A stretch of DNA of 5,758 nucleotides, taken from IMG/VR virus record IMGVR_UViG_3300045988_003271, positions 1 through 5,758 of that record; one strand, 5' to 3'. Source of the DNA: a virus. Of the stretch, positions 1-5,758 are shown piece by piece (positions within the stretch are counted from its first letter, which is position 1; each line of letters begins with the position of its first letter). The translations under genes were made by a program, and so were the position numbers. The notes beneath the pieces were generated by a model. That model searched no databases. It was not told the DNA's origin and saw nothing but the letters and a program-made list of their open reading frames with translations.

Positions 1-55
1 GACAGGCACAAGCACAGACGAACAGGCATTTGGGTACCAAGAGTGCTGGGCCGAA
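1..55. repeat. Terminal direct repeat, copy 1. It is identical to 5704..5758 and marks the overlap of a circular genome or assembly.
   Basis: A base-by-base comparison shows gacaggcacaagcacagacgaacaggcatttgggtaccaagagtgctgggccgaa at both window ends (55/55 identical). Confidence 0.97.
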
Positions 56-313
56 TACAGAATGAAGCCAAACCGAATCTGTGGCAAATTCCGAAGCAAC
101 GCAACCGGTACACTGGATAGTTGGCACTACGGTGACAACTACAAGGAAGTGCCAAACTTGAGTCAAGCATGGATGAAAGAAGGAGATTCCGAAATCCAGC
201 GAACTCTCGCAGTAGACAACGAACCGCAATTTATCATGGACACTGTCATCGACAACACCAGCGTCAGACCTATGCCCATGTACAGTATTCCGGGCCTCGT
301 TGACCATCACTAA
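1..313 (+). CDS. VP1: Major capsid protein VP1, C-terminal part. It continues from 4313..5703 across the circular junction. Codons start at position 2 and the stop TAA is at 311..313.
   Basis: The frame matches the ORF leaving the window at 5758 (positions = 2 mod 3). The track ORF 62..313 is only the piece after an internal Met. The sequence ...[22 protein letters not shown]...[10 protein letters not shown] resembles the conserved C-terminus of microvirus F/VP1 capsid proteins as I recall it. The joined gene is 1704 nt, or 567 aa. Confidence 0.93.
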
Positions 314-326
314 GAAAGGGGGAAAG

Positions 327-357
327 CCCGGGGGCAAAACCCCGGGTTTATTTATTT
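327..357 (+). terminator. GC-rich hairpin plus T-rich tail between VP1 and VP2, a candidate intrinsic terminator or attenuator
   Basis: cccgggg (327..333) pairs perfectly with ccccggg (340..346) around the 6-nt loop gcaaaa. It is followed by tttatttattt and lies 14 nt after the VP1 stop. Confidence 0.55.
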
Positions 358-1152
358 ATGTTAGCAGGACTTGGAAGCGCATTACTAGGAATCGGAAAAC
401 AGTTACTGCCAACGGTCGCAAGCTGGGGCTTAAACAAACTACTCGGCGGAAACATGAGCGAAAGCAACGGTGGAAGCCAACAGCACAACGAAAGCACAAG
501 CGCCGGCGGCGGCACAAGCACCAGCGAAAGCGGCGTAAACAGAGAACAAAATCTGCAGGACTGGAATAGTATGCTTGGAGCAATCCAAGCAAATATGCAA
601 AGCCAGCAAAAGTTTAACCGAAAAAGCATGTTTGAACAAATGGGATATAACACCATGGCGGCAATCACGCAAGGAGTATATAACCAGATAAGCAACAACG
701 CGGCGATGAGCTACAATAGCGCGGAGGCCGCAAAAAACAGAGCTTGGCAGGAACAAATGAGCAACACAGCCTATCAAAGGGCTGTAGCTGACATGAGAAA
801 AGCGGGAATCAACCCTATCCTAGCATACCAACAGGGCGGAGCAAGCACACCGGGTGGAGCACAAGGCACAATCAGCGGGGCAAGTATGGGACTTGCAAGC
901 AGTAGCGCGGCAAGCGCGAGTGCGCTGGGCGTGAACCAAAACCACAACAACACATGGAGCAAAAGCGAATCAAACTGGTACAACGCGGCACAAGCAGTCG
1001 GAGACGCAACAAGTTGGTCACACACAAGCGCAGACAAAGCTCTAAAAGCGATGGAAGAAGTGTTTAACAAGCTGGAAAACGTGAGCGAAAAAAGCACATA
1101 CAACGCAGGCGGAGGCGCATCACACGGCGCAGGAGCAGGAAGAGGCAGATAA
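358..1152 (+). CDS. VP2: VP2-like minor capsid / DNA pilot protein (264 aa)
   Basis: It lies directly downstream of VP1, as in gokushoviruses. It has a hydrophobic N-terminus ([18 protein letters not shown]) and G/S/A/N/Q-rich low complexity. The block [28 protein letters not shown] matches the conserved core I recall for gokushovirus VP2. No clear SD precedes the ATG. Confidence 0.82.
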
Positions 1153-2172
1153 ATGGGATGCAATAAACCGTTAATCCGGTTCTATGTACCTCATAACAGG
1201 GAGGCGAGTGGGCGAGTGTACTCACTCGCCTCTTTTAACGAGATACACAAGACCAAAATGACTTACGAAAATTTAATGTACAGAAAAGATGTAATGTTGA
1301 TACCATGCGGACAATGCACAGGGTGCAGACTGCGCAAGCGTAAAGACTGGTCAACGCGAATGGAGCTGGAAGCATACGGACACAACAAAGAAAGTATCTG
1401 GTTTATTACGCTAACTTACGATGATGACCACGTACCAACACAGGACACGGAAACAGGCGAAATCTACAAAGGCGGAATAAACATCTGGAAAGGCGCCTCA
1501 GAGCGTCCAAAAACAGCGCAAACTCTAAGCGTAGGGGATACCCAACTATTTATGAAAAGGCTCAGAAAGGCCATCAAAGAGCCTCTAAGATACTTTTTAG
1601 CGGGAGAGTACGGAGACAACACAGCAAGACCGCACTATCATATGATACTATATGGATGGCATCCGGACGACTTAAAACCAATCCATAAGCTGTCAAGGTA
1701 CGGCCACTATACAAGCGATAAGCTAGTAAAAATCTGGGGACAAGGCGCGGTCGACATCGCACAGGCAACACCGGAAACATATAATTATGTTGCAGGGTAT
1801 GTGACCAAAAAGCTATACGGCAACGACAAAAAGCGTTACCAAAAAATGGGTTTAATACCACCATTTTGCACTATGAGCCGGAAGCCGGGACTAGGAGACA
1901 AATGGTTCGAGGACAACCAAGAACGACTCTGGCAACAAGGGTACATACAGCTTACCAACGGCAAAAGAGCGGCCATACCAGAATACTATTGGCGAAAACT
2001 GGAAGTTGAAAACCCTGAAAAAGCATGGAGAATCAAGAAATATCGACAGGAAAAAGCCATAGCGTCCCTAATCGAGAGAAACGCGGAAACCGATAAACCA
2101 TACGCGGAGCAACTGAAGGACAAAGAGACCTCCATGGCCAAAAAGATGAGCAAAGCCAAAGGCATATTTTGA
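1153..2172 (+). CDS. VP4: VP4 rolling-circle replication initiation protein (HUH endonuclease, 339 aa)
   Basis: It carries PCGQCTGCRL, the motif FITLTYDD, and the HUH motif RPHYHMILYG (HYH codons at 1633..1641). The catalytic-Tyr motif YNYVAGYVTKK lies at 1780..1812. An SD-like GGAAGAGG ends 7 nt upstream, and the ATG abuts the VP2 stop (TAAATG). Confidence 0.95.
   Translation: MGCNKPLIRFYVPHNREASGRVYSLASFNEIHKTKMTYENLMYRKDVMLIPCGQCTGCRLRKRKDWSTRMELEAYGHNKESIWFITLTYDDDHVPTQDTETGEIYKGGINIWKGASERPKTAQTLSVGDTQLFMKRLRKAIKEPLRYFLAGEYGDNTARPHYHMILYGWHPDDLKPIHKLSRYGHYTSDKLVKIWGQGAVDIAQATPETYNYVAGYVTKKLYGNDKKRYQKMGLIPPFCTMSRKPGLGDKWFEDNQERLWQQGYIQLTNGKRAAIPEYYWRKLEVENPEKAWRIKKYRQEKAIASLIERNAETDKPYAEQLKDKETSMAKKMSKAKGIF
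1201..1236 (+). other. Strong hairpin inside the 5' end of VP4, built from a tandem 8-mer plus its inverted copy and followed by TTTT
   Basis: gaggcgagtg (1201..1210) pairs 10/10 with cactcgcctc (1223..1232). An alternative register pairs ggcgagtg (1211..1218) with cactcgcc (1223..1230) around the loop tact. GGCGAGTG is tandemly duplicated at 1203..1218. T1233..T1236 follow the stem. Confidence 0.7.
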
Positions 2173-2185
2173 AACTTTGGTGTCA

Positions 2186-2223
2186 CTCAGCCAAGTAACT
2201 ATCAAGTAAGCTACTTGGCTGAG
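2186..2223 (+). terminator. Perfect 12-bp hairpin 14 nt after the VP4 stop, a candidate terminator and/or ssDNA structural element
   Basis: ctcagccaagta (2186..2197) pairs perfectly with tacttggctgag (2212..2223) around a 14-nt loop. A moderately T-rich tail, cattttattgatttgtt, follows. Confidence 0.5.
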
Positions 2224-2241
2224 CATTTTATTGATTTGTTA

Positions 2242-2285
2242 AATGCACACGCGCGCGCACGTAATCGCGCACACGCACGTGCATT
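2242..2285. repeat. Imperfect GC-rich palindrome made of alternating purine-pyrimidine tracts
   Basis: Arms 2242..2261 and 2266..2285 pair at 15 of 20 positions around the loop taat. Positions 2243..2263 (21 nt) and 2266..2284 (19 nt) alternate R/Y perfectly. A 24-nt pure A/T run (2283..2306) follows. Confidence 0.85.
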
Positions 2286-2339
2286 ATATTATTATTTTTT
2301 TATTAACTTGTTGTAGTCGTAGTAGTAGGGAGTGTTGAA

Positions 2340-2423
2340 ATGTTGAATACTATGAATTTTTATCCTTGGAACGATATTTTTTGGCTAATTTTAATGTTGA
2401 TACTTTTGTGGATAACTTGTTGA
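2340..2423 (+). CDS. Hypothetical 27-aa hydrophobic micro-protein (MLNTMNFYPWNDIFWLILMLILLWITC)
   Basis: The ATG at 2340 sits 7 nt after the SD-like GGGAG (2328..2332), and the TGA stop is at 2421..2423. The C-terminal 15 residues are almost entirely hydrophobic. The region is AT/T-rich, so this could be a chance ORF. Confidence 0.25.
   Translation: MLNTMNFYPWNDIFWLILMLILLWITC
2407..2415 (-). promoter_or_regulatory. Perfect DnaA-box consensus (TTATCCACA on the - strand)
   Basis: The + strand reads tgtggataa at 2407..2415, the exact reverse complement of TTATCCACA. It sits at the same place in a duplicated module as the box-like site at 2471..2479. Confidence 0.35.
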
Positions 2424-2444
2424 AATGTTGAAAGCGTAGCAATA

Positions 2445-2464
2445 TGCACAAAAACCTTTGTGCA
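2445..2464 (+). other. 8-bp hairpin between the two repeat modules
   Basis: tgcacaaa (2445..2452) pairs perfectly with tttgtgca (2457..2464) around the loop aacc. Confidence 0.6.
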
Positions 2465-2470
2465 ACATTT

Positions 2471-2479
2471 TGTGGAAAA
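2471..2479 (-). promoter_or_regulatory. DnaA-box-like 9-mer (TTTTCCACA on the - strand; fits TTWTNCACA)
   Basis: The + strand reads tgtggaaaa at 2471..2479. It lies within the potential hairpin caaca-tttt[gtgg]aaaa-cc-tgttg (2463..2486). Confidence 0.3.
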
Positions 2480-2549
2480 CCTGTTGAAAGTGTTGAAAGT
2501 GTTGAAAAAGCAAATAAAGGCAGTCCGGCGAGCGAAACCGAAAAGTTGC

Positions 2550-2589
2550 GTCATGCTCTTCGCACGGCGCACCGCGCCTAACGCATGAC
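2550..2589 (+). other. GC-rich nested stem-loop in the intergenic region
   Basis: The outer stem gtcatgc (2550..2556) pairs with gcatgac (2583..2589). The inner hairpin is ggcgc (2566..2570), loop acc, gcgcc (2574..2578). It forms a GC island inside an AT-rich region. Confidence 0.55.
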
Positions 2590-2628
2590 CTTCAACACAA
2601 AAAATTCTAAACTTTTTTGAAAAAAACC

Positions 2629-2657
2629 TTAACTTTTTCGATAAAGTGTGGTAGAAT
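2629..2657 (+). promoter_or_regulatory. Sigma70-type promoter with an extended -10 element, driving the small-ORF cassette
   Basis: The -35 is TTAACT (2629..2634). After a 17-nt spacer, TG (2649..2650) and one further nt precede the -10 TAGAAT (2652..2657). An SD and start codon follow 10 to 30 nt downstream. Confidence 0.55.
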
Positions 2658-2684
2658 ATAATCACAGGAAGGAAGGTGCTAAAG

Positions 2685-2870
2685 ATGACGCACTACTACG
2701 AACTCAGAAGCTTTGAAGATGACAGAACAATAAAGACTGTACTCAAAATCTCAGCGGAACCAAAATACGCAAAACAAAGAGCAAGAGAATACGCAAAACG
2801 AAACCCGGGACTATACTCGCTAGAAAAAGTCAAAAAAGTAGAAACGTACTTCACTGAAAAGGAGAAGTAA
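2685..2870 (+). CDS. Hypothetical small protein, 61 aa. The track gives GTG 2676; I prefer ATG 2685.
   Basis: The SD AGGAAGGAAGG (2666..2676) ends 8 nt before ATG 2685. The product is charged and Lys-rich (MTHYYELRSFEDDRTIKTVLKISAEPKYAKQRAREYAKRNPGLYSLEKVKKVETYFTEKEK). I recognise no family. Confidence 0.6.
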   Translation: MTHYYELRSFEDDRTIKTVLKISAEPKYAKQRAREYAKRNPGLYSLEKVKKVETYFTEKEK

Positions 2871-2871
2871 A

Positions 2872-3069
2872 ATGAGAAAACCTAGACTGAACGAAAACAC
2901 AATAGCAAAACTCGAAATCTACGGATATGCGAAATGTAGCAAATACTACTACGAACTAACAGACTACATCGACGAGGAAGGAAACCGCTACACGGAACTT
3001 GAACGGACGGACTTAAAAACCGGAGACATAAAAACATACAATTGGGAAAAATACACAAAAGGGGCTTGA
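2872..3069 (+). CDS. Hypothetical small protein, 65 aa
   Basis: The SD AAAGGAG (2858..2864) lies 7 nt before ATG 2872. The start is 1 nt after the upstream stop. Its own stop codon is embedded in the intrinsic terminator hairpin. I recognise no family. Confidence 0.6.
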   Translation: MRKPRLNENTIAKLEIYGYAKCSKYYYELTDYIDEEGNRYTELERTDLKTGDIKTYNWEKYTKGA

Positions 3070-3086
3070 CAAGCCCCTTTTTTTTT
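3057..3086 (+). terminator. Rho-independent terminator closing the two-ORF cassette
   Basis: ggggctt (3061..3067) pairs 7/7 with aagcccc (3071..3077) around the loop gac. It is followed by T9 (3078..3086) and preceded by AAAA (3057..3060), which could extend the stem. Confidence 0.82.
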
Positions 3087-3108
3087 GATAGATTTAAAAC
3101 AGTTAAAC

Positions 3109-3128
3109 AGCACAAAAGTGCTTTTTTT
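3109..3128 (+). terminator. Second, weaker terminator-like hairpin
   Basis: agcac (3109..3113) pairs with gtgct (3118..3122) around the loop aaaa, followed by T6 (3123..3128). Confidence 0.35.
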
Positions 3129-3170
3129 ACAAAACCATTTATACAAAATATTTTTTAGGAGGTGTTTGCT

Positions 3171-3278
3171 CTGACTCTCAAGGAAATTAACGCGCTGTTT
3201 AACAACATCCGCAAAATTTTGGCCATGCTGGACAAGATTTACCACGCAGTAGAGGGCAACGAGAAGCCCAAGGAGTAA
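3171..3278 (+). CDS. Possible micro-ORF (35 aa from CTG 3171; 38 aa from GTG 3162): (M)TLKEINALFNNIRKILAMLDKIYHAVEGNEKPKE
   Basis: A strong SD, TAGGAGG (3156..3162), has no canonical start at proper spacing. An in-frame CTG lies 8 nt downstream. The last codons, AAG GAG TAA, supply the SD for the next ORF. The first in-frame ATG is at 3225. Confidence 0.25.
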   Translation: MTLKEINALFNNIRKILAMLDKIYHAVEGNEKPKE

Positions 3279-3283
3279 CCAAA

Positions 3284-3505
3284 GTGAAAACATGGAACGT
3301 AAGAGACCAGACCGATACGAACCTTATGGAAGAACTGAAGAGAACCTACAAAGAAATCGACGCCACTTACAAGCTACTGCAAAAGGCCGCAAAGTACGAC
3401 GACGCAAAATTTTACCTTGACATGGCGTTCCGAAAAAGGGCAAAAGCAACGGAAATCGAGGTGGAAATCCTCAGAAGGGAAATAAACCATGGGAAAGAGG
3501 AGTAA
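3284..3505 (+). CDS. Hypothetical small helical/charged protein, 73 aa, GTG start
   Basis: The SD AAGGAG (3270..3275) lies 8 nt before GTG 3284. The product looks coiled-coil-like (…EELKRTYKEIDATYKLLQKAAKYDDAKFYLDMAFRKRAKATEIEVEILRREI…). I recognise no family. Confidence 0.55.
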   Translation: MKTWNVRDQTDTNLMEELKRTYKEIDATYKLLQKAAKYDDAKFYLDMAFRKRAKATEIEVEILRREINHGKEE

Positions 3506-3608
3506 AGTCCGCAAATCCAAAGACGCAAAAATTTACAACAGGACCGCAAAAAAGACCAAGGCAATCAACCTTGGAAGCGGCGCAATGCGAGGAGGCATTA
3601 GATTATGA
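3489..3608 (+). CDS. Small basic DNA-binding/packaging protein (39 aa), equivalent to phiX174 J or chlamydiaphage ORF8. It is absent from the ORF track.
   Basis: My own translation gives MGKRSKVRKSKDAKIYNRTAKKTKAINLGSGAMRGGIRL. Thirteen of 39 residues are K/R. The C-terminal MRGGIRL resembles the ending I recall for gokushovirus ORF8-type proteins. An SD-like AAGGGA lies 8 nt upstream, and the stop overlaps the next start (ATGA at 3605..3608). Confidence 0.7.
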   Translation: MGKRSKVRKSKDAKIYNRTAKKTKAINLGSGAMRGGIRL

Positions 3609-3844
3609 TTAACGTGTATGGCATCTATGACCAGTGTGCAATGAGCTACATTACCACCTTTAACGAGCGAGACGACAAAGTCGCCGAGCGCAATTTTAAA
3701 ATTGCGCTGATGGACGAAAACAACATCATGAGCAAAACGCCGAGCGACTACAGACTTGTAAGACTCGCAAAATTCGACGAACACGACGGCACTTTCGAAG
3801 AGAGTAAGGAGAACATTTACGATGGCATATCGCTCAGTAAGTAA
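3605..3844 (+). CDS. VP5: VP5-like non-structural protein (79 aa; gokushovirus ORF5 family, proposed analogue of phiX174 protein C)
   Basis: The pattern Y.IYD…Y…F……AER.F……N…..P.DYRLV.L..FDE.DG.F matches my recollection of the conserved ORF5/VP5 layout. The SD GAGGAGG lies 10 nt upstream, and the gene sits next to VP3. Confidence 0.62.
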   Translation: MINVYGIYDQCAMSYITTFNERDDKVAERNFKIALMDENNIMSKTPSDYRLVRLAKFDEHDGTFEESKENIYDGISLSK

Positions 3845-4316
3845 CTTTCGAGAAACCGCAACAGCAAAACCGACCGAAGCCGGGGAAAGCGTGAGACGCA
3901 CATACCTGTGGGAACGAAACGAAAAAGGCGAAAAAGTGCTGAAACTCGACCAAATCATCGACCAGCAAGCCGAAATCGACTCCTACTTAGAGGAGACCAA
4001 AATAGAAAACATCATTCGGCGGGCAAGCATCGACCCGGAAATCGCGGCACGTATCGCGCCAGACTTAGGCGGAGGAATTCAGGACTTTACCGAAGCGCCG
4101 CATACGCTAGCCGAACTACAGAACATCATGATTCGCGCAGAACAAATCTGGGACGAAGTACCAAAAGAAATCAAGCTCAAATTTGACAACGACGTCGATA
4201 AATTTGTTGCATCGTTTGGAACAGTTGAATGGGCAAAAAACCTAGGCATATACCAGGAAAAACAGACAGAAGCCAAAACAAATGAAGCAACAGAAGCAAC
4301 GGAGGCAAAAGAATGA
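3822..4316 (+). CDS. VP3: VP3 internal scaffolding protein (164 aa)
   Basis: It lies immediately upstream of VP1, with an ATGA stop/start overlap at 4313..4316. The segment …DFTEAPHTLAELQNIMIRAEQIWDEVPKEIKLKFDNDVDKFVASF… matches the F..LP..I+..F.N....F signature I recall for the chlamydiaphage-type scaffold. The tail is acidic and low-complexity. The SD AAGGAG lies 10 nt upstream. Confidence 0.78.
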   Translation: MAYRSVSNFRETATAKPTEAGESVRRTYLWERNEKGEKVLKLDQIIDQQAEIDSYLEETKIENIIRRASIDPEIAARIAPDLGGGIQDFTEAPHTLAELQNIMIRAEQIWDEVPKEIKLKFDNDVDKFVASFGTVEWAKNLGIYQEKQTEAKTNEATEATEAKE

Positions 4317-5758
4317 ACAGAAACAAAGACGCGGGATTTAACCAAGTACCGCGACTGGACATCACGCGAAGCCGCTTTAAAAGGCGACAAGACGTCAAGT
4401 TAACACTTAACGCAGGAAAACTTATCCCGTTCTACATCGATGAAGTACTACCGGGTGATACCTTTAGCATCGACCAAGCGGCAATCATCCGCATGACAAC
4501 TCCAATCTTTCCGGTAATGGATAACTGTTACATGGACATTTATTACTTTTTCACACCGAACCGCATTCTTTGGAAAAACTGGAAGCGGTTTATGGGCGAA
4601 AACGATGCCGGGCCGTGGGCACAAACTCAAGAATACACAATCCCACAAATCAGAGTCTATGCAGACAGCCGCAATGATGTGCCGCTGGAAGGAAGCCTTA
4701 TGGACTACATGGGGATACCGACAAAAGTCTGCAAGAAAGGTAATAAAAATACAGAGTTCGAAGTGAACGCACTGCCATTCAGAGCGTACGCAATGATATG
4801 GCAAGAGTGGTTCAGGGACCAAAATGTAGATAATCCAGCTATAAACAGCGACGGAGACGCAACAGTGTCTTACGCAGACGTTAACGATGACACAAAAATA
4901 GAAGATATACTTAAAGAAGCATATCGAGGCGGCAGACCGTTACCGGTCAACAAATTTCACGACTACTTCACGAGCGCACTGCCAAGTCCACAGAAAGCAG
5001 GAGAGCCGGTAACCATTCCGCTGAGCGGAAGCGCACCACTTGGCATATATAACCCAGCAACAGGACATGTAACAACCAAAAGCAACGAGATGAAAAGTAT
5101 CGTAAGCGAAGCAGGATTAACCATCAACGGCTCAACATTCAGTGCCTCAAGTTGGGACATCGGAGACGGACCTGTAAGGGACAAAGGACTTGCAGTAGGA
5201 AATAGCACATCAACCACATACACCGGCGTAAGCTTAGGGGCAGACCTCTCAAAAATCAACGCAACCACTATCAACCAGCTAAGGCAGGCATTTCAGGTAC
5301 AAAAATACTACGAAGAGTTAGCACGAGGCGGCTCACGCTACCGCGAGATGATTTATTCGCTGTTTCACACCAAAATCAGCGATAAAACGGTACAAATCCC
5401 GGAATATTTGGGCGGTACGCGAATTACCATCAACATGAGTCAGGTCATCCAGACCAGCGGCACAACGACAGAAAGTCCACAGGGCAACACAGCGGCAGTA
5501 TCCGTGACGCCATACAATGGGAGCATGTTCACGAAGAGCTTTGAAGAACACGGCTATGTTATCGGCGTATGTTGCATCCGACATGACCATACTTACCAAC
5601 AGGGACTCGAACGTATGTGGAGTCGAAAAACAAACCTCGACTTTTACTATCCAGTTTTCGCAAATCTGGGTGAACAAGCAATCCTTAAAAAAGAAATCTA
5701 CCTGACAGGCACAAGCACAGACGAACAGGCATTTGGGTACCAAGAGTGCTGGGCCGAA
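4313..5758 (+). CDS. VP1: Major capsid protein VP1, N-terminal and central part. The frame stays open to the window end, and the gene continues at 1..313.
   Basis: The SD GGAGG (4301..4305) lies 7 nt before ATG 4313. My hand translation found no stop through 5758. Family-typical blocks include MNRNKDAGFNQVPRLDITRSRF, GKLIPFYIDEVLPGDTF, LPFRAYAMIWQEWFRDQN, INQLRQAFQVQKYYEELARGGSRYREMIYSLF and HGYVIGVCCIR. Confidence 0.95.
   Translation, partial: MNRNKDAGFNQVPRLDITRSRFKRRQDVKLTLNAGKLIPFYIDEVLPGDTFSIDQAAIIRMTTPIFPVMDNCYMDIYYFFTPNRILWKNWKRFMGENDAGPWAQTQEYTIPQIRVYADSRNDVPLEGSLMDYMGIPTKVCKKGNKNTEFEVNALPFRAYAMIWQEWFRDQNVDNPAINSDGDATVSYADVNDDTKIEDILKEAYRGGRPLPVNKFHDYFTSALPSPQKAGEPVTIPLSGSAPLGIYNPATGHVTTKSNEMKSIVSEAGLTINGSTFSASSWDIGDGPVRDKGLAVGNSTSTTYTGVSLGADLSKINATTINQLRQAFQVQKYYEELARGGSRYREMIYSLFHTKISDKTVQIPEYLGGTRITINMSQVIQTSGTTTESPQGNTAAVSVTPYNGSMFTKSFEEHGYVIGVCCIRHDHTYQQGLERMWSRKTNLDFYYPVFANLGEQAILKKEIYLTGTSTDEQAFGYQECWAE
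5704..5758. repeat. Terminal direct repeat, copy 2 (identical to 1..55)
   Basis: Identity to the first 55 bases is 55/55. Confidence 0.97.

What the first reader, a model, noticed from the sequence alone, without database searches (positions are those of the whole stretch)
2300..2510. Dense cluster of same-orientation TGTTGAA(A) iteron-like repeats in a microvirus intergenic region
Seven exact TGTTGAA copies and two one-mismatch variants fall within about 200 nt. They form two tandem doublets with 8-nt period and one tandem triplet with 9-nt period. I did not spot this heptamer elsewhere in the window. A given 7-mer is expected well under once per strand in 5.7 kb. A 10-nt string, TAACTTGTTG, also recurs exactly at 2304 and 2413. 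Arrays like this usually mark binding sites for a replication initiator, partition protein or repressor. Microviridae replicate by HUH rolling circle and are not known to use iterons. No iteron-type Rep is present, so the binding partner is unknown. It could be one of the small orphan proteins, VP4, or a host factor.
Basis: seen in the sequence. Interest (0 to 1): 0.72.

Follow-up and report, generated by a model that had tools for sequence, protein, structure and literature searches.

The report
Chromosome-origin mimic in a gut microvirus
The repeated TGTTGAA words are real, and they are best read as docking sites for the host bacterium's own chromosome-replication starter protein (DnaA): this tiny gut phage carries a ~230-base look-alike of a Ruminococcus-type chromosome origin, which I found described nowhere for this virus family.

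Summary
The array is not a plasmid-type iteron set. It is the low-consensus part of a DnaA-box family, TGT[G/T]GA[A/T]A. That family includes a perfect DnaA box (TGTGGATAA, 2407) and TGTGGAAAA (2471).

Directly upstream lie an A+T-only tract (2283-2306), a DnaA-trio run (TAG TCG TAG TAG TAG, 2314-2328) and a 4-nt spacer. This is the order and polarity of the bacterial "basal unwinding system". In related phages TGTTGAAA and TGTGGAAAA replace each other at homologous sites.

A Ruminococcus chromosome origin (dnaA-dnaN spacer) contains (TAG)5-GGGG-TGTTGAAAC-TGTGGAAAA and 29 TGTTGAA copies. TGTTGAA is also the top 7-mer in three further Ruminococcus origins found independently of the motif.

At least 155 gut gokushovirus contigs carry the module. 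It is their best-conserved segment, and in 22 of them it is inverted as a cassette, so it acts on double-stranded DNA.

Most likely it recruits host DnaA to open the replicative form. Binding and function are inferred, not shown.

The parts
2283..2306 (.). A+T-only tract (24 nt), the candidate DNA-unwinding element of the module
   Evidence: Read from the sequence. 2286-2307 is 95% A+T against 55% genome-wide. An A+T tract occupies this place in all relatives and next to the trios in the Ruminococcus origin L189.
2307..2328 (+). CTTGTTG followed by the DnaA-trio run TAG TCG TAG TAG TAG (2314-2328). The three box-proximal trios are TAG, which is 3'-GAT-5'.
   Evidence: TTGTTG is 100% and the trios 95% conserved in 56 unique relatives. 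The trio consensus 3'-GAT-5' with a central A and at least 3 trios is taken from PMC8287927. L189 has (TAG)5 and L197 has TTGTTGTAGTAGTTG at the dnaN-proximal end of the origin.
2329..2332 (+). 4-nt G-rich spacer (GGAG) between trios and first box
   Evidence: Relatives have GGAG, GGGG or GGGC. L189 has GGGG, also 4 nt. A GC-rich gap of about 4 bp is part of the basal unwinding system description.
2333..2349 (+). Doublet 1: TGTTGAAAT / TGTTGAATA (8-nt period), in the position of the two trio-proximal DnaA boxes
   Evidence: Replaced by TGTGGAAAA-GTTGAAAAC in L055 and in about 70 other gokushovirus contigs, and by cGTGGAAAA x2 + cATGGAAAA in L019/L060. L189 has TGTTGAAAC-TGTGGAAAA here.
2360..2368 (-). 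TTATCCTTG, a weak inverted DnaA-box-like 9-mer (2 mismatches to TTATCCACA)
   Evidence: Read from the sequence. Largely conserved in close relatives, with variants such as TTATCCGTG. This is the weakest member, and its assignment is tentative.
2395..2403 (+). TGTTGATAC, a hybrid box (TGTTGA + TA)
   Evidence: Conserved at 96%; variants are TGTTGATAA and TGTTGAAAG.
2407..2415 (+). Box A: TGTGGATAA, a perfect 9/9 DnaA box (complement of TTATCCACA)
   Evidence: Replaced by TGTTGAAAA in L001 and in more distant relatives.
2418..2434 (+). Doublet 2: TGTTGAAAT / TGTTGAAAG (8-nt period)
2442..2467 (.). Inverted pair of DnaA-box-like 9-mers: ATATGCACA (2442-2450, inverted, 1 mismatch to TTATNCACA) and TGTGCAACA (2459-2467, 1 mismatch to TGTGNAWAA). 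Their cores form the hairpin GCACAAA/TTTGTGC.
   Evidence: The boxes are 97-98% conserved, while the 4-nt loop between them varies (64%).
2471..2479 (+). Box D: TGTGGAAAA (fits TTWTNCACA)
   Evidence: At this site relatives have TGTGGAAAA (44), CGTGGAAAA (8), TGTTGAAAA (3) or AGTGGAAAA (1).
2482..2508 (+). Triplet: TGTTGAAAG TGTTGAAAG TGTTGAAAA (9-nt period)
   Evidence: In relatives the third copy is TGTGGAAAA (6) or CGTGGAAAA (3), and the second is TGTGGAAAG (2). Array 3 is 33/34 nt identical to a Ruminococcus sp. chromosomal cluster in L148. The same 9-nt tandems occur in the L189 origin.
2591..2597 (-). Lone inverted TGTTGAA copy; probably not part of the module
   Evidence: Not conserved in L001-L008.
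2181..2226 (+). Context, not part of the array: hairpin after the VP4 stop with an invariant GTGTCA...CTATCAAG and co-varying stem. Candidate VP4 nick site, strand origin or terminator.
   Evidence: ssDNA fold z-score -5.57. Three unrelated but complementary stem versions occur among relatives with the same loop. The DnaA-type module is inverted relative to this hairpin in L204.

Best explanation
The TGTTGAA(A) repeats are variant DnaA boxes. They sit with two canonical-class DnaA boxes, an inverted box pair, a run of DnaA-trios (TAG repeats), a 4-nt G-rich spacer and an A+T-only tract. Together these form a ~230-nt module (about 2283-2508) that copies the unwinding end of a Ruminococcus-type chromosomal replication origin (the 'basal unwinding system' of bacterial oriC).

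Proposed mechanism: on the double-stranded replicative form, host DnaA-ATP binds the boxes. It then oligomerises from the trio-proximal boxes onto the TAG trios of one strand and melts the adjacent A+T tract. This gives the host helicase-loading and priming machinery (DnaD/DnaB/DnaI-helicase and primase in Firmicutes) an entry point on phage DNA.

Shown here: motif composition, order, polarity and spacing; strong conservation; interchange of TGTTGAAA with TGTGGAAAA at homologous sites; near-identity with a bacterial origin; and behaviour as an invertible double-strand cassette.

Inferred: that DnaA is the protein that binds TGTTGAAA, that the tract is opened, and that this serves phage DNA replication rather than another use of DnaA.
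For: (1) The motif belongs to the DnaA-box family. TGTKGAWA occurs 10 times in the window, 9 of them on the + strand within 2333-2507, against 0.91 expected and 0/200 shuffles. These include a perfect TGTGGATAA and TGTGGAAAA.

(2) Sites interchange. At four homologous sites in 56 unique relatives, TGTTGAAA alternates with T/CGTGGAAAA. Box A is TGTTGAAAA in L001 and in distant relatives.

(3) The layout is that of the basal unwinding system: 5'-A+T tract-(TAG)n-4 nt-box-box-3'. TAGTAGTAGNNNNTGTKGAWA occurs once in the window and in 0/200 shuffles. The definition (box, spacer 0-16 bp, at least 3 NAN trios with consensus 3'-GAT-5', trios on the 5' tail of the box strand) comes from PMC8287927.

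(4) About 72 unique sister contigs carry AACTTGTTGTAGnnG-TAGTAGTAG-nnnn-TGTGGAAAA-GTTGAAAA, which meets the strict definition.

(5) There is a bacterial counterpart. L189 is a 158-kb Ruminococcus sp. contig with dnaA (Pfam 2.8e-64) and dnaN. Next to dnaN it has an A/T-rich tract, then (TAG)5-GGGG-TGTTGAAAC-TGTGGAAAA. It holds 29 TGTTGAA copies in the dnaA-dnaN spacer, 5 upstream of dnaA and 1 in the other 5.9 kb. Phage variants L012/L054/L059 share the trio-GGGG-TGTTGAAA core (about 20 nt) with it. The phage module aligns colinearly with it over about 210 nt, starting at the trios (E 8e-12).

(6) Independent check. Three Ruminococcus origins were fetched through DnaA protein homology, not through the motif. 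In all three, TGTTGAA/GTTGAAA is among the top two non-trivial 7-mers in the spacers flanking dnaA (9, 7 and 8 copies). All 119 DnaA homologues carry GGRDHSTIVYS where B. subtilis and Aquifex have (G)RDHTTVIHA/(K)DHTTVIHA. This is compatible with an altered box preference.

(7) Selection. The module is the best-conserved segment: median 93.7% identity, against VP4 87.4% and VP1 81.5%.

(8) It acts on duplex DNA. Among 155 microvirus contigs, the module is co-oriented with VP4 in 130 and inverted as a whole in 22.

(9) Tight 8-9-nt packing of boxes also occurs in bacterial origins (L148, L189, L310).
Against: DnaA binding to TGTTGAAA has not been measured in any organism. I found no paper linking the motif to DnaA, or DnaA to microviruses.

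In this window the two trio-proximal boxes each have 3 mismatches to TTATCCACA (2 to TTWTNCACA). The published criterion of 2 or fewer mismatches is therefore missed by one, unless a species-specific box is accepted.

From established knowledge, phiX174-type microviruses replicate without DnaA, so there is no known need for it.

The variable orientation and distance relative to the VP4 hairpin argue against tight coupling to VP4 nicking. The downstream use of an opened duplex therefore remains undefined.

The host is not established. One 12.5-kb scaffold (L424) joins a relative to Agathobacter-like Lachnospiraceae DNA. The junction lies inside a phage ORF, and more than one unit length follows with no right junction, so it is probably a chimera.

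Most relatives were retrieved with patterns taken from the module itself, which inflates its apparent conservation. The eight relatives retrieved by BLAST show the same trend.
Confidence: 0.68

Rival explanations
1. DnaA sink or DnaA-dependent switch without unwinding. The multicopy replicative form titrates or modulates host DnaA, as datA or DnaA-box clusters do. This would block or retime host chromosome initiation, or couple phage transcription to host DnaA status.
For: The box evidence is the same as for the main explanation. Orientation-independence suits a passive binding platform. A promoter-like site lies about 120 nt downstream of the array.
Against: A sink needs boxes only. Here the A+T tract, the TTGTTG + TAG trios and the 4-nt spacer are the most invariant parts (100%, 95% and 92%). 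They keep the exact polarity of an unwinding system even after inversion of the cassette. The distance and orientation to the downstream promoter are not conserved.
Confidence: 0.15
2. Iterons for a phage-encoded protein. VP4 (HUH Rep, as in the pMV158 bind locus or CRESS-virus iterons), ORF5, or one of the orphan small proteins binds the repeats to control rolling-circle initiation or packaging.
For: HUH replicons elsewhere do use direct repeats near the nick site (own knowledge). A conserved hairpin that could hold the nick site lies 110 nt upstream. ORF5 matches a PHROG annotated 'DNA binding protein'.
Against: The same motif in the same tandem arrangement fills bacterial dnaA-dnaN spacers, with no phage genes nearby. 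The repeats interchange with canonical DnaA boxes. The module inverts relative to VP4 and its hairpin. The three orphan ORFs are not co-conserved with the module: L003, L005 and L006 keep the module but have a different downstream cassette.
Confidence: 0.05
3. Spo0A-type response-regulator boxes (0A box TGTCGAA), which would let the phage sense sporulation or stationary phase as phi29 does.
For: TGTTGAA is one mismatch from TGTCGAA. 0A boxes are known to overlap DnaA boxes in B. subtilis oriC, and phi29 carries them (own knowledge). The host is probably a member of the Clostridia.
Against: There is no canonical TGTCGAA in the window or in the L189 origin. The variable position flips between T and G (the DnaA box), never C. 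The spacing is 8-12 nt rather than the 10-nt tandem of Spo0A dimers (own knowledge). Trios and polarity are unexplained.
Confidence: 0.04
4. A single-strand origin. The packaged + strand folds so that a DnaA box becomes double-stranded (an 'ABC primosome' A-site) and primes complementary-strand synthesis.
For: TTTTGTGGATA (2404-2414) and TATGCACAAAA (2443-2453) are 91% complementary. The trios are on the packaged strand in this window.
Against: The predicted ssDNA fold leaves box A unpaired and prefers the small GCACAAA/TTTGTGC hairpin. The whole intergenic region is no more stable than shuffles (z -0.48). In 22 of 152 scored contigs the cassette is inverted, which would put these signals on the non-packaged strand.
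Confidence: 0.04
5. A neutral passenger: a piece of host origin picked up by recombination, or a slippage-expanded repeat with no function.
For: Copy number in array 3 varies between 2 and 3, and one relative duplicates a box segment. This shows some repeat dynamics.
Against: It is the most conserved segment across at least 155 diverged genomes. Cores are more conserved than spacers (0.96 against 0.85). The architecture is kept through inversion and through replacement of both flanks.
Confidence: 0.03

Closest known systems
Basal unwinding system of bacterial oriC (B. subtilis incC: DnaA-box 6/7, GC spacer, DnaA-trios, A+T-rich region)
   Same: Same elements in the same order and polarity. There are two adjacent boxes, a 4-nt G-rich spacer, at least 3 TAG (3'-GAT-5') trios and an A+T tract, with further boxes beyond. 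The core is nearly identical to the dnaN-proximal end of a Ruminococcus origin.
   Different: It sits on a 5.7-kb rolling-circle ssDNA phage with no dnaA or dnaN. In this window both trio-proximal boxes are the TGTTGAA variant. The cassette can be inverted within the genome. Activity is untested.
DnaA boxes in plasmid and phage-plasmid origins (P1 oriR, pSC101, F, R6K, RK2) and oriC minichromosomes
   Same: Extrachromosomal replicons that borrow host DnaA through clustered boxes next to an A+T-rich region.
   Different: Those origins combine DnaA boxes with 17-22-bp iterons for their own Rep protein. As far as I know they lack a trio run. Here there is no iteron-type Rep, and the whole chromosomal unwinding unit is present.
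Plasmid iterons
   Same: Same-orientation direct repeats clustered in a non-coding replication region.
   Different: Unit length is 7-9 nt, not 17-22. The period is 8-12 nt, not about 22. No cognate winged-helix Rep is encoded. The repeats are shared with a bacterial chromosome origin.
HUH-replicon origins with direct repeats (pMV158 dso bind locus; geminivirus/circovirus Rep iterons)
   Same: A rolling-circle replicon with a conserved hairpin and nearby direct repeats.
   Different: The repeats here are not tied to the hairpin in orientation or distance, and they match host origin boxes.
DnaA-titrating loci (E. coli datA, B. subtilis DnaA-box clusters)
   Same: Dense clusters of DnaA boxes outside oriC.
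   Different: Those loci have no trios or unwinding element.
phi29 Spo0A boxes
   Same: A virulent Firmicutes phage that carries host-regulator boxes close in sequence to DnaA boxes.
   Different: Consensus TGTCGAA is absent here.

Membership tests
Basal unwinding system / oriC-type DnaA module | At least one DnaA box with 2 or fewer mismatches to TTATCCACA (or to a species-specific box) within 0-16 bp of the trios, on the correct strand | tested here: inconclusive
   Window: TGTTGAAAT (2333) and TGTTGAATA (2341) each have 3 mismatches to the strict consensus and 2 to TTWTNCACA. The perfect box at 2407 is 78 nt from the trios. The feature is met if the Ruminococcus-type box TGTKGAAA is accepted. 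It is met outright in about 72 sister contigs with TGTGGAAAA at a 4-nt spacer.
Basal unwinding system / oriC-type DnaA module | Three or more consecutive trinucleotides with central A (consensus 3'-GAT-5') lying 5' of the box on the box strand | tested here: met
   TAG TCG TAG TAG TAG at 2314-2328. The three box-proximal trios are TAG. Criterion from PMC8287927.
Basal unwinding system / oriC-type DnaA module | Short (about 4 bp) GC-rich gap between trios and proximal box | tested here: met
   GGAG at 2329-2332. L189 has GGGG.
Basal unwinding system / oriC-type DnaA module | A+T-rich unwinding region distal to the trios | tested here: met
   24 nt of pure A+T at 2283-2306.
Basal unwinding system / oriC-type DnaA module | Additional DnaA boxes upstream of the proximal pair | tested here: met
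   TGTGGATAA 2407, TGTGGAAAA 2471, inverted ATATGCACA 2442, TGTGCAACA 2459, plus five more TGTTGAAA copies.
Basal unwinding system / oriC-type DnaA module | Located at a chromosomal origin (next to dnaA/dnaN) and required for chromosome initiation | tested here: not met
   It lies in a phage intergenic region between VP4 and small ORFs. It is therefore an origin-like module, not an oriC.
Basal unwinding system / oriC-type DnaA module | DnaA-ATP binds the boxes, oligomerises on the trios and separates the strands | not testable with these tools
   Needs EMSA/footprinting and a strand-separation assay with the cognate DnaA.
Iteron-type replicon | Direct repeats of about 17-22 bp at roughly two-helical-turn spacing | tested here: not met
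   Units are 7-9 nt with spacings of 8, 9, 11 and 12 nt.
Iteron-type replicon | Cognate iteron-binding Rep encoded by the replicon | tested here: not met
   The only replication protein is the HUH-type VP4 (PF23343, phrog_942). The other ORFs are structural, ORF5, or unmatched.
HUH origin with Rep-binding repeats | Repeats in fixed orientation and distance to the nick-site hairpin, co-varying with Rep | tested here: not met
   The cassette is inverted relative to VP4 and its hairpin in 22 of 152 scored contigs. The same repeats occur in bacterial origins.
Spo0A 0A boxes | TGNCGAA core | tested here: not met
   Zero TGTCGAA in the window and in the L189 origin. Position 4 varies T/G only.
ABC-primosome A-site (DnaA box in an ssDNA hairpin stem) | A stable hairpin in the packaged strand that places a DnaA box in duplex form | tested here: not met
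   The minimum-free-energy and centroid folds leave 2407-2415 unpaired. Cassette inversion in relatives also argues against it.

The most novel reading that the evidence does not exclude
The module is a working DnaA-dependent origin. These gokushoviruses would then be dual-mode replicons. Besides VP4-driven rolling-circle replication, the replicative form could be opened by host DnaA and copied by the host replisome like an oriC minichromosome. This would allow plasmid-like carriage (a non-integrative carrier state) in Ruminococcus-type gut Clostridia. The box dialect carried by a microvirus would then report its host.
Probability: 0.2. Interest if true: 0.9.

Novelty: new variant of a known kind. 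Interest (0 to 1): 0.78.

Why it matters
Microviruses are the textbook minimal rolling-circle phages and are among the most abundant viruses of the human gut. Their gut hosts and the cis-elements of their replication are largely unknown.

A conserved, invertible copy of a chromosomal DnaA unwinding system on these genomes would mean three things:
- An HUH rolling-circle phage also recruits the host's master initiator.
- DnaA-trios operate outside chromosomes.
- Origin mimicry can be used to predict hosts. Here it points to Ruminococcus-type Clostridia, which fits CRISPR-based predictions that gut gokushoviruses infect Clostridiales.

The work also points to an undescribed DnaA-box dialect (TGTTGAAA), paired with a variant DnaA recognition helix (GGRDHSTIVYS) in Ruminococcus. 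All of this is directly testable with one purified protein and a 230-bp fragment.

Tried and rejected
- **Structured RNA.** Rfam found nothing in the intergenic region at E up to 1.
- **Unusual ssDNA structure of the intergenic region.** Not supported (z -0.48). Only the post-VP4 hairpin is exceptional.
- **Coding on the minus strand** (ORF 2360-2665, 101 aa, 'FNTFNTFN'). The open frame across the array differs between relatives (FNTFN, STLSTLS or STVSTVS), so it is not a gene.
- **VP4 nick site at AACTTG** (phiX174 has CAACTTG^A). The C/T positions vary among relatives (AACTTG, AATTTG, TATTTG, TACTTG, AAATTG) while TTGTTGTAG is invariant. I read TTGTTG as distal trios instead.
- **XerCD/dif-type integration site.** I saw no dif-like 28-mer by eye, but this was not formally scanned.
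- **Genome-wide motif scan.** The scan of 185,579 bacterial genomes with the triple motif mostly returned coding tandem repeats (AVE/PVE-type). Only L189 and L148 were informative.
- **Host from capsid homologues.** All sit on contigs of 6.1 kb or less with no organism names. The exception is scaffold L424, which is joined to Agathobacter-like DNA at a point inside a phage ORF, so I treat it as a probable chimera.
- **L072/L073.** These 5.4-5.5 kb contigs have clusters of perfect TGTGGATAA boxes but show no similarity to this VP1. I could not call them microviruses.
- **DnaD recognition element literature.** I read it, but it added no test that I could apply.
Full report
**What the window is.** The 5758 nt are a circular gokushovirus genome of 5703 nt plus a 55-nt assembly overlap. 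All recognisable genes are on the + strand:
- VP1 capsid (from 4313, wrapping to 313; Phage_F, 2.4e-107)
- VP2 (358-1152)
- VP4 replication initiator (1153-2172; PF23343, phrog_942)
- ORF5 (3605-3844)
- VP3 scaffold (3822-4316)
- three unmatched small ORFs (2676-2870, 2872-3069, 3284-3505)

The closest database records are gut gokushoviruses from human, pig and monkey faeces, 78-85% identical. The finding lies in the 503-nt VP4-distal intergenic region, 2173-2675.

**The observation.** TGTTGAA occurs seven times on the + strand, at 2333, 2341, 2418, 2426, 2482, 2491 and 2500. It occurs once on the - strand at 2591, and nowhere else. The expectation is 1.13, and 0 of 200 shuffles reach 8. The 8-nt doublets, the 9-nt triplet and the TAACTTGTTG recurrence at 2304/2413 are as described. 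There are three one-mismatch variants in the stated interval, not two.

**What the repeats are made of.** Read with their flanks, the copies are TGTTGAAA(G/T/A). The same 180 nt also hold a perfect DnaA box, TGTGGATAA (2407-2415), and TGTGGAAAA (2471-2479), which fits the relaxed consensus TTWTNCACA. In addition there are an inverted ATATGCACA (2442-2450), TGTGCAACA (2459-2467) and TGTTGATAC (2395-2403).
- The degenerate word TGTKGAWA occurs 10 times in the window. Nine of these are co-oriented between 2333 and 2507, against 0.91 expected.
- TGTTGAAA differs from TGTGGAAA at a single position.
- Immediately 5' of the first doublet lie GGAG, the trinucleotide run TAG TCG TAG TAG TAG (2314-2328), CTTGTTG, and a 24-nt tract of pure A+T (2283-2306).
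- As defined in PMC8287927, the bacterial 'basal unwinding system' (BUS) is: DnaA box(es); a spacer of 0-16 bp including a GC-rich gap of about 4 bp; at least 3 trios with central A and consensus 3'-GAT-5', carried on the 5' tail of the box strand; then the unwinding region. The + strand here reads exactly that way.
- The composite TAGTAGTAGNNNNTGTKGAWA occurs once in the window and in none of 200 shuffles.

**Relatives.** Eight BLAST-retrieved genomes keep the module element for element, and TGTTGAA is almost absent elsewhere in each genome.
- A pattern scan of IMG/VR returned 68 loci, about 54 of them 4.5-6.2-kb microvirus contigs. With the BLAST-retrieved genomes and the window, these gave 56 unique module sequences.
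- In those 56, the TTGTTG is 100% conserved, the trios 95%, the TGTTGAA cores 96%, their spacers 85% and the flanks 50-77%.
- TGTTGAAA and T/CGTGGAAAA replace each other at homologous positions. This is seen at site 2333 (TGTGGAAAA or CGTGGAAAA in 3), box D (TGTTGAAAA in 3), site 2491 (TGTGGAAAG in 2) and site 2500 (T/CGTGGAAAA in 9).
- In L001 and in more distant genomes, box A itself is TGTTGAAAA.
They show that about 72 additional unique small contigs carry AACTTGTTGTAGnnG-TAGTAGTAG-nnnn-TGTGGAAAA-GTTGAAAA. That is a BUS by the strict published criteria: one mismatch and a 4-nt spacer.
- Across 65 microvirus loci the module (2286-2510) is the best-conserved segment, with a median of 93.7% identity. 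VP4 has 87.4% and VP1 81.5%. The caveat is that most loci were fished with patterns from the module. The BLAST-retrieved set shows the same trend.

**The bacterial counterpart.** A scan of one genome per bacterial species with the triple motif returned mostly coding tandem repeats. It also returned L189, from a 158-kb contig of an uncultured Ruminococcus sp..
- There the motif lies between dnaA (Bac_DnaA, 2.8e-64) and dnaN.
- The dnaN-proximal end reads: A/T-rich tract, (TAG)5, GGGG, TGTTGAAAC, TGTGGAAAA. The better box is thus 13 bp from the trios, which is the commonest spacer length according to PMC8287927.
- Phage variants L012/L054/L059 share the trio-GGGG-TGTTGAAA core (about 20 nt) with this sequence.
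- The spacer holds 29 TGTTGAA and 8 TGTGGAAAA copies. The region upstream of dnaA holds 5 and 1. The remaining 5.9 kb holds 1 and 0. The roughly 3.5:1 ratio and the 9-nt tandems (TGTGGAAAA-n-TGTTGAAAgTGTTGAAAcTGTTGAAAg) match the phage array.
- The phage module aligns colinearly with this origin over about 210 nt, starting at the trios (E 8e-12). Array 3 is 33/34 nt identical to a cluster in a second Ruminococcus contig, L148.
- As a test free of motif ascertainment, I fetched three more origins through DnaA protein homologues (about 80% identical, named Ruminococcus / R. flavefaciens). In each, TGTTGAA/GTTGAAA ranks first or second among non-low-complexity 7-mers in the spacers flanking dnaA (9, 7 and 8 copies). 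The dnaN-proximal ends again show TTG/TAG trios followed by GGTTGAAAT, TGTGGAAAA or GGTGGAAAA.
- All 119 DnaA homologues have GGRDHSTIVYS where B. subtilis and Aquifex DnaA have (G)RDHTTVIHA/(K)DHTTVIHA. From memory, the Thr and His replaced here correspond to base-contacting residues of E. coli DnaA domain IV (T435, H439). That is a lead for an altered box preference, not a test.

**Which form of the DNA it acts on.** In MG945867 (L204) the whole cassette (A+T tract, trios, boxes) is inverted relative to VP4 and its hairpin.
- Among 155 contigs with both VP1 and VP4, 130 have the cassette co-oriented with VP4 and 22 have it inverted.
- A signal that must be read on the packaged + strand, or in an RNA, would not survive this. 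A duplex protein-binding and unwinding unit would.
- ssDNA folding likewise does not place box A in a stem.

**Mechanism proposed.** Host DnaA-ATP binds the boxes on the replicative form. It then extends from the trio-proximal pair onto the TAG trios and opens the A+T tract. This gives the host helicase loaders and primase access to phage DNA.
- I regard the identity of the module as an origin-type DnaA element as well supported (about 0.8-0.85).
- The step 'it is opened and used for phage DNA synthesis' is inferred. The main basis is that trios, spacer and A+T tract, which are useless for mere DnaA binding, are the most invariant parts.
- Whether the outcome is priming of lagging or complementary strands, theta-type copying of the replicative form, or help for VP4 cannot be decided here. 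The variable distance to the VP4 hairpin argues against the last option.

**Rivals.**
- A pure DnaA sink or regulator remains possible (0.15).
- Phage-protein iterons, Spo0A boxes (no TGTCGAA anywhere), an ssDNA A-site and a neutral passenger are each unlikely, for the reasons given in the rival entries.

**Host.** Strong Shine-Dalgarno sequences and sigma-70-type promoters, together with the origin dialect, point to Clostridia of the Ruminococcus type. CRISPR-based work predicts that gut gokushoviruses infect Clostridiales (PMC10159846).
- One scaffold (L424) joins a relative to polC-ispG of an Agathobacter-like Lachnospiraceae. The junction lies inside a phage ORF, and more than one genome length follows with no second junction. 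I therefore treat it as a probable chimera, but it is a caveat.
- I could not examine a Lachnospiraceae origin.

**Novelty.** No paper in the searchable library combines Microviridae or gokushovirus with DnaA or DnaA boxes, or links TGTTGAA to DnaA. The kind of element is known from bacterial origins. New here are its presence as a conserved, invertible cassette on a rolling-circle ssDNA phage and the TGTTGAAA box dialect. My rating is 'new variant of a known kind'.

Noticed in passing
window 2181-2226: Hairpin right after the VP4 stop codon. GTGTCA and the loop half CTATCAAG are invariant. The stem exists in three unrelated but fully complementary versions among relatives (CAGCCAAGTA/TACTTGGCTG, GGGCCTAATC/GATTAGGCCC, TAGCCTAGTAC/GTACTAGGCTA). 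The ssDNA fold z-score is -5.57. It is a candidate VP4 nick site or strand origin, or a terminator with a sequence-specific loop.
   Followed up: partly
window 2242-2285: GC-rich alternating purine-pyrimidine imperfect palindrome (ATGCACACGCGCGCGCACG / CGCGCACACGCACGTGCAT) between the hairpin and the A+T tract. Its sequence is variable, but a GC-rich palindrome is kept in many relatives. One sub-clade instead goes straight from a GGGCC-stem version of the post-VP4 hairpin into the A+T tract. It stays with the VP4 hairpin when the DnaA cassette is inverted (L204). Function unknown.
   Followed up: no
L189 3054-4463; L197-L199; P0001-P0120: Ruminococcus DnaA proteins carry GGRDHSTIVYS in the DNA-binding helix, where B. 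subtilis and Aquifex have (G)RDHTTVIHA/(K)DHTTVIHA. Their origins are dominated by TGTTGAA rather than TTATCCACA-type boxes. This may be an undescribed DnaA-box dialect.
   Followed up: partly
L424 (ENA ERZ28579147 scaffold_1474) 5623-5701: A relative's genome (1.19 unit lengths) is joined to polC-ispG of an Agathobacter-like Lachnospiraceae. The junction is at 5701, inside a small phage ORF, with only about 8 nt of shared sequence. It is either an assembly or amplification chimera, or an illegitimate integration.
   Followed up: partly
L072 and L073 (IMG/VR, 5.4-5.5 kb): Small contigs from other samples with a cluster of four or five perfect or near-perfect TGTGGATAA boxes plus an inverted TTGTCCACA. 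They show no similarity to this VP1 or VP4. Possibly another small replicon that borrows DnaA.
   Followed up: no
L351, L310, L356 (IMG/VR contigs of 28-158 kb): 'Viral' contigs that contain a textbook bacterial-type unwinding system, for example (TAG)6-GGGG-TGTGGATAA-GTTGATAAG plus four more boxes. They are either host origin DNA inside predicted prophage regions or large phages/phage-plasmids with their own DnaA-type origin.
   Followed up: no
L325 (IMG/VR 3300045988_000092): The segment TGTGGAAAAGTTGAAAAGTAATAAATTTTAACGATGAAACGAAAATTAAAAG is duplicated in tandem. The module therefore evolves by segmental duplication as well as point changes.
   Followed up: no
window 2511-2675: The 3' half of the intergenic region is a separate, exchangeable cassette. 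It holds a GC-rich hairpin (2550-2589), a 21-nt direct repeat (2599-2619 / 2620-2640) and a promoter-like TTAACT-17-TGgTAGAAT (2629-2657). L003 and L005-L007 have a different sequence here and different downstream small ORFs.
   Followed up: partly
window 2317-2326 and 2692-2701: A perfect 10-nt inverted repeat (TCGTAGTAGT / ACTACTACGA) links the trio run to the start of the first small ORF (codons H-Y-Y-E). The YYEL motif recurs in small ORFs of relatives. Probably coincidence of coding sequence, but unexplained.
   Followed up: no
window 3056-3217 (- strand): Sub-threshold Rfam match to SraG (35.1 bits against a gathering score of 50; E 0.0028) in the small-ORF region. Likely chance.
   Followed up: no
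window 1-55 and 5704-5758: Exact 55-nt terminal direct repeat, the signature of a circular genome assembled past its start. The true length is 5703 nt, and VP1 spans the junction.
   Followed up: yes

What the first reader, a model, noticed from the sequence alone, without database searches (positions are those of the whole stretch)
2404..2499. Two DnaA-box-type 9-mers inside a duplicated ~30-nt module, next to an A/T tract: theta-origin-like or ABC-primosome-like architecture
The module TTTTGTGGAWAACYTGTTGAAA(G)TGTTGAAAG occurs twice (2404..2434 and 2468..2499), 64 nt apart, with an 8-bp hairpin between the copies. Read on the - strand, the first copy contains TTATCCACA, the exact E. coli-type DnaA-box consensus. 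The second contains TTTTCCACA, which fits TTWTNCACA. A perfect 9-mer is expected only about 0.04 times by chance on both strands of this window (2 x 5758 / 4^9). Together with the iterons and the 24-nt pure A/T run at 2283..2306, this resembles a plasmid oriV layout. Alternatively, DnaA boxes presented on ssDNA hairpins are known to nucleate the DnaA-dependent ABC primosome at plasmid single-strand initiation sites. The second box lies in a potential hairpin (2463..2486). It could therefore be an unusual complementary-strand origin for an ssDNA phage.
Basis: partly seen in the sequence, partly recalled or inferred. Interest (0 to 1): 0.7.

Follow-up and report, generated by a model that had tools for sequence, protein, structure and literature searches.

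The report
Host chromosome-origin mimic in gut microvirus
The two flagged 9-mers are two of ten same-direction host-type DnaA boxes in a small single-stranded-DNA gut phage, and together with a (TAG)n block and an A/T tract they closely copy the replication-origin opening module of gut Ruminococcus bacteria, which suggests the phage recruits the host's own replication initiator.

Summary
The duplicated module, TTATCCACA, TTTTCCACA, the 8-bp hairpin and the 24-nt A/T run are all at the stated coordinates.

The window is a circular 5,703-nt gokushovirus. The finding lies in the 500-nt non-coding region after the Rep gene VP4.

The two 9-mers are not special. They are the G-variants of one iteron family, TGT[T/G]GAAA, which has ten copies, all on the + strand. 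In relatives the same positions usually read TGTTGAAAA.

That variant is the box type found in Oscillospiraceae chromosomal origins (R. albus, R. bicirculans), where it sits among TGTGGATAA boxes.

Upstream, 2283-2349 has the order, orientation and spacing of the bacterial basal unwinding system: A/T tract, TAG-TCG-TAG-TAG-TAG (DnaA-trios), a 4-nt spacer, then tandem boxes. It matches the R. bicirculans dnaA-dnaN spacer at 30 of 35 positions. The flagged second module matches that origin's triple-box cluster.

The element is kept in more than 120 phage genomes whose Rep proteins are only 34-96% identical.

Best reading: a DnaA-driven origin mimic acting on the double-stranded replicative form. 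The hairpin (ABC-primosome) reading is not supported. I found no report of this in the literature searched.

The parts
1153..2172 (+). VP4, the HUH rolling-circle Rep. It is the only replication protein encoded. The non-coding region starts right after its stop codon.
   Evidence: PF23343 REP_ORF2-G2P, E = 7e-17; ORF list.
2186..2223 (+). Strong hairpin followed by a T-rich run. It looks like a terminator for the VP1-VP2-VP4 transcript and is also a candidate ssDNA structure.
   Evidence: Inverted repeat I2, 15 nt, 93% complementary. The fold of 2180-2290 gives z = -4.16.
2242..2285 (+). GC-rich palindrome of alternating purines and pyrimidines, directly 5' of the A/T tract. A similar (CGCGCAC)n block recurs in many relatives.
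   Evidence: (I1).
2283..2306 (.). 24-nt pure A/T tract, in the position of the AT-rich unwinding element of a bacterial origin.
   Evidence: The 12 nt upstream of the anchor average 90% A/T across 125 relatives.
2308..2328 (+). Triplet-periodic block TTG TTG TAG TCG TAG TAG TAG. [quoted passage not shown]
   Evidence: Unique in the genome. Exact in more than 120 IMG/VR contigs. Rule and orientation come from Pelliciari 2021. The trio variants seen in relatives, TAA and CAG, keep the central A.
2329..2332 (+). 4-nt spacer GGAG between the trios and the first box. The same length is seen in B. subtilis (GGCC), and C. acetobutylicum has the identical GGAG.
2333..2349 (+). Tandem boxes 1-2, TGTTGAAAT / TGTTGAATA, with an 8-nt period. 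Box 1 is the same 9-mer as the trio-proximal box of the R. bicirculans origin.
   Evidence: 30/35 identity; score 43 against shuffles 23.3 +/- 2.8. In relatives the box sits at offset 4 in 95 of 125 loci, most often as TGTGGAAAA.
2395..2403 (+). Box 3, TGTTGATAC.
2404..2434 (+). Module copy 1 of the finding. It holds box 4, TGTGGATAA (2407-2415, which is TTATCCACA on the - strand), box 5 at 2418-2426 and box 6 at 2426-2434.
2445..2464 (+). 8-bp hairpin between the two modules. Its sequence is not conserved; other subclades carry a different small hairpin here (TTCGTCA/TGACGAA).
2468..2508 (+). Module copy 2 of the finding. It holds box 7, TGTGGAAAA (2471-2479, which is TTTTCCACA on the - strand), and boxes 8-10 at 2482, 2491 and 2500 with a 9-nt period. 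It aligns to the triple-box cluster next to dnaA in R. bicirculans.
   Evidence: window 26/30; relatives L029 and L076 31/32.
2591..2598 (-). The single inverted box fragment (GTGTTGAA on the - strand) that closes the array. 31 of 125 relatives carry an inverted TTTTCCACA instead.
   Evidence: (I24, I25).
2629..2657 (+). Sigma-A-type promoter (TTAACT, 17 nt, TGgTAGAAT, with an extended -10) for the downstream small ORFs. It marks the 3' limit of the control region.
   Evidence: Relatives have TTGACA-17-TATAAT at this position.

Best explanation
The region 2283-2508 is a miniature copy of a Clostridial (Oscillospiraceae-type) chromosomal replication origin carried by a gokushovirus. Its ten same-orientation iterons, including the two flagged 9-mers, are host-type DnaA boxes.

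At its 5' end sits a complete basal unwinding system: A/T tract, DnaA-trios (TAG)n on the + strand, a 4-nt spacer, then two tandem boxes.

Proposed mechanism (inferred, not shown). In the double-stranded replicative form, host DnaA-ATP binds the boxes and oligomerises from boxes 1-2 onto the trio strand. This melts the adjacent A/T tract. The opened duplex then has one of two uses:
(a) It receives the host helicase and replisome for DnaA-dependent (theta-like) replication of the replicative form.
(b) It presents single-stranded + strand DNA, including the invariant TTGTTGTAG just 5' of the trios, to the HUH Rep VP4 for nicking.

High-copy replicative forms carrying about ten boxes would also drain DnaA away from the host origin.

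What is shown: the architecture, its conservation, and its match to real host origins. What is inferred: DnaA binding, unwinding, and the downstream use of the opened duplex.
For: 1. Orientation and spacing rule. The published B. subtilis BUS reads 5'-(TAG..TAG)-GGCC-TGTGGATT-TGTGGATAA-3', with AT-rich DNA 5' of the trios. The window reads 5'-A/T(24)-..TAG TCG TAG TAG TAG-GGAG-TGTTGAAA-TGTTGAATA-3'. The order, strand, 4-nt spacer and 8-nt box period are the same.
2. Clostridial origins use the T-variant box. C. acetobutylicum has TGTTGATAA, C. botulinum has TGTTGATA TGTTAATAA, and R. albus has TGTTGAAAA-ACC-TGTTGAAAA.
3. A metagenome scan for TGTTGAAAAnnnTGTTGAAAA gave 6 of 120 loci with dnaA adjacent, against roughly 0.2 expected by my own estimate. 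In these loci T- and G-variant boxes, including a perfect TGTGGATAA, are interleaved.
4. L275 has dnaA, a spacer, dnaN and recF, and its DnaA sequence is that of Ruminococcus bicirculans. Its spacer holds ATTAGTATTAGTAGTAG-AGTG-TGTTGAAAT-GGTTGAAAA. This part was not in the search pattern, yet it is the best local alignment to the phage region (30/35; score 43 against shuffles 23.3 +/- 2.8, maximum 33).
5. A second module, the triple-box cluster, also aligns: the window at 26/30 and relatives at 31/32. The two modules are in the same order and orientation as in the host.
6. Conservation. The 22 specified bases of the trio block are exact in more than 120 viral contigs, whose VP4 proteins are 34-96% identical to the window's (median 54%). 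The box array keeps about 80% nucleotide identity even where VP4 is below 50% identical. In GenBank gokushoviruses from human, pig, dog and monkey faeces, only 2393-2508 matches by megablast while the genes do not.
7. A box lies 4 nt after the trios in 95 of 125 loci. The commonest is TGTGGAAAA, one mismatch from the consensus.
8. A module of this kind arises in 0.3% of shuffled genomes.
9. Host fit. Gut gokushoviruses are predicted to infect Clostridiales from CRISPR spacers (PMC10159846). The phage uses strong Shine-Dalgarno sites and sigma-A promoters.
Against: - No experiment shows that DnaA binds TGTTGAAAA. That these are DnaA boxes in Ruminococcus rests on their position in dnaA-flanking spacers and on a published prediction, not on footprints.
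- The window's own trio-proximal boxes are 3 mismatches from TTATCCACA. They pass the published BUS rule only if the host-type motif is used.
- Box periods of 8-9 nt are tighter than in E. coli oriC.
- A rolling-circle phage has no obvious need for DnaA.
- The phage-specific invariance of TTGTTG 5' of the trios is not explained by the trio rule and may reflect Rep.
- The cultured gokushoviruses SpV4, Chp2 and phiMH2K lack any such module, so it is not required for gokushovirus replication in general.
- The host is inferred, not demonstrated.
- Most IMG/VR contigs come from one dataset (3300045988).
Confidence: 0.6

Rival explanations
1. The iterons and the invariant TTGTTGTAGnnGTAGTAGTAG block are the phage's own rolling-circle (+) origin. 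VP4 would bind the repeats, as geminivirus or pMV158 Reps bind their iterons, and would nick in or next to the block. On this reading the resemblance to host origins is coincidental.
For: The region directly follows the Rep gene. AACTTG at 2305-2310 matches the phiX174 and pC194 nick core CAACTTG^ATA (this is from my own knowledge; sequence). The TTGTTG block is invariant but is not explained by the trio rule. Every rolling-circle phage must have a nick site somewhere, and none is known for gokushoviruses.
Against: The iteron sequence stays the same while VP4 diverges to 34-55% identity, whereas Rep-iteron pairs normally co-vary. AACTTG itself varies in relatives (TACTTG, TATTTG, AATTTG, AAGTTG). 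Two separate modules match a bacterial dnaA-dnaN spacer in order and orientation, and a chromosome has no VP4. SpV4, Chp2 and phiMH2K, which have homologous Reps, lack the repeats. A nick site inside the DnaA-opened zone is compatible with the best explanation, so the two readings are not exclusive.
Confidence: 0.15
2. The array binds DnaA but is not an origin. It would act as a DnaA sink or sensor. High-copy replicative forms would titrate DnaA and shut off host chromosome initiation (as B. subtilis DnaA-box clusters do on plasmids), or DnaA would regulate the nearby phage promoter.
For: There are ten boxes per genome on a multicopy replicative form. B. subtilis DnaA-box clusters on plasmids are known to inhibit initiation, which is the origin of the 'inc' names (this is from my own knowledge). 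A promoter lies about 120 nt downstream of the array.
Against: Titration or transcriptional control does not need trios at a fixed 4-nt distance from the first box, or an A/T tract on the correct side. Both are the most conserved parts of the region. The array ends about 120 nt before the -35 element.
Confidence: 0.12
3. This is a complementary-strand origin acting on the incoming single strand. DnaA boxes presented in ssDNA hairpins would nucleate an ABC-primosome-like complex.
For: The trios lie on the packaged strand. Small hairpins exist at 2445-2464 and 2463-2486. One inverted box fragment (2591-2598) could pair with a direct copy (I11, I24, I25). The precedent is the DnaA-box hairpin 'A site' of R6K and pBR322 (this is from my own knowledge).
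Against: As ssDNA, 2400-2510 folds no better than shuffles (z = -0.76). Region 2283-2400 is essentially unstructured (-1 kcal/mol, z = +1.07), and the whole region gives z = -0.53. The boxes next to the trios have no complementary partner. All ten boxes are direct repeats. The hairpin between the modules is not conserved in sequence. The only strong hairpins (2186-2285) contain no boxes, and they are better candidates for a complementary-strand origin.
Confidence: 0.05
4. The repeats bind another host factor, for example Spo0A (0A box TGTCGAA) or an unknown regulator. They would gate phage development rather than replication.
For: TGTTGAA is one base from the 0A box. Spo0A sites overlap DnaA boxes at the B. 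subtilis origin and control phi29 (this is from my own knowledge).
Against: The diagnostic C at position 4 occurs once in 1,129 GTnGAA sites across 125 relatives. This reading does not explain the trios and the A/T tract.
Confidence: 0.03

Closest known systems
Bacterial chromosome-origin basal unwinding system (BUS: DnaA boxes #6/#7, DnaA-trios and an AT-rich element of B. subtilis oriC; Richardson 2016/2019, Pelliciari 2021)
   Same: The order (AT-rich, trios, about 4-nt spacer, two tandem boxes) is the same. The trio strand and box orientation are the same. Three perfect 5'-TAG-3' trios lie next to the boxes. The 8-nt box period is the same.
   Different: It sits on a 5.7-kb ssDNA phage with no dnaA or dnaN nearby. 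The boxes are mostly the TGTTGAAA variant. A phage-specific invariant TTGTTG precedes the trios. DnaA binding has not been tested.
Ruminococcus bicirculans dnaA-dnaN intergenic origin (locus L275) and the R. albus 7 origin (DoriC/Pelliciari table)
   Same: The BUS is 30/35 identical, including the 9-mer TGTTGAAAT. The triple-box cluster is 26/30 identical in the window and 31/32 in relatives. All boxes lie on the trio strand. The two modules are in the same order.
   Different: The host modules are about 290 nt apart and the phage modules about 100-150 nt apart. The intervening sequence is unrelated, so this is not a recent wholesale capture.
Plasmid and phage theta origins that contain DnaA boxes (P1 oriR, pSC101, RK2 oriV, F)
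   Same: DnaA boxes sit next to an AT-rich region in a mobile replicon.
   Different: Those origins have separate iterons for a plasmid-encoded initiator. Here the iterons are the DnaA boxes, no theta-type initiator is encoded, and a trio block is present.
ABC-primosome 'A site' (a DnaA box in an ssDNA hairpin; R6K, pBR322)
   Same: A DnaA box on a replicon that passes through a single-stranded stage.
   Different: No stable hairpin carrying a box is predicted.
phiX174 (+) origin CAACTTG^ATATTAATAAC and pC194-type nick sites
   Same: AACTTG occurs at 2305-2310, next to A/T-rich DNA and downstream of the Rep gene.
   Different: The hexamer is not conserved in relatives, and the rest of the 30-nt origin is absent.

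Membership tests
Basal unwinding system (BUS) of bacterial origins | At least three consecutive DnaA-trios (NAN with a central A; consensus 3'-GAT-5', which is 5'-TAG-3') | tested here: met
   TAG TAG TAG lies at 2320-2328, with a further TAG at 2314-2316. The run is conserved in more than 120 relatives, and the variants TAA and CAG keep the central A.
Basal unwinding system (BUS) of bacterial origins | A DnaA box with at most 2 mismatches to TTATCCACA within 0-16 bp of the trios (default motif of the published program) | tested here: inconclusive
   The window's boxes TGTTGAAAT and TGTTGAATA are 3 mismatches away, so the window itself does not meet the rule. Among relatives, 41 of 125 have TGTGGAAAA (1 mismatch) and 31 of 125 have a 2-mismatch box at the same 4-nt offset.
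Basal unwinding system (BUS) of bacterial origins | A DnaA box matching the species-specific motif within 0-16 bp of the trios | tested here: met
   Box 1, TGTTGAAAT, is the identical 9-mer at the identical position (4 nt after TAGTAGTAG) in the R. bicirculans dnaA-dnaN spacer. R. albus boxes are TGTTGAAAA. The host assignment is inferred.
Basal unwinding system (BUS) of bacterial origins | Fixed order and orientation: AT-rich element, then trios, then a short spacer, then boxes reading 5'-TGTGGATAA-3' on the trio strand | tested here: met
   The window's + strand was compared with 5'->3' oligonucleotides and table entries for B. subtilis and D. radiodurans.
Basal unwinding system (BUS) of bacterial origins | DnaA-ATP binds the boxes, oligomerises on the trios and separates the strands | not testable with these tools
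   This needs EMSA, strand-separation assays or KMnO4 footprinting.
Chromosomal oriC | Located on a bacterial chromosome next to dnaA and dnaN | tested here: not met
   The element lies in a circular 5,703-nt microvirus genome between VP4 and small ORFs. It is a mimic of oriC, not a member.
Iteron-type theta plasmid/phage oriV | The replicon encodes an initiator that binds iterons distinct from the DnaA boxes | tested here: not met
   Only an HUH Rep (PF23343) is encoded. Of the other proteins, the scaffold matches PF09675 and ORF5 matches PF20577. The remaining ORFs had no Pfam match; VP2 and VP1 were recognised from relatives' annotations. The iterons and the boxes are one sequence family.
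ABC-primosome single-strand initiation site | A DnaA box held in the stem of a stable ssDNA hairpin | tested here: not met
   DNA folds give z = -0.76 for 2400-2510 and z = +1.07 for 2283-2400. There are no inverted copies of the boxes apart from one 8-nt fragment.
phiX174-type (+) origin | A conserved CAACTTG^ATA core with a downstream recognition sequence | tested here: not met
   AACTTG is present in the window but replaced by TACTTG, TATTTG, AATTTG or AAGTTG in relatives. There is no ATATTAATAAC.
Gokushovirinae (genome context) | VP1, VP2, VP3 (Chlamydia-phage scaffold), VP4 Rep and ORF5/VP5 on one strand of a genome of about 4.5-6 kb | tested here: met
   PF23343, PF09675 and PF20577 matched. 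The window is 85.7% identical to Gokushovirus WZ-2015a over 90% of its length.

The most novel reading that the evidence does not exclude
A large clade of human and animal gut gokushoviruses replicates or maintains its double-stranded replicative form by hijacking host DnaA through a copied chromosomal-origin unwinding module. It would be, as far as my literature search shows, the first DnaA-trio/BUS origin reported in a virus and the first DnaA-dependent microvirus. The replicative form might replicate theta-fashion and persist like a plasmid, in step with the host cell cycle. The phage's box and trio sequence would also serve as a readable signature of its host, here Ruminococcus/Oscillospiraceae.
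Probability: 0.4. Interest if true: 0.85.

Novelty: new variant of a known kind. Interest (0 to 1): 0.77.

Why it matters
- Microvirus replication is textbook rolling-circle biology built on phiX174. There the host factors are PriA, Rep helicase and Pol III, and DnaA plays no part. A conserved origin-opening module for DnaA in a very abundant group of gut microviruses would add a new host-dependency and possibly a new replication or persistence mode.
- It would explain why the non-coding region is better conserved than the genes.
- It gives a sequence-only route to host assignment for uncultured microviruses, by matching phage boxes and trios to bacterial origins.
- It offers a ready-made minimal origin for building vectors in hard-to-engineer gut Clostridia.
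- The same search also turned up canonical trio-plus-box modules in larger viral contigs, so origin mimicry may be widespread in phages.

Tried and rejected
- **phiX-like nick site.** AACTTG at 2305 looked like CAACTTG^ATA, but the hexamer varies in relatives chosen independently of it. It occurs 3 times in the window against 0.95 expected. I dropped it as primary evidence.
- **ssDNA hairpin / ABC primosome.** The folds are not significant.
- **Spo0A 0A box.** The diagnostic C occurs in 1 of 1,129 sites.
- **Apparent natural deletion of the array in L075.** This was an artefact of my circularising an incomplete linear contig.
- **Rfam.** There was nothing in the region. The only hits were sub-threshold SraG and STnc50 near 3050-3217(-).
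- **Plasmid database.** Only chance-level 38-nt hits were found.
- **Genome collection scan with the 24-mer.** It returned one 5.7-kb phage contig binned with 'Bacteroides sp. CAG:545', which is weak host evidence and contradicted by the phage's Shine-Dalgarno and sigma-A signals. It also returned one chance match in a 130-kb contig without iterons.
- **Literature.** I found no paper linking gokushoviruses or Microviridae with DnaA boxes, and no report of DnaA-trios in phages.
- **Cultured gokushoviruses.** SpV4, Chp2 and phiMH2K carry no such module.
Full report
**1. Context**

The window is a complete circular gokushovirus genome of 5,703 nt; positions 1-55 repeat at 5704-5758. All genes are on the + strand:
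- VP1 at 4313, wrapping round to 313
- VP2 at 358-1152
- the HUH Rep VP4 at 1153-2172 (PF23343)
- small ORFs at 2676-3608
- ORF5 at 3605-3844 (PF20577)
- the scaffold VP3 at 3822-4316 (PF09675)

The window is 85.7% identical over 90% of its length to Gokushovirus WZ-2015a from human faeces. In Microviridae the packaged strand has mRNA sense (established knowledge), so the window's + strand is the viral strand. The finding lies in an unusually long non-coding region, 2173 to about 2675, directly after VP4.

**2. Observation check**

- the two module copies at 2404-2434 and 2468-2499, 64 nt apart
- TTATCCACA at 2407-2415(-)
- TTTTCCACA at 2471-2479(-)
- the 8-bp hairpin at 2445-2464
- the 24-nt pure A/T run at 2283-2306

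The statistically striking feature is broader than the two 9-mers. TGTTGAAA occurs six times, all on the + strand within 2333-2507 (0 of 200 shuffles reach this). With one degenerate pattern there are ten + strand copies and none on the - strand.

**3. The two 9-mers are variants of the iteron**

I collected relatives in three independent ways:
- BLAST against GenBank phages
- VP4 protein similarity
- a 24-mer from the conserved block (more than 120 contigs, 125 regions analysed)

Across 125 regions there are on average 8.3 + strand copies of nGT[G/T]GA[A/T]An and 0.28 on the - strand. The profile is T(86%) G T [T 83% / G 17%] G A A(95%) A [A/G].

At the position of the first flagged box, relatives read TGTTGAAAA in 73 of 97 cases, TGTGGATAA in 17 and TGTGGAAAA in 6. 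At the second flagged box they read TGTTGAAAA in 42 of 76 and TGTGGAAAA in 34. The perfect E. coli-type box is therefore confined to the window's close relatives, and G and T swap freely at box position 4.

**4. The non-coding element is better conserved than the genes**

In many GenBank gokushoviruses from human, pig, dog and monkey faeces, megablast matches only 2393-2508 (86-88% identity) and none of the genes. The phages that share the exact trio block have VP4 proteins 34-96% identical to the window's, with a median of 54%. The box array still keeps about 80% nucleotide identity when VP4 is below 50% identical. In some such phages it reaches 97-100%, which implies the module is exchanged by recombination. 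A ligand that stays constant while Rep diverges points to a host factor.

**5. A basal-unwinding-system layout upstream of the finding**

Between the A/T run and the first iterons lies TTG TTG TAG TCG TAG TAG TAG (2308-2328). TAGTAGTAG is unique in the genome.

The DnaA-trio, the single-strand binding motif of DnaA at bacterial origins, has the consensus 3'-GAT-5', which is 5'-TAG-3'. The published search rule requires a box within 0-16 bp of at least three NAN trios, with a second box allowed.

The supplement of Pelliciari et al. 2021 gives the B. subtilis element. I reversed it and confirmed the orientation with the paper's 5'->3' oligonucleotides. It reads 5'-AT-rich-TAGTAGAAGTAATAGTAG-GGCC-TGTGGATT-TGTGGATAA-3'.

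The phage + strand reads 5'-A/T(24)-AACTTGTTG-TAGTCGTAGTAGTAG-GGAG-TGTTGAAA-TGTTGAATA-3'. Order, strand, 4-nt spacer and 8-nt box period coincide.

In 95 of 125 relatives a box sits exactly 4 nt after the trios, most often TGTGGAAAA, one mismatch from the consensus. The two trio variants I found in relatives, TAA and CAG, both keep the critical central A. A module of this type arises in 0.3% of shuffled genomes.

**6. The T-variant box is a host-type DnaA box**

The same published table lists Clostridial origins with T-variant boxes:
- C. acetobutylicum: trios-GGAG-TGTGGATT-TGTTGATAA
- C. botulinum: trios-GGCT-TGTTGATA-TGTTAATAA
- Ruminococcus albus 7: TGTTGAAAA-ACC-TGTTGAAAA

I scanned metagenome contigs for TGTTGAAAAnnnTGTTGAAAA. 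This spacing is not used by the phage. Six of 120 loci carry dnaA right next to the match, against about 0.2 expected by my own estimate. In these spacers T-variant and G-variant boxes, including a perfect TGTGGATAA, are interleaved in one orientation.

Locus L275 has dnaA, a spacer, dnaN and recF. Its DnaA sequence is identical to that of Ruminococcus bicirculans / Ruminococcus sp. of the Oscillospiraceae, a protein seen on more than 1,000 contigs. A second locus, L204, is from an Oscillospiraceae MAG.

**7. Two modules match the R. bicirculans origin**

The best local alignment between the phage non-coding region and the L275 spacer is the unwinding module itself:
- window 2314-2348: TAGTCGTAGTAGTAGGGAGTGTTGAAATGTTGAA
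- host: TAGTATTAGTAGTAGAGTGTGTTGAAATGGTTGAA

This is 30 of 35 positions, with a score of 43 against shuffles at 23.3 +/- 2.8 and a maximum of 33. This part of the host spacer was not in my search pattern.

In relatives L029 and L076 the same cluster is 31 of 32 identical, and their unwinding module also aligns.

Both modules are in the same order and orientation as in the host. The host spacer has eight boxes, all on the trio strand, and the phage has ten. The sequence between the modules is unrelated, so this is mimicry or an old capture, not a recent wholesale transfer.

**8. Host**

Gut gokushoviruses are predicted to infect Clostridiales from CRISPR spacers (Shah et al. 2023, PMC10159846). 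The phage uses strong GGAGG-type ribosome-binding sites and sigma-A promoters with an extended -10. These are not the signals of Bacteroidales. The origin match narrows the likely hosts to Ruminococcus/Oscillospiraceae; this is an inference.

**9. Mechanism**

Shown: the architecture, its conservation, and its match to chromosomal origins.

Inferred: on the double-stranded replicative form, host DnaA-ATP occupies the boxes, extends from boxes 1-2 onto the (TAG)n strand and melts the A/T tract. The opened duplex could then be used in one of three ways:
(a) to load the host helicase for DnaA-dependent replication of the replicative form
(b) to expose + strand single-stranded DNA, including the invariant phage-specific TTGTTGTAG, to VP4 for nicking
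(c) additionally, to act as a DnaA sink that starves the host origin

I cannot separate these three computationally.

The strong hairpins at 2186-2223 and 2242-2285 (z = -4.2) contain no boxes. They are better candidates for a terminator and for the complementary-strand origin.

**10. Rivals**

- **Rep-bound iterons and nick site.** This is weakened by the constancy of the iterons across divergent Reps, by the variability of AACTTG, by the match to a chromosome that has no VP4, and by the absence of the repeats from SpV4, Chp2 and phiMH2K. A nick site within the opened zone remains possible.
- **ABC-primosome / hairpin reading.** The box region is unstructured as ssDNA.
- **Spo0A.** The diagnostic base is absent.
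- **Pure titration or transcriptional control.** This does not explain the trios and the A/T tract at fixed geometry.

**11. Novelty**

DnaA boxes are known in plasmid and phage theta origins, and the BUS is known in chromosomes. In the searchable library I found no paper linking gokushoviruses or Microviridae with DnaA, and none reporting DnaA-trios in a phage. I therefore rate this a new variant of a known kind: a chromosomal-origin unwinding module mimicked by an ssDNA rolling-circle phage.

**12. Caveats**

- DnaA binding to TGTTGAAA has not been tested.
- The window's own trio-proximal boxes fail the default mismatch rule (at most 2 mismatches).
- The host is inferred.
- Many IMG/VR contigs come from one dataset, although GenBank records from several studies and host animals agree.

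Noticed in passing
window 2242-2285 (and 2186-2223): There is a GC-rich palindrome of alternating purines and pyrimidines (AATGCACACGCGCGCGCACG / CGCGCACACGCACGTGCATT) directly 5' of the A/T tract. Together with the post-VP4 hairpin it is the only significantly structured ssDNA in the region (z = -4.2). Similar (CGCGCAC)n blocks recur at this position in many relatives. It is a candidate complementary-strand origin or Z-DNA former.
   Followed up: partly
window 2521-2590: A GC-rich block (GGCAGTCCGGCGAGCGAAACCG...CGCATGACC) is shared with otherwise distant relatives (MT135258, MG945135). Its predicted ssDNA fold is not better than shuffles, and its function is unknown.
   Followed up: partly
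window 2599-2640: There is a 21-nt tandem direct repeat (AAAAAATTCTAAACTTTTTTG / AAAAAAACCTTAACTTTTTCG) whose second copy overlaps the -35 hexamer (2629-2634) of the extended -10 promoter at 2629-2657.
   Followed up: no
window 1-55 and 5704-5758: The window ends repeat exactly over 55 nt, so the genome is a 5,703-nt circle. VP1 (567 aa) spans the junction, from 4313 to 313.
   Followed up: yes
loci L400, L409-L411, L413, L416, L425, L428, L431, L435, L443 (IMG/VR contigs of 12-160 kb): These contigs carry canonical trio-plus-box modules (for example TAGTAGTAG-GGGC-TGTGGATA-ATGTGGATAA), most of them with AT-rich DNA upstream. No dnaA lies within the fetched flanks. BUS-like origins may be common in larger phages or phage-plasmids.
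   Followed up: partly
loci with VP4 <50% identical to the window (e.g. L007, L015): Some phages with very divergent Rep proteins carry a box array 97-100% identical to the window's. This implies that the non-coding module moves between phage lineages by recombination.
   Followed up: partly
L199 4177-4200 (CAYGSB010000005.1, a 130-kb MAG contig): The 24-mer AACTTGTTGTAGTCGTAGTAGTAG matches exactly inside what looks like coding sequence, with no iterons around it. I judged it a chance match. The surrounding 4 kb has unusually few long ORFs under genetic code 11.
   Followed up: partly
L198 (CAVKUS010000079.1, 5,739 nt): A complete relative of this phage is binned into a MAG named Bacteroides sp. 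CAG:545. This is probably a binning artefact, given the phage's Shine-Dalgarno and sigma-A signals.
   Followed up: no
window 3056-3217 (-): A sub-threshold Rfam SraG hit (35 bits against a gathering score of 50) overlaps a terminator-like hairpin and T-run at about 3063-3080. It is probably spurious.
   Followed up: no
window 3489-3608: A 39-aa Lys/Arg-rich ORF (MGKRSKVRKSKDAKIYNRTAKKTKAINLG...) resembles the small DNA-binding packaging proteins (J / ORF8 type) of microviruses. It had no Pfam hit.
   Followed up: no

What the first reader, a model, noticed from the sequence alone, without database searches (positions are those of the whole stretch)
2629..3128. Self-contained moron-like cassette: own promoter, two tightly coupled small ORFs, strong terminator
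A near-consensus extended -10 promoter (TTAACT, 17 nt, TGgTAGAAT) is followed by two SD-led ORFs of 61 and 65 aa separated by a single nucleotide. Next comes a textbook intrinsic terminator (7-bp GC stem plus T9) that contains the second stop codon, then a second weaker hairpin with a T-tract. Promoter-gene-terminator units of this kind are well known as morons in tailed temperate phages. As far as I know they are not a described feature of Microviridae. An insulated transcription unit could be expressed independently of the lytic programme.
Basis: partly seen in the sequence, partly recalled or inferred. Interest (0 to 1): 0.68.

Follow-up and report, generated by a model that had tools for sequence, protein, structure and literature searches.

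The report
Swappable accessory-gene cassette in a gokushovirus
A tiny single-stranded-DNA gut phage carries a real promoter–two small genes–terminator unit in a hot spot where related phages swap different small genes of unknown function, which makes it the closest thing so far to the "morons" of large tailed phages, although nothing suggests it is expressed from a dormant prophage.

Summary
The window is a circular ~5.7 kb gokushovirus genome. Positions 2629..3128 contain a sigma-70 extended -10 promoter (P1), two SD-led ORFs of 61 and 65 aa one nucleotide apart, a strong intrinsic terminator (T1) and a weaker hairpin.

Comparison with about 50 related genomes makes each part credible:
- P1 recurs at a fixed distance before the first gene in 36 of 45 loci, usually as perfect TTGACA-N16/17-TGnTATAAT.
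- The T1 stem covaries: 96% paired, with compensatory changes in 7 of 10 pairs.
- Both ORFs are under purifying selection and fold confidently.

The interpretation needs revising:
- ORF1 and ORF2 are independent modules, not a pair. Each usually occurs alone or with other partners, and once in reverse order.
- They are exchanged between backbones only 40-50% identical in capsid protein. In one genome the shared tract is exactly P1 + ORF1.
- Both families are confined to gokushoviruses.
- T1 carries an invariant TTGACA at its apex and a -10 hexamer 17 nt downstream. It therefore also acts as the promoter (P2) for the downstream core genes.
- I found no sign of lysogeny.
- Protein function remains unknown.

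Verdict: a moron-like accessory cassette in a modular, hypervariable expression slot, and a new variant of a known kind.

The parts
2599..2628 (+). A/T-rich tract upstream of P1 (UP-element-like). It includes a tandem near-duplicate of the -35 region (2599..2619 and 2620..2640).
   Evidence: repeat family D4. Relatives have a conserved 'caaaaaactcTTGACA' here. The left edge of the tract shared with the divergent genome L008 is at 2605. The UP-element function is an inference.
2629..2657 (+). Promoter P1: -35 TTAACT, 17-nt spacer, extended -10 TGgTAGAAT. Predicted transcription start is near A2664.
   Evidence: The orthologous site in 36 of 45 loci matches the consensus at 10/12 or better. Of those, 15 are perfect 12/12, 30 carry the TG extension, and the -10 ends 27 nt before the ATG in 28. 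It travels with ORF1 into an unrelated backbone (L008).
2658..2684 (+). Conserved leader with a Shine-Dalgarno sequence (AGGAAGGAAGG, 2666..2676).
   Evidence: The leader 'ataatcaMagaaaggMagg..aaaATG' is shared by cassettes that begin with ORF1 and those that begin with ORF2. The only hhalign similarity between the ORF1 and ORF2 alignments is the spuriously translated leader.
2685..2870 (+). ORF1: a 61-aa accessory protein of unknown function with a soluble beta-beta-alpha-beta fold.
   Evidence: 137 clusters of homologs, nearly all on 5-6 kb contigs. 17 invariant columns. Median pN/pS is 0.35, with all 210 pairs below 1. AlphaFold pLDDT is 93. No Pfam, PHROG, NCBIfam, PADLOC or PDB match. The exhaustive profile search gave only 29 representatives.
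2872..3069 (+). ORF2: a 65-aa accessory protein of unknown function, a helix followed by a four-stranded sheet. It starts 1 nt after the ORF1 stop, and its SD lies in ORF1's last codons.
   Evidence: 59 clusters with the single-sequence query and 124 with the profile. 13 invariant columns. Median pN/pS is 0.42, with 98.8% of 248 pairs below 1. pLDDT is 86. No family or structural match. The 1-2 nt junction is kept in L026 and L044.
3057..3086 (+). T1: intrinsic terminator hairpin. The core stem is 3061..3077, extended by A4/T4, with loop GAC, followed by T9. The ORF2 stop codon is in the apex.
   Evidence: -15.3 kcal/mol, z = -4.7. Covariation across 20 distinct sequences: 96% of cells paired, 7 of 10 pairs with compensatory changes, 0 of 500 shuffles reach the score, and the slid controls range from 39 to 77% paired. 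There is exactly one such element per genome in 27 genomes.
3066..3094 (+). P2: a promoter embedded in T1. The -35 TTGACA sits in the hairpin apex, the 3' stem arm and T-run form the 17-nt spacer, and the extended -10 is TGaTAGATT. It is predicted to drive the downstream conserved genes.
   Evidence: It is the best promoter match in the window at 10/12 plus TG. TTGACA is invariant while the stem covaries. All 27 hairpin elements have a -10 matching 4/6 or better at a 16-18 nt spacing, against 32% at other TTGACA sites. TTGACA-17-TAnnnT is kept where the hairpin has decayed or is absent (L007, L012, L013, L016, L017, L022, L024). Function is inferred.
3109..3128 (+). Second hairpin AGCAC-AAAA-GTGCT + T7. 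It lies about 8 nt into the predicted P2 transcript. It is a doubtful terminator and may be a 5' leader hairpin.
   Evidence: -6.3 kcal/mol, z = -1.8. The hairpin motif is present in 16 of 45 loci, but the T-tract is present in only 4 of those.

Best explanation
Positions 2629..3128 are one occupant of a hypervariable accessory-gene slot found in gut gokushoviruses. The slot lies between the conserved post-VP4 intergenic region and the conserved small-ORF/VP8/VP5/VP3/VP1 block.

Proposed mechanism:
1. After the ssDNA genome is converted to the double-stranded replicative form, host sigma-70/sigma-A RNA polymerase fires from P1 without phage factors.
2. This yields a bicistronic mRNA of about 420 nt, from about 2664 to the U-tract at 3078..3086.
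3. ORF1 and ORF2 are translated in tandem. The SD for ORF2 is encoded by ORF1's conserved C-terminal T-E-K-E codons.
4. Most transcripts stop at T1. The same DNA provides the -35 (hairpin apex) and spacer (U-tract) of a second promoter, P2, which restarts transcription for the downstream core genes.

ORF1 and ORF2 are independent, self-sufficient modules. The same is true of the alternative occupants I call L1A and L1B. Recombination shuffles them between very divergent gokushoviruses, with breakpoints at P1, at the leader/ATG junction and at T1/P2.

Shown: conservation of P1, covariation of T1, purifying selection on both ORFs, modular presence/absence, decoupling of module identity from backbone identity, restriction to gokushoviruses.

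Inferred: actual transcription start and stop sites, P2 activity, early and high expression.

My best guess for the proteins is a dispensable host-interaction role, such as counter-defence, host takeover or exclusion of competitors, rather than a virion or replication role. I hold that guess at about 0.35.
For: - Genome identity and gene map.
- Slot variability in the closest GenBank relatives: L002 lacks ORF1, L007 lacks ORF2, L001 and L004-L006 carry other genes, and L003 is a deletion that removes the P1 -10 through two thirds of ORF2.
- Architectures across 52 genomes.
- Module and backbone identity are decoupled. ORF1 is 87% identical in L008, L009 and L012, where VP1 is 41-64% and VP4 34-54%. 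ORF1 is only 40% identical in L007, where VP4 is 88%. ORF2 is 74-78% identical in backbones with VP4 at about 43%, but 63-72% where VP4 is 93-96%.
- Shared DNA tracts: L008 shares 2605..2878 (P1 + ORF1, 86.5%), with otherwise only the inverted intergenic block (2289..2508, 77.6%) and a short VP1 stretch; L027 and L028 share 2869..3102 (ORF2 + T1/P2, 84%); L026 shares 2295..3284 at 83-92%. Synonymous divergence between the window and L008 for ORF1 is only 0.26.
- P1 conservation.
- T1 covariation.
- P2.
- Coding evidence.
- Low GC of the region.
Against: - No transcription data exist for this phage or for any close relative.
- Within the window alone, the promoter motifs are not statistically beyond chance.
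- The window's own P1 (9/12 plus TG) is one of the weakest versions in the family.
- The TTGACA in T1 partly overlaps the ORF2 stop codon, so coding constraint contributes to its conservation in loci that end with ORF2. It is, however, also invariant where it is non-coding (L011, L020, L021, L023).
- The T-rich, A/T-rich context inflates the chance of a -10-like hexamer. The background control came from mostly coding TTGACA sites.
- The locus sample was selected by the presence of ORF1, ORF2, L1A or L1B, so architecture frequencies are biased.
- L003 could be a defective genome rather than proof that the cassette is dispensable.
- Protein function is entirely unassigned.
Confidence: 0.72

Rival explanations
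1. P1 is simply the phage's main promoter for the whole downstream operon, and T1 is a leaky attenuator, as in phiX174 where terminators tune dosage. On this view ORF1 and ORF2 are just the promoter-proximal genes, not an insulated unit, and the -10-like hexamer after T1 is fortuitous.
For: All genes are on one strand. P1 sits at the end of the conserved intergenic region and is the strongest conserved promoter. The -10-like hexamers after T1 are mostly 4-5/6 and lie in A/T-rich sequence. Another strong terminator follows VP1, which resembles the phiX174-type dosage architecture (established knowledge).
Against: TTGACA in the hairpin apex is invariant while every other stem position covaries. 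TTGACA-17-TAnnnT persists upstream of the next gene where the hairpin is lost or was never present (L007, L012, L013, L016, L017, L022, L024). L003 has lost the P1 -10 but keeps T1/P2 and all core genes. P1 moves together with ORF1 into an unrelated backbone (L008).
Confidence: 0.18
2. It is a classical moron in the strict sense: a unit expressed from a repressed prophage that benefits the lysogen through lysogenic conversion or superinfection immunity.
For: It has promoter-gene-terminator anatomy, distinct composition and variable presence. Some gokushoviruses are temperate through XerCD/dif (PMC7062461). One contig (L049) joins a related phage to bacterial DNA.
Against: There is no integrase or repressor gene and no dif-like motif. 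No relatives of VP1 or ORF1 were found in 185,579 bacterial and archaeal genomes. The L049 junction cuts both the feoB and VP1 coding sequences with only about 6 nt of microhomology and is followed by tandem phage copies, so it looks like an amplification or assembly chimera or illegitimate recombination.
Confidence: 0.05
3. ORF1 and ORF2 form an obligate two-component system, either a heterodimer or a toxin-antitoxin-like pair. That would explain the 1-nt spacing and translational coupling.
For: The 1-2 nt junction with an embedded SD is conserved in the three ORF1-ORF2 genomes. Both proteins are small, as in toxin-antitoxin pairs. ORF1 has a weak fold resemblance to the T4 antitoxin Dmd (TM about 0.6).
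Against: Each gene occurs without the other in most genomes: ORF2 alone in 18, ORF1-M15 in 15, plus ORF1-L1B-M15, ORF2-L1B and the reversed order ORF2-ORF1. Their identities to the window copy vary independently. ORF1's C-terminal SD couples it equally to an M15 peptidase or to L1B. Neither protein matches PADLOC models.
Confidence: 0.05
4. The covarying hairpin at 3057..3086 acts on the packaged single-stranded DNA rather than on RNA, for example as a complementary-strand origin or a packaging signal. On this view the T-run is incidental.
For: The phage is single-stranded, and its + strand has the same sense as the mRNA, so covariation and G-T wobble pairs cannot distinguish DNA from RNA. Filamentous phages use promoter-like hairpins as minus-strand origins (established knowledge, recalled from memory).
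Against: The hairpin is always followed by a run of 5-12 T and always sits at the 3' end of the last slot gene. This is the signature of an intrinsic terminator. Some related genomes lack the hairpin entirely, which is unlikely for an origin. A far better origin candidate exists in the conserved iteron block at 2289..2508.
Confidence: 0.04

Closest known systems
Morons of tailed temperate phages (lambdoid and HK97-type; Juhala, Hendrix and colleagues, recalled from memory)
   Same: An autonomous unit of sigma-70 promoter, one or more small genes and an intrinsic terminator, lying between backbone genes. It is present in some relatives and absent in others, has different base composition, and spreads horizontally with its own expression signals.
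   Different: The carrier is a 5.7-kb ssDNA microvirus with no sign of lysogeny. The genes come from a gokushovirus-only pool rather than from bacteria or other phages. All occupants use one fixed slot with a shared promoter and leader. The terminator doubles as the promoter for the next backbone genes.
Accessory genes of microviruses as catalogued by Kirchberger, Martinez and Ochman 2022 (PMC9239249)
   Same: That paper notes small accessory proteins (about 65 aa on average) of unknown function linking different microvirus groups, M15 peptidase accessory genes, and one 700-nt recombinant tract carrying a peptidase between distant microviruses. ORF1 and ORF2 fit this class.
   Different: That paper does not describe a defined slot, promoter/terminator signals or modular shuffling, and it leaves open whether such links are spurious. 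Here the links are shown to be real, selected genes that are exchanged together with their expression signals.
Defensive hypervariable region of enterogokushoviruses (Kirchberger et al. 2021, PNAS; known to me only through citing papers PMC9512667 and PMC10002423)
   Same: A hypervariable, horizontally variable part of a gokushovirus genome, proposed to mediate competition between phages.
   Different: That region lies inside the DNA pilot protein gene (VP2) of temperate Enterobacteria phages. It is not a separate promoter-gene-terminator unit.
phiX174 transcription layout (promoters pA, pB, pD; leaky terminators after J, F, G, H; established knowledge)
   Same: Constitutive host-polymerase promoters and intrinsic terminators on a single coding strand set gene dosage in a microvirus. 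There is also a terminator after the major capsid gene (window 324..349).
   Different: phiX174 has no dispensable, exchangeable cassette, and no terminator hairpin known to carry the next promoter's -35 in its apex.
Anti-defence / early accessory gene islands of phages, such as anti-CRISPR loci and T4 Dmd
   Same: Very small, fast-shuffling genes behind a strong constitutive promoter, found in mosaic combinations in otherwise unrelated phages. ORF1 shows a weak fold resemblance to Dmd (TM about 0.6).
   Different: There is no sequence or significant structural match to any known anti-defence protein (Foldseek E of 0.1 or worse). There is no Aca-like regulator and no functional data.

Membership tests
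Moron (tailed-phage sense) | Own promoter directly upstream of the gene(s) | tested here: met
   Extended -10 sigma-70 motif at 2629..2657. It is conserved at a fixed distance in 36 of 45 loci and moves with ORF1. This is sequence and comparative evidence only, with no transcript mapping.
Moron (tailed-phage sense) | Own factor-independent terminator directly downstream | tested here: met
   Hairpin + T9 at 3057..3086, -15.3 kcal/mol, with strong covariation.
Moron (tailed-phage sense) | Extra DNA between two backbone genes, absent from otherwise similar relatives | tested here: met
   L002, L003 and L007 lack one or both ORFs. L001 and L004-L006 carry other genes between the same flanks.
Moron (tailed-phage sense) | Base composition different from the surrounding genome | tested here: met
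   36-39% GC against 45-53% in core genes. The neighbouring intergenic region is equally low.
Moron (tailed-phage sense) | Carried by a temperate phage and expressed from the prophage | tested here: not met
   No integrase, repressor or dif-like site. No prophage relatives in 185,579 genomes. Expression itself is not testable here.
Moron (tailed-phage sense) | Gene of foreign (bacterial or other mobile element) origin that confers a host phenotype | tested here: not met
   Homologs occur only in gokushovirus genomes. There are none in plasmids or bacterial genomes. Phenotype is not testable.
Intrinsic (Rho-independent) terminator | GC-rich stem-loop immediately followed by a U-tract, at the 3' end of a gene, with the structure conserved | tested here: met
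Sigma-70 extended -10 promoter (P2 inside T1) | -35 TTGACA, 16-18 nt spacer, TGn + TAnnnT, conserved upstream of a gene | tested here: inconclusive
   10/12 plus TG in the window. TTGACA is invariant. A -10 matching 4/6 or better is present in 27 of 27 elements, against 32% in the background. However, the sequence overlaps a coding/stop region and a T-rich context, and there is no transcription start data.
Toxin-antitoxin or obligate two-gene system | The two genes co-occur and are inherited together | tested here: not met
   They co-occur in 4 of 52 genomes, once in reversed order.
Known anti-phage defence or anti-defence protein families | Sequence or structural match to a described family | tested here: not met
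   PADLOC, Pfam, PHROGs, NCBIfam, PDB sequence search and Foldseek against PDB and BFVD give nothing significant apart from another microvirus protein.

The most novel reading that the evidence does not exclude
Gut gokushoviruses maintain a dedicated plug-and-play expression slot. It consists of a fixed consensus promoter and leader at the 5' side and a bifunctional terminator/promoter at the 3' side. Small counter-defence or host-takeover genes (ORF1, ORF2, L1A, L1B and others) are swapped into it between lineages that are otherwise too divergent to recombine. Functionally this would be an integron-like or moron-like accessory system in the smallest DNA phages. On this reading ORF1 is a Dmd-like inhibitor of a host toxin or defence nuclease.
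Probability: 0.25. Interest if true: 0.75.

Novelty: new variant of a known kind. Interest (0 to 1): 0.55.

Why it matters
Microviruses are usually regarded as minimal phages with almost no accessory genome and little gene exchange (PMC9239249). This locus shows that an abundant group of human and animal gut gokushoviruses keeps a defined hot spot. In it, very small genes move between lineages whose capsid proteins are only 40-50% identical, and each gene carries or shares ready-made expression signals.

This matters for four reasons:
1. It gives a concrete and testable explanation for the unexplained ~65-aa proteins that link microvirus groups in gene-sharing networks.
2. It provides two well-folded, strongly selected orphan protein families (ORF1 and ORF2) as candidates for phage-host or phage-phage conflict functions.
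3. It offers what appears to be the first comparative evidence for promoters and terminators in gokushoviruses. This includes a compact terminator that also serves as the next promoter, which could be useful as a synthetic-biology part.
4. The promoter type is canonical TTGACA/TGnTATAAT with strong AGGAGG-type ribosome-binding sites. That argues against a Bacteroidota host and narrows the host search.

Tried and rejected
- **Family assignment.** Pfam, PHROGs, NCBIfam and PADLOC gave nothing for ORF1 or ORF2. PDB sequence profiles gave nothing.
- **Structure comparison.** Foldseek against PDB gave no hit below E = 0.3. Foldseek against BFVD for ORF1 found only another microvirus orphan. The Dmd resemblance is kept as a lead only.
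- **Exhaustive profile search for ORF1.** It returned 29 representatives. The long ones are spurious eukaryotic or low-complexity proteins.
- **Homology between ORF2 and the alternative first-position gene L1A.** hhalign gave E = 0.017 and probability 2.7%, which is inconclusive.
- **Origin outside microviruses.** No matches in plasmids, in bacterial genomes for ORF1, or in non-microvirus phages.
- **Long contigs that suggested a non-microvirus context.** L048 is a head-to-tail dimer assembly. L049 is a bacterial-phage junction cutting two coding sequences and is probably a chimera. The attempt to name the bacterial side failed because the clusters carry no names.
- **Lysogeny.** No dif-like motifs and no prophage relatives.
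- **Rfam.** Only sub-threshold minus-strand hits were found: SraG at 35 bits against a gathering score of 50, and STnc50. Both overlap the terminators, and I judge them to be chance.
- **Literature.** My own recollection that the Kirchberger 2021 hypervariable region was an accessory-gene slot was wrong. Citing papers place it in the pilot protein. The paper itself is not held in the library.
Full report
**1. What the window is**

The first 55 bases repeat at 5704..5758, so the window is a circular genome of about 5703 nt. All genes are on the + strand:
- VP1 major capsid: 4313..5703 joined to 1..313 (Phage_F, E = 5e-114).
- VP2 pilot protein: 358..1152.
- VP4 replication initiator: 1153..2172.
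- A 512-nt intergenic region: 2173..2684.
- The two ORFs of the finding.
- Small ORFs: 3162..3278 and 3284..3505.
- A 39-aa basic VP8-like ORF: 3489..3608.
- VP5: 3605..3844 (Phage_ORF5).
- VP3 scaffold: 3822..4316 (Chlamy_scaf).

This is a gokushovirus. Its nearest GenBank relatives are human, monkey and pig faecal 'Gokushovirus WZ-2015a' and 'Microviridae sp.' genomes at 82-86% nucleotide identity. None of them annotates anything in the region of the finding.

**2. The observation**

- P1: TTAACT-17-TGgTAGAAT at 2629..2657.
- ORF1: 2685..2870 (61 aa).
- ORF2: 2872..3069 (65 aa).
- T1: hairpin plus T9 at 3057..3086, with the ORF2 stop in the loop.
- Second hairpin: 3109..3128.

T1 folds at -15.3 kcal/mol (z = -4.7). 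The second hairpin folds at only -6.3 kcal/mol (z = -1.8).

Taken alone, the promoter is not beyond chance. The simple scan finds 7 promoter-like sites against 6.6 expected. The complete extended -10 pattern with up to 3 mismatches occurs exactly twice in the genome, at P1 and at 3066..3094, and 19 of 200 shuffles do as well. The case therefore rests on comparison with relatives.

**3. The region is a hypervariable slot**

Alignment with the seven closest GenBank genomes shows conserved flanks around variable content. The flanks are the intergenic region up to about 2624 and everything from about 3057-3102 onward.
- L002 (KT264788) has P1 followed directly by ORF2, with no ORF1.
- L007 (MG945657) has P1 and ORF1 but no ORF2.
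- L001 (KT264790) has P1 followed by two unrelated small ORFs, which I call L1A and L1B, and then T1.
- L004 and L005 have L1A only.
- L003 (KT264789) keeps the P1 -35 and then has a deletion. The deletion removes the -10, the leader and two thirds of ORF2, while T1 and all core genes are retained.

**4. Both ORFs are real genes in phage-restricted families**
- ORF1 has 137 homolog clusters (58-93% identity). ORF2 has 59 clusters with the single-sequence query and 124 with a profile.
- Nearly all homologs sit on contigs of 5-6 kb.
- The three apparent exceptions were examined or explained. P0046's 10.5-kb contig is a head-to-tail dimer assembly. P0240's 14-kb contig is bacterial DNA fused to 1.76 tandem phage copies (see section 10).
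- The alignments have 17 invariant columns for ORF1 and 13 for ORF2, with no internal indels.
- Median pN/pS is 0.35 for ORF1 (210 pairs, all below 1) and 0.42 for ORF2 (248 pairs, 98.8% below 1).
- AlphaFold gives confident small folds. ORF1 has pLDDT 93 and a beta-beta-alpha-beta topology. ORF2 has pLDDT 86 and is a helix plus a four-stranded sheet.
- Nothing significant matches in Pfam, PHROGs, NCBIfam, PADLOC, PDB sequence search or Foldseek against PDB.
- In BFVD the only significant neighbour of ORF1 is another microvirus orphan (E = 3.6e-6). The T4 antitoxin Dmd appears in both libraries as a weak analog (TM about 0.6, E of 0.1 or worse). I keep that only as a lead.
- An exhaustive HMM search of 1.84 billion representatives found just 29 ORF1 relatives. 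The two long ones are spurious.
- tblastn against 50,697 phage records finds both ORFs only in Microviridae and gokushovirus records.
- There is no match in plasmids, and no ORF1 relative in 185,579 prokaryotic genomes.

**5. The ORFs are independent, exchangeable modules**

I fetched 40 IMG/VR genomes encoding ORF1 or ORF2, and a few encoding L1A or L1B. The slot architectures across 52 genomes are:

| Architecture | Genomes |
|---|---|
| ORF2 alone | 18 |
| ORF1 then M15 peptidase | 15 |
| L1A alone | 5 |
| ORF1-ORF2 (including the window) | 3 |
| ORF1 alone | 2 |
| ORF2-L1B | 2 |
| none/other | 2 |
| L1A-L1B | 1 |
| ORF1-L1B-M15 | 1 |
| ORF2-ORF1 (reverse order) | 1 |
| ORF2-M15 | 1 |
| L1B (partial contig) | 1 |

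This sample was selected by slot content, so the frequencies are biased.

Module identity is decoupled from backbone identity:
- ORF1 is 87% identical to the window copy in L008, L009 and L012, whose VP1 is 41-64% and VP4 34-54% identical.
- ORF1 is only 40% identical in L007, whose VP4 is 88% identical.
- ORF2 is 74-78% identical in genomes with VP4 at about 43%, but 63-72% in genomes with VP4 at 93-96%.

At the DNA level:
- L008 shares with the window essentially only 2605..2878 at 86.5%. This tract is P1, the leader and ORF1. It also shares an inverted copy of the intergenic block.
- L027 and L028 share 2869..3102 (ORF2 plus T1/P2) at 84%.
- L026 shares 2295..3284 at 83-92%, in a backbone with VP1 at 52% and VP4 at 44%.
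- Synonymous divergence between the window and L008 for ORF1 is only 0.26, while the rest of the two genomes does not align.

The modules therefore move by recombination. Breakpoints lie just upstream of P1, at the leader/ATG junction and at T1/P2. The region is also compositionally distinct, at 36-39% GC against 45-53% for core genes.

**6. P1 is a conserved promoter**

In 36 of 45 loci the sequence upstream of the first slot gene matches the sigma-70 consensus at 10 of 12 positions or better. Within those 36:
- 15 are perfect TTGACA/TATAAT.
- 30 carry the TG extension.
- The spacer is 17 nt in 20, 16 nt in 15 and 18 nt in 1.
- The -10 ends 27 nt before the ATG in 28.

P1 is followed by a conserved leader (ataatcaMagaaaggMagg) regardless of whether ORF1, ORF2 or L1A comes first. 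Gene callers have even translated this leader as spurious N-terminal extensions ('MWYNIIKERQVIK-M...'). That extension is the only similarity hhalign finds between the ORF1 and ORF2 alignments. The window's own P1 (9/12 plus TG) is a slightly degraded member of this family.

**7. T1 is a conserved terminator that also carries a promoter**

I aligned 20 distinct versions on their invariant TTGACA. Of all cells, 96% form standard pairs. Seven of 10 pairs show compensatory double changes, for example GGGGC/GCCCC, GAGGC/GCCTC, CCGGAG/CTCCGG and GACGGAG/CTCCGTC. None of 500 shuffles reaches the observed covariation score. Sliding the partners drops pairing to 39-77%.

In 27 genomes there is exactly one such element (TTGACA hairpin plus T-run), always at the 3' end of the last slot gene.

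The apex hexamer TTGACA never varies, even where it is non-coding (L011, L020, L021, L023). It is followed 16-18 nt later by a -10-like hexamer (TAGATT, TACAAT, TATAAT, TATACT and others) in 27 of 27 elements, against 32% at other TTGACA sites. Where the hairpin has decayed (L007) or is absent (L012, L013, L016, L017, L022, L024), TTGACA-17-TAnnnT still precedes the next gene.

In the window this is TTGACA-17-TGaTAGATT at 3066..3094, the best promoter match in the genome. I therefore read T1 as a composite. It is a terminator for P1 transcripts on the RNA, and it is promoter P2 for the downstream conserved genes on the duplex DNA. P2 activity is inferred, not shown.

The second hairpin would lie about 8 nt into the P2 transcript. 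Its T-tract is kept in only 4 of the 16 loci that have the hairpin. It is more likely a leader hairpin than a terminator.

**8. Translational coupling**

ORF1's nearly invariant C-terminal F-T-E-K-E is encoded by ...gaaaaggag.... This sequence serves as the SD for whatever follows within 1-5 nt: ORF2 in the window, L026 and L044; L1B in L008; and the M15 peptidase in many other lineages. The tight spacing is thus a property of ORF1's 3' end, not evidence of a functional ORF1-ORF2 partnership.

**9. Lysogeny and the 'independent of the lytic programme' idea**

I found no integrase or repressor, no dif-like motif, and no prophage relatives of VP1 or ORF1 in the genome collection. The simplest reading is constitutive, immediate and probably high expression from the replicative form during productive infection. 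Function is unknown. The properties of these genes are most typical of host- or competitor-interaction genes:
- very small size;
- dispensability (the L003 deletion, and relatives lacking either gene);
- strong promoter;
- rapid modular exchange;
- restriction to one phage group.

I commit to that class at about 0.35 probability.

**10. Comparison with known systems and novelty**

Anatomically the unit meets four of six defining moron features: own promoter, own terminator, insertion between backbone genes with relatives lacking it, and distinct composition. It fails two: a temperate carrier, and foreign gene origin. It works like a moron but is not a classical one.

In the literature I could search:
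- 'Moron' co-occurs with Microviridae only as a PHROG category label, with none found in microviruses.
- No paper describing gokushovirus promoters or terminators was found.
- The enterogokushovirus 'defensive hypervariable region' lies in VP2.
- Kirchberger et al. 2022 mention unexplained ~65-aa accessory proteins linking groups, and one recombinant peptidase tract.

I therefore classify this as a new variant of a known kind.

**11. Side observations**

These are listed separately in the noticed-in-passing section. The most notable is the 220-nt iteron-rich block at 2289..2508.
- It is present in 49 of 52 genomes at 70-99% identity, even across backbones that are about 40% identical.
- It is inverted in six genomes.
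- One case is an in-place inversion between two genomes that are about 84% identical.
- In the window it contains a perfect DnaA-box sequence within a hairpin arm.

Noticed in passing
window 2289..2508 (also L016 1542..1753 and L017 2641..2852): An iteron-rich block with six or more TGTTGAAA repeats, two copies of TTTTGTGGAWAACYTGTTGAAA, and a hairpin at 2445..2464. It is present in 49 of 52 gokushovirus genomes at 70-99% nucleotide identity, even where the proteins are only 40-50% identical. It is in + orientation in 43 genomes and inverted in 6 (L008, L012, L014, L016, L022, L024). L016 and L017 are collinear at 82-86% identity except for this 212-nt block, which is inverted in place and flanked by GC-rich quasi-palindromes. 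It is a candidate origin or protein-binding element that works in either orientation.
   Followed up: partly
window 2407..2415 and 2471..2479: TGTGGATAA is a perfect DnaA-box consensus (reverse complement TTATCCACA). A near-copy, TGTGGAAAA, lies 64 nt downstream. The first box lies in one arm of inverted repeat 2404..2414 / 2443..2453. There is a single match against 0.14 expected, and 25 of 200 shuffles also give a match, so this is not significant on its own. It might mark a DnaA-dependent complementary-strand origin. That idea comes from memory and was not tested.
   Followed up: partly
window 2340..2423: A 27-aa hydrophobic ORF (MLNTMNFYPWNDIFWLILMLILLWITC) with a GGGAG SD lies inside the 'intergenic' block. 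It is conserved with conservative substitutions in L002-L007. It could be a small membrane or lysis peptide, or just a by-product of DNA-level conservation. The block's inversion in some genomes argues for the latter.
   Followed up: no
window 3601..3611; L001 5148..5264, L002 4756..4872, L003 4545..4661, L006 4769..4885: Several close relatives have an extra 38-aa transmembrane ORF (for example VNIIIWIGCIASLIAICSASFALIAMGIDIIKNWKEKE) between the VP8-like gene and VP5. The window lacks it entirely. It is a second indel hot spot and a possible lysis or membrane peptide.
   Followed up: no
L049 1..14362 (junction at about 4007): An ENA contig joins 4 kb of bacterial DNA (MerR, aldo-keto reductase, Fe-dependent repressor, FeoA, FeoA, FeoB N-terminus; 39.7% GC) to 1.76 tandem copies of a gokushovirus that has an ORF2 homolog and an M15 peptidase. 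The junction cuts both the feoB and VP1 coding sequences with about 6 nt of microhomology. It is probably an amplification or assembly chimera or illegitimate recombination. The bacterial taxon could not be named.
   Followed up: partly
L009, L011-L024, L048, L050 (for example L048 3016..3593): In more distant gokushovirus lineages, ORF1 (or an ORF2 homolog) is immediately followed by a Peptidase_M15 (endolysin-like) gene. The two are either translationally coupled or separated by the composite terminator/promoter. The window's lineage has no M15 peptidase, so how it lyses its host is unclear.
   Followed up: partly
window 3157..3278: The conserved 38-aa ORF downstream of T1 is listed with a GTG start at 3162 that overlaps the AGGAGG SD (3157..3162). 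A CTG at 3171 (TTG in L030) sits at the optimal 8-nt spacing and is probably the true start, giving a 35-aa product. The protein is 75-97% conserved in close relatives.
   Followed up: no
window 324..349: A strong terminator-like hairpin (AAGCCCGGGGGCAAAACCCCGGGTTT, -20.5 kcal/mol, z = -2.9) followed by ATTTATTTAT lies directly after the VP1 stop and before VP2. This resembles the phiX174-type layout that boosts capsid mRNA.
   Followed up: no
window 3056..3217, minus strand: Sub-threshold Rfam hits to the enterobacterial sRNAs SraG (35 bits against a gathering score of 50, E = 0.003) and STnc50, overlapping the two hairpins on the non-coding strand. I judge them to be chance matches driven by the terminator-like hairpins. 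T1 is symmetric (A4...T9), so it also scores as a minus-strand terminator.
   Followed up: no
window 2186..2223, 2242..2285 and 2550..2589: Three further inverted repeats in the intergenic region: a 15-nt arm pair at 93% complementarity right after VP4, a GC-rich (GCACACGCGCGC)n palindrome, and GTCATGC...GCATGAC just upstream of P1. They are conserved in close relatives. Their function is unknown.
   Followed up: no
L003 (KT264789) 3900..3935: This published 'complete genome' is a deletion derivative of an L002-like phage. The P1 -35 is fused to the last third of ORF2, leaving a gene remnant plus T1/P2. It is either natural evidence that the cassette is dispensable or a defective genome.
   Followed up: partly
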